From: an uncultured Candidatus Saccharibacteria bacterium
GTDB taxonomy: Bacteria > Patescibacteriota > Minisyncoccia > UBA6257 > GWB1-50-10
Reading direction: 5' to 3'
Length of the DNA: 64,000 bases
Assembly (NCBI GenBank): GCA_964356375.1
Contig: CAYHGT010000001.1
Coordinates: forward strand, 9,221-73,220
Shown here: positions 1-64,000 of the stretch, piece after piece
Layout of the letters: the number at the start of each line of letters is the position of its first letter
Numbering within the stretch: position 1 is the first letter of the stretch
The notes under the pieces: generated by a model
Database searches by the model: none
Told to the model about the DNA's origin: nothing
What the model saw: only the letters and a program-made list of their open reading frames with translations
Program-made: the position numbers and the translations under genes

Positions 1-1273
1 GTGAATCACCTGGGATTTGCTGACCATAATCAATACAGGATTTAGAGCTCAAAAGGTCACTGATATAAATACCCGTAGCCACAAAGGCATCAGAATTATT
101 CCAAGGATTTGCGGGCACATTTTTAGTAATTGCGGAGATTCTCGCCTCATAGAGTTTCCATGTGGATGGGATAAACTGCGCGGGTCCCATTGCGCCACCA
201 TATGAGCCATGCGTATTTGCGCACGAAACTTTTGCGGCGGCAGATTGAGGGTCTATGCCAAGTTTCGCCAAGAGTTCAAGGAAATAGGGGGTATCACGCG
301 TGGGATGCATCGCGGTTGCGTAGTAGCACCTCCCCACATTTTTTCCGAGAAGCGACTCACGGCTGAGAATTGCGAGAATAAGCGCGGCGCGAACACCCGA
401 CGCACCCTCCGCGAGTTTTGCATAGTTATACGCCTTTTCAAATGTCAGCTCGCCACCACCGATCAATTCAAAAATACGACTCCTAATTTGCGCCGCCGTC
501 TCCCGTGTTTTCTTAAGTATTTTTTGATATTCAGCTTCTTTTCCTTTTGTCTCTTTTAGAATCCGCGCCTTCTGGGATTGAATCTGCTCTTGGCTTTTTT
601 TCTGTGCAAGTTGCGCCACGCGGAGATTTTCTTGGTCCTCTTTTTTTGCGGAGAGTTCATCCTTTGTTGCAATAAGATTTTGGCGAAGGTCGGTTATCTC
701 TCCGAGTTTTGTATTGATTCCCTCGCGAAGCAACATCACATCATTAATGGCGCCGAAATATTCAGAAAGTGTTTTTTTTGCAAGCAATACCATCACCATA
801 TTGGTGCGGTCTAACTCGTCAACTTCTCGGATTGCGGAACCAAGCGCTTCTTTATTTATATCTATCTTGGTTTCGGTTTTGTTAATATTTTTCTGCGTTT
901 CCGCAATTTCTCCATTCAGTTTTGTAAGTGCCAAACCGATTCCTTTTACCTTGAGGTTCAGATTAGTGATTTCAGTGTTTAGTTTTTTGATTTCGGTGGT
1001 GAGGGTTTTACCGCTCTTTTGATATTCCGCAATCGTCTTCTGGTTTGCGTCAATCTGCTTTTCAAGGTCGGCAAGCTGGTTCTCAAGTTCCGCGCGCTGT
1101 TCTCGTTTTATCTCCGCATCGCTTTTTACCGCCACCTGCGGTGGAGTGGACGTTGTAGTTGCGCGTACGAGCGATGTGTCTGGAAACGCGAGAACTACAA
1201 TAATAATAGGAATAAGCATAAATATAGCGTTTTTTGCAATTCCTTTTGCGGTTTTCCTGAATTCAAATATCAT
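1..1273 (-). CDS. Partial (C-terminus runs off window start) membrane-anchored coiled-coil protein with a C-terminal lytic-transglycosylase-like domain
   Basis: Manual minus-strand translation from the ATG whose revcomp is at 1271-1273: MIFEFRKTAKGIAKNAIFMLIPIIIVVLAF (TM anchor), then a long coiled-coil (ELENQLADLEKQIDANQKTIAEYQK...), then ...GSYGGAMGPAQFIPSTWKLYE resembling the MltB/Slt35 motif. It is absent from the ORF track because no stop falls inside the window. The plus-strand ORFs 17-1282 are low-complexity antisense artefacts of it. Confidence 0.5.
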   Translation of the reverse strand, partial: MIFEFRKTAKGIAKNAIFMLIPIIIVVLAFPDTSLVRATTTSTPPQVAVKSDAEIKREQRAELENQLADLEKQIDANQKTIAEYQKSGKTLTTEIKKLNTEITNLNLKVKGIGLALTKLNGEIAETQKNINKTETKIDINKEALGSAIREVDELDRTNMVMVLLAKKTLSEYFGAINDVMLLREGINTKLGEITDLRQNLIATKDELSAKKEDQENLRVAQLAQKKSQEQIQSQKARILKETKGKEAEYQKILKKTRETAAQIRSRIFELIGGGELTFEKAYNYAKLAEGASGVRAALILAILSRESLLGKNVGRCYYATAMHPTRDTPYFLELLAKLGIDPQSAAAKVSCANTHGSYGGAMGPAQFIPSTWKLYEARISAITKNVPANPWNNSDAFVATGIYISDLLSSKSCIDYGQQIPGDS

Positions 1274-1412
1274 TCCACATAATTATACACTGAGTTTTGT
1301 ACTTCGTGTAGTTTTGATATATTAAATGGAGCACCTCTTTATAATCCTTTAATCACGCACTTTCTGCCACAAAGATTCTTGCATTCTACAATGCTACGAA
1401 GTAAATCACTGC

Positions 1413-1504
1413 GGGACATCTCCCAAAGGGAGACAACCAATGTTCCTACGGTCATCCATTCGGGAAATCTACCGTAGGCATGAGACATCCCCCACAGGGG
1501 ACGA
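1413..1504. repeat. Cluster of short GC hairpins (GGGACATCTCCC-AAA-GGGAGAC; CCTACGGT..ACCGTAGG; GAGACATCCCCC-ACA-GGGGACG) in a divergent intergenic region; a partial member of the 31-nt double-hairpin family
   Basis: Read directly: stems TCTCCC/GGGAGA at 1421-1434, CCTACGGT/ACCGTAGG at 1445-1478, TCCCC/GGGGA at 1487-1501. Related copies at 41409-41439 and 53324-53354. Confidence 0.5.
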
Positions 1505-1601
1505 CTAACAACAAAAATGTGCAGAATTAGGACGGCAAACCGGTTATCCGTTGTTGTCAGTTGTAGGTCGTTAGTTAGTTCTGCTATACTTATAGAACAA
1601 T

Positions 1602-1988
1602 ATGGCAGACATGAAAAAACTATTGATAGTGGAAGATGAGCCGTTGCTTGCGAATCTTTTAAAACAGCGCTTTGAAAAGGAGGGTATAGAGGTAATTTTG
1701 GCGCGTGATGGCGAGGAGGCATTGAATTTTCTTCGCACTACTAGACCAGATCTCATTTTGCTGGATATTATTTTGCCGAAAATCTCCGGCTTTGAACTTT
1801 TAGAAACCATGTCCGCAGACCCGAATATTGAAAAGGCGCCAGTCATTATAACCTCAAACCTCGGTCAGGATTCGGATGTAAAGCGCGGACAGTCGCTTGG
1901 CGTGGTTGAGTACTTTGTAAAGGCAAAAATCTCAATAGAGGATCTTGTGGAACACGTGAAAAACGTGTTAGAGGGTAATAAGGTTTAG
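1602..1988 (+). CDS. Stand-alone response-regulator receiver (CheY-like) domain protein
   Basis: 128 aa. LLIVEDEPLL...DLILLDIILPKISGFELL: acidic pocket, phospho-acceptor Asp context and a conserved Lys region typical of REC domains. There is no output domain. Confidence 0.75.
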   Translation: MADMKKLLIVEDEPLLANLLKQRFEKEGIEVILARDGEEALNFLRTTRPDLILLDIILPKISGFELLETMSADPNIEKAPVIITSNLGQDSDVKRGQSLGVVEYFVKAKISIEDLVEHVKNVLEGNKV

Positions 1989-2006
1989 GGTTCAATTATC
2001 CACATG

Positions 2007-2062
2007 TACGGTATACGGTATACGGTATACGGTATACGGTATATGGTATACTGTATACAGTA
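2007..2062. repeat. Tandem heptanucleotide repeat (TACGGTA)x5 followed by three degenerate units (TATGGTA, TACTGTA, TACAGTA), 52 bp upstream of the major pilin start
   Basis: Counted directly: eight contiguous 7-bp units at 2007-2062. The unit contains the palindrome GTATAC. Confidence 0.9.
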
Positions 2063-2113
2063 TTTCATTATAGGAATGAAAGGTCGGTAATAATAGAAAA
2101 AGAAATATTAAAT

Positions 2114-2686
2114 ATGAATAATTTAAAGAAAGGATTTACACTTATTGAATTGCTTATCGTTATCGCAATTCTCGCAATCTTGTCAGTTGCAGTTGTGTTG
2201 GTTTTGAATCCTGCGGAACTTATCAAACAGGCCCGTGATTCTACCCGCATCTCCGACCTGTCAGCAATCAATAGCGCAATCGCATTGTATTTGGTGGATG
2301 TAGCTACCCCGTATTTTGGTAGTGCAACCACCGCGTGCGTGACTACGTCGACTGCTACATTTGCCACAACGACAACAGCGCTCAATCCATGGGCTTCTGG
2401 CGCCGCGCAGTTTGTGAATACGTCATCATCGGTAACTGGGGGCGGTTGGGTTACTGTTAATTTTGGAGCTATTTCTGCGGGCTCGCCAATTGCAAAGCTT
2501 CCTATTGACCCAGTGAACTCCGCGGCATATTGGTATGGTTACGCGTGTAACGGTTTGAACTACAAACTTGCAACCGTATTTGAAAGCACAAAGTATTCAA
2601 GTGCAACAACTGGATATATGAGAAATTCATATGACGGTGGCACGAGCAATGGTTTCTACGAAGTTGGTAACAGCCTTGTCCTCTAA
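2114..2686 (+). CDS. Type IV (major) pilin with a class III signal peptide
   Basis: N-terminus MNNLKKG|FTLIELLIVIAILAILSVAVV: G-1, F+1, E+5 prepilin cleavage/methylation motif. 190 aa, Ser/Thr-rich C-terminal half. Followed by a strong terminator. Confidence 0.8.
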   Translation: MNNLKKGFTLIELLIVIAILAILSVAVVLVLNPAELIKQARDSTRISDLSAINSAIALYLVDVATPYFGSATTACVTTSTATFATTTTALNPWASGAAQFVNTSSSVTGGGWVTVNFGAISAGSPIAKLPIDPVNSAAYWYGYACNGLNYKLATVFESTKYSSATTGYMRNSYDGGTSNGFYEVGNSLVL

Positions 2687-2715
2687 CTAGAGAATCAATT
2701 TAGCAGTTTTAAAAA

Positions 2716-2745
2716 CCCCCCCCGTTTCGAGGGGGATTTTTTTAT
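2716..2745 (+). terminator. Rho-independent terminator after the major pilin
   Basis: CCCCCCCGTTTCGAGGGGG hairpin followed by TTTTTTT. Confidence 0.75.
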
Positions 2746-2806
2746 GACGAGCTAGTAAGCGATAGTGTGCTAAAATGATTAAAGGAAAAGCGGTCATTTT
2801 TTATCA

Positions 2807-4522
2807 ATGATAAATCTACCCCCTGAACGACTTAGAGAATTGCTTTTGAAAGCGGGTATTACAACTCCCGATGTGTTTGCATCTATGTTGGATGAAGCAA
2901 AGCGCAAACAGCAGAATGTGAACGATGTGCTCATCTCACAAGGAATCATCAACAAGGAATACTTGCTGATACTTATCGCACAAAATCTCGGTGTGGAGCG
3001 TGTGAATCTTGGCGTGGTAAAGGTGGACGAGGTGGCACTCAATCTCATTCCAGAGGATGTGGCTCGCCGTAAAAAAATTATTGTATTTGGTAAAGAACTT
3101 GACGGGAAATATAAGGTTGCGATGGATGATCCAAGCGATTTGGAAACGATTGATTACTTGAATTTGAAACTTAGCGGGCAGGTGAAGCCGTACCTTGCAA
3201 CCGAAGAAGATTTGAATCGCGGATTCGTGCTTTATGGAGAAAGATTGACACAGGATTTCCAGCAGATTATTGAGACGAGTGTGCGTGAGTCACTTCGCTC
3301 AAAAGCGCGTGGCGATGCAGAGAAGGATGCGCAAGACCTTCCGATTGTCGCAATTGTGGACAATCTTCTCTCCTACGCAATTTCTTCACGCGCATCCGAT
3401 GCGCATTTTGAGGCGTTGGATGATGTGGTACTGGTTCGCTTTCGTATTGATGGCGTGTTACACGAAATAATCAGAATGCCGAAAGAAATTCAAGCAGCGG
3501 TCGTGGCGCGTATTAAAATTCTCTCAAACCTCCGCGTGGACGAACACACGCATCCACAAGATGGTCGTTTTCGTCACAAGATGGGGAGCACGGCGGTAGA
3601 CATCCGCGTATCTATTATTCCAACATTTTATGGCGAGAAGATTGTTATGCGTCTTTTGACCGCTGCGCAAAAACCGCTTTCGCTTGCGGACCTTGGTATT
3701 TATGAGGACGATATTAAATTGTTGGAAAACGCAATCAAGAAAACATACGGCATGGTGCTTGCTGCGGGTCCTACCGGTTCTGGTAAAACGACTACATTGT
3801 ATTCACTTTTGAATATGATGAATAAGCCGGATGTGAATATTATCACGATTGAAGACCCGATTGAATATGATATGCGGTATGTGAACCAGATGCAGGTGAA
3901 TGTAGCTGCTGGTATTACATTTGCATCCGGGCTTCGTTCTATCCTGCGCCAAGATCCAAATGTGATTATGGTGGGTGAAATCCGTGATGCGGAAACCGCG
4001 AACATTGCGGTGCAAGCGGCGCTCACGGGACACGTCGTGCTTTCAAGCTTGCACACGAACGATGCGCCGACCGCAATCCCGCGCTTTATTGATATGGGCG
4101 TACCTCCGTTTCTCGTGTCTGCGGTTTTGAATACCGTTATTGCACAACGTCTTGTGAGAAAAATTCACGTGGAGTGCATTGAATCATATGCCCCACCAAC
4201 CGCATTTCTTGGGGCAATTAAGCATGAGCTGGAGCAGAGCGGTATTGCAGAAGAAAGTGTGAAGGTTCCCAAAACATTTTATCGCGGGAGAGGGTGCGCG
4301 GCATGCGGGCATACTGGATACTTGGGACGACTTGGTATTTATGAGGTGTTAAATATTACGGAAGAGGTGCGTAAACTCATAATTAGCTCTGATTTTAACC
4401 TTGATACATTGCGCCATTTGGCGCGTAGCGAGGGAATGTCCACTATGTTTGAGGACGGTCTCCGCAAGGTTGAGCGTGGCGTTACTACAATTGAAGAGGT
4501 CCTACGCGTTATTAGGGAATAA
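2807..4522 (+). CDS. pilB: Type IV pilus assembly ATPase PilB (GspE family)
   Basis: 571 aa. N-terminal GspE_N-like region, Walker A GPTGSGKTT, Asp/His boxes, and a C-terminal tetracysteine (CIESY...CAACGHTGY). Confidence 0.9.
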   Translation: MINLPPERLRELLLKAGITTPDVFASMLDEAKRKQQNVNDVLISQGIINKEYLLILIAQNLGVERVNLGVVKVDEVALNLIPEDVARRKKIIVFGKELDGKYKVAMDDPSDLETIDYLNLKLSGQVKPYLATEEDLNRGFVLYGERLTQDFQQIIETSVRESLRSKARGDAEKDAQDLPIVAIVDNLLSYAISSRASDAHFEALDDVVLVRFRIDGVLHEIIRMPKEIQAAVVARIKILSNLRVDEHTHPQDGRFRHKMGSTAVDIRVSIIPTFYGEKIVMRLLTAAQKPLSLADLGIYEDDIKLLENAIKKTYGMVLAAGPTGSGKTTTLYSLLNMMNKPDVNIITIEDPIEYDMRYVNQMQVNVAAGITFASGLRSILRQDPNVIMVGEIRDAETANIAVQAALTGHVVLSSLHTNDAPTAIPRFIDMGVPPFLVSAVLNTVIAQRLVRKIHVECIESYAPPTAFLGAIKHELEQSGIAEESVKVPKTFYRGRGCAACGHTGYLGRLGIYEVLNITEEVRKLIISSDFNLDTLRHLARSEGMSTMFEDGLRKVERGVTTIEEVLRVIRE

Positions 4523-4574
4523 AGAGTTTGTCTAAAATTCGAAGCTGAAAGTGAACGAATTTTAGCTACAAAGT

Positions 4575-4680
4575 CTTTACCGAGCACTCAGCATCAAAAA
4601 ATGACATTTTTCGTCCGTTTTCAAGCACGAGCGATTTTTCAAATAATATGAACAGTCGCGTTGAGTGCTCGGTGCTTGAA
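4575..4680. promoter_or_regulatory. Conserved inverted-repeat element, copy 1, in the pilB-pilC intergenic region: CTTTACCGAGCACTCA ... TGAGTGCTCGGTGCTTGAAT
   Basis: Perfect 12-bp inverted repeat ACCGAGCACTCA (4579-4590) / TGAGTGCTCGGT (4663-4674) with a 72-nt spacer. The arms share CTTTACCGAGCAC and GTGCTCGGTGCTYGAWT with copy 2 at 8745-8855. Confidence 0.45.
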
Positions 4681-4736
4681 TGTATGCTAAAATTTATATG
4701 CATGAGTAATCGCAAAAAAATTTTAATACATTCAGC

Positions 4737-5936
4737 ATGAAATTTAGATACATTGCATCACAGGCGGATGGGCGAGTGGTAGAGGGCGACATTGACGTAC
4801 AAAATGTACAAGACGTTTTGTCGTTTTTGGCAAAAAATAATTTAAAGCCAGTCAGTGTAAAATCAAGCGAAGAAGAGAAAGGCGGACTTTTCAAGGGTTC
4901 CATTACGATTACCGACGAAATCTTCCTTACAAAGTATTTAGCGCTAATGCTCCGAATTGGTACGGGTCTCTTGGAGGCAATCAACATTCTTATTGCTGAT
5001 TTCAAAAAGCCCGCAATTCGCGACCTCCTTTTTGAGGTGCGCGCCACACTTGAACAGGGGCAGCCATTTTATTCAGCATTTGCAAAACATCCGAAGGTTT
5101 TTGATGCGGTCTATATAAACCTTGTGCGTGCGGGCGAAGAATCGGGAAATTTAGATAAAATACTCACCGACCTCACAGAGTCGCTTTCCAAGAAAAAAGA
5201 TTTGCAGGATACGGTGCGCGGCGCTTTGATCTATCCGATAATTCTCTTCATCGGTTCGTTCGGCATTCTCTTTTTTCTTGTAATGTTTGCGCTCCCGAAG
5301 GTCGCGAATGTGTTTATGGAGGGAGGGTTCAAAACGCCACCTTTTTCACAAGTAGTGTTTACAGTTGGATTATTTTTCAACAACTATGGATTTTATATTA
5401 TCGGATTTTTTGGACTGCTCGTGGTAACAGCAATCATTCTTCGCGCGCGAGTACCCCTGTTTAGAAAATTTTTGTCCAATGTTTTTGTGAACCTCCCACT
5501 TATAAGCGGAGTATTGAAAAAAATGGCGCTACAGCGATTTGCATCAACATTGGCCGCGCTTATAAAAGCTGGTATGCCACTTACGAGAGCGCTGGATATT
5601 ACAGCTGACGCGGTTGCGCACGCGGAATTACGCGATGCGCTTATAAACATTTCCAAAGAAGGTCTTGCAAAGGGACTCACAATCGGCGAGGCGTTTCGTC
5701 GCGAATCAGCATTCCCGTCCACCATCACAAATCTCGTGGCAATTTCAGAAAAAGCGGGACACTTGGACGAAGTGCTAACAACCGTGAGCGAATTTTATAC
5801 GAAGGAAATTGACGCATCGGTGAAAGAGCTTGTTTCCTTTTTGGAGCCGGCGCTCCTTGTCTTCATCGGTGCTATTGTTGCAGTAATTGCGCTCGCCATC
5901 ATTGTTCCTATTTATCAACTCACTACCCAATTCTAA
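4737..5936 (+). CDS. pilC: Type IV pilus inner-membrane platform protein PilC (GspF family)
   Basis: 399 aa. Two T2SSF-like repeats and three TM segments; downstream of pilB. Confidence 0.9.
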   Translation: MKFRYIASQADGRVVEGDIDVQNVQDVLSFLAKNNLKPVSVKSSEEEKGGLFKGSITITDEIFLTKYLALMLRIGTGLLEAINILIADFKKPAIRDLLFEVRATLEQGQPFYSAFAKHPKVFDAVYINLVRAGEESGNLDKILTDLTESLSKKKDLQDTVRGALIYPIILFIGSFGILFFLVMFALPKVANVFMEGGFKTPPFSQVVFTVGLFFNNYGFYIIGFFGLLVVTAIILRARVPLFRKFLSNVFVNLPLISGVLKKMALQRFASTLAALIKAGMPLTRALDITADAVAHAELRDALINISKEGLAKGLTIGEAFRRESAFPSTITNLVAISEKAGHLDEVLTTVSEFYTKEIDASVKELVSFLEPALLVFIGAIVAVIALAIIVPIYQLTTQF

Positions 5937-5970
5937 AGAATGGAATAATTGAATATTAAAGATTGAAGGA

Positions 5971-6382
5971 TTGAACATTATGAAGATAGAACGATTTGAA
6001 GAATTACCAATTTGGAAAGATGCGCGAATCATTTCTTCGGAAGTATATAAAAAAACAAGGTCATTTAAGGATTTTTCGTTGCGAGATCAGATGAGGAGAG
6101 CAGCCGTTTCCATTGTTTCAAACATTGCCGAAGGGTTTGAGCGTTGGTCAAATAAAGAATTTATTCAATTTCTCTATATTGCGAAAGGATCGGTCGGTGA
6201 ATTGCGTGCGCAATTGTATGTTGCATATGACGCTGAAATTTTTAAGTAACGAGCACTTGATTGCGATGATTAAGCAATGCGAAGAGATTTCGGGTGGAAT
6301 AAGTAAATTTGCTAATTATTTGAGAAAATCACCGATTATCAAGGAAAGATATAATACAAAAGCAAGCTTATTGAACAATTGA
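5971..6382 (+). pseudogene. Four-helix-bundle protein (23S rRNA intervening-sequence-protein family) interrupted by a 1-nt frameshift in a T5 run
   Basis: ORF 5971-6249 (...IAEGFERWSNKEFIQFLYIAKGSVGELRAQLYVAYDAEIFK*) continues in the +1 frame (LSNEHLIAMIKQCEEISGGISKFANYLRKS...). Removing one T from the T5 run at 6239-6243 gives a continuous protein of about 136 aa with family-typical motifs. Confidence 0.5.
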
Positions 6383-6403
6383 AAAATTAAATGATTTAAA
6401 ATT

Positions 6404-7531
6404 ATGAAAAAGAAATTATTCAATCCTTCAATTATTCAATCCTTCAATTTTCGGGGTGGTTTTACAATGCTTGAGCTTGTGATTGTGATAGCGATTACGG
6501 CAGTTCTTTCAACGGTAGGTTTTGTATCGCTTAGCGGGTATCGTGGAAAACAAAATCTTAATAAAACAATGGATGAGTTAGTTGCTGTAATTGTTGGTAC
6601 GCAAAAGCGCTCAATTTCACAGGACACGGGGAAACAATGGAACATAAGATTTTCAAATACCGCGAGCTCTGGAAGCCAATACATAATTTTTTCCGGCTCG
6701 GCATACAGCACGAGTTCAATAGATAGAATATATGGACTTGGACGCGGTGTGCAATTTGCAGAGCCATATTTAAATAGTGCATTTGATGCATTTTTTACGC
6801 CGATAACAGGAACACTCCCTTCAAAGAAAATCATCTCGCTCGTTACAGGTAAAAAAGACGGTCTGGTTGGCGATATTATTTTAAATACCGCGGGTCGCGT
6901 AATTACGCGACTTGAAAGCGGTCTTGTCGGATATTGGCATTTTGATGAAAATGCATCTTCAACGGCACACGATTCGGCGGGTATGGATAATGATGCAATT
7001 CTTTCCGATGGACCTGTGTGGAAGGAGCATAAAAATTGCAGAGAAGGAAATTGCCTAAGCTTTAAGGGCGGAAGCGACCAGGCGGCTACCGCGTCCATAG
7101 ATATCAACGGCAAGCCGGATTTTACAATCAGTGATTGGCAATATATCACAAGCTTATCCTCGGGTAGCTGGGTATTGAATTATACATTTGGAGAAACCTC
7201 ATTTTACTCATATCACGGCGGACAGTTTAGAGTTGTGGACGGGCCATTGGAGTGCCAAGATTCCGGATTCGGCTCAATATCTTCCAGCGAATATCTTAAT
7301 AAGTGGACACACACAGTGTTTGTAAAAACTGGCGATGTTATAAATGTATATGTTAATGGAGTGTTTCGCGCGTTCTGTGTTTCCAAAAACGGAGTGCTGG
7401 CTAATCCGATATTTAAAATAGGAAATATTTTTGTAGGAAGAAACATGATAGGCATTGTTGATGAGGTCCGTATCTACAACCGCGCCCTTTCTGCGACCGA
7501 GATTTTGAATATGTATAATGACTTTAAGTAA
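6404..7531 (+). CDS. Type IV pilin-like protein with a C-terminal LamG/concanavalin-A-like lectin domain (paralog 1)
   Basis: Prepilin signal MKKKLFNPSIIQSFNFRGG|FTMLELVIVIAI. C-terminal LVGYWHFDE...CREGNC...DEVRIYNRALSATEILNMY matches Laminin_G_3-type motifs. Confidence 0.8.
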   Translation: MKKKLFNPSIIQSFNFRGGFTMLELVIVIAITAVLSTVGFVSLSGYRGKQNLNKTMDELVAVIVGTQKRSISQDTGKQWNIRFSNTASSGSQYIIFSGSAYSTSSIDRIYGLGRGVQFAEPYLNSAFDAFFTPITGTLPSKKIISLVTGKKDGLVGDIILNTAGRVITRLESGLVGYWHFDENASSTAHDSAGMDNDAILSDGPVWKEHKNCREGNCLSFKGGSDQAATASIDINGKPDFTISDWQYITSLSSGSWVLNYTFGETSFYSYHGGQFRVVDGPLECQDSGFGSISSSEYLNKWTHTVFVKTGDVINVYVNGVFRAFCVSKNGVLANPIFKIGNIFVGRNMIGIVDEVRIYNRALSATEILNMYNDFK

Positions 7532-7544
7532 GTTATTGAAAATT

Positions 7545-8693
7545 ATGAAAAAGAAATTATTCAATCCTTCAATTATTCAATCCTTCAATTTTCGGGGTGG
7601 TTTTACAATGCTTGAGCTTGTGATTGTGATTGCTATCATGGCTGTTCTTTCTACGGTCGGATTTGTATCGCTTAGCGGGTTTCGTGGTAAACAAAATCTT
7701 AAGAAAACCACGGACGAACTGGTGGCGGCAATCGTGGGAACGCAGAAACGCTCAATCTCACAAGATGCGGGAAGTAGGTGGAATGTACGCTTTTCAAATA
7801 CCACAAGTTCAGGAAGTCAATATATTGTGTTTTCGGGTACGAGTTATGCGACAAGCGCGATTGATAAAATATACGGCCTGAATCGCAATATTCAGTTTTC
7901 AGAACCATATTCCGGCAGTACATCTAATGCGTTTTTTGCTCCATTTACGGGCACGCTCCCCTCAAAAAAAATAATTTCAATGGTAACAGGTCGGCAGGAC
8001 GGATTTGTGGGGGACATTATTATGAATACAGCGGGGCTCGTGACTGGGCGCAATGAGAGTGGTCTTGTGGGATATTGGCATTTGGATGAAAACACATCCA
8101 CAACTGCGTATGACGCGTCTGGTATGGGGAATACTGGCGCTCTTGTGGGCACTTCTACGTGGCAGACGGGAATGAGTTGCGTATCAGGAAGTTGCTTGAG
8201 TTTTAATGGAAGTGGACAATATATAGATTCCGGGGCGAATTCCATTTTGGGTACTAAGCCTTTTACACTCACTGTGTGGATTAATACAAACAGTGTCGCG
8301 GGTTATAGTGGAGCAGTTTCAATTGGAACATCTGCGAGTGGTCAATCAGCATATATCGGAACCGTTGCGGTTGCACAGGTTGGCACGAGCAACTCTATTG
8401 GTGGTGGCTTCTATGGCGCAAATTATGGTTCGGGTATTACCACCACAGGTCAATGGGTTCACGTTGCCATGACATTTGCGGGCGGGTCAAATGGGGCTGC
8501 GATAATTTATGTAAATGGGCAAGTTCTTGTAAATACTACATACACACCGAATTTAGGAAGCGCGGTGAAAAGAATTGGCAGAATCGGGACCGACTCTACG
8601 TACGACTTTAACGGTTCAATTGATGAAGCTCGCATTTACAACCGCGCGCTTTCCGCGACTGAGATTTTGAATATGTATAATGACCTCAAATAA
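7545..8693 (+). CDS. Type IV pilin-like protein with a C-terminal LamG-like domain (paralog 2, tandem duplicate)
   Basis: The track ORF starts at 7518, but the in-frame ATG at 7545 reproduces the identical leader MKKKLFNPSIIQSFNFRGGFTMLELVIVIAI. The 93 bp 7539-7631 are identical to 6397-6489. C-terminus LVGYWHLDE...CVSGSC...DEARIYNRALSATEILNMY. Confidence 0.8.
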   Translation: MKKKLFNPSIIQSFNFRGGFTMLELVIVIAIMAVLSTVGFVSLSGFRGKQNLKKTTDELVAAIVGTQKRSISQDAGSRWNVRFSNTTSSGSQYIVFSGTSYATSAIDKIYGLNRNIQFSEPYSGSTSNAFFAPFTGTLPSKKIISMVTGRQDGFVGDIIMNTAGLVTGRNESGLVGYWHLDENTSTTAYDASGMGNTGALVGTSTWQTGMSCVSGSCLSFNGSGQYIDSGANSILGTKPFTLTVWINTNSVAGYSGAVSIGTSASGQSAYIGTVAVAQVGTSNSIGGGFYGANYGSGITTTGQWVHVAMTFAGGSNGAAIIYVNGQVLVNTTYTPNLGSAVKRIGRIGTDSTYDFNGSIDEARIYNRALSATEILNMYNDLK

Positions 8694-8744
8694 AGGCTTG
8701 GTGTAAATTTGTAAGATGAAATCGCGACAAATTTACGAACCAAA

Positions 8745-8855
8745 CTTTACCGAGCACATAAATTAACACGCAAAGCATTAATCAATTCTCTTATTTATTT
8801 CCGATGAAAAAGAAAAATTATAAACCAAAGTTTTCAATTTATGTGCTCGGTGCTC
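8745..8855. promoter_or_regulatory. Conserved inverted-repeat element, copy 2, spanning the promoter, RBS, start codon and first leader codons of the third pilin-LamG gene
   Basis: Perfect 15-bp inverted repeat ACCGAGCACATAAAT (8749-8763) / ATTTATGTGCTCGGT (8837-8851). The start codon at 8804 lies inside the loop. The flanks CTTTACCGAGCAC and GTGCTCGGTGCTCGATT match copy 1. Confidence 0.45.
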
Positions 8856-10168
8856 GATTCTTTAGCCACGCGCTTCGCGCGTGGAAAGAATCGGCAGGCC
8901 AGTCCCTCGTTGAAATTATTATCGGCCTCGCAATTGGCGCAATTTTGATAGGTGCGTCAGCGCTTGCAATCGCAGCGATGTTGAATTCAAACGTGACGAC
9001 ACAAAAATGGAAGGCGGCAACCGTGCTCTCACAAAGCTTATTAGATAATGCGCGTGCATACGGCTCTGTAAATTGGCAGAATTTGTACGGGCTTACAAAA
9101 ACGTCTAGTACACAATATTTTTTAAACGCTTCAGGAACCACATATAACGTAATTCAGGGGAAGGAGGGAATGGTTGATAATGATGTGACAAACGGCTTAG
9201 TGGGAGAGTGGAAATTTGATGAGGATGCGGGGACGACCAGCACGCTAACGTATGATGCGTCTGGCAATGGCAACAATGGAACACTTGTGGGTAGTCCTAT
9301 TAGAGCAACGTCTACATGTAAAATAGGAAATTGTTTGAAGTTTAATGGTGCGGACAATTATGTGAGCGTCACTAACTCCGCTACGGTAAAAAGCATTTCT
9401 ACTACTGGCACGATTGCGACATGGATTAATTTAACGGTTGCGCCAACAAGCACCAACCTGCAATTGATTGCCGATGTGGATGGCACAGCCAGTTGTACTG
9501 CGAGAGGTATGATATTTTATATTTCAGCTACGCAATTTAAATTTCAGTATGGTAGCGGTGGTGCTTGTCAGAATGCGAGTTCGGTTACCGTGCCAGCCAC
9601 GAATCAATGGTTTCATATAGTTGCGACGTGGGATGGTCTCGCTGGCGCCAAGATGTATGTGAATGGAACATCCGAGGGCAATAATGTTGCGGTGTCAAAT
9701 GTCAGCATTGCGCAAGCGTCCACTTATATTGCCAGTCAGGCGGGTACCACAAGTTTTATAAACGGTCTCGTTGACGATCTTCGTATCTACAATCGCGCGC
9801 TTTCGGCTGACGAAGTGAAACAACTCTACAACGCCAATATTTTCACGCGATATTTCTATGTGGAAAATACGTGTCGCACAAACGATGCATCAAGCTCCAT
9901 TTCCGGTGTTGCTTCCTGCGCGGGAGGTTCGGCTGACGACCCATCAACGCAGAAAGTAAGCGCGGTCTCGCAGTGGGCAGTCCTCGCTGGCACAAATCAG
10001 CTTTCTCTCGCTGATTATATAACGCGATGGAGAAACACAATTTTTCAGCAGAATGACTGGTCTGGTGGCGCAAGCGCAACGGGCACGTATACGAGTCCCA
10101 CAAACCTTTTTTCAACGTCGTCTAACGCAAACACAGCAGGCAAGTCAATTCGCATTCAAGGCCTGTAA
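8804..10168 (+). CDS. Type IV pilin-like protein with a LamG-like domain and an extra C-terminal region (paralog 3)
   Basis: Long leader then ESAG|QSLVEIIIGLAIGAIL (G-1, E+5). LVGEWKFDE...CKIGNC...DDLRIYNRALSADEVKQLY. 454 aa. Confidence 0.75.
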   Translation: MKKKNYKPKFSIYVLGARFFSHALRAWKESAGQSLVEIIIGLAIGAILIGASALAIAAMLNSNVTTQKWKAATVLSQSLLDNARAYGSVNWQNLYGLTKTSSTQYFLNASGTTYNVIQGKEGMVDNDVTNGLVGEWKFDEDAGTTSTLTYDASGNGNNGTLVGSPIRATSTCKIGNCLKFNGADNYVSVTNSATVKSISTTGTIATWINLTVAPTSTNLQLIADVDGTASCTARGMIFYISATQFKFQYGSGGACQNASSVTVPATNQWFHIVATWDGLAGAKMYVNGTSEGNNVAVSNVSIAQASTYIASQAGTTSFINGLVDDLRIYNRALSADEVKQLYNANIFTRYFYVENTCRTNDASSSISGVASCAGGSADDPSTQKVSAVSQWAVLAGTNQLSLADYITRWRNTIFQQNDWSGGASATGTYTSPTNLFSTSSNANTAGKSIRIQGL

Positions 10169-10278
10169 TAACCAGCGACTAACGACAAACAACTAGAAAC
10201 GGACGGACCTTTTTCCATTTTTTTCCTGTCGTGGGTTGTTAGTTGTGAGTTGTAGGTTGTGAGTTATAATAAAAGCAT

Positions 10279-10719
10279 ATGGTTGAAGTAAAGAATTTCA
10301 GTGAATCGCTTGATACTCATTTGGAGCGCCTAGGTGCACATATTAACGTAGAACGCGAAAGGCCAAGTTCCGAGCTTTCATCTCCGCGCGAGATTGTAAA
10401 AAACTCACTCAAAAATTATGCAGAAGACCTTACTCAGATTCGGAACGTGAGCGTGGCTGAGGCACAGGCTGGTCTTGTGTCGCAAGCAACGCCAGCGTCC
10501 GATATGTCTGGGTCCTTGCCAAACTACCTTTTTAACAGCGACATTTCTGAGGGTATTAAGCAGGAGGTAAAAGAGCTTGTGGATTTTGTATTTTCAGACA
10601 ATCTTGAATCCGCAATAAAAGAGTCGCGCAAACGTTCTGCGTTCGTGCAGGACGCATTTCACGATGCGCTGGTTGATAAGTTGATGCCAGAACTCGTAAA
10701 ACGAGGAATTTTCAAATAA
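10279..10719 (+). CDS. Hypothetical protein (146 aa), upstream partner of the large ATPase
   Basis: Intact ORF with good coding periodicity and no recognisable motif. It is separated from the next gene by 8 bp. Confidence 0.45.
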   Translation: MVEVKNFSESLDTHLERLGAHINVERERPSSELSSPREIVKNSLKNYAEDLTQIRNVSVAEAQAGLVSQATPASDMSGSLPNYLFNSDISEGIKQEVKELVDFVFSDNLESAIKESRKRSAFVQDAFHDALVDKLMPELVKRGIFK

Positions 10720-10727
10720 CCCACATA

Positions 10728-13079
10728 ATGGTTTATTTAATAATCTTTTTAACATTCTTTTTCACCTTTCTTTTTGGCATCCTCGCATTTTTTGTGTGGC
10801 GAAAAAAGATACGCGAATTATTGAAGAATAGTTTGGAAATGAAGCTTTTCCTTGTGCGTATGCCACACATGAATAAGGAGGGTAAGGATTTGAAAAAAGA
10901 AATAAGTATTTCCGAACAATTTTTGAGTGCCTTAGCATCGCTCGGGGGTCCCTTCGCGCTTGAAGTTGCCGTCCCACACATTGGCGAGGAAATCCATTTT
11001 TATGTGGCGGTTCCCGGCAAATCACGCGAATCAATCGTGCGTCAGATTCACGCATTGTGGGCTGATGCGAGTGTGAGCGAGGTAGACGACTACAATATTT
11101 TTAACTACACGGGCGTGGTCGCGGGTATTTCTATTCGCCAAAAAGAGAAATCAATCCTTCCAATTCGCACGTATCAGGAATTGGAGGCGGATTCGTTTTT
11201 GCCGGTACTTGGTGGATTTTCAAAAATAAACGAGGTGGGTGAGGGTTGCGCGATCCAGTATGTGGCGCGTCCCGCATCTTCCAAGGAGAAAAAAAATATT
11301 CAATATGCGGTAGACCTCTTGAAAAAAGGCGTAAAAGCAAAGGACGTATTTGGCGGTACATGGCTTGTGCTTAAAGATTTTGATGAAGCGCTTGGTGCGG
11401 GAAAGAAAAAAGAAACGGAAGAAAAAATAGTAGACGAGGGGGCCTTGGAAGCATTGAAGGCAAAAGTGGGAAAACAACTTTTTGATGTGAATGTGCGTGT
11501 AATTGCGTCAGCCCCGAGTCAGTTTCAAGCAGACGCTATTATTGATGGAGTAATTGCTGGCTTTTCGCAATTCTCGGCACCAGAGCGCAATGAATTTAAA
11601 ATTGTGAAGCCGAGAAAACTTCAGGATTTTATACATTCATTTTCATACCGCGACTTCAATGAGTCCGAAGCGATGTTAATGAATACGGAAGAATTTGCGA
11701 GTATCTTTCATTTTCCGACGCCGTTTACAGATGTGCCGAGAATTAAGTATCTGAAATCGCGCGAGGCGCCCCCGCCATCCGACCTACCAAAGGAGGGAAT
11801 CTTGCTTGGCGAAAGTATTTATAGAGGAACTCATATTCCTGTGCGGCTTACGCGCGAGGACAGGCGAAGACACTTGTATGTAATCGGTCAGACGGGTACT
11901 GGTAAGTCCGTATTTATCAATAATTTGTCGGGTCAGGATGTCGTTAATGGCGAAGGAGTATGTGTAATTGACCCGAATGGAGATCTTTTTGAAGATGTAC
12001 TGAGTCGTATTCCCAAAAACAGATTAAATGATGTGATTGTGTTTGACCCGAGTGATGTCTTGCATCCCTTGGGCATCAATATGCTGGAATATGATCTAAA
12101 CTTCCCGGAGCAGAAAACATTCCTCATAAATGAACTGATGCAGATTTTTGACACGCTCTATGACCTGAAGACCACGGGTGGTCCAATGTTTGAGCAGTAT
12201 ACGCGCAACGCTCTTCTTCTATTGATGGATGACCCCACAAACGGATTTACTATTCTTGAAATTCCGCGTGTGATGTCGGATGTAGAATTTCGAGAAGCGC
12301 TTCTTGCAAAATGCAAAAACGCAATTGCGAAAGATTTTTGGGAGAAGGAGGCGAATAAGGCGGGAGGGGATGCGTCACTTGCAAACATGGTTCCGTATAT
12401 TACGTCCAAGTTCAATACATTTATTGCAAATGATTTTATGCGCCCCATCGTCGCGCAATCAAAAAGTTCCATTGATTTTAGAAAAGTGATGGATGAGGGC
12501 AAGATTCTTTTGGTGAACCTCTCAAAGGGAAAGCTTGGCGAATTAAATGCGTCGTTACTCGGCATGATAATTGTGGGTAAGCTTACGATTGCCGCGTTCT
12601 CGCGCGCGGATATGGCACCCGAAAAGCGCAGGGATTTCTATCTCTATATGGATGAGTTCCAGAATTTCACAACACCAAGTATCTCCACGATTCTTTCTGA
12701 GGCAAGAAAATACCGACTATGTATTATTGCCGCACATCAGTTTATTGCGCAGTTAAAGGAGCCGATTCGTAATGCGATATTTGGCAATGTGGGCTCGCTT
12801 GTGGCATTTCGCGTAGGTGCTGATGACGCGGAGTTTTTGGAAAAGCAATTTACGCCCGTATTTTCCGAAAGCGATCTTATTAACATTGATAATTTAAATG
12901 CACACGTAAAAATTGCCATTAATAATCAGGTTTATCCGGCGTTCAATATGTTTGTACCGTTTCCGCCAAAGGGCGATAGAACCACTGTGGACGAGGCACA
13001 CGCGCTTTCCAGGCAGAAATATGGGCGCCCACGCGAAGACGTTGAGGCCGAAATTTATAAGCGAATAAAGGCGGTCTAA
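10728..13079 (+). CDS. Membrane-anchored P-loop ATPase of the FtsK/HerA/TraG-VirD4 (T4SS coupling-protein-like, DNA-translocase) superfamily
   Basis: 783 aa. N-terminal TM helix (LIIFLTFFFTFLFGILAFFVW). Walker A HLYVIGQTGTGKSVF. Walker-B-like FYLYMDEFQNF (the DEF motif seen in FtsK/TraG families). Downstream RLCIIAAHQ. Family assignment is from motifs only. Confidence 0.55.
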   Translation: MVYLIIFLTFFFTFLFGILAFFVWRKKIRELLKNSLEMKLFLVRMPHMNKEGKDLKKEISISEQFLSALASLGGPFALEVAVPHIGEEIHFYVAVPGKSRESIVRQIHALWADASVSEVDDYNIFNYTGVVAGISIRQKEKSILPIRTYQELEADSFLPVLGGFSKINEVGEGCAIQYVARPASSKEKKNIQYAVDLLKKGVKAKDVFGGTWLVLKDFDEALGAGKKKETEEKIVDEGALEALKAKVGKQLFDVNVRVIASAPSQFQADAIIDGVIAGFSQFSAPERNEFKIVKPRKLQDFIHSFSYRDFNESEAMLMNTEEFASIFHFPTPFTDVPRIKYLKSREAPPPSDLPKEGILLGESIYRGTHIPVRLTREDRRRHLYVIGQTGTGKSVFINNLSGQDVVNGEGVCVIDPNGDLFEDVLSRIPKNRLNDVIVFDPSDVLHPLGINMLEYDLNFPEQKTFLINELMQIFDTLYDLKTTGGPMFEQYTRNALLLLMDDPTNGFTILEIPRVMSDVEFREALLAKCKNAIAKDFWEKEANKAGGDASLANMVPYITSKFNTFIANDFMRPIVAQSKSSIDFRKVMDEGKILLVNLSKGKLGELNASLLGMIIVGKLTIAAFSRADMAPEKRRDFYLYMDEFQNFTTPSISTILSEARKYRLCIIAAHQFIAQLKEPIRNAIFGNVGSLVAFRVGADDAEFLEKQFTPVFSESDLINIDNLNAHVKIAINNQVYPAFNMFVPFPPKGDRTTVDEAHALSRQKYGRPREDVEAEIYKRIKAV

Positions 13080-13086
13080 TCCATTC

Positions 13087-13830
13087 ATGTCAAAACCGTA
13101 TCTATCTCTCATTATCCCTGTTCGCGACGAAGAGAAGACCGTGTTGCAGACACTTCTTTCCGTGGACTACGCGCTTTCTATTTCCGAATTTTCTTCGGAA
13201 GTAATTGTTGTGGATGATGGTTCACGCGATACCACGGCGCATATCGTACGGCAGTATGAAAAAGTTCTAAAACCTCTGAAATGCATTGAGGGTAAGAGTA
13301 AGAGGGGATTTGGTTCCGCAATTAAGGACGGTATGGCAGATGCAAATGGGAACGTGCAAATGATTCTCTATCCATCGTGCGTTGGATTTTTAGATAAACG
13401 GGAAGAAATTTTAACCGCATTTAAGGACGGGTATGATATTGTAGTTGGTTCGCGGAATATCGCCGTAGAACGGCTCTCGCTCTCATGTTCCGTGAAGCGC
13501 GCATTCAGAAAACTTGGCAATCGGCTTTTGTGTGGCAAATCGCTTTTCGGGGTATCCGATGTACGGTTTGGCGCGGTCTGTATGACGGAAGAAATGGCGG
13601 AGTGGCTCTCCTCGTTCTCGGAACTCACAAATAGCAACAACATTTTCTTTGAAATGTATATGCTTACTACCGCAAATGGTGGGCGAATCAAGGAGATTGC
13701 ATATGGAGAAAGCGATGAATGTGTCTGTGGAAAAGGCGCGTGGAACTGGATTCGCGCATATTTTCACTCGCTTAAGGTGAGGCATTTGGCAAAGAAGAAA
13801 AAGAAGCACGAAGGGCTTGTGTTGGAGTAA
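13087..13830 (+). CDS. Family 2 glycosyltransferase (dolichyl-phosphate-sugar-transferase-like)
   Basis: LSLIIPVRDEE...VIVVDDGSRD: GT-A fold DXD context. 247 aa. Confidence 0.7.
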   Translation: MSKPYLSLIIPVRDEEKTVLQTLLSVDYALSISEFSSEVIVVDDGSRDTTAHIVRQYEKVLKPLKCIEGKSKRGFGSAIKDGMADANGNVQMILYPSCVGFLDKREEILTAFKDGYDIVVGSRNIAVERLSLSCSVKRAFRKLGNRLLCGKSLFGVSDVRFGAVCMTEEMAEWLSSFSELTNSNNIFFEMYMLTTANGGRIKEIAYGESDECVCGKGAWNWIRAYFHSLKVRHLAKKKKKHEGLVLE

Positions 13831-13865
13831 CCCGTCGACTCGGTGTATTATAGAAGGCATAAGAT

Positions 13866-14267
13866 ATGAAAATAGCGATTTGTGGGAGCATGGTATTTTC
13901 AAAGGAGATGATGGAAATCAAGGAAAAGCTGGAGCAATTTGGTCACGGAGTTATTCTTCCCGCAAATACGGAGAGGTATGCGAATGGGGGTAAGATGTTG
14001 GAAAGCAAATGGGCGAAGATTGAGGGCGACCTTATTAGGGATTATTACAATAAAATTAAAGAATGTGACGCGGTGCTCGTTGCGAATATAACTAAAAATG
14101 GTATAGAGAATTATGTGGGCGGGAATGCATTCATTGAATTAGCATTTGGACACGTACTTAATAAAAAGGTTTACTTGATTAACTCAGTCCCAGAAATGAA
14201 TTACAAAGATGAAATAGAAGCGATGGGGCCAGTGATACTTAATGGAGATTTGTCAAAAATTATATGA
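13866..14267 (+). CDS. Small nucleoside 2-deoxyribosyltransferase-like / DUF4406-like protein
   Basis: MKIAICGSMVFSKEM...ECDAVLVANI: a flavodoxin-like fold pattern typical of this family. Low-confidence motif call. Confidence 0.35.
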   Translation: MKIAICGSMVFSKEMMEIKEKLEQFGHGVILPANTERYANGGKMLESKWAKIEGDLIRDYYNKIKECDAVLVANITKNGIENYVGGNAFIELAFGHVLNKKVYLINSVPEMNYKDEIEAMGPVILNGDLSKII

Positions 14268-15001
14268 CCAAATTACTTATTGCAAACTGGAAGATGAAAC
14301 CAGCGACCGTCGTGGAGGCAATAAAACTTGCCAAGGCGAGCGATGTAAAGGGCGTGTTTATTGCGCCATCATTTGCATTTCTGTCACTTGTAAAAAGTGT
14401 ATTGAAAAATGCGACGCTCGGAAGCCAGGACATGTTTTATGAGAATCCGAAAAATGGAGGAGCATTTACAGGGGCGGTTTCGGTATCAATGCTTAAATCG
14501 CTTGGCACGAAGTTCGCAATTATTGGACATTCGGAACGGCGGGCGTATTTTGGTGAAACCGACGAGCAGATTACAAAAAAAATCCCACTCGCATATGAGA
14601 ATGGGCTTCTCCCCGTATTGTGTGTAGGAGAATCGTGGTCGGTTAGACAGCGTGGTATTACGGAGGCAAAGGCGTTTGTCGCCCTGCAACTCGCAAAAGA
14701 TCTCTCACGAATTCCACCAACGGCAAAAAAAATCGTGATTGCGTATGAGCCAATCTGGGCAATAGGAACGGGTAATAATGATACGCCTGAAAATGCAGGA
14801 GATATGGCGCGCCATATAAGAAGCGCGGTGGCGAAGGGGAATAGCGGGCTAAGTGCGCAAGTGCTCTATGGTGGTTCTGTGAACGCAAAGAATATCGCGT
14901 CGTTTGCCAAAGAAAAAAATATTGATGGATTTCTAGTTGGTGGCGCAAGTGCCGATGCAAAAGAATGGAAGGCGATAGTAAAAATCGTAGCAAAGCTATA
15001 G
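14264..15001 (+). CDS. tpiA: Triosephosphate isomerase
   Basis: ANWKMK, IGHSERR and YEPIWAIGTG signature motifs. Its start overlaps the upstream stop (ATGA). Confidence 0.9.
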   Translation: MTKLLIANWKMKPATVVEAIKLAKASDVKGVFIAPSFAFLSLVKSVLKNATLGSQDMFYENPKNGGAFTGAVSVSMLKSLGTKFAIIGHSERRAYFGETDEQITKKIPLAYENGLLPVLCVGESWSVRQRGITEAKAFVALQLAKDLSRIPPTAKKIVIAYEPIWAIGTGNNDTPENAGDMARHIRSAVAKGNSGLSAQVLYGGSVNAKNIASFAKEKNIDGFLVGGASADAKEWKAIVKIVAKL

Positions 15002-15006
15002 TGCAA

Positions 15007-15774
15007 ATGAATAGGGGAACAAAAAAATTCTTATATGGATTCTTCTACTTCGCGTGCGTTTCGCTCGTGGTGTTTCTGGTCTACAAATCCTATACCACCG
15101 TTCCGCCAAGTTGCTTTGATAATATTCAAAACCAATATGAAACGGGCGTTGATTGTGGTGGTTTATGTGTCGCGTGTGATATAAAAAATCTAATCCCACT
15201 TGGTATGGTTGGAGCACCGCGTCTTTTTACGATTCCGTCGTCGGGCAACGAGACCGCGCTGTTTCAGGTGGAAAACCAAAATACCACGCATCATGCGATG
15301 CAGTTTGGGTATGTGGTGAATGTGCTGGATAAAAATGGCGAGAACGTGGAGACCTTTGGTGGGACTGATACGCTTTTTGCAGGGGAGAAGCGCTATATTT
15401 TTGAGCCGTTAATTACTACACCAATGCGGAATATCGGAACCATCTCACTAGAATTCAAGGACCCAGCGTGGAAACCCGTGGATGAGTATGTTCCACCCGC
15501 ATTAACACTTAGCGATATAAAAACCGATGTTGGGAAGAGCTGGCTCCGCGTGAATGGAACGGTGAAAAATGGAAATACTTTTTCTGCGCGCGAGGTGAAA
15601 ATCATCGCGATACTGCGCGGGAAGTCGGGTATGGAGCTTTTTGTGGCACAGGTAATTCTGACGAGTATTCCAGGATTTGGAAGCGTGTCCTTTACGATTC
15701 CGTTTCCATTTGATAAAACTCTTATTGACGGCCTTGACCCAGGTAAGAGCGAGGTCTTCGTAAGTAGCAAATGA
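15007..15774 (+). CDS. Hypothetical membrane-anchored protein
   Basis: The likely start is ATG at 15007 (MNRGTKKFLYGFFYFACVSLVVFLV TM), just after the tpiA stop. The track ORF from 14965 overlaps tpiA. No family motif was recognised. Confidence 0.5.
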   Translation: MNRGTKKFLYGFFYFACVSLVVFLVYKSYTTVPPSCFDNIQNQYETGVDCGGLCVACDIKNLIPLGMVGAPRLFTIPSSGNETALFQVENQNTTHHAMQFGYVVNVLDKNGENVETFGGTDTLFAGEKRYIFEPLITTPMRNIGTISLEFKDPAWKPVDEYVPPALTLSDIKTDVGKSWLRVNGTVKNGNTFSAREVKIIAILRGKSGMELFVAQVILTSIPGFGSVSFTIPFPFDKTLIDGLDPGKSEVFVSSK

Positions 15775-16847
15775 TATTCGGCTCACGGCATCTAGATTTT
15801 GGGATAATTACAGGTCTTGTCATCATTGCAGCGACAAGCCTTGTTTCTCTTGCGAGTGCAAACATCGCATTTTTTTGGCGCCAGCTTATTTGGTATGCAC
15901 TTGGATTTTTTATCATTGTGGTTGGTAGCCGGTTTGATTGGCGGTGGATGGGGGGACAGAGGTGGTTCCGGTACGGACTTTATTGGATTAGCATTGCGTT
16001 CATCATATATTCCAATCTTCAGACGGGTACGGTGCGTGGCGTGAAAAGCTGGATATCTATCGCTGGAATTCAATTTGAGCCGGGTGAACTGGTAAAGCTC
16101 GCGCTCATTTTCATATTCGCTGATTTTTTCGCGAAGCGACATATTCATGCGTGGCAGGCAAAGAATATTCTCATTTCCTTCTTTTATGCTGCACTGCCCG
16201 CAACACTCATTGCAATTCACCCAGACCTTGGCACGGCATTTATCGTAATGACACTCTGGTTCGGGTATATGTTGATGAGTGGCGTACACGTGAAACGATT
16301 CCTTTTTGGTATTGGCGTATTTATTTGTTCGGTACTGCTTATGTGGTCGTTCTTCTTGATGCCATATCAGAAAGCACGCATTACGTCGTTCGCGTTTCCA
16401 GAACGCGACCCATTAGGCGCAAGTTATAATGTGATTCAAGCGAAAGTCGCGATAGGTTCTGCGGGATTTTGGGGGAAGGGTTTCAAAATGGGGACGCAAA
16501 CCCAGCTCCATTTCTTGCCAGAGTCCAAAACCGACTTTATTTTTGCCGCTTTCGTAGAGGAATGGGGACTCGTGGGCGGAATAGTGCTCCTATTGACATT
16601 TTTATACATTGTGTATAGGGTTATTCTAATTGGACAAAGAGCCCACGATAACTATTTCAAGCTGATAAGTTTGGGAGGGGGATTGTTTTTTATTGTCCAT
16701 TTTTTTGTAAACGTAGGGTCGAATCTAGGGCTATTGCCCGTGACTGGCGTCACATTTCCATTCTTGAGCTATGGAGGCTCAAATCTTCTGACGTCGTCAA
16801 TAATTTTAAGCGTAATCCAACACATTAAACTTGAATCCAGTGCATAA
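15771..16847 (+). CDS. SEDS-family peptidoglycan glycosyltransferase (FtsW/RodA)
   Basis: A protein with about 10 TM segments and the C-terminal LPVTGVTFPFLSYGGSNLLTSSIILSVI signature. Confidence 0.85.
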   Translation: MIFGSRHLDFGIITGLVIIAATSLVSLASANIAFFWRQLIWYALGFFIIVVGSRFDWRWMGGQRWFRYGLYWISIAFIIYSNLQTGTVRGVKSWISIAGIQFEPGELVKLALIFIFADFFAKRHIHAWQAKNILISFFYAALPATLIAIHPDLGTAFIVMTLWFGYMLMSGVHVKRFLFGIGVFICSVLLMWSFFLMPYQKARITSFAFPERDPLGASYNVIQAKVAIGSAGFWGKGFKMGTQTQLHFLPESKTDFIFAAFVEEWGLVGGIVLLLTFLYIVYRVILIGQRAHDNYFKLISLGGGLFFIVHFFVNVGSNLGLLPVTGVTFPFLSYGGSNLLTSSIILSVIQHIKLESSA

Positions 16848-17874
16848 AGAACACGGGAATCTGAGCGTGCGACTCCTTAGCATATTAGGCCTTGTTTTAC
16901 TTTGTATTATTTTTGTTGCGTACTTTTTCTACGGGCTTCAATCCGCGACGATGAATAACCGTGAAGATGGGAGCGCTACAAGCACCGCAAAAGAAATAAA
17001 ATTAAAGATTGAAAAAGGCGAGGGGGTGCGCGAGATTGCAAAAACACTTTCTAAACAATCACTTATCAGGTCCATTACTGTATTCAAATTATATACACTC
17101 GTAAGTGGGAAAGCGCAACGATTCCAGCCGGGCATTTATGATTTATCAACCGCGATGAGTGTGCCTGAGCTTGTGAGAGCGCTCACAACCATGGGAAGTA
17201 ATGAAGTACAAATTACGATAACAGAGGGCATGACCGCGAAAGATGCACGCGAAATTTTAATTTCTGCGGGTGCGTTGAAGCGCGAACAGCCATTCGCACT
17301 TGATATGCAAAAATTGCGAAGCGAGTACCCGTTCCTTAGTGCTTCGGATTCGCTTGAGGGCTTCATTTTTCCTGACACATATCGTATCGCTCTTGATGCG
17401 ACGCCAGACGAGATGGTTAGAGTATTCCTAAATAATTTTAAGGCAAAGGCGTGGCCACTTCTTGAGGGCAAAAGCGACTGGTATCACCCAATTGTTCTCG
17501 CTTCACTCCTAGAACGCGAAGTGCCAAAATTTATTGATAGACAGATTGTCGCTGGCATTATTTTAAAAAGAATAAGAATAAAAATGCCGATTCAGATTGA
17601 TGCGACACTTGGATATGCCAAGTGCGATGGGCTTCTCCTCGGGTGTGACGCGAGAATTGTAAGATCTGATACAGCACTTGTTTCTCCCTATAATTCATAC
17701 ACGCAATTAGGTTGGCCACCGACGCCAATATCAAATCCGGGAGAAGACGCGATACGCGCGGCGCTTGCTCCTAAGGATTCCCCCTATCTTTACTACCTAT
17801 CAGCGAAATCAGGAGAGACAATCTTCTCTAAGACGCTGGAAGAACACAATATAAAGCGAGCGAAATATTTATAA
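16831..17874 (+). CDS. mltG: Endolytic murein transglycosylase MltG (YceG family)
   Basis: N-terminal TM, then a YceG-like region with ...IDATLGYAK... motifs. 347 aa. Confidence 0.75.
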   Translation: MNPVHKEHGNLSVRLLSILGLVLLCIIFVAYFFYGLQSATMNNREDGSATSTAKEIKLKIEKGEGVREIAKTLSKQSLIRSITVFKLYTLVSGKAQRFQPGIYDLSTAMSVPELVRALTTMGSNEVQITITEGMTAKDAREILISAGALKREQPFALDMQKLRSEYPFLSASDSLEGFIFPDTYRIALDATPDEMVRVFLNNFKAKAWPLLEGKSDWYHPIVLASLLEREVPKFIDRQIVAGIILKRIRIKMPIQIDATLGYAKCDGLLLGCDARIVRSDTALVSPYNSYTQLGWPPTPISNPGEDAIRAALAPKDSPYLYYLSAKSGETIFSKTLEEHNIKRAKYL

Positions 17875-17906
17875 AAAGGCGAATAACTAACCATTAAAAA
17901 AATCCT

Positions 17907-20900
17907 ATGTACCAAAAAACAAAAATCTTCACCTCATATAACGGTCCAAAATTCGCACAGCCGAACCTTATAGAGATTCAGCGCAACTCGTTTGATTGGT
18001 TTATTAAAAAAGGTCTTCGCGAATTGTTTGACGAGATTTCTCCCATTCGCGACCACACAGGAAAGGAACTTGAGTTGAGTTTTCAGGATTACAAATTTGA
18101 TTCGCCTAAATATACAGAGGAACAGGCAAAGGAAAAAGACCTCTCATTTGAGGCATCGCTTCGTGTAAATTTGAAGCTCGCAAATCGCGTGACGAAAGAG
18201 ACAAATGTGCAGGAGGTGTATCTTGGTGACTTCCCAATGATGACGCGCCGTGGCACATTTATCATTAGTGGGGTGGAGCGCGTAGTTATCTCACAGCTCG
18301 TTCGTTCGCCCGGTGCCTATTTTACAGAAAACATTTATCGTGGAAAGAAATTATTTGGTGCAAAAGTTATTCCAAATCGTGGCGCGTGGCTTGAGTTTGA
18401 AACCGAGTCCGATGGATATATAGGTGTACGCATTGATCGCAAGAGAAAGGTACCGGTTACGCAACTATTGCGTATATTTGGCTTTACCTCAAACGAGGAA
18501 ATACTCAAGGCCTTTAAGGACATAGATACGGGGGATGTGCGGTGCATTGAGGCAACACTCAAAAAAGACGACGCAGAGGGAGTTGATGATTCGTTCCTTA
18601 ATGTTCACCACCGACTTCGTCCGGGCGATTTGACGACAGTGGATAACGCAAAATCTCTTATTGAGGGAATGTTTTTTCGTTTTGACCGCTATGATTTGAG
18701 CCCCGTGGGTCGTTTCAAATTCAATCAGCGTCTTAATGAAACGAAAAAGGATGGTGGCCTTCTGGATAAAGAGGACGCCGTAGCGCTTGTGAAAGAAATT
18801 ATTCGCATGAATAACGACCAGAGCGCCGAGCCCGATGATATTGATCACTTGGGAAATCGTCGCGTACGCGCTGTGGGCGAGCTTATTCAGTTGCGTTTGC
18901 GTATCGGGTTTGCGCGCTTGCGTCGTGGTGTGCAGGACAGAATGTCCACGCTTGATAGGCGCTTGCTCCAACCCGTACAGCTTATTAACTACAAATTACT
19001 TACCGCCGTGGTTCGTGATTTCTTCCAGGCATCACAACTTTCGCAATTCATGGACCAGGTAAACCCTCTCGCAGAACTTGAACACAAGCGTCGTCTTTCG
19101 GCTATGGGTCCTGGCGGTTTAACGCGCGAACGAGCGGGCTTTGAGGTCCGCGACGTGCATTCATCATTTTATGGACGTATCTGTCCGATTCAGACTCCTG
19201 AAGGCGCAAACGCAGGTCTTGTAAGCTATCTCGCAAACTATGCGCGTTTGAATGAATTCGGATTTATTGAGTCACCACATTTTAAAGTTAAAAATGGAAC
19301 GGTAACCTCTAGCGTAGTCTGGCTGGACGCTATTGAAGAGGAGAGGCACAATATTGCACAGGCAGACGTTGAAACAAATGAGAAGGGTTTCATTGCGGAG
19401 GAATTAGTTCCCGCGCGTTTGAAGGGAGAGCCTGGCACGTGCAAACGCGATGAAGTGGATTTCATTGATGTATCCGCAAACCAATTTACATCCGTTGCAA
19501 CTTCACTCATTCCGTTTTTGGAACACGACGATGCAAACCGCGCGCTTATGGGTTCAAACATGCAACGTCAGGGCGTGCCATCTATTGTGCCGAACGCTCC
19601 GCTCGTGGGTACTGGTCAGGAAGATCGCGCTGCACATGACTCGGAACAGGTCATTCTTGCAGAAGAGGATGGTGTGGTAACCGAGGCTGATGGACACGCA
19701 GTATCCGTAAAAGGTGTGAGCGTGAAGAAATATCCTATTTTGAAATTTGTGCGCTCTAACCAATCTACTTGTCTTTCACAACGCCCAATTGTGGCGGTGG
19801 GTGACAAGGTAAAGAAGGGTGATGTGTTAGCCGACGGTCCCGCGACCGATAACGGCGTGTTGAGTTTGGGACAAAATTTGCTTGTGGCATTTGTGCCGTG
19901 GCGTGGAGGCAACTTTGAAGACGCAATTATTCTTTCGGAGCGTGTAGCGCGCGATGACCGTTTTACCTCAATTCACATTGAGACATTTGTCTGCGCAGTG
20001 CGCGATACAAAACTTGGTCCTGAGATAACAACTCCTGATATTCCGAACGTTTCGGAAGATAAACTTCGCAACCTGGACGAAGAGGGTATTGTCCGCATCG
20101 GCGCAGAAGTGCGCGCGAGCGACATCCTCGTCGGAAAGATTTCTCCGAAAGGTGAGTCGGAACTTAGTTCAGAGGAGCGCTTGCTTCGCGCAATTTTTGG
20201 TGAAAAGGCGCGAGATGTGAAAGACACCTCGCTCACACTCCCGCACGGAAAGAATGGACGCATTATCGGTATTAAGATTTTCTCGCGCGACAAGGGAGAT
20301 AAACTTGAGCCGGGGATTATTAAAAAAATTCAAGTTGAGGTGGCACAGCTTCGTAAGGTGCGTGCGGGTGATAAGCTCGCAGGACGTCACGGAAACAAAG
20401 GTGTTATTTCGTCAATTCGTCCGATGGAAGATATGCCGTATCTCGCAGATGGTAGACCAGTTGATATTGTGTTGAATCCACTTGGTGTCGCATCTCGTAT
20501 GAACCTTGGTCAGATTTTGGAAACACACTTGGGATTCGCCGCAGAAAAACTTGGCTATCGCGCCGTGGTGCCAAACTTTGTGGGAGGCAACGAGGCGGAA
20601 ATTCGCGAGGAATTGAAAAAAGCGGAACTTCCGGAAACGGGAAAAGTGACGGTCTATGACGGCGTAACAGGTCAGCCTTTCCGCGATCCAATTACAGTTG
20701 GCTACATCTATATGATGAAGCTGAACCATCATGTGGAAGACAAGATTCACATGCGTTCAACCGGTCCATACTCGCTTATCACACAACAACCACTTGGAGG
20801 AAAGGCGCAGTTAGGAGGTCAGCGTTTTGGAGAAATGGAAGTGTGGGCGCTTGAGGGATATGGCGCCGCGCATACTTTGCAGGAAATGTTGACGATTAAA

Positions 20901-21116
20901 TCAGATGATGTACTCGGGCGTTCGGCTGCGTTTGAAGCGATTATCCGCGGTACGGAAATCAAGAAGCCAAACGTGCCGGCATCATTCAATGTGTTGGTCT
21001 CTGAACTTAAATCACTTTGTCTCAATGTAAAACACGATGGCGTGTCCGACGAGGGAGGCGGAGGGGGAGGGAAGAAGGTCGTGATTGAGAATGAATATGA
21101 GTCAACCGAAGAATAA
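17907..21116 (+). CDS. rpoB: DNA-directed RNA polymerase subunit beta
   Basis: 1069 aa, with unmistakable conserved blocks (e.g. GDKLAGRHGNKGVIS, NMQRQ). Confidence 0.97.
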   Translation: MYQKTKIFTSYNGPKFAQPNLIEIQRNSFDWFIKKGLRELFDEISPIRDHTGKELELSFQDYKFDSPKYTEEQAKEKDLSFEASLRVNLKLANRVTKETNVQEVYLGDFPMMTRRGTFIISGVERVVISQLVRSPGAYFTENIYRGKKLFGAKVIPNRGAWLEFETESDGYIGVRIDRKRKVPVTQLLRIFGFTSNEEILKAFKDIDTGDVRCIEATLKKDDAEGVDDSFLNVHHRLRPGDLTTVDNAKSLIEGMFFRFDRYDLSPVGRFKFNQRLNETKKDGGLLDKEDAVALVKEIIRMNNDQSAEPDDIDHLGNRRVRAVGELIQLRLRIGFARLRRGVQDRMSTLDRRLLQPVQLINYKLLTAVVRDFFQASQLSQFMDQVNPLAELEHKRRLSAMGPGGLTRERAGFEVRDVHSSFYGRICPIQTPEGANAGLVSYLANYARLNEFGFIESPHFKVKNGTVTSSVVWLDAIEEERHNIAQADVETNEKGFIAEELVPARLKGEPGTCKRDEVDFIDVSANQFTSVATSLIPFLEHDDANRALMGSNMQRQGVPSIVPNAPLVGTGQEDRAAHDSEQVILAEEDGVVTEADGHAVSVKGVSVKKYPILKFVRSNQSTCLSQRPIVAVGDKVKKGDVLADGPATDNGVLSLGQNLLVAFVPWRGGNFEDAIILSERVARDDRFTSIHIETFVCAVRDTKLGPEITTPDIPNVSEDKLRNLDEEGIVRIGAEVRASDILVGKISPKGESELSSEERLLRAIFGEKARDVKDTSLTLPHGKNGRIIGIKIFSRDKGDKLEPGIIKKIQVEVAQLRKVRAGDKLAGRHGNKGVISSIRPMEDMPYLADGRPVDIVLNPLGVASRMNLGQILETHLGFAAEKLGYRAVVPNFVGGNEAEIREELKKAELPETGKVTVYDGVTGQPFRDPITVGYIYMMKLNHHVEDKIHMRSTGPYSLITQQPLGGKAQLGGQRFGEMEVWALEGYGAAHTLQEMLTIKSDDVLGRSAAFEAIIRGTEIKKPNVPASFNVLVSELKSLCLNVKHDGVSDEGGGGGGKKVVIENEYESTEE

Positions 21117-21124
21117 TTGAACAT

Positions 21125-24100
21125 ATGGAAAAAAACTTAGAAATAACAAATATTTCGGTACACCTCGCATCTCCCGAACAAATAATTAAGTGGTCGTACG
21201 GCGAGGTTATAAAGCCAGAAACATTGAATTATAGAACACAGCGTCCTGAAAAAGACGGTCTGTTTTCCGAGCGTATTTTCGGTCCGACGAAAGATTACGA
21301 GTGTTATTGCGGAAAGTACAAGAAGGTTCGTTATAAGAATATTACATGTGAAAAATGTGGAGTGGAAGTGACGCGCGCAATTGTGCGTCGTGAACGCATG
21401 GGTCACATCACGCTTGCAACGCCTGTCGCGCACATTTGGTTTTTGCGCACAGTGCCATCAAAGCTCGGCTTGCTCTTGGACATTTCCGTCTCAAAACTTG
21501 AAAAAGTTGTGTACTACGCGGCGTTTATCGTAACGGCGGTAAATGATGATAATAGAAAACGCGCATTGGAAACATTGCATGGCGAGTTGAAGTCAATAAA
21601 GGGTGAGAAGGGTTCAACAAAAACAATTGAAGCAACTGCAGAAAATTTGAAGCAGGTCTTGCTAGCCTTGAAGCCCGGACTCATTTTGACCGAAAACGAA
21701 TACTTTTCTCTCGCAGAACGCTTTGGCGATGTGTTTGAAGCGGATAGGGGCGCGGGCGCGTTGCGGAAGATTTTGGTGCACATTGATTTGAAAACATTGT
21801 TGCGTCACTTGAGAAAGGAACTCACTGAAGTAAACGATGAAAACCGCTTGAAAAGAATTTTACGCCGTTTGAAACTCGCGCAGTCATTAATTGATTCTGG
21901 GGTACGTCCCGAGTGGATGGTCTTAACAGTTCTTCCTGTGCTTCCTCCTGAACTTCGTCCGATGGTTGCGTTGGAGGGTGGACGTTATGCGACCGCGGAT
22001 TTGAATGATCTGTATCGTCGCGTCATCAATCGCAATAATCGTTTGAAGAAGCTTATTGAACTTCGTTCGCCTGAGGTTATTTTGACGAACGAAAAACGCA
22101 TGCTTCAGGAAGCGGTGGATGCCTTGATTGATAACACCGCACGCGCAGGAAGTCAGCTGCTTTCAACGCGCAGAAGGCCACTTCGCTCGCTTGCGGATAT
22201 GTTGAAGGGTAAGCAAGGGCGTTTCCGTCAGAACTTGCTTGGAAAGCGCGTGGACTATTCAGCGCGCTCCGTAATCGTGGTGGGTCCGGAACTAAAACTT
22301 GATGAGTGCGGACTTCCGAAAAACATGGCGCTTGAACTTTTCAGGCACTTTGTGATTAACAAAATTATTGAACGCGGACTCGCATTTAACATTAAGCAGG
22401 CAAACCGATTTATAGAACAAGGTTCACCAGAAATCTGGGCAATTTTGGAAGAGGTGATTCAGAATAAGCGCGTACTCTTGAACCGCGCACCGACATTGCA
22501 CCGTCTTGGTATTCAGGCATTCCGCGTGCTCTTGATTGAGGATTTGGCAATTCGTATTCCACCACTTGTGTGTAGCGCATTTAACGCCGACTTTGACGGA
22601 GACCAGATGGCGGTCCACCTGCCACTCACTGCGGAAGCGCAGTATGAAGCGAAGGAACTTATGAGTGCATCGCGCAATCTTTTGAAGCCCGCAAACGGCG
22701 ATCCGATTGTGACTCCGACACAGGATATGGTACTTGGCATATACTTTTTGACACGCATCATTGATGGCGCGAAGGGTGAGGGGAAGGCACTTTCCAGCCA
22801 ATCCGAAGCAATGTTCGCATACGAAAGTGGGTTTATTGATATCAACGCAAAGATTAAGGTGGTGATTGATGGAGTGATGACAGACACATCACTTGGCCGT
22901 TTGATATTTAATGGTGTGTTACCGCCCGATTTCGGATTTGTGAACGAACAGATGAATAAGAAAAAGCTTCCGAAGCTTGTTGCAAAAATTATTGAAAAGT
23001 ACGGATTGCTTGAAGCAAGTAATTATCTTGATGCAATCAAGAATCTTGGCTATGAATATTCAACCGTCTCCTCTATTACGTGGAGCGCGGGCGACATGGT
23101 AATTCCTACTGGGAAGTACAAAGTATTGGACGAGGCGGAGGAGCAAGTTGCTGTAATTGAATCGCAATTCAGCGATGGATTGTTGACTGAGAGGGAACGC
23201 CGCGGAAGAGTTATTGATATTTGGAACGAGACACGCGAGAATGTGGCGAAACTTATTCCGGCTTCATTCCAGCCGACAAACCCCGTGTATGCAATTATTG
23301 ATTCTGGCGCGCGTGGTAGTTGGGCACAGCCAATGCAAATGATGGGTATGAAGGGTCTCGTGATTAATCCGCAGGGTCAGACGATTGAGCTTCCTGTGAA
23401 GTCATCTTACAAAGAAGGGTTGCGTGTGATTGAATATTTCATTTCTACGCACGGAGCTCGCAAGGGTACGACTGATACCGCTTTAAAGACCGCAACTGCA
23501 GGGTATCTTACGCGTCGTTTAGTTGATGTATCTCAAGATTTGATTGTTGAAGAGAGCGATTGCGAAACCGATGAGGGTATTTCCATTGTGCGCGCCGAAG
23601 GCGACGCATATGGCTACGCATTTGGTGATCGCGTATATTCGCGCGTGGCAGTTGAGGATATTAAGGATGTGCGCAAAACCATCGTGAAAGCAGGTGAAAT
23701 AATTGACCGCGATGCGATAAAACTGATTCAGGATTCAAAGATTGAAGTGGTGAAAGTATTTTCTCCAATCACGTGTCGCGCCACAAATGGCGTGTGTGCA
23801 AAGTGTTATGGATACGACCTTACAAAAAATAAGCTCGTGGAATCTGGAACTGCGGTGGGTATCATTGCCGCGCAATCAATCGGTGAACCGGGAACACAGC
23901 TCACGATGAGAACCTTCCATATTGGAGGTATCGCGGGTGTTGACATCACACACGGTCTCCCTCGTGTGGAAGAACTTTTTGAGGCACGACCTCCAAAAGG
24001 TAAGGCCCCACTCGCGAAAGAAGATGGATTGGTTGATATCATTGAAGAAAAGGGACTTGCGCGTATCATTAAGATTAAAAAAGCAAAAGGCAAAATTAAA

Positions 24101-24835
24101 AAAGGTGATACGGCGTCCTACGATGAGTATCTCGTGCCGAGCAACATAAATGTGCTCGTGAAGGAAGGCGAGAAGGTGAAGAAAGGAGATGCGTTAACCG
24201 AGGGTCCACTTGATCTCCGTGAATTGCTCGCATTCCGCGGACTTGAAGCGGTGGAGCACTACATCATTAACGAGGTGCAAAGAATTTACATTCCGGAAGG
24301 CGCGTCAATCAACGACAAGCACATTGAAATAATTGTGCGTCAGATGCTTTCGCGCGTAGTGGTGATGGAGCAAGGCGATGGAGAATTTATGCCCGGCGAT
24401 ATTGTAGAGAAAAATATCTTTATTACTGCAAACAGGGGACTTAAGAAAGAGAAGAAATCAATTTCAAAGGGTCTCTTGAAAGTACTTGGCATCACGCGTG
24501 TAGCGCTCAGTTCTGCAAGCTTCCTTTCCGCGGCATCTTTCCAGGAGACAACACGCACACTTGTGAATGCCGCTGTGGAGGGAAAGGTAGACCCGCTCCG
24601 TGGTCTTAAGGAAAACGTAATTATTGGTAAGCTTATTCCTGCAGGAACGGGAATGCATGGAATTTCGGCTGAGGCATTAAAACCGTGGAAATTGGAGCAT
24701 GCGGCGATAGCGCCAGAGGACATTGCGGAAGCGAAGGCGGAAATGGTGCCAGAGCCCGTTGTAGTGCTTGAGGAAGTGTCGGCTGAGGGTGAGGTCGCAA
24801 TGCATGAGGAAACAGAAGAGGGGAAAGAAGAATAA
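21125..24835 (+). CDS. rpoC: DNA-directed RNA polymerase subunit beta-prime
   Basis: 1236 aa. Zn-binding [21 protein letters not shown] and the catalytic [12 protein letters not shown]. Confidence 0.97.
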
Positions 24836-24945
24836 CTAACAACCTACGGGAAAAGACCCCCATCCGATTAGTTGTGGGTCGTTAGTCAGCAGATTTGACT
24901 CAATCCCGCATACTTGTTACTCTCTAAGACGTATCTAATATACAC

Positions 24946-25368
24946 ATGGAACAAGAAATGAACGAATTGAAAAACCGCTATGAGCTCTCGTTTGTAACGC
25001 AGAGCGAAGATGCTGCGTCCGTAAAGGCGTTGCTTGCGAAAAATAACGCGCAGATCGTAAACGACCGCCCGATTTCCAAAATCCAGCTCGCATATAAGAT
25101 TGCAAAACAAGGATATGGATTTATGGGAACGAGCGAGTTTTTGGCAGACGCTGAATCAGCGGTTGCGCTTCGCAAGGATATCCAGCTTGAGAAGGATATT
25201 TTGCGCGGAATTGTGATAAAGTTGAAAGAGCCAAAAGTGAGCGAGACGGGAACGGAAGAAAGGATGGTTGGAAAGGGCCCAACCGCTCCACAGCGTCTTC
25301 GCAATATGTTTGGCGGAGCACTCTCAAACGAAGCACTTGAGAAGAAGATAGAGGAAATATTACAATAA
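24946..25368 (+). CDS. rpsF: 30S ribosomal protein S6
   Basis: RYELSFVTQSED...IQLAYKIAKQGYGF pattern of S6. It sits in the canonical rpsF-ssb-rpsR order. Confidence 0.75.
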   Translation: MEQEMNELKNRYELSFVTQSEDAASVKALLAKNNAQIVNDRPISKIQLAYKIAKQGYGFMGTSEFLADAESAVALRKDIQLEKDILRGIVIKLKEPKVSETGTEERMVGKGPTAPQRLRNMFGGALSNEALEKKIEEILQ

Positions 25369-25375
25369 GAGTATA

Positions 25376-25528
25376 TGAATCCCGTTAGAGTTTTACACAT
25401 TAACAACAAACAAGAGGGATGAATCCCGTTAGAAAATTACAAACAATGTTTTTAAGTAAATACAAAGTTAATAACGCTTATATTATTAGTCGAAAAACAA
25501 AGACCTTAATTTTCTAACGGGATGAATC
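25376..25528 (+). promoter_or_regulatory. Repeat/hairpin element between rpsF and ssb: two direct copies of ATGAATCCCGTTAGA and one inverted copy that contains the ssb start codon
   Basis: Copy a at 25376-25397, copy b at 25419-25440, inverted copy c at 25507-25528. b and c can pair over 20/22 bp with a 66-nt loop. The ssb ATG (25522) lies inside arm c. Confidence 0.45.
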
Positions 25529-25995
25529 TGAACAAAGTTTTTCTTATTGGCCGTCTTACGAATGATCCTCAATTGAGGAGTACTCCTGGTGGACAGTCAG
25601 TTGCTTCATTTTCAATTGCGACAAATCGTAATTGGACGGACAAGCAGGGAGTAAAACAAGTTGATGTTCAATTTCACAATATAGTGGCATGGGGGAGACA
25701 AGCGGAAATTGTAAGCCAGTATATGAAGAAGGGAGGACTCATAATGATTGAAGGCCGTCTTCAGACGCGCAACTGGAAGGATAAGCAAGAGCAGACGCGT
25801 TCTACTACGGAAATTGTGTGCGAATCACTCCAACTTGGTCCTCGTGCCACGGGTGGTGCAGGAGATTTTGGGGGAGGAGCGCCGAGAAGTTCATCGCAAG
25901 AAGCGAAACGCGACGACTACTCACAGGACGCAAAAGAGACGCTTCCGGAAATAGACATTGATGAAGAAATAAAAGCGGAAGATATTCCATTCTAA
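25522..25995 (+). CDS. ssb: Single-stranded DNA-binding protein
   Basis: OB-fold N-terminus (LIGRLTNDPQLRSTPGG...), a Gly-rich linker, and the acidic DIPF tail. Confidence 0.9.
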   Translation: MNLNKVFLIGRLTNDPQLRSTPGGQSVASFSIATNRNWTDKQGVKQVDVQFHNIVAWGRQAEIVSQYMKKGGLIMIEGRLQTRNWKDKQEQTRSTTEIVCESLQLGPRATGGAGDFGGGAPRSSSQEAKRDDYSQDAKETLPEIDIDEEIKAEDIPF

Positions 25996-25996
25996 A

Positions 25997-26206
25997 ATGA
26001 AAAATATGAAACAGTGTTCGTTTTGTTCGCAAAATTCAAAAGAGATTGATTATAAAAACGCAGACCTTTTGAAGCGTTACACTTCAAGTCAGGCGAAAAT
26101 CATTGATCCGCGCCACACCGGCGTATGTGCGAAACACCAACGCGCTCTTGCGAGAGCCATTAAACGCGCGCGTGTTATGGGTTTTTTGCCGTTTGTGAAG
26201 CAATAA
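25997..26206 (+). CDS. rpsR: 30S ribosomal protein S18
   Basis: IDYKNADLLKRYTS...GVCAKHQRALARAIKRARVMGFLPF. Confidence 0.85.
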   Translation: MKNMKQCSFCSQNSKEIDYKNADLLKRYTSSQAKIIDPRHTGVCAKHQRALARAIKRARVMGFLPFVKQ

Positions 26207-26248
26207 CAAAAAAGGTAATATAGTATATACAAGGAATCTTGTATATTT

Positions 26249-26809
26249 ATGGATCTTAAATTATTTCAATTACTTCATGGATTAATGGGACGCTCTTCTG
26301 TCGTAGACTGGTTTGCGATTTTTACCGCAAAATATTTGCCGTACGCGCTTGCGCTTGCGGCAATTATTGTTATATTTCGCAATAAGAATTGGAGGCACAA
26401 GATGTGGGTACTGCTCACGCTCACGTTCTCCCTTCTCGTTTCCTACGGATTTTTGAGCACCATTATTCACTATTTCTATAATAGACCACGCCCCTTTACT
26501 TTACTTCAATTTACGCCACCATTCATCCCAGATACAGTAAGCGCATTTCCCTCAAATCACGCGACGATTTTTTTCACAATTGCATATGTGATGTTTTTGA
26601 TAAACAAAAAGACGGGATATTGGTTCTTGGGGTTGGCACTTTTGAACGGCGTTGCGCGCGTTATGGTTGGCGTGCACTGGCCATTTGATATTTCTGGCGG
26701 TGCCGTGGTCGCACTTATCGGATTCCTTGTGGCGCAAAAAATATTTCCTGAACACGATTTTATAGAGACATCAACAGAATCTAAAGAAGTTACGACGAAC
26801 AATGATTAA
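26249..26809 (+). CDS. PAP2-family membrane phosphatase (undecaprenyl-diphosphatase-like)
   Basis: PSNHAT and GVHWPFD motifs in a multi-TM protein. Confidence 0.7.
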   Translation: MDLKLFQLLHGLMGRSSVVDWFAIFTAKYLPYALALAAIIVIFRNKNWRHKMWVLLTLTFSLLVSYGFLSTIIHYFYNRPRPFTLLQFTPPFIPDTVSAFPSNHATIFFTIAYVMFLINKKTGYWFLGLALLNGVARVMVGVHWPFDISGGAVVALIGFLVAQKIFPEHDFIETSTESKEVTTNND

Positions 26810-27074
26810 TTGGGACGATGTTGAAAATTTGCTGAGTGAGCAAAACATCTTCGTGATGGATATTTTGTTTGTTAAGGAATTTGTGCGTACACTTCCGTTT
26901 GAGGACAGGCAGGCCGTAATGCTGGCAATGCTGGTGTTCCCCGAACGATTGCCCTTTATGTTGGACATTCTTAAAAAGAAGCGCGCGCTTGCAGGCGAGT
27001 ATGACCCAGCGCTCGCAATCGCGATTCTTTCGTCCGAAGCAAAGGAGCTAGAAATCGCGCAGCAAAACGGCTAA
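26802..27074 (+). CDS. Hypothetical protein (90 aa)
   Basis: An ORF with coding-like composition and no recognised motif. Confidence 0.35.
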   Translation: MINWDDVENLLSEQNIFVMDILFVKEFVRTLPFEDRQAVMLAMLVFPERLPFMLDILKKKRALAGEYDPALAIAILSSEAKELEIAQQNG

Positions 27075-27078
27075 AAAT

Positions 27079-29088
27079 ATGGAATCACACGATTTTCCTA
27101 AAGAACAAATAATACCGCGAGAAGGTGGCAAATTGCCTAAAAAGCCAATTGATGTGGCAGTTGAAATTCTGGAGAGTTCGGAAATTTCCGCGGAACAAAA
27201 AAAGAAGCCAGAAAATTTTACCGAGTTTAAGCAAGAAGAAAATGTGGTAGTAGATAGATTTTTCAAAAAAACAGGAAAGGCGCTTTCCCGCGCAACACTC
27301 GCACTCTCACTTTTTATTGGTGCCTCATCCGCATATGGGCAGGATTTGGAAAAGGACGCTAAGAGCGATGAAGCAATTGTGCAAAAAGCAGAAGATGGTT
27401 CCACCTCAACTATTGAAAGATTAATGAGCCGAATGACTATAACGCTCGGTGGGACTCACGAACAACAAACCCCATTCAATGGCGAAACATTTAATGAGGT
27501 TTATAATTACAAACCACTCACTGAAACAAAATTTTATAATAAGCTTTCACAAGAGCAGTTTAGGGAGGTGGATGAGTCGTATTTTTCCGCCATAGCATCT
27601 AAAGACGCGGATGCATATTTTAGCACAATACGAGCGTTCAATGAGAGAACAGATAAAACACCTTTAGACGGTATGCAAAAAGCTTTGTTGTTACAGCGGA
27701 TAGGTGCAGAGCTTTATTTTAAATACAATGCCGACATGCTTGCGAGGGGTGAGCGCGTGAAAATATCCGAGAATGATATGCTCAATTCTTTAAAAAATAA
27801 GGATGATAAGAGTGGAATATGCGGTAATATTGCCACCTTTGTCACGAAGACGGCGAGGAGCTTGGGGTATGATGCGTGGCTTCAAAGCACAATGCATAAA
27901 AGTGGCGGACATGCGGTGACTGGCTTGGTTTTGGATAATGGGAACTTAGCTTTTTTTGACGGCAGTCATTTTTTGGACACGGATACAAAAAATTATAAAA
28001 AAGCATTGGGAGTGCTTGATAAGATGAACGAGAGAGTTTCTTTGTGGTCATACACACAACTTAGCGGAGGGAATATGGTGCAAGTAGACAGCGATGCAGG
28101 ATTGGTTACAAAGAAATTTGCCGGCATTCGCGCAACACAAAATGAATTAGATGCAATGCTTGGGGCTGGGGCAGTGAGGAAAAATCTTGGGGGTGTTGAT
28201 GTTGCCATCGGTCCCGAAGAGAAGACGCTCAGTCTTACTGACAATTATGTAAGTCTCACGTTTTCAAATTATGAAAATACGCCGATAGGTGGAATTGCAA
28301 ATCCATATCAAGCACTTCATTCGCTCAATTCGGTTCGCCTTGGCACCAATTTTGCAGGAGAGCGCCTTGGGTTGGATATGAACGTGTCCTATATGAATTT
28401 TTCGTTGGATGATATGCAAAAAGGGAAGGTTAATAATTATGATGCGGCTATTTTCCAAATATTTGGAAGTTATCTTGGTAAAAAACACGAATTAACAAAA
28501 GGTGAGCTCGGGACGCTGAGCGCTCAACTTGGCGCGACACTGCAAGCAGCAATCAATGTTCCATTTAGTAATGAAGATAAATCACAGCCAACACTGAATC
28601 GCGTTCGCGTTATGGGCGAGGTGGCTATGGGCGCAAAGGTAATCTATATTGATCCAAGTGAAGCCAATACATTCTATATTGAGGCGTCAACACGTGCAGA
28701 TGAAATAGCTAGTGATGTGGAGCGACAAAAACCAAGTTTAATAAGTGGCGCAAGTCGTTTCGGTGTAGGCGCAGAGATAAGGGCGCACAAAGGAATAGTG
28801 CTTGGATTTAACGCGGCAAAAACAAAAGAGGTTTGGGGCAACAGCACGAAAGCAAAATTACACATTAAGACGCCAACTATTGGCCTTGAGATTATCCACG
28901 AAGATGCAAAATCCAATGAGAAGCAGATCATTCCCTCAACAACAAAGACAAGCGCCAACCTTTCTTATAAGTGGAATCCAAAATACGAAGTGCGCGTGAC
29001 TGGATTTAAATCAAGCGAACAATACAAAGGTGCGAAATCTACAAATGAGGTTGGAGCAAACGTTACATTAGTGATGCGATTCTTTTAA
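27079..29088 (+). CDS. Large type-II-membrane / secreted protein with a transglutaminase-like Cys-His-Asp core and a beta-rich C-terminus ending in Phe
   Basis: 669 aa. A 65-aa N-terminal segment, then the hydrophobic anchor ALSRATLALSLFIGASSAYG. GICGNIATFV...GGHAVTGLV...FFDGSHF matches the order of the transglutaminase/papain-like catalytic triad. The C-terminus reads ...ANVTLVMRFF. Confidence 0.45.
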   Translation: MESHDFPKEQIIPREGGKLPKKPIDVAVEILESSEISAEQKKKPENFTEFKQEENVVVDRFFKKTGKALSRATLALSLFIGASSAYGQDLEKDAKSDEAIVQKAEDGSTSTIERLMSRMTITLGGTHEQQTPFNGETFNEVYNYKPLTETKFYNKLSQEQFREVDESYFSAIASKDADAYFSTIRAFNERTDKTPLDGMQKALLLQRIGAELYFKYNADMLARGERVKISENDMLNSLKNKDDKSGICGNIATFVTKTARSLGYDAWLQSTMHKSGGHAVTGLVLDNGNLAFFDGSHFLDTDTKNYKKALGVLDKMNERVSLWSYTQLSGGNMVQVDSDAGLVTKKFAGIRATQNELDAMLGAGAVRKNLGGVDVAIGPEEKTLSLTDNYVSLTFSNYENTPIGGIANPYQALHSLNSVRLGTNFAGERLGLDMNVSYMNFSLDDMQKGKVNNYDAAIFQIFGSYLGKKHELTKGELGTLSAQLGATLQAAINVPFSNEDKSQPTLNRVRVMGEVAMGAKVIYIDPSEANTFYIEASTRADEIASDVERQKPSLISGASRFGVGAEIRAHKGIVLGFNAAKTKEVWGNSTKAKLHIKTPTIGLEIIHEDAKSNEKQIIPSTTKTSANLSYKWNPKYEVRVTGFKSSEQYKGAKSTNEVGANVTLVMRFF

Positions 29089-29157
29089 GTAACCCAACCA
29101 ATCTGGTTTACGAAACGAGCTGTAGCGGTTCCCTTTTGATTGTAACTTTGCTCGTAG

Positions 29158-30198
29158 ATGATACTATGCGTATATATGGGTGAAAAAATGCCAATGGGTG
29201 AGCGTCCAGAGCCGGTAGTGGTTGGTTCGGCCTCCCCCGAAAGAAAAAAAGCAGCGCAACAGGATCTTATGGATAAATTTGGAGAGGCTCACTATGAGCA
29301 ACTTTCTGAAGAAGCGATAAAAATATTGGAGGCAAACGAAAAACAAAAGGACCCCTACGAAATAGAGGCTATCAAAGGGGCAAACAAAATTACCAATGAA
29401 TTTCTTGCTGAGTTTGGATGTACCGAGTTTGATATTCCCGAGCAAAACGTCCATATTATTCCACCCAATCTATTTAGGGAGCTGGGAAGTAATCCGACAA
29501 CAGTTGCGCTTGCGATGGTTGAAAAGCAGGCAATCGCGCTTGATAGTGATGCAACGCGACAACCATTTGTAAAACTATGCACCATTCTTCACGAGATGAC
29601 TCACCTAAAAGGATTTCTTTCGTTTGAGATGCGCGTTGGTGAAAGCGAACGGTTTCGCCGTGGTGGACTTACTGTGTTTGCTTCTCCGGAAAAGGCAAAA
29701 AATGGACAATCATTTGAGGCGTTTCGGGGAATGGATGAGGGTGTTGTTGCAGAAATTGAAAAAAGATACACACCTCGACTTGTGCGGGAAAACCCATATT
29801 TAAAAGGTGAGCGAGAAAGACAGATGTCCGATGAGTCTGTTGCATTGAAGGAAGAGATTGCAACGAGAGAGGGCTTGGATACAAGTGAAATTTTTCTAGT
29901 AAACAAAGAGGCAAAAAGCTATGCAACATTTCCTTATAAACCACAGCGGAAGGCATTGAATTATATTGTGGATGCGCTATACGAAGGTAATAGCGAGAAA
30001 TTTAAATCAAGAGATGATGCAATGAAATTATTTTTCAAAGCGCATTTTGACGGAAATATAGTTCCAATCGCGCGCTTAATCGAAAAAGCATTCGGCAAGG
30101 GCTCGTTCCGCACAATCGGGATGATGGATGAAAAGGGTGGCAATTCCGCCGCAATGGTTATGGATTATTTGATAAAGCATAAGAAGAGGGGGGAATAA
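29158..30198 (+). CDS. Hypothetical HExxH (zinc-metallopeptidase-like) protein
   Basis: CTILHEMTHLKGF motif. The true start may be an internal Met at 29176, 29188 or 29194. Confidence 0.45.
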   Translation: MILCVYMGEKMPMGERPEPVVVGSASPERKKAAQQDLMDKFGEAHYEQLSEEAIKILEANEKQKDPYEIEAIKGANKITNEFLAEFGCTEFDIPEQNVHIIPPNLFRELGSNPTTVALAMVEKQAIALDSDATRQPFVKLCTILHEMTHLKGFLSFEMRVGESERFRRGGLTVFASPEKAKNGQSFEAFRGMDEGVVAEIEKRYTPRLVRENPYLKGERERQMSDESVALKEEIATREGLDTSEIFLVNKEAKSYATFPYKPQRKALNYIVDALYEGNSEKFKSRDDAMKLFFKAHFDGNIVPIARLIEKAFGKGSFRTIGMMDEKGGNSAAMVMDYLIKHKKRGE

Positions 30199-30224
30199 CG
30201 GATAGATTGGACTCTTTTTAACAA

Positions 30225-30510
30225 AAAACGGAACCGCGGGGACTTCGGTGGAAATTGAACATTGTTCGCATGCAACATTGCTCACTCCTTGGAACCCAGC
30301 GGTTCCTTGTGCCACGTCCCGCCGTTGGCGGGGCGACCCCCTTCTTTGTTCGATTTCCACAACTGGGTGTGACTCTTTTTAATAAAAACTCGCCGTCGCT
30401 CGTTTTCATTAAAAACCGGGGCTCACTGTGTGGCGGCGCTCGCCACACAACGCTGCGCCCTTCGAGTCCCAACGCGAGATGAGTAGTCGTCTCGCTCCTC
30501 AGGCAATCAA
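30225..30510. ncRNA. GC-rich ~290-nt non-coding region with several perfect hairpins; candidate structured RNA of unknown class
   Basis: GGAACCGC (30230-30237) pairs with GCGGTTCC (30299-30306). CCCGCC-GTTG-GGCGGG is at 30317-30333. TGTGTGGCG-GCGCT-CGCCACACA is at 30428-30450. The ORFs in the track here are low complexity. No tmRNA, SRP or RNase P signatures were found by eye. Confidence 0.25.
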
Positions 30511-30536
30511 AAAAGCGCTTTCGCGCTTTTTTTATG
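30511..30536. terminator. Bidirectional rho-independent terminator (AAAAAGCGC-TTTC-GCGCTTTTTTT)
   Basis: The perfect GCGC hairpin is flanked by an A-run and a T-run. It would terminate the minus-strand tRNA-Leu transcript and plus-strand readthrough. Confidence 0.65.
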
Positions 30537-30619
30537 TGCCTGAGGTGGGACTCGAACCCACACAGGGATTACCTACACGATTTTGAGTCGTGCGCGTATA
30601 CCAGTTCCGCCACTCAGGC
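30537..30619 (-). tRNA. tRNA-Leu (anticodon CAA), type II with a long variable arm
   Basis: Revcomp GCCTGAG TG GCGG..CGC G CACGA CTCAAAA TCGTG (variable arm AGG..CCT) GTGGG TTCGAGT CCCAC CTCAGGC A. All stems pair. CCA is not encoded. Confidence 0.85.
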
Positions 30620-30633
30620 TTTGTTTTCAAACA

Positions 30634-30879
30634 TCATTTTACTACAAACTCTGCCTTTATCCAGTCTTTGCCAACCCCCGATTTCAAGTATTTTTCTCGT
30701 TTTCTTGCTTCGGGTCTAGTTGTAAACGTCTCAGCGCACAGAAGCTCAAATGGTCGATAGGGGGCGGTGGTATGCCCCTTGCCTTTCTGGTGTTCGTTCA
30801 CTCTTCGCTCCAGATTGTTTGTAAGCCCAACGTAGATATAATTCTTTGTCGTGCTTTTTAGTACGTACACGAAAAACAT
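30634..30879 (-). CDS. Small GIY-YIG nuclease-family protein
   Basis: 81 aa: MFFVYVLKSTTKNYIYVGLTNNLERRVNEHQKG...REKYLK, a GIY-YIG core (YVYVL...YIGxT...R...H...E). Confidence 0.7.
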   Translation of the reverse strand: MFFVYVLKSTTKNYIYVGLTNNLERRVNEHQKGKGHTTAPYRPFELLCAETFTTRPEARKREKYLKSGVGKDWIKAEFVVK

Positions 30880-30891
30880 ATTTTAATATGA

Positions 30892-30960
30892 CGTGCGCGC
30901 CTACCTTCGGTAGGCAGGTATACCAGTGGAGTTTATCCGCCGCAGGCGGGCCACTCAGGC
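30892..30960 (-). other. Partial tRNA-Leu-like fragment (acceptor 5' strand + D-arm + anticodon-stem 5' strand) with two inserted GC hairpins, abutting the GIY-YIG start
   Basis: Revcomp GCCTGAGTGGC[CCGCCTGCGGCGGATAAACTCCA]CTGGTATAC[CTGCCTACCGAAGGTAGG]CGCGCACG. Its parts align to GCCTGAGTGGC-GGAA-CTGGTATAC-GCGCACG of the intact tRNA 270 bp away. Confidence 0.5.
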
Positions 30961-31018
30961 TTATTTTCAATTTCTATGCACATTGAGAATGCCATAGAAA
31001 TACGATAGAGTAAAGAGA

Positions 31019-32005
31019 ATGGCGAGAGTAATTGTAGTATATAACCAAAAAGGTGGCGTCGGAAAAACGACGACTGCTATGAATTTGGCTGCCTATCTTG
31101 CAATACACGGCTATCGCACGTTGCTTATTGATTTTGATCCACAATTCAATGCAACGTCTGGTCTTGGTGTGCGTCACGAACCAGACGAAACTATTTACCA
31201 CGCACTTCTTGCAGGTCAGCATCCGCAACGCGTGATAAAACCGACACATCTTGCGAATCTGCATCTTACACCCTCATCGGGTGATTTGGCGGGTGCCCTT
31301 GTTGAGTTGGTTAATTTGCCGGAACGCGAATATTATTTGAAAAATTTTGTGACGCACGTACGCCCGCAATATGACTTCATTTTTATTGACCTTCCTCCAA
31401 GCTTAAATCTTTTGACGGTGAATGGTCTCTTGGCGTCTGACGAAATAATCGTGCCCGTGCAGTGCGAATACTATAGTTTGGAAGGGCTCGCACAATTGTT
31501 GCAAACCATAGATTTGATTCGCAATAACGCAGGGCATCCGATTAAGGTTGGTGGCGCATTGCTTACGATGTACGATAAGCGCGAACGACTCTCCCGCGAG
31601 ATTGCGCGAGAAGTGCGAAGGCGTTTTCCGCATCATGTGTACGAGGTTGAGATTCCGCGTTCGGTGAGTTTGGCAGAAGCGCCCAGTTTTCAAAAACCGG
31701 TCGCGTTGCACGCACCACACAGCTCGGGCGCAGAGGCATACGAAAAATTAGCGCGCGAGGTTGCGATGCAATTTGCGACGAGTATTCCGGAAATGCCCGG
31801 CGCGAGTATTGTAGGATTGCAGAATGTCATTCCGACTATTGAAACCGTACGACAAGAAGCAATTGTTGAAAATTTAATGCAGAGCGTGGAAGATATCCCT
31901 ATCCGTTCCGCGTATTTTGAAGAACTCACAGAGCCCTTCATGCTTTTCTCGTTTGATGAGGCGCATGAAAATAACGAAGAAATATCCACAAGCGGTCAAG
32001 TTTGA
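31019..32005 (+). CDS. parA: ParA/Soj-family partition ATPase with a ~70-aa C-terminal extension
   Basis: Deviant Walker A NQKGGVGKTTTAMNLAAYLA; 328 aa. Confidence 0.85.
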   Translation: MARVIVVYNQKGGVGKTTTAMNLAAYLAIHGYRTLLIDFDPQFNATSGLGVRHEPDETIYHALLAGQHPQRVIKPTHLANLHLTPSSGDLAGALVELVNLPEREYYLKNFVTHVRPQYDFIFIDLPPSLNLLTVNGLLASDEIIVPVQCEYYSLEGLAQLLQTIDLIRNNAGHPIKVGGALLTMYDKRERLSREIAREVRRRFPHHVYEVEIPRSVSLAEAPSFQKPVALHAPHSSGAEAYEKLAREVAMQFATSIPEMPGASIVGLQNVIPTIETVRQEAIVENLMQSVEDIPIRSAYFEELTEPFMLFSFDEAHENNEEISTSGQV

Positions 32006-32463
32006 TACCACATTTCTACAGTAATATTATTGCAACTGGTTCTCATCACATTGAACTATATGATGGGTGTGTGAGGTATCGGCCGGTACTCTCACGTATC
32101 AGGATTGTGGCGAGGTATGATGTTGGGCTAGCGTATACGTTTTTAAAACAGAGGTAGGTTGTGTGGACGACTGACAACGCAATATTTTCGGATTTCAAGT
32201 TGTTCTTTCTTTAATTATTTTCACTTGAAATCATACGAATGCGTAGTATCAGTGGTTCACAACACCCCTCTGTTTTATTACGTCTAGAGAGGAGCGAAAT
32301 AAAAACGTATTCGTTTTCATTTAGTCCGAACGACGACGGAACAAAAGTATTGAATCACGCGGGTTGCCCAACGATTCAATACTTTTTATTTTGTCTAGAA
32401 TTTTTTGACAAAATGTCGCAACAAGTGCATTCTGTTTTTAGTAACTACCAAAAGGAGGACACT

Positions 32464-32688
32464 ATGTCCAAAATCCCAGAAGGTTATGTGAAACCACTGT
32501 GTCAGCCTAGCACAGAATGTGCATGTAGTTTTTTAATTTTTGGCGAAGAATTTGAGTGTGCTAAGGGAACGCCCTTTGCTGCGCTCATTGAAGAGAGGCG
32601 CCGAGCGGGCACCATGAACGCGAAGGGCGATAATTGTTCGGGCCCGCCCGATTTCATTCTCCCCGATGTGCTAGGAGGTATGCAATGA
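32464..32688 (+). CDS. Small hypothetical Cys-containing protein (74 aa)
   Basis: A strong SD (AAAAGGAGG, 7 nt before ATG 32464) defines the start inside the longer track ORF 32239-32688. Confidence 0.4.
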   Translation: MSKIPEGYVKPLCQPSTECACSFLIFGEEFECAKGTPFAALIEERRRAGTMNAKGDNCSGPPDFILPDVLGGMQ

Positions 32689-32942
32689 AGGAACGAGAAA
32701 TACATTGCGCAATTTGTAACAAAGTTACTGTGCATACGCAGGCGTTTGAAGCGTCATCGGTATTTCGCACGGAGGCATCCCCGTGGATGTGTATACACGA
32801 GCACCTCAGTGATGGTGCCAGCTGTCATTGTTGCGGCGCACCACTAAGCGAACAATCCATAAAGCTTAGTCGTGCCCTTGGGGTGACAAAAGTCGCTTGT
32901 GGCAAATGCAACAAGAACTCCAAGCCAAAATTCTGCTCTTAG
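32686..32942 (+). CDS. Small zinc-ribbon-like Cys/His-rich protein (85 aa)
   Basis: SD TAGGAGG, 8 nt before ATG 32686. CAICNK...CIHEH...CHCCG...CGKC. The start overlaps the upstream stop. Confidence 0.45.
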
Positions 32943-32955
32943 AAGAATTCATTTA

Positions 32956-32995
32956 CCCGCCCTTCGATAAACTCAGGGCGGTTTTTTATTTTTTG
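32956..32995 (+). terminator. Rho-independent terminator after the small Cys-rich ORFs
   Basis: CCCGCCC-ttcgataaactca-GGGCGG followed by TTTTTTATTTTTT. Confidence 0.7.
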
Positions 32996-33019
32996 TGTTT
33001 AGTATAGAATGAAATAACT

Positions 33020-34024
33020 ATGTTAGGGCGAGGACTTGAATCTCTTATTCCAAATAATAAGCAGGGAGGTAACAACGGAAATGTGGTTCCGCTGGTTTCG
33101 ATACCACAACACTCGGATGCGTGGCCACACGTGGCACCCATGCAACCGATGCCACCACTTCACAATCCTGCAATTCCGGCGCGCCCACCGCAACAAATTC
33201 ACGAGGATACAAGAGCACGAGAAGCATCCCGAGAGAAAGTGCCACACGAGTCCGTATTTTTAATTGAGGTGGATAAGATAAAAGCGAACCCCTATCAACC
33301 ACGTCACGAATTTGAGGCGGAGGCGTTGCAAGAGCTCGCGCAATCCATTCGCGAATTTGGCATCATTCAACCGCTCACAGTTTCCAAAGTAATGAAGGAG
33401 GCGGAGACGGGGGCTGACGTGGAATACCAGCTTATTGCGGGCGAACGCCGTTTGCGTGCGGCAAAAATGGCGGGCCTGGAACGTGTCCCCGCAATTATAA
33501 GGAAGGTGGACGGAAGCAAGGCAAAATTGGAAATCGCGCTTATTGAAAATATTCAGCGTAGTAATTTGAATGCATTGGAGTCGGCAAAAGCATATGCGCG
33601 TCTGCAAGACGAGTTTGGGCTTACTCAGCGCGAGATAGCCGTACGAGTGGGGAAGAGTCGCGAATCGGTCGCAAATACGATTCGTCTTTTAAGCTTGCCC
33701 ACGCAAATTCAGGATGCAATCTCACAATCCAAGCTTTCAGAATCACAGGGACGCGCGTTACTTGCAATGCAAGACCCAAATGAGCAAATAAAGATGTTTG
33801 AGGAATTGCTCCATAAGCGAACGAGTGTACGCGAAATAAAAGAAAAGATGATTCTGCACATAGATCCACAACAGAAATTCTGGGAGCAGAAACTTGAAGA
33901 AAAGTTTGGCGCGCCAGTAAAAATAAAGAAACTTGGTGTAGGCGGTATGATTGGCATTCAGTATTATTCAAACGAAGAGCTCCAAGGGATTTTGGAGCGT
34001 CTGATTGGCAATAGTGATTTGTAG
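33020..34024 (+). CDS. parB: ParB/Spo0J-family partition protein with a Pro-rich N-terminal insert
   Basis: LGRGLESLIP N-terminal box, a ~50-aa Pro-rich insert, then ParB box IAGERRLRAAKMAGLERVPAII and an HTH. Confidence 0.85.
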   Translation: MLGRGLESLIPNNKQGGNNGNVVPLVSIPQHSDAWPHVAPMQPMPPLHNPAIPARPPQQIHEDTRAREASREKVPHESVFLIEVDKIKANPYQPRHEFEAEALQELAQSIREFGIIQPLTVSKVMKEAETGADVEYQLIAGERRLRAAKMAGLERVPAIIRKVDGSKAKLEIALIENIQRSNLNALESAKAYARLQDEFGLTQREIAVRVGKSRESVANTIRLLSLPTQIQDAISQSKLSESQGRALLAMQDPNEQIKMFEELLHKRTSVREIKEKMILHIDPQQKFWEQKLEEKFGAPVKIKKLGVGGMIGIQYYSNEELQGILERLIGNSDL

Positions 34025-34039
34025 GAGTGGGTTAGGGCA

Positions 34040-35743
34040 CTAACTAAATCGGTGAGTCACTTCACGCGTGCCGCGAATTTTTTTTAATTGCACTAGTAGT
34101 TTTGTTGCTTTCTGTTCTGGAAGCGCATCGCACTTGATAACCACGGTTGCGAAGGTCTTGCGCGCATCCGAGTTCCCGTTTATTGAGTTGATTGTGATTT
34201 TATGTTCCGCAAATACGCCCGCGATATCCTTGAGATATCCCTGACGTACCTGTCCAATTACTTTGAATTCCACGTGGAGCGGTCCAGCTCTTTCACGCAA
34301 CGAGTTTGTTTTTTCACGTAACGCACTTCGTATGTGTCCTTTCGCTTGCTCGGTTTTTACAAAGCGCAACCAATCCTCGGTCGGTTTTTTCCCTTTGTGT
34401 GTGATAATTTCCACCATATCACCTGATTGCAGTTCATAATCAAGGGGCACTATTTTTTGGTTTACTTTGGCGCCCGTGCACTGATCCCCCACGTCCGAGT
34501 GAATTCGATATGCGAAGTCCACTGGTGTAGCGCCACTTGGAAGATCAATCACATCATTACCTGGTGTAACCACAAAGATGCGCTCCTTAAAGAAATCAAC
34601 TTTGAGTGACTGAATAAATTTTTCTTGGTCGGTAAAATTTTCCTGCCAATTGCGAAGTTGTTCCACCCACATTAGCTCGCCTCTGTTTTTCACACCCGTC
34701 CAATTTTGTGTGTTGTACCCCTTTTTATTGCGCGCTTGCTGATATGCCCAATGTGCCGCAATACCCATTTCGCCCTCTTCGTGCATTTCCTCCGTGCGTA
34801 TTTGAATCTCGGTTATCTTATTGTCTACACAAAACACGGTTGTATGTAAACTGCGATACCCATTTGGCTTTGGACGGGCGATGTAGTCCTTGAAACGCCC
34901 TGGAAGCGGAGTCCACAGATGGTGTACTACGCCAAGCACCGAATAACACTCCCCAATTGTTTTCACAATAATACGAATAGCGACGAGGTCATGAATCTTT
35001 TCCAAGTCCATATCGTATCGCTGAAGTTTTTTATACAAACTTGAATAACGCTTTGCGCGCGAGTCAACTTCAAGTGGACGAATATTGTGTTCGCCGAGTG
35101 CGCGCAATAATATTGGTTTTACTTTTTCCGCATAGCGAATACGCGCATTATAAGAATCTTTTACCGTTTCAATCAGCCATTTATATTCTTCGGGGTGGAT
35201 ATAGGGGAATGCGAGATCTTCAAGTTCACCGGAGAGTTTTTGCATACCGAGCCGATAGGCGAGCGGGGCATAAATTTCGGACGTTTCCCATGCAAAGCGT
35301 TCTTGTCGCACTTTTGGAAGATGCTTTAGTGTGCGCATATTGTGCAGGCGATCTGCAAGTTTAATAATTACGACGCGCAAATCTTTGGTGAACGAGACCA
35401 CAAATTTGCGCAAACTCTCTACTTCGGTGTGTCTCGTGTCATCGGGATACTCAAGTGTTTGAAGTTTTGTCAGACCATCCACAAGAAATGCGACTTCGTG
35501 TCCAAACTGTTTTTCAAGTTCTGGTAGCGTCGCCTTGGTGTCTTCAATCACATCGTGCAAGAGTGCAGCCGCAATTGATGCTTCGTCTAGATGCCACTCG
35601 TATACGGATTCCGCCACTTGTTCGCAATGAGTAAAATATGGCTCTCCGCTTTCGCGAAGAATGCCCTTATGCGCATGTTCTGCAAACTCGTAGGCCCTGC
35701 CTATCAGGGTTTGCGGTCCGAATTGTTTTAAGAGGGCGGACAT
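34040..35743 (-). CDS. rel: Bifunctional (p)ppGpp synthetase/hydrolase (RelA/SpoT homolog), short form
   Basis: HD-domain HDVIEDT, synthetase-domain motifs (YRSLHTTV), TGS and a C-terminal ACT-like region. 567 aa. Confidence 0.9.
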   Translation of the reverse strand: MSALLKQFGPQTLIGRAYEFAEHAHKGILRESGEPYFTHCEQVAESVYEWHLDEASIAAALLHDVIEDTKATLPELEKQFGHEVAFLVDGLTKLQTLEYPDDTRHTEVESLRKFVVSFTKDLRVVIIKLADRLHNMRTLKHLPKVRQERFAWETSEIYAPLAYRLGMQKLSGELEDLAFPYIHPEEYKWLIETVKDSYNARIRYAEKVKPILLRALGEHNIRPLEVDSRAKRYSSLYKKLQRYDMDLEKIHDLVAIRIIVKTIGECYSVLGVVHHLWTPLPGRFKDYIARPKPNGYRSLHTTVFCVDNKITEIQIRTEEMHEEGEMGIAAHWAYQQARNKKGYNTQNWTGVKNRGELMWVEQLRNWQENFTDQEKFIQSLKVDFFKERIFVVTPGNDVIDLPSGATPVDFAYRIHSDVGDQCTGAKVNQKIVPLDYELQSGDMVEIITHKGKKPTEDWLRFVKTEQAKGHIRSALREKTNSLRERAGPLHVEFKVIGQVRQGYLKDIAGVFAEHKITINSINGNSDARKTFATVVIKCDALPEQKATKLLVQLKKIRGTREVTHRFS

Positions 35744-35808
35744 GTCTTTTCTTAATGATAGTAAAATTCGTGGAATTGTGCGAACAAGCCATCTATCGGT
35801 GAACAGGT

Positions 35809-35860
35809 TTGACTCCGACGGTACCGTCGGAGTTGACTTAGGTCATTTCACGCATATACT
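35809..35860 (+). promoter_or_regulatory. Candidate groESL promoter: tandem TTGACT hexamers flanking a 22-bp perfect palindrome, then -10 TATACT
   Basis: TTGACT 35809-35814; palindrome ACTCCGACGGTACCGTCGGAGT 35812-35833; TTGACT 35833-35838; 16-nt spacer; TATACT 35855-35860. No CIRCE was found upstream of groES. Confidence 0.5.
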
Positions 35861-35917
35861 TAGCTATGCATTAGCAATGAATAGTCACCATTGCCAAGAA
35901 TTACACTTATTTAATAT

Positions 35918-36220
35918 ATGAAACTTAAACCACTATCTAATAGAGTTCTTATTGAGGCGGTCGCGGAAGAGGCAAAAGCAACAAAGTCAGGGATTGTATT
36001 GCCTGATAGTGCCGACAAGAAAAAACAGAGTAAGGGCGTGGTAGTTGCGGTAGGTGACGGACGAGTAAATGATAAGGGCGAACGTCAGCCGATGAGTGTG
36101 AAAATCGGCGACAAAGTACTTTTCAAGGAACCGTGGTCCGACGAGAGCAAGATTGAGGAAGACGGAAAAAAACTTTTTTTGGTTGAGGAAGATGATGTAT
36201 TAGCAACAATAATTGATTAA
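35918..36220 (+). CDS. groES: Co-chaperonin GroES
   Basis: 100 aa, KPLSNRVLIE...GIVLPD... Confidence 0.95.
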   Translation: MKLKPLSNRVLIEAVAEEAKATKSGIVLPDSADKKKQSKGVVVAVGDGRVNDKGERQPMSVKIGDKVLFKEPWSDESKIEEDGKKLFLVEEDDVLATIID

Positions 36221-36226
36221 GAATTT

Positions 36227-37864
36227 ATGGCAAAACAAATTTTATTTAATGAGGAGGCGCGCGTCGCAATGAAAAAGGGTATTGATAAGCTTGCGCAGGC
36301 AGTCAAAATGACACTCGGTCCTCGCGGAAGAGCGGTGGTTATTGAAAAAGGATATGGAGCGCCACAAGTTACATTTGATGGTGTGACGGTTGCAAAAGAG
36401 ATTGAGCTTGAAGACAAGTATGAAAATCTTGGCGCGGAATTTATCAAGCAGGCCGCGGACAAGACAAACGACAATGTGGGTGATGGCACGACGACGTCGG
36501 TCGTGTTGGCGCACGCAATGATTGAAGAGGGCGAAAAAGCAATTCGCGAAAAAGGATTCAATGTCATTAGCCTTGCCGAAGAATTGAGGAGGGGTAGTGA
36601 GGAGGTTATCAGGGCACTTGAATCACAAAAAGAAGAAATTGATGACAATAAGAAAATTCGCGAAGTAGCCACACTTTCTGCGAAGGACGCCGAGATAGGC
36701 GTACTTATTGCTGAGGTAATGGATAAGGTTGGGCGCGAGGGCGTGGTCACCGTTGAGGATTCAAATACCGTGGGTAATTCGTACGAGCTTGTGGAGGGTA
36801 TGCAGTTCAATAACGGCTACATCTCGCAGTATATGGTGACGAATCAGGAACGCATGGAGGCGTCGCTTGATGAGCCGTATGTGCTCATAACTGATAAGAA
36901 AATCTCCTCAATTCAAGAAATTTTGCCTGTGTTGGAAAAGATTGTGGCGAGCGGAAAGAAGGAGCTCGTAATTATTGCTGAAGAAATTGATGGCGAGGCG
37001 CTTGCGACGCTTGTGGTGAATAAGATTCGCGGAATTTTCAATGTGCTTGGCGTAAAGGCCCCTGGGTATGGCGATCGCAAGAAGGAGATGTTGCAAGATA
37101 TCGCGGTCGTGACAGGCGCATCGCTTATTACCGAGAGCTTGGGTAGGAAATTTGAGAGCATTGAGCTTTCAGATTTGGGTCACGCACATCGCGTGGTGTC
37201 GGGTAAAGATAAAACGACAATCGTGGGTGGTTCGGGTGATAAGAAAGCGATTGATGAGCGGGTAAAACAACTGAAGGCCCAGCTCAAGAATGTAGAGACG
37301 GATTATGATAAGGAAAAATTGCAGGAACGCCTCGGCAAACTTGCGGGTGGCGTTGCGGTAATTAAAGTTGGCGCGCCTACTGAGTCAGCTCAGAAAGAAT
37401 TAAAACAGCGTGTGGATGACGCAGTATTTGCGACCAAAGCAGCAATGGAAGAGGGTATTATTCCTGGTGGAGGCATCGCGCTCTTTAATGTGTTTTCGCT
37501 TATCGTGAAACCAGGAAAACATCCGAGTCCGGCGGCCGAGGCGGCATATACGATTTTGAAAGTTGCAACAGAAGCACCACTTATTGCAATCGTCACGAAT
37601 AGTGGTGAGAATTCGGAAAAAGTTCTTGGCGAGCTTCGCGCGCGTTCCGAGAAAGACGCATGGAAGGGATTTAACGCATTCAAAAACGAGATTGAGGATT
37701 TGAAAGTAGCGGGTATTATTGACCCTCTGAAGGTCTCAAAGACCGCATTTATGAATGCCATTTCGGTAGCGGCAAATTATCTTACGATTGGCGCGGCAGT
37801 CACGGACATTCCCGAAAAGAAGGAAAAGATGTCAGGTGGAATGCCCAGAATGGGGGAGTACTAA
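36227..37864 (+). CDS. groEL: Chaperonin GroEL
   Basis: 545 aa, with AVKMTLGPRGR, GDGTTTS and a C-terminal GGM-like tail. Confidence 0.97.
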   Translation: MAKQILFNEEARVAMKKGIDKLAQAVKMTLGPRGRAVVIEKGYGAPQVTFDGVTVAKEIELEDKYENLGAEFIKQAADKTNDNVGDGTTTSVVLAHAMIEEGEKAIREKGFNVISLAEELRRGSEEVIRALESQKEEIDDNKKIREVATLSAKDAEIGVLIAEVMDKVGREGVVTVEDSNTVGNSYELVEGMQFNNGYISQYMVTNQERMEASLDEPYVLITDKKISSIQEILPVLEKIVASGKKELVIIAEEIDGEALATLVVNKIRGIFNVLGVKAPGYGDRKKEMLQDIAVVTGASLITESLGRKFESIELSDLGHAHRVVSGKDKTTIVGGSGDKKAIDERVKQLKAQLKNVETDYDKEKLQERLGKLAGGVAVIKVGAPTESAQKELKQRVDDAVFATKAAMEEGIIPGGGIALFNVFSLIVKPGKHPSPAAEAAYTILKVATEAPLIAIVTNSGENSEKVLGELRARSEKDAWKGFNAFKNEIEDLKVAGIIDPLKVSKTAFMNAISVAANYLTIGAAVTDIPEKKEKMSGGMPRMGEY

Positions 37865-37875
37865 AAAGTAATAAA

Positions 37876-37904
37876 ACACCCAGCCGATGGACGGGGTGTT
37901 TTTG
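37876..37904 (+). terminator. Terminator after groEL
   Basis: ACACCC-(12-nt loop)-GGGTGT followed by TTTTTG. Confidence 0.55.
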
Positions 37905-37951
37905 TATATAATTTGAATTTTTGAGGATTCAGAGGTAAGGTGTAAGGGCAT

Positions 37952-38956
37952 ATGTTTATACGAAAAATTGGCATTGATTTAGGCACCACAAATACGCTTG
38001 TATTCCTGCCCGAAAAGGGCATCGTGATTAATGAGCCAACGGTCGTGGCGCTTCGCAAACCAGACAACACAGTGCTTGCGGTTGGTACAGAAGCAAAAGA
38101 AATGGTTGGTCGCACGCCAGACGACATCGTCACCTACCGACCACTGAAGGATGGTGTGATTGCGGAATATTATATTACACAGGCGATGCTCAAATATTTT
38201 ATTTCAAAGAGCATTGGTTCGTTTAATATTATTCGTCCCGAAGTTGTTATTTCAGTTCCTGCGGGAATTACGTCAACAGAGCATCGTGCGGTTATGAATG
38301 CGGCCAAGGAAGCGGGCGCGAAAGAAGTATATCTCGTGAAGGAACCACTTTTGGCGTCGCTTGGCGCTGGCATTCCGATTCACTCCGCAGAAGGAAACAT
38401 GATTGTAAATATTGGTGGTGGTACGACTGAGGTCGCGGTAATTTCCTTAGGTGGCATCGTCACGTGGTCTAGTTTGCGTGTCGCAGGAAACCGCCTTGAC
38501 AATGCAATAAGCGAATATATCAAGAAAAAATATAACTTGGCGATAGGTGAGAATACCGCAGAAAACATCAAGATTACCATAGGTACCGCGATGCAAAATC
38601 GTAATAAATTGGAGATGAAGATTCGCGGACGCGACCTCCATTCTGGGCTTCCGAAGGATATGATAATCAACTCAAATGAGGTTGCTGAAGCGATTAACGG
38701 CCATTTGGTAGATATTATGAATTCCGTGCAATCCGTCTTCAATGTGACACCTCCGGAACTCGCAGCCGACATTATGGAGAAGGGAATCATCTTGTCTGGT
38801 GGTAGTGCGCAGTTGCGCGACCTGGAGGAATTCTTTAAACGCTCGCTTGGCGTATCTGCATATGTTGCAGAGGAACCACTACTTTGTGTTGCAAAAGGTA
38901 CCGCAACTATTTTGAATCACTTAGACGTCTATAAGAGGACATTGTTAAGACGATAA
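37952..38956 (+). CDS. mreB: Actin-like rod-shape protein MreB
   Basis: [10 protein letters not shown]..., an actin-fold phosphate loop; 334 aa. Confidence 0.9.
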   Translation: MFIRKIGIDLGTTNTLVFLPEKGIVINEPTVVALRKPDNTVLAVGTEAKEMVGRTPDDIVTYRPLKDGVIAEYYITQAMLKYFISKSIGSFNIIRPEVVISVPAGITSTEHRAVMNAAKEAGAKEVYLVKEPLLASLGAGIPIHSAEGNMIVNIGGGTTEVAVISLGGIVTWSSLRVAGNRLDNAISEYIKKKYNLAIGENTAENIKITIGTAMQNRNKLEMKIRGRDLHSGLPKDMIINSNEVAEAINGHLVDIMNSVQSVFNVTPPELAADIMEKGIILSGGSAQLRDLEEFFKRSLGVSAYVAEEPLLCVAKGTATILNHLDVYKRTLLRR

Positions 38957-39720
38957 TGATTGGTCACGAAGCAATACAAAAGGCGTTTGAAAAACTTGTG
39001 CGCGAGCGCGCCTTAGGTCACGCATATCTTTTTTTTGGTGATGCGCAAATAGGAAAAGCATCGTTTGCGGAATGTATAGCATCACTCATTGAGCGCAGCA
39101 TATTTGAGAAATCTTCAGTACAGCTTCTTGATGCCACAACTTTCATTCAGAACGAGAAGGGAAATATTGGCATTGACGAGGTGCGCGATATAAAGCGATT
39201 TTTATGGCAGACGCCGTTTGTATCAACAAAACGTATTGTAATTATTGATGGCGCGGAAGCTCTCACTCCCGAAGCACAGGGGGCAATGCTAAAAATTGTT
39301 GAGGAGCCACCCGTGCACGGACTTATTATTTTTGTGACACATGACCCAAGCGCCATTCTTCCGCCACTTGTTTCGCGATGCGCAAAGATTTATTTTTCAC
39401 GCTTGAGCGCAGAACGAATTGAGGAATATTTGGTTCGTGAGCAGAAGATTCCTGTTGCCCGCGCACATATTATTGCAATAAAATCACACGGAAGAATCGG
39501 ACGAGCACTCCAACTTTTGAATAAGGATAGTGCGCCATCAGAAAATGTATCGGACAAGATTGCATACCGTATCCTAGCGCTTTGGGAAGATGGGGTGTTG
39601 AAGAATAGTGCAAAATTAGCATGGCTTTTGGAGCGGGAGTCGCTTGTGGCTCGCTATAACGTGAATCCGAATATACAGAAGAAAGCAGTTGAATATATCG
39701 CAGGTCGTTCCTATAATTAA
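38956..39720 (+). CDS. holB: DNA polymerase III delta-prime-like clamp-loader subunit
   Basis: ALGHAYLFFGDAQIGKASFAECIASLIE pattern of delta-prime; 254 aa. Confidence 0.6.
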   Translation: MIGHEAIQKAFEKLVRERALGHAYLFFGDAQIGKASFAECIASLIERSIFEKSSVQLLDATTFIQNEKGNIGIDEVRDIKRFLWQTPFVSTKRIVIIDGAEALTPEAQGAMLKIVEEPPVHGLIIFVTHDPSAILPPLVSRCAKIYFSRLSAERIEEYLVREQKIPVARAHIIAIKSHGRIGRALQLLNKDSAPSENVSDKIAYRILALWEDGVLKNSAKLAWLLERESLVARYNVNPNIQKKAVEYIAGRSYN

Positions 39721-39745
39721 GTGGCAATCTATAAATTTTAACGGG

Positions 39746-40294
39746 ATGAATCCATTAGAAGAATTTAAAACAGGCATTGCGGGAGCAATACAGGAACTCA
39801 AAAAAGAAGTGGGTGGCGTTCGCGCAAACCGTCCATCCGCCGTCATTTTGGAAGATATTAAAGTAAATTATTATGGCGAACAAACGCCGATGAAACATCT
39901 TGGTTCCATCTCGGTACAGCCCCCTCGAGAACTTATCATTCAAATTTGGGACGCAAGCGCGGTAGCGCCCGCGGCAAAAGCAATTGAAAGCGCATCGCTC
40001 GGGCTCACGCCGAATACCGAAGGAAATACCATTCGCATTTTTCTTCCAGAGCTAAGCTCGGAGCGCCGCGAGGAGCTTAAAAAATATGTAAAAAAGATTG
40101 CGGAACAATTTCGTATTCAGGTGCGCCAGTTGAGGGATGTTGCGAACAAGCAAATTGAATCGCAGTTTGATGAGGGGGAGCTTGGGGAGGACCAAAAATT
40201 TAAATTAAAGGAGGATGTACAGAAGCACACAGAAACGACAAACAAGGAAATTGAGAAGATGGTAGATGCGAAGATGGTGGAAATTGATGAATAA
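39746..40294 (+). CDS. frr: Ribosome recycling factor
   Basis: The start was chosen at the internal Met (MNPLEEFKTGIAGAIQELKKE...) of the track ORF 39689. The start context AACGGGATGAATCC resembles that of ssb. Confidence 0.85.
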   Translation: MNPLEEFKTGIAGAIQELKKEVGGVRANRPSAVILEDIKVNYYGEQTPMKHLGSISVQPPRELIIQIWDASAVAPAAKAIESASLGLTPNTEGNTIRIFLPELSSERREELKKYVKKIAEQFRIQVRQLRDVANKQIESQFDEGELGEDQKFKLKEDVQKHTETTNKEIEKMVDAKMVEIDE

Positions 40295-40297
40295 TTT

Positions 40298-41386
40298 ATG
40301 ATAACATTCATAGTCATTATCGGTCTTATAGTATTGATTCTTGCTCACGAGTTTGGGCATTTTATTGTCGCAAAAATATTTGGCGTGAAGGTGGAGGAGT
40401 TCGGTATTGGCTTTCCACCGCGCCTTTTTGGCAAACAAATCGGTGAGACGCTCTATAGCGTAAACCTCTTACCTCTTGGTGGGTTCGTGCGCATTAATGG
40501 TGAGGACGAGAAATTAGAAAAAGAAGAACATGAGAAAGATGATACGACCGATTCGTTGGCTACGAAACGGAGTTTTGCGCATCAAGCAATCTGGAAGCGC
40601 ACCATTATTTTAATCGCGGGCGTCACGATGAATATGCTTGTGGGCTGGATTATTTTCTCGGGCATTCTTATGATAGGGAGTCCCACTCATCTCGCCGTTA
40701 CCGAGGTGGCAAAAGATTCGCCAGCATATGTGGTTGGCATAAAACCAAACGATTTTATTATGAGCGCAAAACTTGGTGCGGTCTCGCTTGCCGACCCGAT
40801 TAAAGGAGATGATTTTATTATTGCAATGAAGCAAGTGGCGGGTGAGAAAGTTTCAATTGAGGTCTTGCGCGATGGAAAGACAACGGCGCTTGAAATAAAT
40901 TCACGTGCGAATCCGCCTGCGGGCGAAGGTTCGCTTGGCATCTCGCTTGCTGATGCGGGTGTCGCAAAGCAATCTTTTTTCAAGGCACTTGGGAATGGCT
41001 TTATGGTAGCGGTCACCATATTCTGGCTTACGCTGAAAGGATTCTTCTCGCTTATTGTGAGTATTTTTACAACGCCTGGAACTGCATTCCAGGGTGTTGC
41101 GGGCCCCGTGGGCCTGTTTGGTATTGCGGCACAGACAGGAAAAATGGGGCTTATTTATTTATTCCAACTTGTTGGGCTCATATCCGTAAATCTCGCAGTT
41201 TTGAATCTGATTCCGTTTCCAGCGTTGGACGGTGGAAGGATTTTCTTTCTCCTTATTGAAAAACTGAAAGGCAGTCCAGTATCCTATAAGATACAGAGAG
41301 TAGTGAATGCCGTAGGGTTTGTGGCGCTCATTCTTCTTATGGTTTTTGTAACCATTAATGACGTAGGAAACATAATGCGTAAGTAA
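40298..41386 (+). CDS. rseP: Site-2 protease RseP (M50 family) with a PDZ domain
   Basis: HEFGHFIVAK HExxH in the first TM, a PDZ-like middle region, and a C-terminal LDGG motif. Confidence 0.8.
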   Translation: MITFIVIIGLIVLILAHEFGHFIVAKIFGVKVEEFGIGFPPRLFGKQIGETLYSVNLLPLGGFVRINGEDEKLEKEEHEKDDTTDSLATKRSFAHQAIWKRTIILIAGVTMNMLVGWIIFSGILMIGSPTHLAVTEVAKDSPAYVVGIKPNDFIMSAKLGAVSLADPIKGDDFIIAMKQVAGEKVSIEVLRDGKTTALEINSRANPPAGEGSLGISLADAGVAKQSFFKALGNGFMVAVTIFWLTLKGFFSLIVSIFTTPGTAFQGVAGPVGLFGIAAQTGKMGLIYLFQLVGLISVNLAVLNLIPFPALDGGRIFFLLIEKLKGSPVSYKIQRVVNAVGFVALILLMVFVTINDVGNIMRK

Positions 41387-41390
41387 TTAT

Positions 41391-41460
41391 GAGTCCCGTT
41401 AAAGTTTTATGTCCCTACGGGACATCTCCCGCAGGGAGACAAACTTGTACAACGGGAGTC
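41391..41460 (+). repeat. Structured element: an outer 10-bp near-inverted repeat enclosing the 31-nt double-hairpin unit (ATGTCCC-TAC-GGGACAT + TCTCCC-GCA-GGGAGA)
   Basis: GAGTCCCGTT (41391-41400) / AACGGGAGTC (41451-41460), 9 of 10 pair. The inner unit at 41409-41439 is 30/31 identical to the reverse complement of 53324-53354. Confidence 0.55.
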
Positions 41461-41519
41461 GTAAAAAAACAAGAAATCATAGATAATAAAAATAACAAAC
41501 CAACAAAAACTCTAACTGG

Positions 41520-43223
41520 ATGAAACAATCAAAATATTTTCTAAAAACAAGCAAGACATTTTCCGAGGAGGACAAAATTGTTTCATCAAAATTATTGAAG
41601 CAAGCGGGATTCATTCAGGAGTCCGTTGCGGGCAGATATTATTTTTTGCCGATTGGCCACAAGGTTCAGCAGAAAATCATGAGCGTTATTAAGGAGGAGA
41701 TGGATGCTGTGGGCGCGCAAGAAATGATTGTGCCAACTCTGCATCCCTTGGAATTGTGGAAGGAGACAAATCGCACGCACACAACAGGGTTTGAGCTTAC
41801 GAAGGTAAAAGACAGGCGAGGTTCGGAATTTGCGCTTGGTGGGACGGCCGAAGAAATGTTTGTGGATTTGGTTCGCAAGTATCAGTTGAGCTACAAGGAT
41901 TTGCCGTTTCAGCTGTATCAATTTTCCAATAAATTTCGCGATGAACTTCGTGCGCGTGGAGGTCTTTTGCGCGTGCGCGAATTTATTATGAAGGACGCCT
42001 ACTCATTCCATAGGAACGAAGAGGATTTTAAGCTTATGTACGAACAAATGAAGAAGACGTACTCGCGCATTTTTGAACGAATGGGTGTGCAGACGATTGC
42101 GGTTGAAGCCGACAATGGGTATATTGGCGGGGAATACAGTCACGAATTTATTGTAGAATCCGAAATCGGCGAGAGCAGATACTTTGTGTCTGAGGACGGT
42201 GCGTATGCGGCGAATGAGGATGTCGCAAAATTCAAACGAAATCCCGCAAATGCAAACGAGGAGCAAAAATCATTTGAAATAATTGAACAACCGATGTGGG
42301 TAGAGACGATGGATGATAATGTAAAGCACTACAAGAAAGACGGGGGCAATTTCTTGAAGAACGTTGTCTATAAAAATAGCAGAACGGGAGAAATCATCAT
42401 CGCGGTTGTAACGGGCGATTTGGAAGTCAATAAAACAAAGCTTGAAAACGTATTGAAGGCAGTGGGCCAGCTTGTCCATGCGGAGGATGCGGATCTCACA
42501 GCGCTTGGCACAAAGAGCGGATATGTGCATTGCTGGGGTCACAAAGGTGCGCGCTACATTGGCGATATTGTATTGAAAGATGCTCGCAATTTGATTGGCG
42601 GTCAGAAAGAAGAAAAGACCGATTCTATAAATGTAAATTACGGCCGTGATTTCACGTGTGAGATGCTTGCCGATATTACAATGGCAAAGCCGGGGGACCT
42701 TTCGGAAGTGGGAAGCGCATTGCAAGAAGGACGCGGTATTGAGGTGGGTAATACGTTCCAACTCGGATTCCACTATACGAATCTTATGAAGGGCGCGAAT
42801 TATCGCGATGAGGATGGCGTAGAGAAGCCCTATTATATGGGATGCTATGGCATTGGCGTGGGTCGCACGATGGCAGCGCTTGTTGAGAAGTTTAATGATG
42901 AGAAAGGCATCATCTGGCCGAAAGTCATCGCACCGTTTGACGCACATCTCATTTTGCTTGGTAATATAACACCTGATTTGAAAAATGCAGCAGAAGGGTT
43001 ATATACTTCGCTTAGGAGTAAGGGGATTGATGTGCTCTATGACGATAGGGATGGCCTGTCTGCGGGAGAGAAGTTTTCTGACGCCGACCTTATCGGAATC
43101 CCAGTAAGAATTGTTATAAGCGCAAAAACGCTTGCGGGAGGAAAGTATGAAGTAAAATTGAGAAATGAGAAGGATGCAAATCTGGTAACGGAAGAGGAAC
43201 TACTGAAACTCATTCAAAAATAA
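41520..43223 (+). CDS. proS: Prolyl-tRNA synthetase (class II)
   Basis: 567 aa. Class II motifs and a C-terminal anticodon-binding region. Confidence 0.88.
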   Translation: MKQSKYFLKTSKTFSEEDKIVSSKLLKQAGFIQESVAGRYYFLPIGHKVQQKIMSVIKEEMDAVGAQEMIVPTLHPLELWKETNRTHTTGFELTKVKDRRGSEFALGGTAEEMFVDLVRKYQLSYKDLPFQLYQFSNKFRDELRARGGLLRVREFIMKDAYSFHRNEEDFKLMYEQMKKTYSRIFERMGVQTIAVEADNGYIGGEYSHEFIVESEIGESRYFVSEDGAYAANEDVAKFKRNPANANEEQKSFEIIEQPMWVETMDDNVKHYKKDGGNFLKNVVYKNSRTGEIIIAVVTGDLEVNKTKLENVLKAVGQLVHAEDADLTALGTKSGYVHCWGHKGARYIGDIVLKDARNLIGGQKEEKTDSINVNYGRDFTCEMLADITMAKPGDLSEVGSALQEGRGIEVGNTFQLGFHYTNLMKGANYRDEDGVEKPYYMGCYGIGVGRTMAALVEKFNDEKGIIWPKVIAPFDAHLILLGNITPDLKNAAEGLYTSLRSKGIDVLYDDRDGLSAGEKFSDADLIGIPVRIVISAKTLAGGKYEVKLRNEKDANLVTEEELLKLIQK

Positions 43224-43228
43224 GAACT

Positions 43229-44251
43229 ATGATATTCAAGAAATTTATTGGAATAGATTTGGGAACTGATACTACGCAGATTTATCTGAAAGGAGTGGGT
43301 GTGGTAGTGAACGAGCCAACCATCGTAGCATTCAATAATAGAACGGACCGCGTGGTGGCAGTAGGTTCAGAGGCGAAGAAAATGCTTTCGCGTACACCTT
43401 CACACATCACTGCGATTCGTCCTATCAGCAATGGTGTGATTGCCGATTTTGATATGGTTAAAGAAATGCTCCAACATTTCTTGAAAAATGAGAAGATTCC
43501 ATGGTCCTGGATGACACATACGATTGTGAGTGTTCCTACCAATCTCACTGAGGTGGAGCGCAAATCAGTGGAGGATTTATTGAAGGAAAGCGGGGCAAAT
43601 ACCGTGCATCTTATTGAACAACCGCTTGCCGCGGCGTTTGGAAGTCGGCTTGATATTAATATGCCATCCGCATTTTTGGTGGTTGATATTGGAGCAGGTA
43701 CGACTGACATGGCAATTATTTCTATGAATGGCGTAGTGGTTTCAAATCGCTTAAAGATAGCGGGCGACTTTTTAAATAACGAGATTATTAAGGGCGTGCG
43801 TGATGAGTTGCGCCTACATATTGGAGAACCGACCGCAGAAGAAATTAAAATTGCGGTAGGTTCCGCAATACCGACGGGGGAGCGGTTAGAACTCGTAATT
43901 CGCGGACGCGATGTGGGAAATGGGTTACCGCGCGAGATTACAATACGCGACACACAGGTACGTATGTGGCTTGTGCGTCCTTTGAAGCTAGTCATTGAAG
44001 CATTGAAAGATTTGATTGAGTCCGCACCGCCGGAACTCGTTGGTGATATTTATAAAAACGGAATGTATTTCTGCGGAGGTGGTAGTTTGTTGCGAGGTAT
44101 TGACCAGGTTGCGGAGAAAGAGATTGGGGTCAATGTGCAGATTGTAGAGGATCCGCTTGCGTGCGTTGCGCGCGGTACAGGTCTTATCTGTGAACAGTTT
44201 GAAGAGCACAAACACCTTTTGAATAATTTCTCCCGTTTAAAACTTAACTAG
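43229..44251 (+). CDS. Second MreB-family actin-like paralog
   Basis: IGIDLGTDTT...; 340 aa; immediately upstream of mreC and mreD. Confidence 0.8.
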   Translation: MIFKKFIGIDLGTDTTQIYLKGVGVVVNEPTIVAFNNRTDRVVAVGSEAKKMLSRTPSHITAIRPISNGVIADFDMVKEMLQHFLKNEKIPWSWMTHTIVSVPTNLTEVERKSVEDLLKESGANTVHLIEQPLAAAFGSRLDINMPSAFLVVDIGAGTTDMAIISMNGVVVSNRLKIAGDFLNNEIIKGVRDELRLHIGEPTAEEIKIAVGSAIPTGERLELVIRGRDVGNGLPREITIRDTQVRMWLVRPLKLVIEALKDLIESAPPELVGDIYKNGMYFCGGGSLLRGIDQVAEKEIGVNVQIVEDPLACVARGTGLICEQFEEHKHLLNNFSRLKLN

Positions 44252-44292
44252 TACGCGGTTTTTTGTATTTTTAGCGAATTTCCATTTGTACA

Positions 44293-44982
44293 ATGAAAAC
44301 ACTCAAGGGTTTTTTCAAAGCATTTGTTCTTATTGCAATCTTTGTGGTTATATTTTTTTTCCGCAACGAGGCGACGAGCGCACTCTCTTGTGTCCGTGGT
44401 TTCTTTGTAAGCTTTTTCCACTCGGCTGATTATCGTACATTTGCGGATATGAAGACCGAAAACATTTCTCTCAAAAAGGAACTTGAAAAACTGCGGGTCC
44501 TTGAGGCAAGAGATAAATCGCAATTTTTAGAGGCGCGCGTATATTCGCGCTATCCATTTAGCGACAAAAATATAATTGTGTTGGATAAGGGCACGGCGGA
44601 TGGAGTGACCGAAGGTATGCCAGTTTTGGTAAAGAAAAACATTCTTTTGGGAAAGATAAAAAGTGTTCGCCAATTTCAGAGTGAGGTGGTAACTATTTTT
44701 GACCCTGATTGGAAATCAACCGTGTCCATTGGGAGTAGTCACGTGAAGGCGGTTTTGCGTGGAGCGAACACGTTGCGCGCGGAGCTTATCCCGAAAGATG
44801 CAAATTTGAAATTGGGTGATGAGGTGCAGAATATTGCGCAAGAATTACCAATTGGATTCTTGGTCGGTGTTATACGCGCAACATCAACGGATGATAAAAA
44901 GATCTGGCAACTCGCAACTATTGAGGCGCCATTCTCCGTGGAAGAAATTGACTCAGTGCTTATTATGACTAATTTCAAGTGA
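44293..44982 (+). CDS. mreC: Rod-shape protein MreC
   Basis: N-terminal TM, coiled coil, and beta-rich C-terminal domains (...VLDKGTADGVTEGMPVL...). The gene order (mreB-mreC-mreD-PBP2) supports the call. Confidence 0.7.
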   Translation: MKTLKGFFKAFVLIAIFVVIFFFRNEATSALSCVRGFFVSFFHSADYRTFADMKTENISLKKELEKLRVLEARDKSQFLEARVYSRYPFSDKNIIVLDKGTADGVTEGMPVLVKKNILLGKIKSVRQFQSEVVTIFDPDWKSTVSIGSSHVKAVLRGANTLRAELIPKDANLKLGDEVQNIAQELPIGFLVGVIRATSTDDKKIWQLATIEAPFSVEEIDSVLIMTNFK

Positions 44983-44986
44983 TTCT

Positions 44987-45439
44987 ATGACATTCTTTAA
45001 TAGATTTTTTATATTTTTTCTCCTTGCAACCTTTGCCATTTTTATTGAGCGAAGCGGTTTTTTAAATATTGGCGGGGTGGTGCCAAATCTTTTGCTGATG
45101 CTTTGCATCGCGCTTATCATATCTCATGAACGAATTGGAATGATGGTGGCGCTTTTTTCTGCCGTACTCCTCTCCGCGTTTTTCGTTGATCCATTTTGGA
45201 TGATAGAATTCGGAATTCTCGGAGTTATTGTATTACTTATTACACTCACTAAAAAAAGATTCACGGGAAATAATACAGCCGATATTTTTATTATGGTGCT
45301 TGTTGGCGAACTCCTTTTTTATGGAACCCTCTCACTTATTCACGGTTCAATGGTTTCTTTGCTTACCATTGCATATGAGTTTGCGTATACTGTGGCAATT
45401 GGAATTCCGTTGTGGTTTGTGGGTAAGCGTTATTTATAA
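44987..45439 (+). CDS. mreD: Probable MreD (small polytopic membrane protein)
   Basis: 150 aa with 4-5 TM segments. The call rests on position between mreC and PBP2. Confidence 0.5.
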   Translation: MTFFNRFFIFFLLATFAIFIERSGFLNIGGVVPNLLLMLCIALIISHERIGMMVALFSAVLLSAFFVDPFWMIEFGILGVIVLLITLTKKRFTGNNTADIFIMVLVGELLFYGTLSLIHGSMVSLLTIAYEFAYTVAIGIPLWFVGKRYL

Positions 45440-47301
45440 TGAAAAAAAGACACATACAAATTGAAGACATCCTAAGCGACAAAGGGGTTGAGGAAAATTT
45501 GCGCGAGGTACCAATACCGCGCGCCTCATTTTTCGGCCTCATTGTGGTCGCGAGTATTGTCATAGCGGTTGCCACTGCGCAACTTTTGAATCTCAATATT
45601 CTTAAAGGCGGTTTTTACACAGAGCGCGCGCTTGATAATGTAAGTGACACAAAGGTGAAAGTGGCTCCGCGCGGCGTGATTGAGGATAGATTTGGAAAGC
45701 CGATTGTTGAGAACGCGCCGTCGTTCAATATATTTTTGTATCCTAGGCTTTTACCACAAGATGTAACCGCAAGAGACACCGCTCTTAGAAAAGTAAGCGT
45801 CATAATGAATGTAAATTTTGACGGGCTGTTTCAAAAACTTGAGGAACGCGATTGGAGTTTGAGCGATAGAATCTTACTCACGAGTGATGTTTCGCAGGAT
45901 GCGCTTGTTGCATTAAGCGCGAAGGATGGGCTCGGAATTCGTATTGAGGAAGGATTTAAGCGCACCACGCCATACGCATTTTCACAGGTTGCTGGTTATA
46001 CGGGACTTGTTGGTAGGGACGACTTGGATGCAAATAAGGCGCTTGCACTTGATGATCAGATAGGACGAAGCGGACTTGAGGCATATTACGATACTTTTTT
46101 GCGTGGCGAGAACGGGAAGGACGTGACATTTAAGAGCGCTGGCGGGGAGGTGAAAGATGAACGCGTAGAAAAAGAATCAAAGGCAGGTAAAAATGTGCGT
46201 ACCTACATAGATAGCGAATTTCAAACCTATTTTTATAATCGTCTTGCGGACCAATTGAAATCTATAGGTCGCGACATAGGACTTGGTATCGCAATAGACC
46301 CAAGGAATGGAGAGATATTGGCACTCGTGAATGTTCCTGGATTTGATATTAACAATGTAGGTCAGGCACTTGTGGACGCGCGTAAACCACTCTTTAATCG
46401 CGTAATCAGTGGCGTTTACAGCCCAGGTTCCACAATTAAACCTCTTGTTGCAATAGCCGCGCTTACTGAAAAGTTAATTGATCCAAAGAAGCAAATTCTT
46501 TCAATTGGATATATTGAACTCCCGAATCCATATAATCCTGACAAGCCAAGCAGATTTCTTGATTGGAAACCACATGGCTGGGTTGATATGTATTCTGCGC
46601 TCGCGCGCTCAAGTGATGTATATTTCTACGCGGTTGGTGGCGGGTTTAAGGACCAGAAAGGACTCGGAATTTATAAATTAAAAGAATGGTGGGATATGTT
46701 CGGGCTTGCGCAAAAAACGAACATAGATCTTCCGGGCGAGAAGGTGGGATTTTTGCCCGATCCAGAATGGAAGCAGAAAAAAACAGGTCAACCATGGCGT
46801 ATTGGTGATACATACAATGTTTCAATTGGACAAGGGGACTTTATGATTACGCCGATTGAGCTCATTAATTACATTGCGGCAATCGCAAATGGCGGGACAT
46901 TTTATAAACCACGCGTGGTGGAATCAATTAGTGATACGAAGGGCAATGAAGTTTTGCGCACCTACCCAAGCACTCTCGCGGACATTCGCGAAAAAATTAA
47001 GGACGCAATTCCTGATGTCCAGCAGGGAATGCGGGACGCGGTTCGCAAGTCCTATGGTACGGCCAATCTACTTTCCACGCTTCCCGTAGAGGTGGCGGGC
47101 AAAACGGGTACTGCGCAGATTGAAAATAATACAAAAACGAACGCATTTTTCGTGGGGTACGAACCCTACGTAAATCCGCAAATAGCTGTGCTTGTGCTTA
47201 TTGAAAACTCTAAGGAAGGAGACTCAAATACGATTCCGGTAGCCAGGGACGTAATGCTGTGGTACTATAATAACCGCTTAAAGGAAGGCATAAAAAACTA
47301 A
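45439..47301 (+). CDS. mrdA: Penicillin-binding protein 2 (transpeptidase)
   Basis: N-terminal TM and dimerisation domain. Transpeptidase motifs STIK, SxN-like and KTGTA. Confidence 0.85.
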   Translation: MKKRHIQIEDILSDKGVEENLREVPIPRASFFGLIVVASIVIAVATAQLLNLNILKGGFYTERALDNVSDTKVKVAPRGVIEDRFGKPIVENAPSFNIFLYPRLLPQDVTARDTALRKVSVIMNVNFDGLFQKLEERDWSLSDRILLTSDVSQDALVALSAKDGLGIRIEEGFKRTTPYAFSQVAGYTGLVGRDDLDANKALALDDQIGRSGLEAYYDTFLRGENGKDVTFKSAGGEVKDERVEKESKAGKNVRTYIDSEFQTYFYNRLADQLKSIGRDIGLGIAIDPRNGEILALVNVPGFDINNVGQALVDARKPLFNRVISGVYSPGSTIKPLVAIAALTEKLIDPKKQILSIGYIELPNPYNPDKPSRFLDWKPHGWVDMYSALARSSDVYFYAVGGGFKDQKGLGIYKLKEWWDMFGLAQKTNIDLPGEKVGFLPDPEWKQKKTGQPWRIGDTYNVSIGQGDFMITPIELINYIAAIANGGTFYKPRVVESISDTKGNEVLRTYPSTLADIREKIKDAIPDVQQGMRDAVRKSYGTANLLSTLPVEVAGKTGTAQIENNTKTNAFFVGYEPYVNPQIAVLVLIENSKEGDSNTIPVARDVMLWYYNNRLKEGIKN

Positions 47302-47303
47302 CT

Positions 47304-47777
47304 ATGATGGCATCACAAAACAAAAACTATCTCACAAAAGAGCGTCGCGACGAAATTGCGGCAGAAGTAACGAAGTTGAAAACCGAGGGGCGTAAAGCCG
47401 TTGCGGAGCGCTTAAAACAAGCAAAAGATTTGGGTGATTTGTCAGAAAATTCCGAATATCAGGAAGCACGTGAGGAACAATCACGCCTTGAGGCGCGCAT
47501 TAACGAGCTTGAAGATATTCTTCGCAATTCCGCCATATTCAAAAAAGAGAGTGGAGGAGGTGGAGTGGTGCGCATTGGTTCCGTGGTGAAGGTAAAAAAA
47601 GGAGCACATGTGACCGCATACACCATTGTGGGTTCAAACGAGGCAAAACCATTACAGGGGTTTGTCTCTAATGAATCTCCGATTGGAAAAGCGTTACTTG
47701 GCAAAAAGGCGGGCGACGCGGTGAGTGTGAATGCGCCGAGTGGCATCATAAAATACGATATTGTAGAGGTAGGATAA
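47304..47777 (+). CDS. greA: Transcription elongation factor GreA
   Basis: N-terminal coiled coil with the acidic tip LGDLSENSEY and an FKBP-like C-terminus. Confidence 0.85.
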   Translation: MMASQNKNYLTKERRDEIAAEVTKLKTEGRKAVAERLKQAKDLGDLSENSEYQEAREEQSRLEARINELEDILRNSAIFKKESGGGGVVRIGSVVKVKKGAHVTAYTIVGSNEAKPLQGFVSNESPIGKALLGKKAGDAVSVNAPSGIIKYDIVEVG

Positions 47778-47785
47778 TTTTTACT

Positions 47786-49234
47786 ATGTTAGACGAAATA
47801 CTTGAGGAACGCCGTAAAAAACTCGAGAAATATAAAGAGACCGCAAATCCATATCCGGCAGAAACGCGACGCGATATGTCGCTTTCTGATTTATCGGAGC
47901 GCTTCGTAGAACTTGAAAAGAAGGGGGGTGCACTTCAAATTGTAGGGCGTGTGAGCGCGTGGCGTGACCAGGGTAAGATTATTTTTTTAAATATTAAAGA
48001 TGAGCGTGGAAAGTTTCAGATTGTACTGAATGAAACGGAGTGTAGGGATTTTTCTCGCGCGCAAGACACGACAGATATCGGTGATTTTGTGGAAGCTTCC
48101 GGAATGCTCTTTACAACAAAGCGCGGTGAACAGAGTTTGCTCGCAAAGAATCTTCGTATCATCGCAAAAAATTTGCGACCATTGCCGTCCGAGTGGTACG
48201 GCATTGAGGACGTTGAGCTCAAATTGCGAAAGCGCTATCTGGATTTGGCATTGAATCCAGAAGTTCGCGAAATGTTTGTGAAGAAAGACATTTTTTGGAG
48301 CACCATCCGTGAGTTTTTGAAAAAAGAACAGTTTCATGAGGTAGAAACATCAGTGTTGGAATCGGTCCCAGGGGGTGCGGAGGCGGAGCCGTTTGTCACG
48401 CATCACAATGCGCTTGACCAGGATTTTTATCTTCGCATCTCGCTTGAGCTCCCATTGAAGCGCCTTCTCGTGGGTGGATTTGAAAAGGTATTTGAGATTG
48501 GTCGCATTTTTAGAAATGAGGGAATAGATCGCGAACATTTACAGGATTACACACAGATGGAATGTTACTCGGCGTACTGGAATTATGATGACATGATGAA
48601 GCTTACGCGTGAGATGTATCAGGCAACTGTTAAGAATATGTTCGGAACTCTTACGACGCACAGGGGTGATTTTGACATTGAGTGGGGTGGCGAGTGGCCG
48701 AAGGTTGATTATTATGAAGCATTTAAGCGCGAGGCGGGAATAGATTTAACTGACGCAACTGTAGATGATTTGAAAAAGAAAGCAAAGGAGCTTGGTATTA
48801 AACTTGAGCCGAAGCTTGGACGCGGGCGTCTTATTGATCTCATATACAAAAAAACAGTGCGTCCATTATTATTACAGCCGTGCTTTTTGGTGAATCCTCC
48901 AGCAGATATTGAGCCACTCGCAAAGCGGTTGGTAAATGACACGCACCGTGTGGCGCGTTTCCAGATAATCGCAGGAGGTACAGAGCTTGGAAAAGGATTT
49001 TCCGAATTGAATGACCCGATTGACCAGCGTGAACGATTTGAAGAACAGATGCAGTTGCGCGAGACGGGTGATCAAGAAGCGCAGATGATTGATGAGGACT
49101 TTGTGGAGGCGCTTGAATACGGTATGCCACCAGCGGCTGGGTTTGGCATGTCAGAGCGTCTTTTCGCGGTCTTAATGGATAAACCCGTCCGCGAAACGGT
49201 AATCTTTCCGCTTATGCGTAAGGAGGAAAAATAA
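47786..49234 (+). CDS. lysS: Lysyl-tRNA synthetase (class II)
   Basis: OB anticodon-binding N-terminus. Class II motifs (FRNEG, GGxGxGxDR-like). Confidence 0.9.
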   Translation: MLDEILEERRKKLEKYKETANPYPAETRRDMSLSDLSERFVELEKKGGALQIVGRVSAWRDQGKIIFLNIKDERGKFQIVLNETECRDFSRAQDTTDIGDFVEASGMLFTTKRGEQSLLAKNLRIIAKNLRPLPSEWYGIEDVELKLRKRYLDLALNPEVREMFVKKDIFWSTIREFLKKEQFHEVETSVLESVPGGAEAEPFVTHHNALDQDFYLRISLELPLKRLLVGGFEKVFEIGRIFRNEGIDREHLQDYTQMECYSAYWNYDDMMKLTREMYQATVKNMFGTLTTHRGDFDIEWGGEWPKVDYYEAFKREAGIDLTDATVDDLKKKAKELGIKLEPKLGRGRLIDLIYKKTVRPLLLQPCFLVNPPADIEPLAKRLVNDTHRVARFQIIAGGTELGKGFSELNDPIDQRERFEEQMQLRETGDQEAQMIDEDFVEALEYGMPPAAGFGMSERLFAVLMDKPVRETVIFPLMRKEEK

Positions 49235-49246
49235 TAAAACAAAATT

Positions 49247-50503
49247 ATGCTGGATATTACATTTATTAGAGAAAACGCGGAAAAGGTTAAAACGGGAATG
49301 GAGAGCAAGCATCAAGACCCCAAAATAGTAGATAAATTTTTGCGTCTTGATGAGGAGTGGCGCGCAAAGACAACCGCATATGACCAGCTGAAGGCCGAAC
49401 AAAATATATTAAGCAAGGAGCTTTCCGCGGGACAGAGCGAGAATCTTTTGAGCAAGGCGCAATTTTTGAAAAAACGTCTTGGGGACATTGAGACCGAACA
49501 GAACGATTTAAAGAAATTGCGTGATGATTTATTGTCACGCATTCCGAACATCCCGTTTGAGGATGTGACGATTGGCAAGGATGAGAGTGAAAACAAGGTG
49601 CTTCGCGAAGTGGGAACAAAGCCCGAGTTTGATTTTGCGCCGAAGGATTATTTGACGCTCGGTGAGAAGCTTGGACTTATTGATGTGAAACGCGCGTCCG
49701 AAGTTTCGGGAAGCCGGTTCGGATATATTTTGCGTGATGCCGCACTTTTAGAATTCGCACTTATTCAGCTCGCATTTGATACATTAACCAAAAAAGGATT
49801 TATTCCAGCCGTCCCGCCCGTAATGATTAAGCCGAAAGTATACGAGGGTATGGGGCGTTTGGCTGCAGACCAGAAAGATGAGCGATATTATTTTGAAAAA
49901 GATGACGTGTATCTCGTAGGAAGTTCGGAACATACGATGGGTCCGATACATATGAATGATGTGTTTGAGGAGGAAGCGCTTCCAAAACGATATGTGGCGT
50001 TCTCAACGTGCTTCAGGCGCGAAGCGGGTTCCTATGGAAAAGACACAAAAGGCATTTTGCGCGTACACCAGTTTGATAAGGTTGAGATGTTCTCGTTCGC
50101 ACATCCCGAACATTCCGAAGAGGAGCACAAGTTTTTGCTCTCGTGTCAGGAAGAATTAATGCAGAAGCTTGAGATTCCGTATCGCGTAGTAGAAATCTGC
50201 ACGGGTGATATGGGTTGGACGGACGCCCGCCAATTTGATGTGGAGACGTGGTTCCCCGGACAGGGAAGTTATCGTGAGACAAACTCATGCTCAAATACGA
50301 CCGATTTCCAATCGCGCGGAATGAATATTAAGTACAAAACAAAAGACGGCAATAAGAAACTTATCCATATGTTGAACGCCACGGGCTTTGCAATCGGCCG
50401 TGTGTTAATCGGAATCATTGAGAACGGCCAGACAAAAGAAGGGAATATTAGAGTTCCAAAAGTGCTTCAGGCGTATGTGGGAAAGGAAGTAATAGGAGAA
50501 TAA
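49247..50503 (+). CDS. serS: Seryl-tRNA synthetase
   Basis: N-terminal coiled-coil arm. Class II core with FRRE and GTG..R motifs. Confidence 0.9.
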   Translation: MLDITFIRENAEKVKTGMESKHQDPKIVDKFLRLDEEWRAKTTAYDQLKAEQNILSKELSAGQSENLLSKAQFLKKRLGDIETEQNDLKKLRDDLLSRIPNIPFEDVTIGKDESENKVLREVGTKPEFDFAPKDYLTLGEKLGLIDVKRASEVSGSRFGYILRDAALLEFALIQLAFDTLTKKGFIPAVPPVMIKPKVYEGMGRLAADQKDERYYFEKDDVYLVGSSEHTMGPIHMNDVFEEEALPKRYVAFSTCFRREAGSYGKDTKGILRVHQFDKVEMFSFAHPEHSEEEHKFLLSCQEELMQKLEIPYRVVEICTGDMGWTDARQFDVETWFPGQGSYRETNSCSNTTDFQSRGMNIKYKTKDGNKKLIHMLNATGFAIGRVLIGIIENGQTKEGNIRVPKVLQAYVGKEVIGE

Positions 50504-50516
50504 TTGGAAATAAAAA

Positions 50517-50543
50517 CTTCGCGAAACGCGGAGTTTTTTGTTT
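50517..50543 (+). terminator. Rho-independent terminator after serS
   Basis: CTTCGCG-AAA-CGCGGAG (one G-U pair) followed by TTTTTTG. Confidence 0.6.
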
Positions 50544-50639
50544 GACTTTCTAATAGGGTTATTGTAAAACAATTAAGTTATCAAATGCGATAACCTCTGT
50601 GGCACTTCTGTTACAGACCAGTCCTTTGAAAGGGGAAAT

Positions 50640-50912
50640 ATGCTATTTGTGCAATCTATTGCTTTGGTTTTGATTGTTGTCGCGGGAGTGGCTGGTGTTT
50701 TAGGGGCGGCCTCCATCTCCACGCTTGGACGTCGAAAGAGTTTCTGTTTTCTAGTGGGAACACTCATCTTCGTAACAACTGTTGTTGTTGCCAATGTGCC
50801 CATTAAGCCGGGAATTGTTAGGCTGAATCTGTCCGACGTTGTCTTTTACGTAGCTTGGACTTCGTGGGGGTTAGTATGGTTTAAGCGCGCAACATGGAAT
50901 GCACCAGAGTAA
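50640..50912 (+). CDS. Possible small membrane protein (90 aa)
   Basis: Two hydrophobic segments. Weak support; it could be non-coding. Confidence 0.3.
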   Translation: MLFVQSIALVLIVVAGVAGVLGAASISTLGRRKSFCFLVGTLIFVTTVVVANVPIKPGIVRLNLSDVVFYVAWTSWGLVWFKRATWNAPE

Positions 50913-50993
50913 CACTCAATATATCCGAGCTCCACACCAATGGGGCTCTTTTATTACAACGATGTGCACAAATCTTGTGCTACAATATGAATA

Positions 50994-51644
50994 ATGGAGT
51001 TTATTAAGAAAGTACTTTGGGCGGGAATTACTATCGCAATTATTTATTTCGGTTATCTTGCGTACATTAATTGGTGGAGTGCTGGTGGTTCGTTTGACCA
51101 AAAAAAACAAGCGGCGGAACAGTATGTCGCGCAAAAAAAAGACGAGGTAGCGAAACAAGTAGGTGCAAAAGCACAAGAATATACGGGTGTGGTAGTTCAG
51201 CAAGCAAAAACCGGCGTACTTGATTATGTAAAGCAAAAAATCTCGGACGGGCTCGCAAATGTGGGCGAGGGTCTTATTCATTCGGCGGAGTCATTGCTCG
51301 GCGCAAGTTCAACCGAAATTTTGCGTCCCGTGACCGTAGCGACTGTTGCGGGGAATAATGCGGGTAGTGTATCCAAGCCCACGGGTTCGGGATTCATAAC
51401 ACCCGCACCGCCCGCAACCATTACGACTAAGGTGGGTGCGCCAATTATATTCTCAATAAATCGTGGCACCACGTATTCAATTGATTGGGGAGATAAGACG
51501 AGCGACAAGGGGAGTGTGGATGTTGAATCGGTAAAGCTTGTAAGTCATGCGTGGGCGAACGGAGGCGACTTCAGTATAAAAATATCTGTGCGAGGCGGTG
51601 GCGTATCACAGGATTACACATTCCCAATTCGCGTATACCCATAA
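50994..51644 (+). CDS. Hypothetical secreted/membrane-anchored protein
   Basis: N-terminal TM/signal (VLWAGITIAIIYFGYLAYINWW); no family motif recognised. Confidence 0.5.
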   Translation: MEFIKKVLWAGITIAIIYFGYLAYINWWSAGGSFDQKKQAAEQYVAQKKDEVAKQVGAKAQEYTGVVVQQAKTGVLDYVKQKISDGLANVGEGLIHSAESLLGASSTEILRPVTVATVAGNNAGSVSKPTGSGFITPAPPATITTKVGAPIIFSINRGTTYSIDWGDKTSDKGSVDVESVKLVSHAWANGGDFSIKISVRGGGVSQDYTFPIRVYP

Positions 51645-51650
51645 TCTTCC

Positions 51651-52451
51651 ATGGCTTCATATTCCGATACAAATGAAATAACGACCCCTTCACGGCGTAG
51701 GATGCGCAGGCGACACGTAATTATATTTTGGTCTACAGCCATTGCGTCAGCCATTTTAATCGGTGGAATTATTTATCTTATTTATTTTTCAAGCATAATT
51801 AAAGTGAAACAATTCTCAATTCAGGGTAACCGCGTGGCGGGGAGTGAGGATTTGCAACAATTGCTTATTAAAAAACTTGATACGCGCGGATGGTTTAGAC
51901 GAGCATTTGGCAGCAGTAATATATTATACTGGGTGGGCGCAGGAGAGGTACGCGATTCAGGAATTCCCGCCGCAAGCGCTATCGTGGTTCACGTAAATAT
52001 TTTGAGTCGCGCGGTATCGGTGGAAATTAAAGAAAGAGAATTTGTGGGTATTTGGTGTGCAAAAACCTGCGTAGGATTTGATTCCGATGGCATCGCGTAT
52101 TTTTTGGCGCCAGACGTTGAGGGCTCACTACTTCTAAAGGTGTTAGACGAGAATGAAAACGAGTTGACACTTGGCAATCCGGTCTTTCCTGACGCTACGG
52201 CGCTCAAAAATATATTTTTGAGTATTGCAATTATAAAGGAAGACGGTATCCCGATTGATAAAGTGATTATTAGGGATATGACACTTCGCGAATGGGAATT
52301 ACAAAGTACGAAAGGTACGGTATTTAAGTTCAGCCTGGATTTTGTTCCTGAAAAACTGAAGAGTGTTCTAAACAATCTAAAAGAAAGAACAAAACCTGAG
52401 GATTTAAGCTATGTGGATTTGCGCGTGCAAAACAGAGTGTATTTCAAGTAA
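51651..52451 (+). CDS. FtsQ/DivIB-like cell-division protein (single N-terminal TM + POTRA-like domain)
   Basis: Arg-rich N-terminus, a TM, then KVKQFSIQGNRVAGSEDL...: a POTRA-like pattern. Moderate confidence. Confidence 0.45.
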   Translation: MASYSDTNEITTPSRRRMRRRHVIIFWSTAIASAILIGGIIYLIYFSSIIKVKQFSIQGNRVAGSEDLQQLLIKKLDTRGWFRRAFGSSNILYWVGAGEVRDSGIPAASAIVVHVNILSRAVSVEIKEREFVGIWCAKTCVGFDSDGIAYFLAPDVEGSLLLKVLDENENELTLGNPVFPDATALKNIFLSIAIIKEDGIPIDKVIIRDMTLREWELQSTKGTVFKFSLDFVPEKLKSVLNNLKERTKPEDLSYVDLRVQNRVYFK

Positions 52452-52467
52452 TTATGACCGATATGAT

Positions 52468-53307
52468 ATGATTAGTATATTGAGGTGGTTTAGAACACAT
52501 ATTAAGGAAGAAAGAAGCGGTTTTACGCTTATTGAACTTCTGCTTTACGCGGTTATTTTTGCGATAAGTTCTGTATTCCTAGTAAATATTTTGACGACCA
52601 TAACGCAAACCGAGGTCCGGCAGAACTCAATTAACGGCGTGAGTCAGCAGGTTTCGTTTGTGGCGGATACCGTGCAGCGCCTTGTGCGTCAAGCAAGTTT
52701 GATTGAAAATCCAGCGGGAGTTGCGAGTACTACTTTAGCGCTTCGCATGACTGCAACCTCTACGGATAAGACAACGATATATACTGATGCATCATCAACT
52801 GGAATATTCTTGAAACAAGTTGATATAAATGGAGTTGCGACCACAATTCCGCTTACGGACAGCAACGTGACGGTCGGCAATTTTACCATAACAAAGTTTG
52901 AAACTGCAGGCGGGCCGGCAATTGTGCAGGTTGACCTTACATTGAATTACAACACGACCATTGAAAGAGCAAAAATCGCGCGCTCATGGCATGGAGCTAT
53001 TACACGTATTTCCGCAGCGACGTTTGATTCCAATCTCGTCCCTAATTCATCAAACTCTTATGACTTGGGCGGTTCGGGTTCTACATGGAAAGATGGATAT
53101 TTTGCGGGTAATGCGTATATCACTGGAAAACTGGGAGTTGCGGGTGCATCGCTTGCTGGCACACTTTCCGCGATTAAATCCGCGGGTGATGTGGGATTTT
53201 CGTCTTCATCCTACGGCGTTGTGCTTGTATCGCCAAATACCACGTGTTATCGCTTGGGTGTGAGCAATGCGGGTCTCATTACCACAACTACGGTAACCTG
53301 TCCGTAA
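52468..53307 (+). CDS. Orphan type IV pilin / pseudopilin-like protein
   Basis: Start at the internal Met (MISILRWFRTHIKEERSG|FTLIELLLYAVIFAI): G-1, F+1, E+5 motif. C-terminal Cys pair (CYRLG...VTCP). Confidence 0.65.
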   Translation: MISILRWFRTHIKEERSGFTLIELLLYAVIFAISSVFLVNILTTITQTEVRQNSINGVSQQVSFVADTVQRLVRQASLIENPAGVASTTLALRMTATSTDKTTIYTDASSTGIFLKQVDINGVATTIPLTDSNVTVGNFTITKFETAGGPAIVQVDLTLNYNTTIERAKIARSWHGAITRISAATFDSNLVPNSSNSYDLGGSGSTWKDGYFAGNAYITGKLGVAGASLAGTLSAIKSAGDVGFSSSSYGVVLVSPNTTCYRLGVSNAGLITTTTVTCP

Positions 53308-53323
53308 TTTTCTAGGAATTTTA

Positions 53324-53354
53324 TCTCCCTCCGGGAGATGTCCCGTAGGGACAT
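53324..53354 (-). repeat. 31-nt double-hairpin repeat unit (TCTCCC-TCC-GGGAGA + ATGTCCC-GTA-GGGACAT), inverted copy of 41409-41439
   Basis: 30/31 identical to the reverse complement of the 41409-41439 unit; only one loop base differs. Confidence 0.6.
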
Positions 53355-53357
53355 ATA

Positions 53358-53383
53358 TAAAAATACCCCCGCATGAGCGGGGG
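53358..53383 (-). terminator. Rho-independent terminator for the minus-strand membrane ORF
   Basis: CCCCCGC-ATGA-GCGGGGG, with an A-run upstream on the plus strand (a T-run on the minus strand). Confidence 0.65.
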
Positions 53384-53391
53384 ATTGATGG

Positions 53392-53778
53392 CTACGAGCG
53401 TTTGTGTCCCCATTCTATGACTTTTATAAGAATAAAAGTGCCAATGGAGGTTAGAGCTCCGTTCACAAATACGACCTTCCATCCGAGTGGGAATACAATG
53501 GACAAAATCGCAATGAATGTGCCATAACAAAGACTAAGAAAGGGCGCGAGAATTGGCACGACCCAATCTTGGTGTGGTTCGCAATATTCGTCATAGAAAG
53601 CATAGAAACATTCCAAAAGATACAGCGCAAATAACGCAGTAAGAACACAACCCGTGAGTGCGGTGGCTTGGCTTACACCATGGGCGCTGATAGAAAACAG
53701 CCAGCATGTAGCTGAAAGGAAGGGGATTGGGATTAAATAACCCATTCTTCCGTTTTGCATAATGCTTAGTGATTGCAT
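53392..53778 (-). CDS. Hypothetical polytopic membrane protein (128 aa)
   Basis: Four predicted TM segments; no motif. Confidence 0.5.
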   Translation of the reverse strand: MQSLSIMQNGRMGYLIPIPFLSATCWLFSISAHGVSQATALTGCVLTALFALYLLECFYAFYDEYCEPHQDWVVPILAPFLSLCYGTFIAILSIVFPLGWKVVFVNGALTSIGTFILIKVIEWGHKRS

Positions 53779-53888
53779 AAATGCCTCCTTGGGGGATATG
53801 CGTCGTTTTTGACGCTGGTTTTTGATTGGTAAAGAACGTAATCATTATATCATTACTAAACAATAGTGTCAACACCATTTAAGCATTT

Positions 53889-53915
53889 TTAGCACTTGAC
53901 TAGGGTGAGTGCTAA
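53889..53915 (+). promoter_or_regulatory. CIRCE operator (HrcA binding site) overlapping the hrcA promoter
   Basis: TTAGCACTT-GACTAGGGT-GAGTGCTAA matches the consensus TTAGCACTC-N9-GAGTGCTAA. The embedded TTGACT lies 17 nt from TATACT (53919-53924). Confidence 0.8.
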
Positions 53916-53932
53916 TCCTATACTTCAATCTG

Positions 53933-54643
53933 ATGAAAGATCGGACGCGAGAGATTCTTGAGATTGCGGTTAAGGATTTCATACGACTCGGGAAGCCAAT
54001 CACCTCCGAGTATCTTTATGAACTTCATGATTTTGGCATTAAGCCTGCGATGATTCGCTGGGAGTTAAACGACCTTTCTGAAAACGGATTTTTTTTCCAG
54101 ACACACCCATCGGGTGGGCGATTTCCAACAAACAAAGCATATCGGTTTTTTGTAAACGAGCTTTTGGCGAATGAGAGCGTGGAGTCCCAAGCAGACACTG
54201 ATGTGACAAATAGCTTTTCTGACCAAGACACTAAAGAAATTGTGCACGGAATGTCCGAGTATTTAAATGGGTTGAGTGTTGGATACGACCTCGCATCCTC
54301 GGCGATATATGGAAGCGGTCTCAGAGATCTCCTCTCTCATTTAGAAACAAGCGCTAAGGAAGAAATTGTTGACGTGGTAAGAGATTTTGAAATGTTGGAA
54401 GAACGATTACTTAAAAAGCGAGATTGGTGGGAGGGAGAGGGTTTGTGGCCACGCGTTTTTATAGGAGAGAGTCCGGTAACGAAAAGTGAACATTTGTCTG
54501 TTGTGGTGGGAAGATATTTTTGCGATGGAAGAGATGTGCTTCTTTTCTCAATTGGACCAAAGAGAATGGACTATCAAAAATCAGTAAATCTTTTTAAAGC
54601 ACTGACAAAGTCGAAGGCAACAAAACAGAAGAAACACATATAA
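53933..54643 (+). CDS. hrcA: Heat-inducible transcription repressor HrcA
   Basis: The start is the internal Met MKDRTREILEIAVKDFIRLGKPITSEYL, a winged-HTH, followed by a ...THPSGGRFPT... region. It sits upstream of grpE-dnaK-dnaJ. Confidence 0.8.
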   Translation: MKDRTREILEIAVKDFIRLGKPITSEYLYELHDFGIKPAMIRWELNDLSENGFFFQTHPSGGRFPTNKAYRFFVNELLANESVESQADTDVTNSFSDQDTKEIVHGMSEYLNGLSVGYDLASSAIYGSGLRDLLSHLETSAKEEIVDVVRDFEMLEERLLKKRDWWEGEGLWPRVFIGESPVTKSEHLSVVVGRYFCDGRDVLLFSIGPKRMDYQKSVNLFKALTKSKATKQKKHI

Positions 54644-54645
54644 CC

Positions 54646-55146
54646 ATGGATGAAGAAATAAAAAAAGAAGAGGCGGGAGAGACAGAAATGGAGCAATTCA
54701 AAAAGGAGCGGGATGAGTATTTGGACGGATGGAAGAGAGCAAAAGCGGACCTTATCAATTTTAAAAAAGATGAAGCGGAGCGACTCACTGGATTCTTGAA
54801 GAGTGGGAACGAGAGTATTATTCGCGATTTGCTTGCAGTATTGGATAGTTTCACGCTTGGTATTATAGCGACTGAAAAGGAAAGCCCGGAGGCGATGAAG
54901 GGAATGGTGCTCATTAAGACCCAGCTTGAGGATACGCTCAGAAGACACGGACTTGAAAGTATATTGGTGGTGAAGGGCGAGATGTTTGACCCCGCAAAAC
55001 ACGAAGCAATCGGGGAGATACATTCGGAATATCCTGACGGCGCAGTAGCGGAAGAGGTAGAGAGTGGGTATACGCTTTATGACAAAGTAATACGGGCAGT
55101 AAAGGTCAGGGTTTCAAAAGGCAAGGATAGCGTTGAAAACAAATAA
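54646..55146 (+). CDS. grpE: Nucleotide exchange factor GrpE
   Basis: A coiled-coil and beta-domain pattern; the DnaK operon context supports the call. Confidence 0.85.
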   Translation: MDEEIKKEEAGETEMEQFKKERDEYLDGWKRAKADLINFKKDEAERLTGFLKSGNESIIRDLLAVLDSFTLGIIATEKESPEAMKGMVLIKTQLEDTLRRHGLESILVVKGEMFDPAKHEAIGEIHSEYPDGAVAEEVESGYTLYDKVIRAVKVRVSKGKDSVENK

Positions 55147-55164
55147 TTAAACAAATATAAATAT

Positions 55165-57063
55165 ATGGCAAAAATTTTAGGAATTGACCTCGGAACCACA
55201 AATTCGGCGATGGCGGTTATGGAAGGCGGAGAACCCACGGTGCTTGAGAATCAGGAAGGAAATCGCACAACTCCTTCAATCGTTGCAATGAGTAAGGCGA
55301 ATGAGCGCCTCTCGGGACTTTTGGCAAAGCGCCAGGCGGTTGTGAATCCAAAAAATACCATTTTTTCGGTGAAACGTTTAATTGGGAGGAAGTGGAGCGA
55401 TGCCGAGGTCCAGCGCGACAGCAAGTGGCTTCCATACGAAATTAAGGAGTCCACATCAGGTGGTGTGGATGTGAAGATGGGTGATAGGTGGTACACACCA
55501 GAAGAAATCTCATCAATGATTTTGCAAAAACTGAAGGCGGATGCTGAGGCAAAATTGGGAGAGAAAATTGATGAGGCGGTTATTACCGTACCCGCATATT
55601 TTGACGATAGTGAGCGCCAGGCAACGAAGAATGCGGGCGAGATTGCTGGATTCAAAGTACGTCGTATTATTAACGAGCCGACCGCGGCTGCATTTGCATA
55701 CGGCATGAACAAAATGAAGAACGAAAAAATCGCCGTATACGATTTTGGCGGTGGCACGTTTGATGTTTCGGTTCTTGAAATTGGCTACGATGCGGAATCA
55801 AAAGAGCAGACAGTCGAAGTTCGCGCAACGGGAGGCGATACACATCTCGGCGGTGATGATTTTGACAAACTCATCATTGATTACCTTGTAGCAGAATATA
55901 AGAAACAGGAGGGTATTGATATCTCAAAGGATCCACTCGCAATTCAGCGTTTGAAGGAGGCGGCGGAGCGTGCAAAGCATGAACTCTCAACCTCAATGGA
56001 AACGGAAATTAATATTCCATATATTACGTCCGATGCGACGGGGCCGAAGCATTTCTTATTAAAGCTTACGCGCGCAAAACTTGAAGATTTGGTTCGTGAT
56101 TTAATTGACCGCTCAATCGCGATTGCGAAAGAGACGGTGACTGCGGTTACGCCAAAGGGCGCAGGAATGAAGATTGAAGACATTAACGAAGTGCTTCTTG
56201 TGGGTGGACAGACAAGAATGCCCGCAATTCAGGAAGCAGTTAAGAAATTATTCGGTAAAGAACCACACAAGGGAATAAACCCAGACGAAGTGGTTGCTAT
56301 TGGCGCATCAATTCAGGCGGGTATTTTGCAAGGTGATGTGAAGGACATTCTTCTGCTTGATGTGACGCCACTTTTGCTTAGTATTGAAACAATGGGTGGC
56401 GTGGCTACGCCGATGATTCAGAAAAATACCACGATGCCGACCGCGAAGACTCAGGTATTTTCAACCGCTGCGGATAATCAAACCTCTGTAGAGATTCATA
56501 TCGGTCAGGGAGAGCGTCCTATGATGGCGGACAACAAAACACTTGCGCGCTTCATTTTGGATGGCATTCCGCCCTCTCCTCGTGGCGTACCGCAGGTTGA
56601 GGTGACATTTGATATTGATGCGAACGGAATACTTAGCGTATCCGCAAAGGATAAGGCATCTGGAAAGTCACAATCTGTGAAAATTGAAGCATCTACAAGC
56701 TTGAATAAGGAAGAGATTGAGCGTTTGAAACAGGAAGCGGCCACACATGCTGTGGAAGATGAGAAGCGTCGCGCGGTTATTGAGGTAAAGAACCAGGCAG
56801 AATCAATGATTTATGTCGCAGAAAAAGGACTTCGTGATGCGGGTGAGAAAGTCCCCCCCGAATTGAAGGAAAGTATTGAGAAAAAAATCGCGACTTTGAA
56901 AGAAGCAAAAGAGAAAGACGATGCTGAGCAAATTAAAAACACGACACAAGAACTTTCAACAGAACTTCAAAAGATAGGCGAAATGATGTATAAAGAGAAT
57001 AAGAGCGGTCCCGAGACAACTGAGCCGACACCGCCATCAAGCGAGCCAAGTCCCACAAGCTAA
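55165..57063 (+). CDS. dnaK: Chaperone DnaK (Hsp70)
   Basis: [18 protein letters not shown] and the Hsp70 signature motifs. Confidence 0.97.
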
Positions 57064-57064
57064 T

Positions 57065-58114
57065 ATGTATGTAAACGAACCATCGGTAGTAAGTCAGTCA
57101 AGGATTGAAGAGACGGATTTTAATATCGCAAAAATTATCATACTCGCCATTTTTTCAATTGGCACAAGTGTGGCAATGATGTATGAGTTTGGTGAGTTTC
57201 TATCCTCGTTTCAATACGCGTTTCTTTGGTTCGGAGTGATAACGCTTCTCATGTTCCTTGTATTGAATATATTGAACACGTTTTTTATAAAACGATTCTC
57301 AATACTCGCGGGCATTGTGTTATTGGAGGCCGGCTTACCAGTGTTGTTTTTCATGGATCGTATTAAAACGGAGGCATGGCCCATTGCAATCGGATTTACA
57401 TTGTTTTTTATTTTCATACTTTGGGGAATGCAGCGAGGGAGAAGCCATTTAGCAAATAGTGTTAAAATTAAGTTTTTCTCTATCGCCAAAACAGTAACTC
57501 CAAAATTGGTTACTGGCGTGCTTATCGGAGTGAGCGTAATCTTCTATATGAACTGTTTTTCTGTGGGAGGTGCGTGCGTTGAGGGACTTGGGCGCGAGGT
57601 TTTGAATCAAACGCTCACCGCTTCAACGCCAATTGTGAATATTTGGGTGCCAAACGTATCGGCGAACCAGACAATTAACGAATTTTTCAAGCAGTTTGCA
57701 CTTTCGGAAATGGCGCGAGTGCAGTCCGAGGGCGGTCTTACTTCTGCAATAAATCTAAAGTCCGGCATTTCGGACCTTCCAATTGAGGTGCGTGAGAAGA
57801 TTGTAAATCAATTTTCTGGAGAGATACGGAAAGCAGCTGAAGAAAAAATTGGCCCCCTGAACTCTAAGGCGAGTGTGCGCAACGAAGCATTTCGTTTAAT
57901 TTCAGAATATATTGGGAAGTTTTCCGATGTAACAAAATCATTAATATCAATTGGCCTAGCAATACTGTTTTTCTTTTCGCTTAAAGGATTTGGATTTTTA
58001 CTGTATTGGTTCATAAATTTTATCGCGTTTCTAATCTATAAATTACTTATTGCGGCAAATTTTGCTGCGGTTGATTACGAAACGCGGAATCGCGAATTCG
58101 TAATTCTGCCGTAA
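57065..58114 (+). CDS. Hypothetical polytopic membrane protein inserted between dnaK and dnaJ
   Basis: 349 aa with several TM segments at both ends and a soluble middle region; no motif. Confidence 0.5.
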
Positions 58115-58121
58115 CAAAATA

Positions 58122-59234
58122 ATGAAGGATTATTATTCAATTTTAGGAGTCGCACGTGGCGCATCCGAGGACGATATAAAAAAAGCATATCGTAAGCTTG
58201 CGCACCAATTTCATCCAGATAAGGCTGGCGGCAATGAGGCAAAATTTAAAGAGATAAATGAGGCATATCAAGTGCTTTCTAATAAAGATAAGCGCGCACA
58301 ATATGACCGTTTTGGCCATGTGGCAGATGGCGCGGATCAGGGCCCGATACCTGGTTGGGAGGGCTTTCAAGGGTTCGGCGGTCAGGGTGGACAGTGGAAT
58401 GTGAATTTTGGCGAGGATATTGGAGACCTCGGTGATATTTTTGAAACATTTTTTGGTGGCGGTGCTGGAGGTGGTAGGGCACAGAAACCCGCGTATAAAC
58501 GTGGAGCAAATATTGAAGCACACGAACGAATCTCGCTTGAGGAGGTATTTAGCGGTGTCACGCGCACGCTTAGATTTGAAACGTATGTAGCGTGTCCTCA
58601 TTGCAAGGGGTTGGGGTATGAAAAAAGCAAAGGTACATCACAATGTGCGAAGTGCAATGGTCGGGGAGAGACGCGCGAAGAACGCAGAACGGTGTTTGGT
58701 AGTTTTGTACAAGCAAAAGCGTGTGCAGATTGTCGCGGTAAGGGCGAGGTGCCAAATGAGAAGTGCCATGAGTGCAATGGTGTGGGAAGAAAAGTGAGTA
58801 CGCGCGAAGTTGATGTAGAAATCGCAAGAGGCATTGAGGACGGTCAGGTGATTAAGATCGCGGGGATGGGTGAGGCGGGAGAGCTTGCGAGTGGCACGGG
58901 CGACCTCTATGTAGTTGTGCGCGTAAAACCACATGCGCAGTTTGAACGTCGCAAGGACGACCTTACAACAGAAAAAGAAATCAAGGTGACGGACGCGCTT
59001 TTAGAAAAAGAAATTGAGATGGTGGATATTAATGGTGCGCGTTATACAATTCAGATTCCCGCGGGATTTAACTTGAATGAGTCACTTAAGATCACGGGGC
59101 GAGGTATGCCAAAGTTTGGTTTGTTTGGCGCCTACTCGCGTGGTAACTTATATGTTCGCTTGAACGCAAAACTTCCAAAATCACTCTCACACAAAGCCAA
59201 AAAACTTTTGGATGATTTGGACAAGGAGCTGTAG
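58122..59234 (+). CDS. dnaJ: Chaperone DnaJ
   Basis: J-domain with HPD, a Gly-rich linker, and four CxxCxGxG zinc-finger repeats. Confidence 0.9.
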
Positions 59235-59426
59235 GGAGATGGCTCTCTTCTTGCCTTTCGGAACCAGAATATTTTTCTGTTGAAAAATTCCTGCCTACCG
59301 GCAGGCAGGTCTTCCCCCTCAGCCACCTTCGTGGCTTGTGGGATGTTCCTCAAGGCAAGAAGAGCGCCAAGCGTGGAGTGAGGGGTGAAGAGGGTGAGGC
59401 TCGCTTCAACAGAAATTTTATAATAC

Positions 59427-59455
59427 TTGCAAACGAGCGAGTGCCATCCTATACT
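59427..59455 (+). promoter_or_regulatory. Sigma-70-like promoter (TTGCAA-N17-TATACT) upstream of the small two-gene module
   Basis: Read directly; flanked by short GC hairpins. Confidence 0.4.
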
Positions 59456-59479
59456 CTGATTAGTTCCAAAGGAGATAAA

Positions 59480-59779
59480 ATGAGTTTAGAATCTCTTGAG
59501 AGGGCATTAGTTGATAAGTCCATTTCCGATGAAGAGTTTTTTGACCTTTTATGGAAATATTGTATTGACCACGATGTAGAAGTTGAGATGTCAAAGTGGG
59601 GTTATGATTCCTCAATTGATTCCCTAGATACTCGAAATCAGTTCGGGGTACGGATGGTAAGCGAGCGCCCCAATATTGTAGCGATTCATAGTAAGCACCG
59701 TTTGGAAGAGCTCTGGCATCGTTGTGGATTCAAAAACGATATTTTTCAAAAGGAGGTATGCGATGGGAAACATGTGTAG
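59480..59779 (+). CDS. Hypothetical small protein (99 aa), first gene of a toxin-antitoxin-like pair
   Basis: The SD AAAGGAG upstream of ATG 59480 defines the start inside the track ORF 59336. No motif was recognised. Confidence 0.4.
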   Translation: MSLESLERALVDKSISDEEFFDLLWKYCIDHDVEVEMSKWGYDSSIDSLDTRNQFGVRMVSERPNIVAIHSKHRLEELWHRCGFKNDIFQKEVCDGKHV

Positions 59780-59977
59780 AGTTACACTGAATCTTCCACA
59801 AGAACTTTTAGACCGAGTGAAGGCAAGGGCAAAAAAGAAGAGCTTACAGCAACGGACATGTTCCGAAGAGCGCTCGAAATGGACCTATTCCTTACAAAAG
59901 AAGAGGATGCTGGCTCCAAGCTATTACTCAAGAGATCTAATAAGAAAAAAATGGTCGAACTTATTCGACCGTGGTAA
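59763..59977 (+). pseudogene. Ribbon-helix-helix (CopG/Arc/MetJ-like) DNA-binding protein gene interrupted by a frameshift at an A6 run
   Basis: SD AAGGAGG then ATG. MGNMCRVTLNLPQELLDRVKARAKK, then an A6 run (59831-59836). The sequence continues in another frame as ELTATDMFRRALEMDLFLTKEEDAGSKLLLKRSNKKKMVELIRPW. One extra A would give an intact RHH protein of about 71 aa. Confidence 0.45.
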
Positions 59978-60003
59978 TAAGCTCAACTGAACCTGATATT
60001 CCA

Positions 60004-60028
60004 CCCCCCGCATTTGCGGGGCTTTTTA
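60004..60028 (+). terminator. Rho-independent terminator
   Basis: CCCCCGC-ATTT-GCGGGG followed by CTTTTT. Confidence 0.7.
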
Positions 60029-60072
60029 AATACCAGGAAACCCCGCAGGAACTGCGTGGAGGAGGTCATTAT

Positions 60073-60284
60073 TGACTCCATTGTAACGTCGGAGTTGACT
60101 TTCACACGGGATTCGCTATTATATACAGGCAATCCGTAGAAAGTAGGCATCCCGAAAAAGGGAATAAGCTTGCCCGTCCGTAGTTCGCCAAAGGCGAACG
60201 AAGGAGGGTCCTACCGAGGAGTAGCCCAAGTTTGGGCAAATCTTTCTGCGGCAAAGGTCGCGGTTTTTTGTAGGATAAACTGAA
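60073..60284 (+). promoter_or_regulatory. rplJ promoter module (tandem TTGACT + TATTAT) followed by a ~180-nt structured leader; candidate L10 autoregulatory leader
   Basis: TTGACT 60073-60078 and 60095-60100; a 16-nt spacer; TATTAT 60117-60122. This is the same architecture as the groES promoter. A long untranslated leader precedes rplJ, as in known L10 leaders. Confidence 0.35.
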
Positions 60285-60776
60285 ATGAAAACAAAAGCAC
60301 AAAAAGTTACACAGATAGAAGAAGGCGCAAAAGAACTGAAGACCAGTCAGACAGTGGTTATCACCGATTTTACGGGTCTTACTGCGAACGAATTAAATGC
60401 GTTCCGTAAAGAAGTGTTTATGCTTGGTGGTACTATGAGCGTTATTAAAAAGCGTCTCTTGAAATATGTGTTTGAGAAAGAGGGAATTGATTTTGATCCC
60501 AAACAATTTGAAGGCCAGACGGGTGTCGTGTTCTCACCGAAAGATATGGTGGAAACTGCGGGTACCACGTACCGATTTACAAAGCAGAGTAAGCTTTTGA
60601 AAATTCTTGGCGGATATGAAGTGGGGGAGAAGAAATTCATTGCAGCAGCGGATGTGGCTCGCATCGGACAGTTGCCATCAAAAGAAGTTCTTTTGGGTCA
60701 ATTGGTCTATATGCTTGGTTCACCGATTCGTTCGCTCCTCATTGTATTGAATGAAAAGTCGAAGAAAACTAATTAA
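60285..60776 (+). CDS. rplJ: 50S ribosomal protein L10
   Basis: 163 aa with the L10 N-terminal domain pattern; immediately upstream of rplL. Confidence 0.9.
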   Translation: MKTKAQKVTQIEEGAKELKTSQTVVITDFTGLTANELNAFRKEVFMLGGTMSVIKKRLLKYVFEKEGIDFDPKQFEGQTGVVFSPKDMVETAGTTYRFTKQSKLLKILGGYEVGEKKFIAAADVARIGQLPSKEVLLGQLVYMLGSPIRSLLIVLNEKSKKTN

Positions 60777-60783
60777 TTAAACT

Positions 60784-61149
60784 ATGGAAAAATTTAACGA
60801 TATTATCACGAAAGTTGAATCAATGTCCGTATTGGAACTCTCGGAGCTTGTAAAGGCTTTGGAGGAAAAATTCGGAGTATCAGCAGCCGCGATGGCGTCA
60901 GCAGGACCTGCGGCGGGAGGCGCAGCAGCTGAAGAGAAGACCGCGTGGGATGTAATGCTCACGAGCAGTGGCGAACAGAAAATCAACGTCATCAAGATTG
61001 TGAAAGAAGCGACGGGCCTCGGCTTGAAAGAAGCGAAGGACCTCGTGGACGGCGCACCGAAGGAGGTGAAGAAAGGATTGAAGAAAGAAGAGGCAGAAGA
61101 GTTGAAGAAGAAACTCGAAGAAGCCGGCGCAGTAGTGGAGTTGAAATAA
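60784..61149 (+). CDS. rplL: 50S ribosomal protein L7/L12
   Basis: An Ala/Gly-rich hinge; the C-terminal domain reads ...[28 protein letters not shown]... Confidence 0.92.
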
Positions 61150-61159
61150 TCCACATCAA

Positions 61160-61190
61160 AACACCCCCGCGTTGCGGGGGTGTTTTGTAT
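61160..61190 (+). terminator. Strong rho-independent terminator after rplL
   Basis: AACACCCCCGC-GTT-GCGGGGGTGTT followed by TTGTATTT. Confidence 0.8.
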
Positions 61191-61335
61191 TTCTGTTCTC
61201 GCTCGTTTTCTCCGCCACCGGATGTCGCTTTGCTCCTGCGGCAAAGCGCATCGCTACCCTCTCGGCGAAAAAATCCTTCGGATGCCAAGCTTTTTCACCT
61301 CCGAGAGTTGTCGGAAAAAACGAGCGAGAACAGAA
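61191..61335. repeat. 145-bp element bounded by 19-bp perfect terminal inverted repeats (MITE-like, or a structured small RNA) upstream of tRNA-Val
   Basis: TTCTGTTCTCGCTCGTTTT (61191-61209) and AAAACGAGCGAGAACAGAA (61317-61335). Nested internal hairpins GCTTTGC/GCAAAGC (61227-61247) and CTCTCGG/CCGAGAG (61257-61304). Confidence 0.45.
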
Positions 61336-61417
61336 ATGAATGGTGATTGGGTGAAGCCAAGCAGATAAGAAAGACACAATTGCCTTTTTGCACTCCGACT
61401 GCTATAAATATTCCTAT

Positions 61418-61494
61418 GGGCAATTAGCTCAGCTGGTTAGAGCGTTGCATTCACATTGCAAAGGTCACTGGTTCGAGTCCAGTATTGCCCACCA
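61418..61494 (+). tRNA. tRNA-Val (anticodon CAC), CCA encoded
   Basis: GGGCAAT TA GCTC AGCTGGTTA GAGC G TTGCA TTCACAT TGCAA AGGTC ACTGG TTCGAGT CCAGT ATTGCCC A CCA. All stems pair. Confidence 0.85.
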
Positions 61495-61495
61495 C

Positions 61496-61590
61496 TTCGA
61501 CTCGTAAGGCCTCGCTCAGTGCGGGCACCAGGAGTCAGCGTGCGAGGCGAAGCGCCCTGAGCGAACGACAGTGAGTCGAATGGCCACTTT
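61496..61590 (+). other. Structured ~95-nt trailer immediately 3' of tRNA-Val (long imperfect hairpin)
   Basis: TTCGACTC (61496-61503) pairs with GAGTCGAA (61580-61587). CTCGCTCAG pairs with CTGAGCGAA. Internal GGGC/GCCC pairing. Confidence 0.3.
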
Positions 61591-61628
61591 GAGATAGGTT
61601 CGGAGTCCGAGGAGCTATAATAGTTTAT

Positions 61629-62252
61629 ATGAAAAATATTATCTTTGATTGGTCTGGTGTAGTAAGGGATACTGTTACGGGTCAACTCTGGATTGTTAAC
61701 AAAATATTTGAAAAATATAATGTTAGCAAAATAGGCCTAGAGGAATTCAGAGAAAATTGGAAACAGCCACCCGCTTTTTTTTATCAAAAATATTTACCTG
61801 AAGGTTATAGCGAAGAGGAGCGAGTCAAATTTTTTTCAGGAATTCAACTAGATAAAGACTGCCCGAAATCCGCCCCATTTTCGGAAGTGGTAGAACTCAT
61901 ATGCAAATGTAAGGAAAGTGGTTATTTTCTTGCTGTCGTAAGTTCCGATTTCCCAGAGACATTACTTCCTGAGGTAAAAGAGTATGGACTGGAAAATATT
62001 TTTAATGAAATAGTTACCGATGCAGACGATAAATTAGAAGCTGTTCAAAGAATAATCGAAGAGAATGATTTAGATCCGCAAAATACATTTTTTGTCGGGG
62101 ATAGTAATCATGAGATAGATGTGGCCAAGAAAGTAGGAATCAGAAGCGTTGCAGTTACCTGGGGTTTCACTAGCGAGCAAAAATTAAGATCAAGAAATCC
62201 GGATTACGTTACTCATAATCCTCACGAACTAGAGAGTGTGATTTTTACTTAA
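61629..62252 (+). CDS. HAD-superfamily hydrolase (phosphatase-like), AT-rich gene
   Basis: Motif I IIFDWSGVV; motif IV FVGDSNHEIDVAKKVG; 207 aa. Its base composition is visibly more AT-rich than the flanking genes. Confidence 0.55.
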   Translation: MKNIIFDWSGVVRDTVTGQLWIVNKIFEKYNVSKIGLEEFRENWKQPPAFFYQKYLPEGYSEEERVKFFSGIQLDKDCPKSAPFSEVVELICKCKESGYFLAVVSSDFPETLLPEVKEYGLENIFNEIVTDADDKLEAVQRIIEENDLDPQNTFFVGDSNHEIDVAKKVGIRSVAVTWGFTSEQKLRSRNPDYVTHNPHELESVIFT

Positions 62253-62356
62253 AATAGATCATTCCGAGGAGGGTCGAAATGATAGAATAAGGGAACCTCA
62301 AAAAAGCCTTTGGTGGTCTCGCCTTTTAAATATCCGAGCCCGAACTGTCCACCAAT

Positions 62357-62392
62357 ACAAAAACAGAGCACCTTCGAGTGTTCTGTTTTTGT
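62357..62392 (+). terminator. Rho-independent terminator after the HAD hydrolase gene
   Basis: CAAAAACAGAGCAC-CTTCGA-GTGTTCTGTTTTTG. Confidence 0.75.
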
Positions 62393-62480
62393 ATCAAGGG
62401 TTCTGATTCCGTATGGGTATATGGACAACTCTCCATTCTAGGAGAAACCGACATATGTGTGTGCACATTACCCGAGATGC

Positions 62481-62649
62481 TTGACAATTTTGACGGGGTA
62501 TGCTAGCATATATTTAGCTGAAAAGGCGGGGTGGCGGCTCAGTGAGACTCTGTCTCCTTGGAACAGCACCCTTCCTGTGCAAAATCCGCTTGAGATTGGG
62601 CGCAGGAAGTATGGGCACTCCCCTGGGTTGAACACCCAGGGTTTTCTTT
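62481..62649 (+). ncRNA. Candidate small RNA transcription unit: promoter-like TTGACA-N17-TAGCAT, a ~130-nt hairpin-rich segment, and an intrinsic terminator
   Basis: TTGACA 62481-62486; TAGCAT 62504-62509; hairpins GAGAC-TCT-GTCTC and CCTGTGC..GCGCAGG; terminator CCCTGGGT-TGAACA-CCCAGGG-TTTTCTTTT (62621-62649). The overlapping track ORF 62457-62708 has no coding support. Confidence 0.3.
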
Positions 62650-62685
62650 TACACCACAAAGGTTTGAGCGGGAAGGATGAGTCGT

Positions 62686-63966
62686 TTACATCCCTCTGCC
62701 GAGCGTGACGAAGAGAAGAATTGCCGAGAGTGCCATAAGCGCAAACGTTGCCCAGACAAACGTATTGGAGAGTGCGCCACTTCTATACTCTCCCATAATC
62801 TTTTTATTGCGCGCCACAAGCGCGATTACGAAGATGAGGGGGACGGCAGCAATACCATTGAAGACGGCGGTGAAGACAAGTGCTTTCATTGGGTCAATGC
62901 CGATGAAATTAATAGCGAGACCAACAATGGTCGCGATAGTAATAATACCGTAGAAGCCATGCGCTTTTTTGAGTTTCATATTCAACCCCTCCTTGAGATT
63001 CAGTGTTTCCGAGAGTGCGTACGAAGCGGAAGCGGAAAGGACGGGAACTCCGAGAAGTCCAAGTCCAATGATGCCGGTTGAGAAAATTATTTTCGCGAGC
63101 AGTCCCGCATTCGGGAATGTATGCACCAAAGGCTCAAGCGCTTTTGCGGCATCTGCTGCGGTACGAATATCAAAGACGCCGCTTGTGTGCAGTACGGTGG
63201 CGGCAACGACGATGATGCACCACGTCGCAACTTCGGATGACAACATTCCAAAAAATGTATCCAGGCGCATGCGATGCATAAATTGCTTTGTCATGCTCGG
63301 TTTGCCGTCATGAATCATGTGTTTTTCTTTTTCTTCCTCTACTTCTTCGGATGCTTGCCAGAAAAACATATACGGCGAGATAGTAGTGCCAAACACCCCC
63401 GTAATAATAAAAAGGAATGCAAAATTAAATTCAACGTGTGGAATAAACGTTGCCTTCAGCAATTCTCCCCATGGCTGATGCACGAGGAAGACCGTGAGCG
63501 GATACGCAATTAAAGAGAGTGCAAACCACTTGAGAATTTTTGAGTACGTCCTATATGATACAAAGATTTCCAATATCAAAATAAGCGCGGCAAAGAAGAG
63601 TATGAGTACGCCGAAGGGGAGCGGGATGATAAGTTGCGCGGCCGCACCCATTGCGCCCAAGTCCGCGCCGATGTTGATGGTGTTCGCAACGACAATTAAC
63701 AAAACCATCGCGTAGAGAATCTTCTTGCTGTAATTTTCTTTAACTACCGCCGCAAGTCCTTTTCCTGTCACCGCGCCGATGCGCGCGCACGCTTCTTGTA
63801 TCGCAACCATGAACGGAAGAAGTGCCGCCGCGGTCCAGAGTTGCGCATATCCAAACTGCGCGCCCGTTTGCGAATAGGTCGCGATGCCTGAGGGATCATC
63901 ATCCGCAGCGCCGGTTATGATTCCGGGTCCTGCTTTTTTAAATAAATTTCTTGCGCCTTTAAACAT
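62686..63966 (-). CDS. mntH: NRAMP-family divalent metal (Mn2+/Fe2+) transporter
   Basis: GPGIITGAADDDPSGIATYSQ... NRAMP consensus motif 1, ~11 TM segments, 426 aa. Confidence 0.85.
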   Translation of the reverse strand: MFKGARNLFKKAGPGIITGAADDDPSGIATYSQTGAQFGYAQLWTAAALLPFMVAIQEACARIGAVTGKGLAAVVKENYSKKILYAMVLLIVVANTINIGADLGAMGAAAQLIIPLPFGVLILFFAALILILEIFVSYRTYSKILKWFALSLIAYPLTVFLVHQPWGELLKATFIPHVEFNFAFLFIITGVFGTTISPYMFFWQASEEVEEEKEKHMIHDGKPSMTKQFMHRMRLDTFFGMLSSEVATWCIIVVAATVLHTSGVFDIRTAADAAKALEPLVHTFPNAGLLAKIIFSTGIIGLGLLGVPVLSASASYALSETLNLKEGLNMKLKKAHGFYGIITIATIVGLAINFIGIDPMKALVFTAVFNGIAAVPLIFVIALVARNKKIMGEYRSGALSNTFVWATFALMALSAILLFVTLGRGM

Positions 63967-64000
63967 AAGTGATAAATATTTTCAATTATATCAGTAGTTC

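Follow-up and report, generated by a model that had tools for sequence, protein, structure and literature searches.

A three-hairpin element between the genes of Patescibacteria operons encloses the start of a pilin gene

The 64,000-nucleotide stretch of DNA from an uncultured Candidatus Saccharibacteria bacterium that was analyzed here (the window) encodes 45 genes, 43 of which are on one strand. These include a major pilin gene with a canonical terminator on its 3' side (2718-2735), pilB, pilC, and pilin-LamG genes. The third pilin-LamG gene (pil3; 8804-10168, + strand) encodes a 454-residue protein with a Laminin_G_3 match (E = 1e-24), and an identical product was called on 10 contigs. Upstream of it, the second pilin-LamG gene (pil2) ends with a TAA stop at 8691-8693 (+ strand).

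A perfect inverted repeat surrounds the start of pil3, with arms ACCGAGCACATAAATT (8749-8764) and AATTTATGTGCTCGGT (8836-8851) that are separated by 71 nt and are 16 nt in length, one longer than claimed in the initial annotation. As that annotation held, the repeat encloses the pilin start and the first leader codons: the ATG at 8804 is in the loop, 39 nt 3' of the left arm and 29 nt 5' of the right arm, and the right arm lies within the coding sequence, where it forms codons 11/12-16 ((S)IYVLG). The ribosome binding site that was also said to be enclosed was not found, in that no Shine-Dalgarno sequence is recognizable ahead of ATG 8804. Patescibacteria (CPR) have tiny, gene-dense genomes that mostly lack Shine-Dalgarno sites, and any such 4-mer was detected at 9 of the 45 starts in the window, indicating an SD-poor genome. 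The suggestion that a hairpin sequesters the initiation region is also disfavored, both by this lack of a Shine-Dalgarno sequence and by the predicted fold, in which the unpaired probability is 0.02 for the arms and approximately 0.3-0.5 for the start codon in its A/U-rich loop. Finally, the idea of a DNA-level operator overlapping the promoter is unsupported because neither a promoter-like nor a terminator-like site was identified in 8694-8900.

The inverted repeat is part of a longer element of approximately 205 nt (copy 2; 8694-8896, + strand; fold z = -7.0) that begins at the base following the pil2 stop and comprises three modules, all on the + strand. P1 (8695-8748) is a hairpin with an outer stem (8699-8702/8739-8742), a perfect 10-bp stem (8703-8712/8727-8736), and an apical mini-stem (GAU-GAA-AUC). 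This 10-bp hairpin had been described as an additional feature with its right arm at 8728-8737; the hairpin exists as described except that its right arm lies one position earlier, and it is the P1 module of the element rather than an extra structure. P2 (8749-8851) comprises the perfect 16-bp stem and the 71-nt interior with ATG 8804, whereas P3 (8852-8895) is a hairpin with stems at 8855-8863/8885-8893 and 8866-8873/8877-8884 that codes for leader residues A17-A31.

A first copy of the element (copy 1; 4523-4736, + strand; fold z = -6.1) fills the pilB-pilC junction, where pilB stops at 4522 and pilC starts at 4737. Its P1 (4523-4578), P2 (4579-4673), and P3 (4674-4736) have the same architecture as those of copy 2, with a 14-bp P2 stem (4579-4592/4660-4673) that contains the core arms (4579-4589 and 4663-4673), in agreement with the initial annotation that a copy exists here. 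No terminator-like site was identified in 4523-4736, and a single weak promoter consensus match was detected (4618-4647). A 30-codon sORF, MNSRVECSVLECMLKFICMSNRKKILIHSA (4648-4740, + strand), covers both the right arm and P3 and ends in a TGA that shares bases with the pilC ATG (ATGA); the 12 nt on the 5' side of this ATG have an unpaired probability of 0.04 in the predicted fold. The downstream start thus follows P3 in copy 1 and lies inside P2 in copy 2. Likewise, the arm is read as YVLG in the pilin and as ECSVL in the sORF, which bears out the earlier view that conservation is at the level of nucleotides and structure and not of the peptide. The pattern ACCGAGCAC-N60-90-GTGCTCGGT has two matches in the window compared to none in 100 shuffles, and a search for the end motifs revealed no further copies in the window. 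None of the window's other long inverted repeats (at 61189, 59240, 32144, and 25418) carries the P1/P3 junction motifs.

In copy 2, the element codes for a prepilin leader, M1-G32 (MKKKNYKPKFSIYVLGARFFSHALRAWKESAG; 8804-8899, + strand), with the mature pilin starting at Q33 (8900). As in prepilins, the N-terminal leader ends in Gly ahead of a hydrophobic (F/Q)xxxE segment (KESAG32/QSLVEIIIGLAIG), and the Pfam N_methyl model matches residues 29-52 with 18.2 bits, below its cut-off of 21.2 bits. The mature portion is orthologous to pilins in the closest relative (L065; PilB 97% and PilC 90% identical) and in six other loci (L001-L006). At the same position, the pilin of L065 has a plain 16-residue leader, MRNIIKKFLNNNSRDG/QSLVE, and no element, such that the right arm is missing altogether. 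A second pilin with an element-encoded leader, IYVLGARFFSHSLRSWKKSAG/FTLTEL, was identified in L150, and its P3, which also codes for the leader, is 87% identical to that of copy 2. Homologs of the copy 2 leader or of the copy 1 sORF were not found in the protein collection. Collectively, these observations suggest that copy 2 landed at the 5' end of pil3, where it would have displaced a native 16-residue leader, and that its internal frame, read in a different register, was joined at the Gly(-1) codon to the mature pilin sequence. Because the frame of the element is fused to the pilin, the start codon and the full 32-residue leader are element-derived. We infer that the copy 2 hairpin was inherited from the element and did not evolve for control of the pilin.

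To evaluate how widespread the element is, metagenomes were scanned with TTACCGAGCAC-N60-90-GTGCTCGGTGC, which matched at least 120 contigs from approximately 45 data sets. Counts of layout and context refer to the 116 unique instances among the matches listed. The P1/P3 layout is common to 114 of these, and nearly all have the same order of upstream stop codon, P1, P2, P3, and downstream ATG, with the element always in sense orientation. A co-directional upstream ORF has its stop abutting the element in 95 of the 116, with TAAGGGCTT (24 copies) and TAAAGGGCT (23 copies) as directly adjoining stops. The exact 3' end TTGGCATG is present in 46 copies and a close variant ending in GCATG in approximately 65, with this ATG serving as the start codon of the ORF that follows; copy 2 departs from the family at this end alone (GGCAGG, not GGCATG). 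Genes downstream of the listed copies code for ribosomal proteins, SecY, EF-G, GroEL, FtsE/Z, MreB, PilB/C/T, and aminoacyl-tRNA synthetases, and more than 100 unrelated genes among the matches listed are preceded by the same arms and three-hairpin layout. The element is inserted in sense and fits precisely into the junction from one gene's stop codon to the following gene's start codon. The inverted repeat at the pilin start is one copy of this widespread element of groundwater CPR operons and not a pilin-specific switch. Capture as coding sequence is rare (2 of the 116 listed copies), and the usual site is intercistronic.

Three full copies and a truncated fourth at the contig edge are present in 11 kb of L117 and two copies in the 64-kb window; approximately 964 kb of other loci contained no copy, and viral contigs yielded no matches. 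A scan of the whole window against Rfam at gathering thresholds returned two tRNAs and nothing else, and at E <= 10, positions 4400-9100 produced nothing but spurious miRNA- and snoRNA-type matches far below threshold. No description of this three-hairpin family was found in literature searches that covered the core sequence as well as palindromic, intercistronic, or intergenic elements of CPR; the family apparently has not been described so far.

Both window copies fit the junctions of the family (..AAACCTTT-ACC...GGT-GCTCAA..) when aligned with 47 other members. In this 49-sequence alignment, 91.8% of cells are paired, compared to 74.6% after shuffling and 31-45% when strands are slid. Double changes were identified at 46 of 62 pairs across the family, including 14 of the 18 pairs of helix 1 (P1), and the extension of the P2 stem also covaries. 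P1 and P3 strands pair better with their own partners than with the strands of other copies (p = 1e-5 and 5e-26, respectively), and the core itself occurs in compensated variants (ACCCAGCAC/GTGCTGGGT and ACCCCCTCC/GGAGGGGGT). The three helices are thus maintained through compensatory changes. P2 stems measure 14-20 bp, with perfect pairing at the base and high stability; some members have a P2 of 41-59 nt and others have 20-40 nt between the arms. The ends of the element proper (AAGGGCTT.. and ..TTGGCATG) are only loosely symmetric, with the perfect-repeat arms of P2 being internal. A sense-strand G-U bias was not detected (86 G-U versus 81 A-C in P2), and P3 folds better as antisense. Moreover, the loops are mirrored, with CGAAG in P1 and CTTCG in P3, which indicates symmetry at the level of DNA. 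Closing or alternative P1-P3 helices, as in a coupling switch, were rejected as they do not covary and have the same energies with own (-3.7/-3.9 kcal/mol) and cross (-3.7/-3.9 kcal/mol) partners, whereas a pseudoknot-like alternative helix within P3 is weakly supported and confined to a single subtype.

One reading frame runs from the interior of P2 through the right arm and P3 to a stop at or just before the downstream ATG. The median open length in this frame is 43 codons versus 22-24 in the other frames, and an ATG-initiated ORF of at least 30 residues was identified in 59 of 115 elements, versus 4 and 14 in the other frames; approximately half of the copies do not have a long ATG-initiated sORF. 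Upstream, the frame is open for 22 codons versus 9 for reverse-complemented interiors (p = 1.4e-6). Relative to the downstream ATG, the first stop of this frame falls at -4 to +20 nt in 66 of 93 elements, compared to 24 and 17 for the other frames, with ATGA overlaps in three copies including copy 1. Substitutions in the sORF do not exhibit codon periodicity, suggesting that the act of translation matters and the peptide does not. Conservation of the sORF at the peptide level was rejected on this basis, together with the lack of Pfam matches and of homologs in the protein collection. In predicted folds, the start of the sORF is not clearly more accessible than the downstream start (0.46 versus 0.43).

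The element has been gained and lost among close relatives. L065 encodes copy 1, with P1 and P3 conserved and the interior of P2 diverged, and has a pil2-pil3 spacer of 6 nt in place of copy 2. The presence of copy 1, the absence of copy 2, and the ordinary pilin leader of L065 suggest that copy 2 is a recent insertion. Copy 1 is missing in L001-L005 and L007. Similarly, L116 and L117 have elements at different junctions of one ribosomal protein operon, where the empty sites are spacers of 2-7 nt. Comparison of filled and empty junctions (L116 with L117, L065 with the window) reveals TAA-element-ATG with no duplicated bases; these genomes are approximately 78-85% identical, such that small target duplications could have been erased. 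Within one metagenome, P2 interiors are 92-98% identical between loci with different P1 and P3, including in reversed orientation. Like a MITE, the element is present in multiple copies and is polymorphic for presence or absence. By inspection, its hairpins start with GGGCTT (P1), ACC (P2), and GCTCAA (P3) and not with a REP/REPIN tag; GTAG was detected inside 21 of 111 P1 regions and never at the head of a hairpin. Core sites of integron attC (RYYYAAC/GTTRRRY) were not identified, the arms being ACCGAGCAC/GTGCTCGGT and the neighbors being ribosomal or other core genes.

The element may function as a translational relay or in RNA processing, or it may persist as selfish DNA. The explanation that we consider probable is that both window copies belong to a large family of P1-P2-P3 elements of Patescibacteria operons that is, or once was, mobile or copy-pasted, that is read through, and that passes on ribosomes by termination-reinitiation, with copy 2 having been captured by the pilin. 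Under this model, the element would be co-transcribed with its neighbors, as the absence of a terminator suggests. Ribosomes on the internal frame would open P3, in which the 12 nt ahead of the next start are otherwise buried, and would terminate beside this start, allowing the downstream gene to be translated by reinitiation. We propose that transcription without termination and the melting of P3 by ribosomes together explain why the element is tolerated in essential, SD-poor operons. The role at the mRNA level that was initially proposed is consistent with the sense-only orientation and conserved frame, although not with a device dedicated to the pilin. A further step, which we regard as rather unlikely, is that the element has been domesticated by SD-poor, ultra-small bacteria as a portable, structured cassette that insulates cistrons while relaying ribosomes onward via its own frame, that the P2 interior, which evolves fast, is swappable, and is inverted at times, tunes or switches this relay for individual genes, and that the cassette can be co-opted as a secretion or prepilin leader.

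An unlikely alternative places the function of the element in RNA punctuation, with P2 as an RNase III site comparable to the stems of 23S rRNA intervening sequences. Cleavage would divide the operon mRNA, with P1 protecting the 3' end of the upstream message and P3 forming a hairpin at the 5' end of the downstream one, thereby setting the relative stability of the cistrons. The long, stable P2 stems, the adjoining positions of P1 and P3 between P2 and the flanking codons, the location of elements in long, highly expressed operons, and a 23S_rRNA_IVP gene that is flanked by a 39-nt inverted repeat in the same operon are consistent with such processing. However, a cut at the base of P2 would sever the internal frame from its start and, in copy 2, would separate the start codon from the rest of the pilin mRNA; one frame being kept open and closing beside the downstream ATG would not be explained, and P2 is only 41-59 nt in some members. 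Also improbable, in our assessment, is that the element is purely selfish DNA of the MITE/REPIN type, possibly moved as a single strand, with hairpins as transposition signals and with positions and frames reflecting what survived selection. The turnover among relatives, the nearly identical P2 interiors at otherwise different loci, the mirror-image loops, the absence of a G-U bias, and the lack of a visible target duplication can all be read in this way, and the strong gene-strand bias of the window suggests that sense-only orientation could mirror the direction of replication and not of transcription. Yet the many compensatory differences among copies of one genome point to long-term structural selection and not to recent bursts, and the open frame and its stop placement are confined to one frame of the sense strand in an element that most often directly abuts an ATG. 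In addition, no transposase partner was noticed by inspection of the window and other loci, and the loci fetched contained neither an autonomous version nor one with long cargo between these arms.

Two further explanations concern the pilin itself. That copy 2 is a dedicated riboregulator of this minor pilin, with the long-range stem gating initiation as a thermosensor or as the target of a helicase or other protein, would fit with the stability of the stem around the start codon and with the expectation that local structure dominates initiation in a genome without Shine-Dalgarno sequences. Inverted repeats unrelated to the element also enclose or touch the pil3 start in five of seven relatives (L001-L004 and L006), and there may be selection for some hairpin at this start specifically. 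Given that these arms in this arrangement are found ahead of more than 100 unrelated genes, that L065 has no element at this start, that the AUG and its flanks lie in the loop and outside of the stem, and that the position of the start differs between the two copies, we consider dedicated regulation to be highly unlikely. Least plausible, to the point of being very hard to credit, is an inverton in which recombination between the P2 arms flips the 71-nt interior, removing the pilin start and causing phase variation. Perfect inverted repeats do flank the start codon, and opposite P2 interiors occur at paralogous loci (identities in reverse complement and forward orientation of 0.98 and 0.67 for L156/L165, 0.95 and 0.66 for L076/L156, and 0.87 and 0.71 for L106/L113). 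But seven contigs from at least five samples, as judged from consensus assemblies, have copy 2 with no sequence difference and in one orientation, and zero of approximately nine same-locus pairs in the data set are inverted; programmed inversion at the locus is thus unsupported. Further, no recombinase was noticed in the gene calls inspected, including 13 genes on L184, the internal frame is specific to one orientation, and both the 71-nt segment and the still shorter segments of some members are far smaller than the known invertible segments of the Fim, Hin, and Mpi systems.

To our knowledge, how relative expression is set within long CPR operons is essentially unknown. The element may represent a new mode of translational coupling across a structured spacer or, alternatively, an unusually well-adapted selfish element that lives in essential operons. 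Copy 2 also clearly illustrates how a new N-terminus of a protein, here a prepilin leader, can arise from a repeat element. For annotation, this means that pilin starts and leaders in such genomes can be derived from elements, and that 200-nt gaps in tight operons are not empty.

Several known systems share features with the element. ERIC/IRU of enterobacteria and Correia elements (NEMIS/CREE) of Neisseria are also imperfect palindromes of approximately 100-200 nt that are present in multiple copies in transcribed intergenic regions of operons, are co-transcribed with their neighbors, are gained and lost from strain to strain, and can change how the mRNAs of flanking genes are processed or translated and how stable they are. 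However, these occur in both orientations, have terminal inverted repeats (and, in Correia, a TA duplication), and are nearly identical within a genome, whereas the CPR element is always in sense, spans from stop to start, and has three abutting compensated helices and a frame that closes at the next start. REP/BIME sequences and REPINs, which are mobilized by RAYT, are likewise hairpin-forming extragenic repeats of operons with vertical persistence and local turnover, and the two inverted hairpin units around a spacer in REPINs are comparable to the mirror-type P1 and P3 around P2. By inspection, the CPR element has no GTAG/CGTC head, and a RAYT gene was not noticed in a genome that is known here from 64 kb, while REPs are 20-40 nt with no tie to start codons and no reading frame. 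Invertible promoters and intragenic invertons resemble copy 2 in being short segments flanked by inverted repeats that carry an expression signal near pilus genes, but copy 2 is several-fold shorter, with no orientation polymorphism at the locus and no recombinase noticed. The intervening sequences of 23S rRNA (S23p/23S_rRNA_IVP) are, like the element, inserts whose inverted repeats pair into a long stem in the transcript; classic examples lie in rRNA, from which RNase III excises them. An insert of this type with a PF05635 gene is present in the pilus operon of the window and likewise has a right arm that codes for a pilin leader, but it belongs to another repeat family, with heptamer-type arms and a protein cargo. 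Rickettsia palindromic elements parallel copy 2 and the L150 copy in that palindromic repeats inserted in frame have become protein, but they enter the mature regions of many genes, whereas capture of the CPR element is exceptional and involves a cleaved leader only. Finally, translational coupling (ATGA, TAATG) and unmasking by upstream ORFs (MS2 coat-replicase, ermC-type leaders) share with the element a frame that ends -4 to +20 nt from a structured start. The CPR element differs from these classic cases in that the putative coupling frame would be carried by a portable, repeated cassette instead of by the upstream gene.

The inverted repeat reported in the initial annotation at the start of the third pilin-LamG gene (pil3; ORF 8804..10168, 454 aa) is real. 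Its arms, ACCGAGCACATAAATT (8749-8764) and AATTTATGTGCTCGGT (8836-8851), match perfectly and are separated by 71 nt; the right arm lies within the coding sequence, where it spans codons for (S)IYVLG of the pilin, and the ATG at 8804 is located in the loop. The 9-nt cores of these arms recur as another pair between pilB and pilC (4579-4587 / 4665-4673), and the gapped core pattern occurred twice in the window versus never in 100 shuffles. The 10-bp hairpin upstream of the pil3 repeat has a perfect stem (GTAAATTTGT, 8703-8712 / ACAAATTTAC, 8727-8736), although its right arm had been placed one base off. This hairpin had been considered an extra feature; however, folds of each intergenic region revealed the same three-part architecture in both copies (z = -7.0 and -6.1), indicating that the hairpin is P1, and the inverted repeat P2, of one element (copy 2; 8694-8896) that is also present between pilB and pilC (copy 1; 4523-4736).

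P1 begins one base past the upstream stop codon and comprises an outer stem of 4-5 bp, a 2-nt bulge, a 10-bp stem, an internal loop, and a 3-bp mini-stem capped by GAA. The P1 stems of the two copies differ at five positions, every one of which is compensated. Immediately 3' of P1, P2 is a long-range stem (ACCGAGCAC.../...GUGCUCGGU) around 70-85 nt, and it is followed directly by P3, the final base of which immediately precedes the pilC ATG in copy 1 and lies within leader-peptide codons in copy 2. The repeat had been described as enclosing a ribosome binding site, but no Shine-Dalgarno sequence was found ahead of ATG 8804. The genome is generally SD-poor, with SD-like 4-mers of any kind at 9 of 45 starts, and ATG 8804 was the start selected by gene callers on 10 contigs. 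GTG 8843, inside the right arm, is a candidate alternative pilin start.

A scan of metagenomes identified at least 120 contigs, from ~45 groundwater, aquifer, and sediment data sets, that match TTACCGAGCAC-N60-90-GTGCTCGGTGC. Among the matches listed, 116 instances were unique; two of these (L153 and L176) were chance hits in GC-rich coding sequence and all others have one common layout. This comprises [TAA] A(A)GGGCTTkGT, a variable hairpin, ACmAAACC TTT ACCGAGCAC, a stem extension, and a variable interior, followed by GTGCTCGGT GCTCAAttttGT, a second variable hairpin, and ACaaaaTTGGC [ATG]. The stop codon of a co-directional upstream ORF abuts the element in 95 instances (TAAGGGCTT in 24 and TAAAGGGCT in 23). 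The exact ending TTGGCATG was found in 46 instances and a close variant ending in GCATG in ~65, with the ATG being the start of a co-directional ORF. Downstream of these instances, core operon genes predominate overwhelmingly; they encode ribosomal proteins (L2, L3, L6, L11, L13, L15, L17, L22, L24, L27, L35, S4, S6, S7, S8, S11, S13, S14, S18, and S19), SecY, EF-G, GroEL, DnaJ, SSB, MraZ, FtsE/Z/A, MreB, aminoacyl-tRNA synthetases, and PilB/PilC/PilT. The proposal of a pilin-specific translational or operator device is thus unsupported, since the feature is one copy of a large element family. Bystander elements on the same contigs carry other, compensated P2 cores (ACCCAGCAC/GTGCTGGGT, ACCCCCTCC/GGAGGGGGT, and AACCCCCACAC/GTGTGGGGGT), with P2 lengths down to 41-59 nt; the scanned core therefore marks one subfamily only.

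The P1-P2-P3 consensus structure, obtained as a vote over single-sequence folds, was evaluated on an alignment of 49 members with pairwise identities below 80%. In this alignment, 91.8% of cells were paired when compared to 74.6% in shuffles (none of 500 was as high), and the value fell to 31-45% when partners were slid by 1-3 columns. Changes on both sides were observed in 46 of 62 pairs, amounting to 423 cells versus 129 in shuffles. In an independent test, strands of P1 (p = 1e-5) and P3 (p = 5e-26) paired better with their own partner than with strands of other copies; in the same test, alternative or closing helices between P1 and P3 showed no signal, and an alternative helix within P3 showed a weak one restricted to one subtype. 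The structure of the element is under selection.

A reading frame inside the element is also maintained. In the family frame, the right arm is read as x-TGC-TCG-GTG (Cys-Ser-Val-Leu), and the stretch left open through the arm has a median of 43 codons versus 22-24 in the other two frames. ATG-initiated ORFs of at least 30 codons were detected in this frame in 59 of 115 elements (4 and 14 in the other frames). Upstream of the arm, the median open stretch of this frame is 22 codons, as compared to 9 when the interior is reverse-complemented (p = 1.4e-6). Of 93 elements, 66 have their first stop past the arm at -4 to +20 nt from the downstream ATG, versus 24 and 17 when the other frames are read. 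The long sORFs end a median of 9 nt from the downstream ATG, and three form ATGA overlaps. Substitutions among related sORFs lack codon periodicity (92/82/110 at positions 1/2/3) and the peptides have no relatives in Pfam or the protein database; therefore, it is the translatability and end point of the frame that are conserved rather than the peptide. In copy 1, the frame is a 30-codon sORF (4648-4740) whose TGA overlaps the pilC ATG, and the 12 nt 5' of that ATG are nearly all paired in P3 in the predicted fold (unpaired probability 0.04).

Comparison with the closest available relative (L065; amino acid identities of 97% for PilB and 90% for PilC) suggests that the copy at pil3 was probably acquired recently from the three-hairpin family. 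Copy 1 is present in this relative, with P1 and P3 87% conserved and P2 interiors only 65% alike. Copy 2 is absent; the TAA of the second pilin-LamG gene (pil2) is followed by TGAATT and then an ATG opening the leader MRNIIKKFLNNNSRDG, which joins QSLVEIIIGLAIG. Copy 2 stands in place of this native spacer, start codon, and 16-residue leader. The pilin ORF begins at the ATG of the P2 interior, crosses P3 without a stop, and meets the mature pilin between Gly32 and Gln33 (8897-8902). It reads the right arm in frame 0 (YVLG), a different register than the usual family frame, and the usual terminal ATG is AGG (8896-8898). This arrangement recurs in a second pilin, unrelated to the first (L150; FTLTEL type, directly 3' of pilC), where P3 encodes a leader tail, IYVLGARFFSHSLRSWKKSAG, that is nearly identical. 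Orthologous pil3 starts lie within unrelated inverted repeats (arms of 15-33 nt) in the relatives L001-L004 and L006, and in L004 a 26-nt inverted repeat (75-nt spacer) sits between pilB and pilC. Hairpin elements appear to find a permissive landing site in the cleaved prepilin leader, and there may, to some degree, be selection for a hairpin at pilin starts. At the L001-L006 pil2-pil3 junctions, L004:2322-2448, L162:11125-11260, and L104, the upstream region and leader codons of orthologous pilins are covered by unrelated inverted repeats or by short 7-8-mers in tandem (AACTGATA, AATGACAAA, ATTTTCA, TTCAATC, and AAACAAGAAAAC). Some of these heptamers are found again, paired as inverted repeats, on other contigs of CPR bacteria, suggesting that a second family of hairpin elements may exist.

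Turnover is evident elsewhere. Copy 1 is absent in L001-L005 and L007, where pilB-pilC spacers are 2 to ~50 nt. The ribosomal-protein operon of L116 and L117, loci with ~78% DNA identity, carries elements at junctions that differ between the two; the empty junctions have spacers of 2-7 nt, and at this identity no target duplication was seen. P2 behaves as a partly separate module: between loci, similar P1/P3 can accompany unrelated P2 interiors, and interiors that are 92-98% identical are shared by loci with different P1/P3 in the same metagenome, with the shared interior reverse-oriented in three comparisons of paralogous loci.

Whether the constraint acts on RNA or DNA was weighed from several features. 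The strictly sense orientation across family instances, the features of the internal frame, and the absence of terminator-like sites from both copies in the window (a canonical terminator follows the major pilin gene in the same genome) favor a role at the mRNA level, although gene-relative and replication-relative orientation are inseparable because 43 of 45 long ORFs share the + strand. Conversely, DNA-level constraints are favored by the lack of a sense-strand G-U excess in P2 (86 G-U versus 81 A-C), by the greater stability of P3 as the antisense strand, and by the mirror-type relationship of P1 and P3, whose loops are CGAAG in 37 of 111 P1 regions (CTTCG in 3) and CTTCG in 21 of 88 P3 regions (CGAAG in none). 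Seven contigs, representing at least five samples, carry copy 2 base for base identical and in one and the same orientation. Among them is a 121,663-bp contig from Hainich groundwater (ERZ1292616, H52, 0.1 um filtrate) that is evidently the source of the window, to which it is 100% identical over the 13.4 kb compared. This single orientation, as seen in consensus assemblies in which a minority orientation would not show, together with the lack of any inverted same-locus pair in the data set and the 71-nt size of the segment, makes programmed inversion unlikely. We infer that the best-supported mechanism is read-through with a ribosome relay, in which transcription would read through the element and the internal frame would pass ribosomes on to the next start or, in copy 2, be fused to the pilin. 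The element, we conclude, is mobile or copy-pasted DNA, or was so in the past, and mRNA requirements have shaped the copies that survive.

The window holds other repeats and features of note. A 23S_rRNA_IVP gene (PF05635, E = 1e-28; 5980-6246, in-frame TAA at 6247) lies in an insert (5936-6451) that is entirely absent in L065, and is surrounded by a 39-nt inverted repeat (5959-5997 / 6413-6451; 74%) of TTCAATC-type short tandem repeats, the right arm of which supplies leader codons of the first pilin (KLFNPSIIQSFNF). This insert is an rRNA-type intervening-sequence element within a protein operon. The first and second pilin-LamG genes (6385-8693) form a tandemly duplicated pair (84% identity over 300 nt, the first 25 nt identical, including ATGAAAAAGAAA) where relatives, L065 included, have a single copy; the second copy retains the right-arm repeat without the left arm. 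In one independent assembly (L187:190-210, equivalent to window ~8488), a 1-nt deletion truncates the second gene (gggcgggtaaaatg versus gggcgggtcaaatg), which is either a misassembly or a naturally occurring frameshift in the duplicated pilin. Approximately seven GGTATAC heptamers, partly palindromic (2008-2060), lie ~50 nt 5' of the major pilin gene (2114-2686) and may form a promoter-region tract that is prone to slippage or bound by protein. Directly 3' of the pilin genes, in all relatives as well, is a 783-aa VirD4/TraG-like coupling-ATPase homolog (10728-13079; DUF87, T4SS-DNA_transf, TrwB_AAD_bind), unusual company for a type IV pilus cluster that may be linked to DNA uptake. Directly 3' of a perfect, G+C-rich 14-bp hairpin (61157-61187), a 29-nt inverted repeat (61189-61217 / 61309-61337; 93%) encloses 91 structured nt. 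The fold has z = -8.7, and a tRNA (61418-61491) begins ~80 nt further downstream. This region, where no Rfam hit passed the gathering threshold, may be an unannotated small RNA. Further inverted repeats at 25418/25493 (36-nt arms; 25418-25528), 32144/32258 (20-nt arms, plus a perfect 14-bp hairpin at 32343-32386; 32132-32386), and 59240/59345 (25-nt arms; 59240-59369) have spacers of 39-94 nt and lack the junction motifs seen in the three-hairpin elements. The organism is a CPR bacterium of Paceibacterota type, and TAA accounts for 37 of 45 stops.

Other genomes, the Paceibacterota relatives L001-L005 among them, yielded no copy of the element over ~964 kb, and viral contigs yielded none either. 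The element had no match in Rfam and a literature search recovered no description of the family. The three-hairpin intercistronic elements represent a large and apparently hitherto undescribed family of the Patescibacteria.

Follow-up and report, generated by a model that had tools for sequence, protein, structure and literature searches.

MITE-like repeats at start codons in Patescibacteria and a possible small-ORF relay between rpsF and ssb

The spacer between rpsF and ssb in the 64,000-nt stretch of DNA analysed here (the window) is best read, from its sequence, as two tandem copies of a small mobile element, an internally deleted copy (E1) followed by a complete one (E2) (Table 1). On the best reading, the family to which both copies belong is small, non-autonomous and mobile, resembles a MITE (miniature inverted-repeat transposable element), and is widespread in Patescibacteria. 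A preliminary description of this DNA had noticed a long-range hairpin that sequesters the ssb start codon, with two upstream decoy copies of the same 15-mer, and had suggested translational autoregulation or an attenuator. The observation itself stood, and start occlusion and alternative pairing were borne out in silico, but the reading as an autoregulatory switch or attenuator was not. We consider it highly probable that the feature is a mobile repeat and not an operon-specific regulator.

Table 1. Genes, element copies and predicted small ORFs (sORFs) in the window
Feature	Position	Strand	Remarks
rpoC	21125-24835	+	identity by Pfam
rpsF (ribosomal protein S6)	24946-25368	+	ORF and Pfam Ribosomal_S6; stop TAA 25366-25368
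rpsF-ssb spacer			153 nt
ATGAA, left target duplicate and first pseudo-start	25375-25379	+	sequence, relatives' junctions, flank logo
E1, 40-nt copy read as internally deleted	25380-25419	+	subfamily AGAGTTTTACA...ACAAGAGGG; own 3' arm lost
sORF1, predicted, 15 codons	25375-25422	+	MNPVRVLHINNKQEG*; TGA overlaps next ATG (ATGA)
ATGAA, second pseudo-start	25419-25423	+	E1/E2 junction
E2, complete 99-nt copy	25424-25522	+	5' arm 25424-25439, 3' arm 25507-25522
sORF2, predicted, 32 codons	25419-25517	+	MNPVRKLQTMFLSKYKVNNAYIISRKTKTLIF*; spans both hairpin arms; TAA 25515-25517
ssb	25522-25995	+	ATG 25522-25524; 157-aa SSB; ORF and Pfam
rpsR (S18)	25997-26206	+	begins 1 nt past ssb stop; ORF and Pfam
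Solitary 3'-arm-like remnant TTTAACGGGA	39737-39746	+	ends on A of frr ATG (39746-39748)
E3, diverged full copy	41389-41520	+	same subfamily; pseudo-start ATGAG at 41389, element after it 41394-41520
sORF of E3, predicted, 44 codons	41389-41523	+	open over entire element; TGA overlaps downstream ATG (ATGA)

The rpsF-ssb spacer and its hairpin

The 15-mer ATGAATCCCGTTAGA occurs exactly at 25375-25389 and 25419-25433 (direct copies a and b; the former had been placed one base off, at 25376), and its inverted copy, copy c, lies at 25513-25527 with 2 mismatches and holds the start codon of ssb, as had been described. At up to 3 mismatches the 15-mer gave 6 matches in the window against 1.83 expected, and 6 was reached in 0/100 shuffles. 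The direct repeat of a and b could be extended to 23 nt with 87% identity, and the inverted repeat to 36-nt arms (25418-25453 and 25493-25528) that are 78% complementary around a perfect 17-bp core (25423-25439 with 25507-25523). In terms of the elements, copy a is the terminal inverted repeat at the 5' end of E1, copies b and c are those at the 5' and 3' ends of E2, and the long-range hairpin is E2's two arms pairing. Together with A25423 and T25523 these arms make up the perfect 17-bp stem, and A25522, the last base of E2, is the A of the ssb ATG, followed by the right target duplicate TGAA at 25523-25526.

RNA folding of 25410-25535 gave -31.5 kcal/mol (z = -5.55), a stability equalled by 0/200 shuffles. 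In the RNA ensemble, unpaired probabilities were 0.01-0.05 for the first two bases of the ssb AUG (A and U) and for the 15 nt before it, and about 0.9 for the pseudo-start AUG at 25375. The b:c hairpin thus occludes the ssb initiation region in silico. The a:c duplex reached -18.9 kcal/mol, versus -24.1 kcal/mol for b:c, and when arm b was blocked in the fold calculation, arm c paired with copy a instead, suggesting that copy a could serve as the alternative partner that had been proposed.

The attenuator part of the earlier reading found no such support. No terminator-like site was detected on the + strand in 24830-25620, and no U-tract follows the hairpin, the sequence directly 3' of the 3' arm being GAAUCUGAAC; an intrinsic terminator or attenuator, which combines a GC-rich hairpin with a sense-strand U-tract, was therefore rejected. 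Rfam gave no family match in 24800-25600 at E up to 10, and searches at gathering and permissive thresholds over the window, both spacers and 12 loci with canonical copies returned just tRNAs and spurious miRNA-hairpin matches. The S6:S18 autoregulatory leader is conserved across orthologues and is located in the 5' UTR of rpsF, where its structured motif imitates the S18 site of 16S rRNA. The element here lies downstream of rpsF, is missing in the closest orthologues and has no Rfam match, and this candidate was rejected as well.

A Shine-Dalgarno-like tetramer of any kind precedes just 10/52 genes, and many gene pairs are spaced by -4 to +8; coupling or leaderless starts therefore look like the norm in this organism. 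A promoter-like sequence, TTGAGA-18-TACAAT, was found at 25337-25366, at a level not above shuffles; it would put a transcription start near 25375.

A dispersed family with target-site duplications

We compared 80 ssb loci from species-representative genomes, which place the organism within Patescibacteria/Parcubacteria. In the three closest relatives (L001, L002 and L003, with SSB 82, 82 and 71% identical) there is no spacer: the rpsF stop is followed by 6-8 nt and then by ATGAATCTGAAC, the full junction reading CAATA(A/G), 6-8 nt, ATGAA(T/C)(C/T)TGAACAAAG. Relative to these empty sites the window carries an extra 147 nt between ATGAA and TCTGAAC, and its ATGAA at 25375-25379, 6 nt past the rpsF stop, is at the position of the ssb ATG in the insertion-free relatives. 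Precise excision of the insertion would restore ATGAATCTG. The element core was present in 6/80 ssb loci. ATGAATCCCGTTAGA...TCTAACGGGATGAA stands at the ssb start in the more distant L005, L009, L010 and L059, and variants occur in L037 and L007. The interiors of these distant copies differ between lineages and their inner stem extensions covary. Within the population, the spacer was unchanged in all 9 contigs with this exact SSB, with no presence/absence polymorphism seen among them. Orthologues without the paired repeats are what the preliminary description had named as evidence against its own reading, and the patchy distribution of the spacer supplies exactly this evidence against an operon-specific regulator.

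Beyond ssb, 1.3 Mb of loci contained 140 complete elements with the termini TCCCGTTAGA...TCTAACGGGA, mostly 98-128 nt long, in Parcubacteria genomes and groundwater metagenomes; one locus, L009, has 4 elements in 6.4 kb. A metagenome scan with the pattern ATCCCGTTAGA-N78-108-TCTAACGGGAT matched at least 120 contigs, and the viral contigs scanned gave 0 matches. The 10-nt core TCCCGTTAGA recurs across several Parcubacteria lineages, its invariance being owed to how the copies were collected. Just inside this core, three stem positions covary and are 96-98% paired among 119 copies (A-T 72 / G-C 41; A-T 55 / G-C 50 / T-A 7; T-A 61 / C-G 48). The interiors are AT-rich (34.5% A, 29.4% T), with a median pairwise identity of 49%. 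Orphan cores were mostly chance matches in genes or degenerate copies.

Most of the 140 copies are flanked by identical 4-nt sequences, and these vary between copies: TGAA or its complement in 74, TGGA in 15, TGTA in 3, TAAA/TTTA in 4, and TCTA, TCAA and TGCG in 1 each. The flank logo showed no conservation outside -5 to +4. Flanks that are equal within a copy, vary between copies and are bordered by nothing conserved are the signature of a target-site duplication. Copies with unequal flanks also exist (for example TTAA/TGCA in L052); for these, recombination between elements or another secondary event has to be invoked. The family has terminal inverted repeats, target-site duplications, empty and filled orthologous sites (at rpsF-ssb), and small size without a transposase in many dispersed copies, as MITEs do. 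As to an autonomous parent, the 1.3 Mb of loci held no pair of termini 250-3000 nt apart and no transposase with matching ends.

Other classes of repeat were tried and rejected. Integron attC sites have the order 5'-RYYYAAC ... GTTRRRY-3' in an imperfect palindrome, without target duplication; the hexamers here are in the opposite order (GTTAGA ... TCTAAC) and variable 4-nt duplications are present. An IS200/IS605-type insertion is at odds with flanks that covary as true duplications. REP/BIME units, 20-40 nt GC-rich palindromes with a GTAG or CGTC head (title of PMC3733652), do not fit elements of 100-125 nt with an AT-rich interior and no such head. No description of this family was found in the literature searched, an absence that is no proof of novelty, and the family appears to be previously undescribed.

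Further copies lie within the window. The nhmmer profile of the family recovered E2 over its full length (E = 8e-8) and the 5' arm of E1 (model positions 1-20, E = 0.0076). E1 could be aligned to copies in L145 over its first 38 nt or so, where the match ends; its shape fits an internal deletion, presumably between GGG microhomologies. The two recurrences reported earlier were confirmed, TTTAACGGGATGAATCC at the frr start (39737-39751) and ATGAGTCCCGTTAAA at 41389. The former contains a solitary arm with a weak nhmmer match (E = 6.5), and two metagenome contigs carry full elements at the frr start. The latter begins E3, which was missed by the profile and placed through alignment with the L145 copies. 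E3 has an additional GC-rich double hairpin in its interior, and its neighbours by Pfam are an M50 peptidase gene and a prolyl-tRNA-synthetase-like gene with its ATG at 41520-41522.

Start codons and open frames

In 119/140 copies, the last A of the element and the flanking TG form the ATG of an ORF that is at least 60 aa long or runs off the contig, and 3 further copies are inner members of tandem pairs. The downstream genes belong to 128 Pfam families, which argues against a regulon; their products include SSB, RRF (twice), GTPases, FtsW, aminoacyl-tRNA synthetases and HPF. The interior is always oriented the same way with respect to the gene: CYTR-NN lies before the 3' core in 50/119 copies and occupies the mirror position in 2/119. 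An upstream ORF in the same direction stops no more than 10 nt from the pseudo-start in 48/119 copies, 16 of them as ATGA overlaps, suggesting that many insertions are at operon-internal, translationally coupled junctions. The roughly 85% start-codon occupancy could reflect target preference, purifying selection in a very compact genome, or both. A -10 box (TANNNT) 4-9 nt before the pseudo-start was present in 21/42 copies with no upstream ORF end within 40 nt versus 14/38 operon-internal copies, a difference that is a hint only.

The left duplicate keeps its ATG in 91/119 copies and opens the frame ATG-NAT-CCC-GTT-AGA (MNPVR...). Because the 5' repeat holds TGA in frame +1 and TAG in frame +2, the other two forward frames are closed by construction; the frame control was made on interiors alone. 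By this measure the pseudo-start frame was stop-free across the interior in 40/91 copies, versus 16/91 and 6/91 for the other forward frames and 8-17/91 for the reverse frames (Fisher p = 1e-10 against the five pooled frames). Shuffled interiors gave 10.3 +/- 3.0 open copies with a maximum of 19. Copies without the pseudo-ATG were open in that frame in just 2/28 cases (Fisher p = 2e-4), a contrast that may be confounded if such copies are older. The excess of open frames held after the interiors were clustered at 65-80% identity (26/52 clusters at 65%; single-linkage at 60% lumped all).

The stops of these sORFs are also placed with precision: 37 end at a TGA overlapping the real ATG or at a TAA placed 4 nt ahead of it. 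Element periods are biased to 1 and 2 modulo 3 (45, 29 and 17; p = 0.0015), and just 3/91 copies are open and in frame with the gene. The sORF peptides are not conserved, the shared residues being solely those that the inverted repeats encode. In roughly half of the copies the sORF is cut short by an early stop, suggesting that full read-through is not obligatory and that these copies would rely on unwinding of the 5' arm alone. In the window, the sORF2 stop lies in the 3' arm 4 nt upstream of the ssb ATG, and the chain rpsF, sORF1, sORF2, ssb, rpsR has spacings of +6, -4, +4 and +1.

A possible relay, its alternatives and its precedents

We propose the following route. Both insertions would have gone into the TGAA overlapping the ssb start codon, each duplicating (A)TGAA, so that one ATG stays in its original context 6 nt past the rpsF stop, while the element's last A and the duplicated TG together restore the real ssb ATG. 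The upstream 'decoy' ATGs are accordingly copies of the ssb start codon made by target-site duplication and did not evolve as decoys. If the rpsF-ssb operon is co-transcribed, the pseudo-start would inherit the original initiation context, and ribosomes could initiate there, either by reinitiation after rpsF or at a near-leaderless 5' end. They would translate sORF1, pass to sORF2 through the ATGA overlap, read through both arms and terminate at the UAA in the 3' arm, 4 nt before the ssb AUG. Translation would thereby unwind the stem and bring the ribosome to the real start, where it may reinitiate. Since arm c turns to copy a once b is blocked, termination within c would be a more robust way of bringing the ribosome to the start than simple unfolding. 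In this way ssb and then rpsR would remain translationally coupled to rpsF and the insertion would be nearly silent; the element is probably harmless, ribosomes presumably reading through it. On balance we lean, by a small margin of belief, towards the relay operating. Joined into one explanation, the mobile element and the relay are rated likely as a compromise judgement.

The relay has to be weighed against readings that grant the element a role of another kind, or none. If SSB or S6:S18 bound the spacer, switched it between a:c and b:c and so controlled ssb and rpsR, the buried AUG and the weaker alternative a:c pairing would make sense. The closest orthologous junctions lack the spacer altogether, though, the same termini mark the start codons of over 100 unrelated genes, with 128 Pfam families represented, the interiors of ssb-associated copies differ between lineages, and neither an Rfam match nor a + strand terminator after the hairpin was found, so that we regard such operon-specific autoregulation or attenuation as very improbable. 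It is somewhat less improbable, if still quite doubtful, that the element is a domesticated cis-acting module spread by transposition, its core TCCCGTTAGA binding a conserved host protein or RNase, so that the tagged genes share an input such as a processing site, an RNA thermometer or a global translational regulator. The recurrence of the core across lineages (with the invariance noted above as an effect of collection), the fixed orientation and the conserved CYTR bulge before the 3' arm are compatible with such a module, but transposase recognition would conserve the termini equally well, the target genes have no functional coherence and orthologous loci carry the element patchily. That the sORFs encode functional micropeptides of an MNPVR... 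family is scarcely credible to us: uninterrupted ORFs of 32-43 codons beginning MNPVR/MDPVR do occur in 40/91 copies, yet nothing beyond the residues encoded by the inverted repeats is shared, the interiors are unrelated as peptides and many copies contain stops.

The more serious competitor keeps the same mobile element and drops the relay. The insertion would then be merely tolerated, the open frames would be a by-product of family history, and expression of ssb would depend on a promoter, internal or upstream, on breathing of the hairpin or on RNA processing. Early stops in half of the copies, intact genes behind copies that lack the pseudo-ATG, and the promoter-like site at 25337-25366, though it does not exceed shuffles, all suit this account. 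Against it stands an excess of open frames, 3- to 6-fold and specific to the pseudo-start frame, that is still seen among interiors only about 49% identical; moreover, the sORFs stop precisely at +4 or -4 from the real ATG, and the AUG region is about 99% paired in an organism almost without Shine-Dalgarno sites. We hold both the tolerated insertion and these other routes to ssb expression to be unlikely.

For the relay, the closest functional precedent, by analogy, is the mycobacterial interspersed repetitive unit (MIRU), while in structure the element resembles a MITE. According to PMC12548453, which cites Supply et al. 1997, MIRUs are mobile, insert at start codons, have an internal ORF coupled at -4 and likely minimise their effect on the host gene; they are flanked by tetranucleotide direct repeats (PMC3184786). 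The elements here are likewise short, dispersed, apparently mobile repeats at start codons (119/140) or operon intergenic junctions (48/119), with tetranucleotide direct repeats, an internal small ORF (predicted here from ORF layout) whose stop is coupled to the downstream start, and the same proposed benefit of insertion with minimal effect on the downstream gene. They differ in that MIRUs belong to Actinobacteria and these to Patescibacteria, so that the likeness is one of behaviour and not of membership; in their long perfect terminal inverted repeats and a hairpin that buries the real start codon; in a spacing that is mostly +4 (UAA-CGGG-AUG) in coupled copies and not -4; and in supplying the A of the ATG by their own last base. 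With bacterial MITEs (such as Correia/NEMIS in Neisseria, Nezha in cyanobacteria and ERIC/RU in enterobacteria) they share features listed in PMC3184786: a length of 100-130 nt, terminal inverted repeats, a target-site duplication, many copies without a transposase gene, a stable RNA stem-loop, and orthologous sites that may be empty or filled. In contrast to these, the duplication is 4 nt (TNNA, mostly TGAA) and not TA, start codons are the exact site of about 85% of copies, always in the same orientation, a frame is kept free of stops, and the 1.3 Mb of loci yielded no parent IS.

Neisseria REP2 also supplies the translation start region, including the ATG, to many unrelated genes (PMC3184786), as the repeat here does. 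REP2, however, is described as having a promoter and a ribosome-binding site, whereas the present element has no Shine-Dalgarno site and no significant promoter and would act, if at all, via its sORF and hairpin. Coupling by RNA unfolding or termination-reinitiation is known from rpmI-rplT, phage f1 genes VII-IX and MS2 coat-lysis (review PMC12548453). There too a downstream start silenced by structure is opened by a ribosome on the upstream frame, with spacings such as -4 and +4, but the upstream frame here is a non-conserved sORF of a mobile element and not a host gene. Rickettsia palindromic elements (RPEs) are likewise selfish palindromes whose persistence in a compact genome depends on their compatibility with translation. 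RPEs, however, lie in frame inside coding sequences and are translated with the protein, whereas just 3/91 copies here are open and in frame. On RPEs, PMC3184786 cites Ogata et al. 2000.

Taken together, these data suggest, with doubt still slightly outweighing belief, an undescribed 'stealth' transposon family of Parcubacteria/Patescibacteria that homes to ATGRA start codons and has evolved a built-in relay, which would consist of the second ATG left by the duplication, an sORF free of stops, and a stop codon that either overlaps the real ATG or precedes it by 4 nt. Co-option of some copies may serve to keep translation strictly coupled, here from S6 to SSB to S18. The family is notable for its specificity to start codons and for the evidence that a relay sORF has been maintained. 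A tempting annotation of the spacer as an ssb or ribosomal-protein autoregulatory leader is replaced by a testable one. Because the stems of the element covary and sit at conserved genes, the family will mislead screens for RNA motifs and covariation in candidate-phyla genomes. If the relay is real, selfish DNA would be able to settle in ultra-compact genomes at the very point where a gene is most sensitive, and the family would be a second, independent case of the MIRU strategy, a convergent counterpart in an organism almost without Shine-Dalgarno sites. The element would also be a ready-made 'bicistronic design' cassette, and its copies would amount to a natural experiment on translation start, through reinitiation, coupling or leaderless initiation, in unculturable bacteria that make almost no use of Shine-Dalgarno sites.

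Tandem copies and copies next to stop codons

The start-codon element, a MITE-like mobile repeat, occurs as tandem pairs in loci from other genomes, twice in L009 and also in L084, L166 and L170. Both members of these pairs have the central (A)TGA(A) in common, which means that the duplicated start codon itself served again as a target. This re-use resembles the arrangement of E1 and E2, the tandem copies in the rpsF-ssb spacer of the window. In locus L052 a further copy separates the stop codon of ssb from the start of rpsR; here the TAA stop abuts the 5' arm, no pseudo-start (the left target duplicate) is present, and the two flanks differ (TTAA/TGCA). Six element copies are of this type, in which the base of the stem immediately adjoins a stop codon.

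We also noticed an extra GC-rich piece in the interior of E3, the diverged full copy before a prolyl-tRNA-synthetase-like gene, that carries two small hairpins (GTCCC-TAC-GGGAC and CTCCC-GCA-GGGAG). An internal AACGGGAGTC in the E3 interior pairs with the E3 5' arm, and the local fold is -38.6 kcal/mol (z = -5.6). Either a nested insertion or an arm duplicated internally could account for the extra piece.

Translation starts and promoter-like sites

Many gene pairs in the window are spaced by only -4 to +8 nt, and a Shine-Dalgarno-like tetramer was found upstream of just 10 of the 52 genes. Among the genes preceded by larger gaps, several carry a TATAAT-like box 6-8 nt 5' of the ATG, suggesting that their mRNAs are leaderless. 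Within the 3' end of rpsF we observed a promoter-like TTGAGA-18-TACAAT, which would put the transcription start near ATG 25375, the first pseudo-start. Nucleotide conservation of this segment is high among relatives, and the promoter-like match there was not above the shuffled expectation.

Positions of the features in the window and in the compared loci
Feature	Sequence	Position
Tandem element pair	L009	2776-3001
Tandem element pair	L009	5531-5855
Stop-codon-adjacent copy	L052	2619-2733
Extra piece in E3	window	41412-41465
Gene with TATAAT-like box	window	10279
Gene with TATAAT-like box (rpsF)	window	24946
Gene with TATAAT-like box	window	50994
Gene with TATAAT-like box	window	61629
Promoter-like site	window	25337-25366
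Long-range inverted repeat, MITE-sized	window	8749-8851
Long-range inverted repeat, MITE-sized	window	32144-32277
Long-range inverted repeat, MITE-sized	window	59240-59369
Long-range inverted repeat, MITE-sized	window	61189-61337
Unrelated junction insertions	L022, L027, L029, L004, L011, L023	~100-200 nt upstream of 3001

Other repeat families and the rpsF-ssb junction

Four additional inverted repeats in the window, with arms of 16-29 nt separated by 71-94 nt, have no sequence relation to the start-codon element and may be members of further repeat families in this genome. The window belongs to a contig from a Hainich groundwater metagenome (Hain_H52_01um_R1_39, 121,663 nt). Nine contigs encode an SSB identical to that of the window, and those that include rpsF all retain the same 153-nt spacer. 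At the rpsF-ssb junction of six other patescibacterial loci we found inverted-repeat insertions unrelated to the start-codon element; the L022 insertion resembles a MITE flanked by a TA duplication, and its first G completes the stop codon of rpsF. The rpsF-ssb junction appears to be an insertion hot spot that several repeat families use.

Follow-up and report, generated by a model that had tools for sequence, protein, structure and literature searches.

Why does a small nuclease gene lie between an intact tRNA-Leu gene and a broken copy of the 5′ half of the same tRNA? This arrangement was found on the minus strand of the window, i.e., the whole stretch of DNA analysed here (64 kb). The explanation put forward below, which we hold to be probable though not certain, is that the locus represents a small selfish cassette made up of a single-domain GIY-YIG nuclease gene and its cognate palindrome, a perfect 20-nt sequence, CCTGCCTGCCGGCAGGCAGG (PAL). 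No published description of a combined GIY-YIG, palindrome and tRNA-Leu arrangement was found in a literature search.

The GIY-YIG nuclease

The ORF occupies positions 30634-30879 of the minus strand and encodes an intact, single-domain GIY-YIG nuclease of 81 aa, as stated in the first-pass annotation of this DNA. Residues 1-67 match the Pfam GIY-YIG model PF01541 with 66.2 bits (gathering cut-off 22.6), and Y5, Y16, G18, R26, H30, E62 and K66 are invariant among 28 aligned sequences. The catalytic tyrosine of the GIY motif, the tyrosine of the YIG motif, the arginine, the histidine and the metal-binding glutamate are all present, as Y5, Y16, R26, H30 and E62, respectively. The protein has more than 600 homologues, with lengths of 77-100 aa. 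An Azospirillum protein (locus L128) that is flanked by four canonical Ssn (SRM) repeats shares 43% identity with it (pairwise E 8e-14). YazA of B. subtilis, a UPF0213 member, is about as similar to it (46%) as this Ssn-type protein is, and the UPF0213 structure 1zg2 was matched with E 7.6e-5. A search of a plasmid collection with the protein returned three weak matches, one of which was taken as the Ssn-type reference. The Ssn family comprises single-domain GIY-YIG nucleases of single-stranded DNA that are associated with NTS/SRM hairpin repeats (Chenal et al. 2025, PMC11893778). Biochemically, these enzymes cut single-stranded DNA beside the hairpin repeats, with no cleavage of double-stranded DNA or RNA (PMC11893778).

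A different origin would be a free-standing homing endonuclease of the classical GIY-YIG type (T4 Seg or I-TevI), which would make a double-strand break in an empty tRNA-Leu gene and be copied in by repair, the hairpins serving only to destroy the residual target and so to confer immunity. A tRNA gene is an attractive conserved target for such an enzyme, T4 SegB reportedly acts in a tRNA gene cluster, and the ORF does show a match to TIGR01453, the group I intron endonuclease model. However, this match is weak (21 bits vs. a cut-off of 56.05) and covers only residues 3-35, and the 81-aa protein has neither a linker nor a DNA-binding domain. With its single domain, the protein is a minimal nuclease that resembles the Ssn family, in which its membership is unproven, and is not of the modular I-TevI type. 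The earlier description of a homing-endonuclease-type element can thus be kept as regards an element that targets a tRNA gene, but not as regards the protein.

The tRNA gene and its broken copy

The intact tRNA-Leu(CAA) reported previously (30536-30619, minus strand) was recovered by ARAGORN and matches the Rfam tRNA model with 59.2 bits (E 7.5e-12); it is the downstream copy of the duplication, and its function is presumed. Over the locus, Rfam detected this tRNA only; the fragment, both hairpins and the structured elements further downstream matched no family. The terminator annotated after the tRNA is likewise present, as a bidirectional terminator-like hairpin, AAAAAAAGCGCGAAAGCGCTTTTTT (30506-30535, not assigned to a strand), with A/T runs on its flanks. 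On the plus strand, positions 30420-30505 resemble a tRNA through matches of 11 nt and 9 nt, an observation to which no claim is attached; an inverted tRNA 3′ half at this place, as a second relic, was considered and rejected, the segment being a conserved element that is reordered in one close relative (L127, see below).

Upstream of the ORF, separated from its ATG by a 12-nt linker, TCATATTAAAAT (30880-30891, minus strand), lies a disabled copy of tRNA-Leu positions 1-31 (30892-30960, minus strand). This is the 5′-half-like copy that had been described as ending 12 nt before the ATG, and its 31 tRNA positions are all identical to the intact gene (31/31). The copy consists of four matching blocks (30953-30960, 30936-30941, 30919-30927 and 30892-30899, minus strand) separated by three insertions of 11, 8 and 19 nt (38 nt in total); with the insertions in inner brackets, it reads GCCTGAGT[GGCCCGCCTGC]GGCGGA[TAAACTCC]ACTGGTATA[CCTGCCTACCGAAGGTAGG]CGCGCACG. 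The gapped local alignment of the fragment with the tRNA scores 43.5, compared with 30.1 for the highest-scoring among 6335 other windows of 95 nt from both strands, and CTGGTATAC occurs in only two places in the 64 kb, i.e., in the fragment and in the intact tRNA (0.11 expected). The first-pass annotation had taken a loss of the resemblance under covariance-model scoring as grounds for refuting its interpretation. The Rfam tRNA model indeed gave no match on the fragment at E ≤ 10, but the sequence identity stands at 31/31, and the check is a poor test because the model cannot score half a tRNA carrying 38 nt of insertions. The RNA fold of the fragment shows no unusual stability (z = −1.12), so that a stable tRNA-like leader is not supported. 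What is copied in the fragment is the sequence of a piece of the gene, not a tRNA-like fold. A split tRNA, a tRNA intron and a tmRNA were also rejected: the tRNA downstream lacks nothing, the fragment is broken by the palindrome, and no tmRNA was found by ARAGORN.

A 5′ leader of ~10 nt is common to both copies, as TTGAAAATAA before the fragment and as TTGAAAACAAA before the intact tRNA; the latter (30620-30630, minus strand) lies within the 14-nt spacer that separates tRNA position 1 from the ORF stop, TGTTTGAAAACAAA (30620-30633, minus strand). The corresponding gap is mostly 0-7 nt in the 51 homologous loci where the tRNA follows the ORF. The native promoter and leader region of the tRNA, shared with the divergent parA, now lies 5′ of the fragment (30961-31018, minus strand); its promoter function is inferred. 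The window contains no terminator between fragment, ORF and tRNA-Leu. The earlier suggestion that the fragment could supply a promoter or processing context for the nuclease mRNA is compatible with this layout, in which the fragment comes after the native promoter region of the tRNA, itself 100% conserved relative to the empty sites described below, and no terminator intervenes through to the tRNA. A promoter-like site, TGGATA-16-TAAAAT, in the 3′ end of the ORF (30636-30663, minus strand; 9/12 matches) could be an independent promoter for the downstream tRNA-Leu, but it rests on a consensus scan only, without evidence of function.

Occupied, empty and decayed alleles

In the close relative L085, whose neighbouring ParA is 87% identical, the same promoter flank is followed by a tRNA-Leu(CAA) that is 100% identical, with no ORF and no fragment. 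A second empty site, L126, has the same flank and then a tRNA-Leu(CAA) that differs at two adjacent variable-arm columns, again with no ORF and no fragment, and carries the same terminator hairpin sequence 3′ of the tRNA. A third relative, L127, retains the beginning of the fragment with the same degenerate hairpin in it and only ~20 nt of the ORF start, together with a tRNA 100% identical to the tRNA-Leu(CAA) of the window. In the alignment, ~57 nt of the promoter/leader region are essentially identical among the window, L127, L085 and L126. The insert at the window locus measures ~340 nt, its sole ORF being that of the 81-aa GIY-YIG protein.

The empty sites L085 and L126 and the ORF stub in L127 therefore identify the cassette as an insertion that later decays. 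This comparison demonstrates that the cassette was inserted at the tRNA-Leu(CAA) gene and that the insertion was accompanied by duplication of the tRNA 5′ part (leader plus positions 1-31); since this part was duplicated with the insertion, one complete tRNA survives downstream of the ORF. The first-pass annotation had proposed comparing relatives without the ORF to find the empty site, and had taken the fragment's persistence in such relatives as grounds for refutation. L085 and L126 lack the ORF and the fragment alike, and a fragment without an ORF proves a poor test because L127 represents a decayed element and not an empty site that bears the fragment. The presence/absence polymorphism between conserved flanks would also fit the homing endonuclease introduced above.

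Recurrence across phyla

The arrangement is not confined to this lineage. Among 80 sampled loci encoding close homologues of the 81-aa ORF, drawn from Patescibacteria, Bacteroidota, Ignavibacteria, Planctomycetes, Omnitrophota and other phyla, a same-strand tRNA-Leu with the anticodon CAA, GAG, TAA, TAG or CAG adjoins the ORF in 70. The tRNA follows the ORF in 51 loci, with its start mostly 0-15 nt past the stop, and precedes it in 19, with its end mostly 40-67 nt ahead of the ATG. On the other side of the ORF lies a partial copy of the same tRNA, usually 100% identical to it. In most loci with the tRNA after the ORF, the duplication starts exactly at tRNA position +1. In those with the tRNA before the ORF, a terminator lies between the two, and co-transcription is therefore not general. 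Phyla and both gene orders are intermixed in the protein tree, and the ORF contains in-frame stops at three loci (L051, L055 and L070). Among more distant homologues (44% identity), L130 shows the same architecture at tRNA-Arg; L131 has a second copy of a tRNA-like 5′ sequence, with no tRNA called there. Together with the empty sites and the decayed L127, the 70/80 loci bear out the earlier interpretation of the locus as the footprint of a GIY-YIG element that targets a tRNA gene, with a 5′ duplication. An RNA-mediated origin of the duplication, i.e., a copied 5′ tRNA half, was rejected, as some upstream copies reach position 70-73 and the terminator is duplicated in loci with the tRNA before the ORF.

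So tight and widespread a linkage to tRNA-Leu could also mean that the ORF is a host gene for the processing, quality control or repair of this tRNA, in an operon with its substrate, the fragment and hairpin acting either as a leader for regulation or processing or as a decoy RNA. The window, in which no terminator intervenes between fragment, ORF and tRNA, would permit such an operon. COG4123 proteins are now considered to be tRNA m6A37 methyltransferases. Stand-alone prokaryotic GIY-YIG genes have been found as neighbours of COG4123 methyltransferases and in a fusion with a TrmH-like tRNA methyltransferase, with an RNA role suggested by the authors only for the TrmH-like fusion (PMC1564403). 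However, the gene is absent from the close relatives L085 and L126 and lost in L127, pseudogenised copies exist, occupation is limited to some of the tRNA-Leu genes, and the isoacceptor concerned varies. Unlike a conserved leader, the leftover copies of the tRNA differ in length, side and palindrome position, the fold of the fragment is of ordinary stability, and Ssn is inactive on RNA (PMC11893778). We consider a host gene tied to tRNA-Leu very doubtful.

The palindromic hairpin

The two GC hairpins noted earlier within the fragment are present, but they are not incidental: they are degenerate copies of the conserved 20-nt palindrome that accompanies the gene family, located 21-71 nt upstream of the ATG. 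Hairpin 2, CCTGCCTACCGAAGGTAGG (30900-30918, minus strand), is a degenerate variant of CCTGCCTGCCGGCAGGCAGG inserted after tRNA position 23 (TATA^CGCG), a hot spot of the family, and a near-identical variant, CCTGCCTACCGAAGGTAAG, is found in the Ekhidna lutea locus L016. Hairpin 1, CCCGCCTGCGGCGG (30937-30950, minus strand), is a palindrome-like insertion that lies in the D-arm region and has decayed further; L127 carries it too. It resembles CCTGCCTGCGGCAGG of L016, and that it is a palindrome relic is inferred. The redundant upstream tRNA copy has demonstrably been broken by palindrome insertions. Given that its hairpins are degenerate, the window copy may no longer be active. A further palindrome copy, CCTGCCTACCGGCAGGCAGG (59290-59309, not assigned to a strand; 1 mismatch), is intergenic and far from tRNA or GIY-YIG genes.

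Counted within −200/+250 nt of the ORF, the palindrome is exact in 44/80 loci and present with up to three mismatches in 63/80, and IMG/VR holds 42 exact copies, mostly isolated. The insertion follows an A at 55 of the 60 mapped sites, and it is clean, without duplication or deletion, at 38 of the 39 sites with both flanks mapped. The sites cluster in the D-loop, at the edges of the anticodon loop and in the T-loop, mostly in the redundant tRNA copy. The published SRM consensus, HGTCWYN(0-2)YYVSBRHN(0-5)WNVSBRGN(0-2)RNCYNB, has no match in the 64-kb window or in any of the 80 loci; the Azospirillum locus L128, used as the positive control, gave four.

These counts bear on two of the alternatives. 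An ordinary tandem tRNA duplication might have decayed by chance, with the ORF and the hairpins as unrelated neighbours; in prokaryotic genomes, tandem duplicates of tRNA genes and fragments of them are reportedly common, according to a preprint. However, the comparative data already contradict this reading, since the same three-part arrangement recurs in 70/80 loci across phyla and the exact 20-mer is concentrated beside the ORF (at least one copy in most loci) vs. a single copy in 205 kb of outer flanks, and we attach almost no weight to it. For the homing endonuclease, the immunity logic fails in loci with the tRNA before the ORF, where the intact tRNA contains all of the interrupted copy, and the same exact 20-nt palindrome is found at many different positions, also far from tRNA genes. 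We therefore regard homing of the classical type as unlikely.

Comparison with known systems

The closest counterpart of the proposed cassette is the Ssn system. Both have a nuclease of ~80-100 aa consisting of the GIY-YIG domain alone (81 aa here), both combine the gene with hairpin-forming inverted repeats of 20-50 nt that are also found elsewhere, and the 43% identity is to a homologue with canonical SRM repeats. In contrast to Ssn, the repeat here is a perfect, unoriented palindrome off the SRM consensus (0/80 loci), usually occurs as one copy beside the gene rather than one on each side, and is, as far as the window and the outer flanks of the loci show, low-copy, whereas the Ssn repeat has hundreds of copies. 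The strict tRNA-Leu association, the duplicated tRNA part and the demonstrable empty site are further differences; the word tRNA is absent from the Ssn paper (PMC11893778). The authors of that study likened the repeat-gene-repeat layout to a mobile element, and left open the role of Ssn outside Neisseria and how the hairpin repeats spread, mobility being only hypothesised (PMC11893778).

REP/RAYT and the IS200/IS605 'peel and paste' elements similarly tie a short palindromic repeat to one dedicated nuclease gene, and insert without target-site duplication, 3′ of a short motif (here after A), where single-strandedness is expected. However, these systems use an HUH/Y1 transposase with a covalent intermediate, whereas the enzyme here is a hydrolytic GIY-YIG nuclease; no HUH/Y1 transposase is encoded in the insert, the GIY-YIG gene being its only ORF. 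We know of no strand-transfer chemistry in GIY-YIG enzymes. The free-standing homing endonucleases (T4 SegA-G, including SegB, and I-TevI) share the GIY-YIG catalytic domain, the presence/absence polymorphism between close relatives (window vs. L085 and L126), residence in or beside tRNA genes and an invasion-then-decay cycle. Unlike them, the protein here has no DNA-binding domain (81 vs. >200 aa), and the cassette is not in an intron and carries a palindromic repeat and a long target duplication. As in the case of tRNA-targeting integrative elements (genomic islands and prophages), insertion regenerates a complete tRNA and leaves a partial tRNA copy as a direct repeat at the far side of the insert. 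However, the insert is only ~340 bp and lacks an integrase (no tyrosine or serine integrase is encoded in it, only the 81-aa ORF), the duplicated part may be the 5′ or the 3′ portion, and the leftover copy is actively interrupted by the palindrome.

Proposed mechanism and implications

How the selfish cassette might operate is inferred. From the sequence layout, the native tRNA promoter would drive the ORF, whose 5′ leader would be the fragment, and the tRNA would be either cut from the same transcript or driven by the promoter-like site in the ORF end. By analogy with Ssn, the nuclease may recognise the palindrome as a hairpin in single-stranded DNA and cut nearby. The resulting breaks would drive recombination, through which the cassette could spread between tRNA-Leu genes, with conserved tRNA sequence serving as a portable homology arm. 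On the same analogy, the nuclease activity might also seed new palindromes at exposed loops of folded tRNA-gene DNA, and a palindrome in the redundant copy, by shortening the direct repeat, would protect the cassette against recombinational deletion. That cassettes decay in the end is shown by L127 and by pseudogenes at other loci. The single-stranded DNA specificity and the hairpin recognition are borrowed from Ssn, and there are no biochemical or expression data for this family. Other points also count against the cassette explanation. GIY-YIG enzymes hydrolyse DNA and do not ligate it, so the clean insertion of a 20-nt palindrome is unexplained, and the start of the duplication at tRNA +1 is not directly predicted by any DNA-level mechanism proposed.

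These loci supply a target that is defined and universal, namely tRNA-Leu (in more distant relatives tRNA-Arg and possibly other tRNAs), as well as a precise rule for hairpin insertion (no target duplication, after A, mostly in tRNA loops). Culturable carriers exist, e.g., Ekhidna lutea DSM 19307, Algoriphagus kandeliae XY-J91 and Zunongwangia sp. H14. In genome annotation, tRNA copies interrupted by the palindrome may be mistaken for tRNAs or read through into ORFs, and the new pair of nuclease and hairpin specificity could serve as a tool for single-stranded DNA. The first description of the Ssn nucleases dates only from 2025, and the present locus and its relatives supply an allelic series of occupied, empty and decayed states.

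A more far-reaching proposal, which is speculative and which we rate as possible rather than probable, is that the palindrome and the minimal GIY-YIG nuclease form an autonomous single-stranded-DNA mobile system. Cloverleaf-folded tRNA-gene DNA would be its landing pad; a cut after A in exposed loops would allow the hairpin, and occasionally the whole gene, to be installed without target duplication, and the tRNA duplication would let essential single-copy tRNA genes be colonised across phyla. To our knowledge, no such transposition or homing mechanism has been described for GIY-YIG enzymes. If true, such an autonomous system would explain the multiplication of Ssn-type hairpin repeats.

The tRNA-Leu locus and its interrupted copy

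On the minus strand, an intact tRNA-Leu(CAA) gene (30536-30619; ARAGORN and Rfam tRNA model) is preceded by a GIY-YIG ORF of 81 codons (30634-30879, minus strand; PF01541, 66.2 bits against a cut-off of 22.6) and, further upstream, by a minus-strand fragment (30892-30960) that copies tRNA positions 1-31 with zero mismatches. The fragment ends 12 nt before the ATG of the ORF, the ORF ends 14 nt before the tRNA, and beyond the tRNA lies a hairpin with A and T runs (30506-30535). This order of fragment, ORF, intact tRNA and terminator had been claimed in the first-pass annotation from sequence alone, and ARAGORN, Rfam, PF01541 and alignment bear out every detail. The resemblance of the fragment to the tRNA 5′ half, claimed there as well, also holds: it consists of four blocks with 11, 8 and 19 nt inserted between them, and its gapped local score against the tRNA is 43.5, compared with at most 30.1 for 6335 other windows across the 64 kb. 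In the covariance check suggested for this resemblance, the fragment received no score from the Rfam tRNA model. RNA folding revealed no unusual stability in the fragment, which is a copied gene piece and not a tRNA-like RNA. About 10 nt of leader are also duplicated (TTGAAAATAA on the fragment side, TTGAAAACAAA on the intact tRNA side). The native tRNA promoter region lies upstream of the ORF without an intervening terminator, and co-transcription is inferred.

Other non-coding elements lie beside this locus. A structured element of ~135 nt, with a long closing stem, three inner hairpins and compensatory changes at 9 predicted pairs, is found downstream of tRNA-Leu in the window (30222-30368, minus strand) and in two relatives, L085 (2178-2312) and L127 (872-992); it has no Rfam match and is absent from a third relative, L126. 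In the window, GACTCTTTTTAAyAAAAA stands on either side of it as an 18-nt direct repeat (30210 and 30371), which raises the possibility that the element is itself an insertion. A second conserved block (window 30366-30505; L127 ~1080-1190, there on the opposite side of the ~135-nt element) has the minus-strand core GGGACTCGAAGGGCG..AGCGTTGTG-hairpin-CACAG.GAGCCCCGGTT..CGAGCGACGGCGAG, in which the hairpin differs in sequence between the window and L127 with its pairing maintained. On the plus strand, TTCGAGTCCCA and CCTCAGGCA of this block match the T-arm and 3′ acceptor end of tRNA-Leu.

Occupied, empty and decayed alleles

The window contig belongs to groundwater Patescibacteria (CPR), and its 81-aa protein is also present on Hainich aquifer assemblies. 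Related alleles were sought with the neighbouring ParA protein and a 25-nt promoter pattern, and the three recovered were aligned. In L085 (ParA 87% identical), the same ~57-nt promoter flank is directly followed by a tRNA 100% identical to that of the window, with ORF, fragment and palindrome (the hairpin-forming repeat described below) all absent. L126 is an empty site of the same kind; its tRNA differs from that of the window in two adjacent variable-arm columns, and it carries the window's exact terminator. The comparison with relatives proposed in the first-pass annotation is thereby met by two sites that have neither ORF nor fragment. L127 retains the first part of the fragment with the very same degenerate hairpin as the window; it then has ~20 nt similar to the beginning of the ORF, and a large deletion separates these from an intact tRNA. 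The window, L085 with L126, and L127 form an allelic series of occupied, empty and decayed sites, which demonstrates insertion at tRNA-Leu and subsequent decay. The more distant L088 (ParA 68%) has the tRNA and lacks the cassette, i.e., the nuclease gene with its palindrome.

Recurrence across phyla

More than 600 homologues of the window protein were found at 55-74% identity, from which 80 loci were fetched from species-representative genomes of Patescibacteria, Bacteroidota, Ignavibacteria, Balneolota, Planctomycetes and Omnitrophota, together with a few bins labelled Gammaproteobacteria or Nitrospira. A same-strand tRNA-Leu, with any of five anticodons, directly adjoins the ORF in 70/80. 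The tRNA follows the ORF, as in the window, at 51 loci (DOWN), mostly starting 0-15 nt past the stop, and some ORFs run into it; at 19 loci (UP) it mostly ends 40-67 nt ahead of the ATG. A partial copy of the same tRNA, usually 100% identical, nearly always lies on the opposite side of the ORF. The upstream copy in DOWN loci runs from position 1 to an end point within 23-73, the duplication starting exactly at tRNA +1 in most of them, and the downstream copy in UP loci runs from position 11-65 through the 3′ end, including a duplicated terminator. The arrangement can thus be generalised as tRNA copy-ORF-tRNA copy, with either copy kept functional. Both the duplication and its recurrence are directly observed, and because of these comparative data a chance arrangement is excluded. 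Gene orders differ between closely related proteins, phyla are mixed in the protein tree, and three ORFs contain in-frame stops.

Near-full-length tRNA-Leu copies also form tandem arrays in L042 (2413-3086; four copies, 192-nt period), L019 (2354-2632) and L011 (2393-2543; three palindromes in tandem), each copy having the palindrome inserted at an identical position. Some of these array copies are called as tRNA genes by ARAGORN.

The same layout extends to homologues at 44% identity. In L130 (1250-1596), an intact tRNA-Arg(ACG) lies ~9 nt after the ORF and the upstream fragment holds a variant palindrome, CCTGTCTGCTGACAGGGAGG. In L122/L131 (490-870), the exact palindrome lies within the D-loop of the fragment, whose 5′ sequence recurs after the ORF and then runs into other sequence. 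Judged from its CTTTTAA anticodon-loop region, this fragment may be tRNA-Lys-like; ARAGORN finds no tRNA in L131.

The palindrome and its insertion sites

The leftover tRNA copies are interrupted by ~20-nt insertions that share a single sequence, the perfect palindrome CCTGCCTGCCGGCAGGCAGG, which occurs near the ORF exactly in 44/80 loci and with <=3 mismatches in 63/80; the outer flanks, 205 kb, contain only one copy. Sixty insertion sites were mapped in tRNA coordinates, with clusters in the D-loop (GGAA^TTGG and TAGA^CGCG), at the anticodon-loop edges and in the T-loop (TCGA^TTCC). An A precedes the insertion at 55/60 sites, and 38 of the 39 sites at which both flanks could be placed show clean insertion without duplication or deletion, which establishes the insertion rule. 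The two inserted GC hairpins of the first-pass annotation are present in the window and are, in addition, degenerate copies of this palindrome: hairpin 2 (CCTGCCTACCGAAGGTAGG) falls at the TATA^CGCG hot spot and is a variant one base off another found in Ekhidna lutea, and hairpin 1 (CCCGCCTGCGGCGG) is inferred to be a relic that has decayed further. A near-perfect copy, CCTGCCTACCGGCAGGCAGG, lies at 59290-59309 in the intergenic gap after a gene ending at 59234, remote from any tRNA or GIY-YIG gene.

A palindrome-only selection in viral contigs gave 42 copies, mostly isolated, some within other tRNA genes. In L115 (2239-2330) and L092 (~8590-8660), both viral, the exact palindrome occupies the variable-loop position of tRNA-Met (…CTCATACCCACGAGG^palindrome^TCGCCGGTTCGAATCC…). 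ARAGORN still calls the interrupted L115 gene a 92-nt tRNA-Met, so palindrome insertions can be annotated as long-extra-arm tRNAs. Isolated palindromes in viral contigs L099, L093 and L109 have short flanking direct repeats (14, 8 and 7 nt), unlike the clean insertions in tRNA copies; several lie in locally repetitive sequence. Gene callers at times run the ORF on through fragment and palindrome, or predict spurious ORFs there (e.g., P0033 and window ORF 30746-30970, minus strand), and the resulting N-terminal peptides, such as …WYTCLPAGRR…, are artefacts of annotation in this element family.

Relation to Ssn nucleases and proposed explanation

Among described systems, the Ssn family comes closest: single-domain GIY-YIG proteins of ~94 aa that bind NTS/SRM hairpin repeats flanking their own gene and cut ssDNA beside them, being inactive on double-stranded DNA and on RNA (PMC11893778). 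That study noted an insertion-sequence-like architecture, left the role of the repeats and their spread open, and does not contain the word tRNA (PMC11893778). All catalytic residues are retained in the window protein, which is 43% identical to a protein of Azospirillum lipoferum 4B plasmid AZO_p3 (L128) flanked by four canonical Ssn repeats. There, a 97-aa GIY-YIG gene between sufB and sufC is bracketed on each side by an inverted repeat pair (679-762 and 1103-1187; three CGTCATCCCCGCGAAGGCGGGGATCCAG, one 2-nt variant) nearly identical to Neisseria NTS; this textbook Ssn-type locus served as the reference. However, the palindrome matched the published Ssn repeat consensus in 0/80 loci (positive control, 4 matches), and YazA, a UPF0213 family member, resembles the window protein just as closely; membership of the Ssn family is therefore undecided. 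By analogy, Ssn remains a strong working model for what the cassette may do, and recognition of single-stranded DNA hairpins by the window nuclease is inferred.

The locus is most likely explained by a selfish cassette, made up of a nuclease gene and its hairpin, that settles at tRNA-Leu genes. On this reading, the tRNA is duplicated in part, or was at first duplicated in full, which preserves an essential gene; the palindromes break up the redundant copy and in doing so also shorten the direct repeat able to delete the cassette; and the conserved tRNA sequence would lend the cassette a portable homology arm when it spreads via recombination, a route that is inferred. No mechanism is yet available for clean 20-nt palindrome insertion by a hydrolytic nuclease, which remains an open puzzle. 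The first-pass annotation's footprint of a GIY-YIG element at a tRNA gene was essentially right, if understated. A modular homing endonuclease is unlikely, given that the protein has just 81 aa, its TIGR01453 score is under the cut-off and the immunity logic breaks down in UP loci. A host function related to tRNA is kept alive by the tight linkage to tRNA-Leu and by older reports of stand-alone GIY-YIG genes adjoining or fused with methyltransferases, one of them TrmH-like and acting on tRNA (PMC1564403); the existence of empty and decayed alleles and the variability of the tRNA leftovers count against it. A literature search found no description of this GIY-YIG/palindrome/tRNA-Leu arrangement. 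The finding amounts to an Ssn-like pairing of nuclease and hairpin that is directed at a specific tRNA and whose life cycle can be seen.
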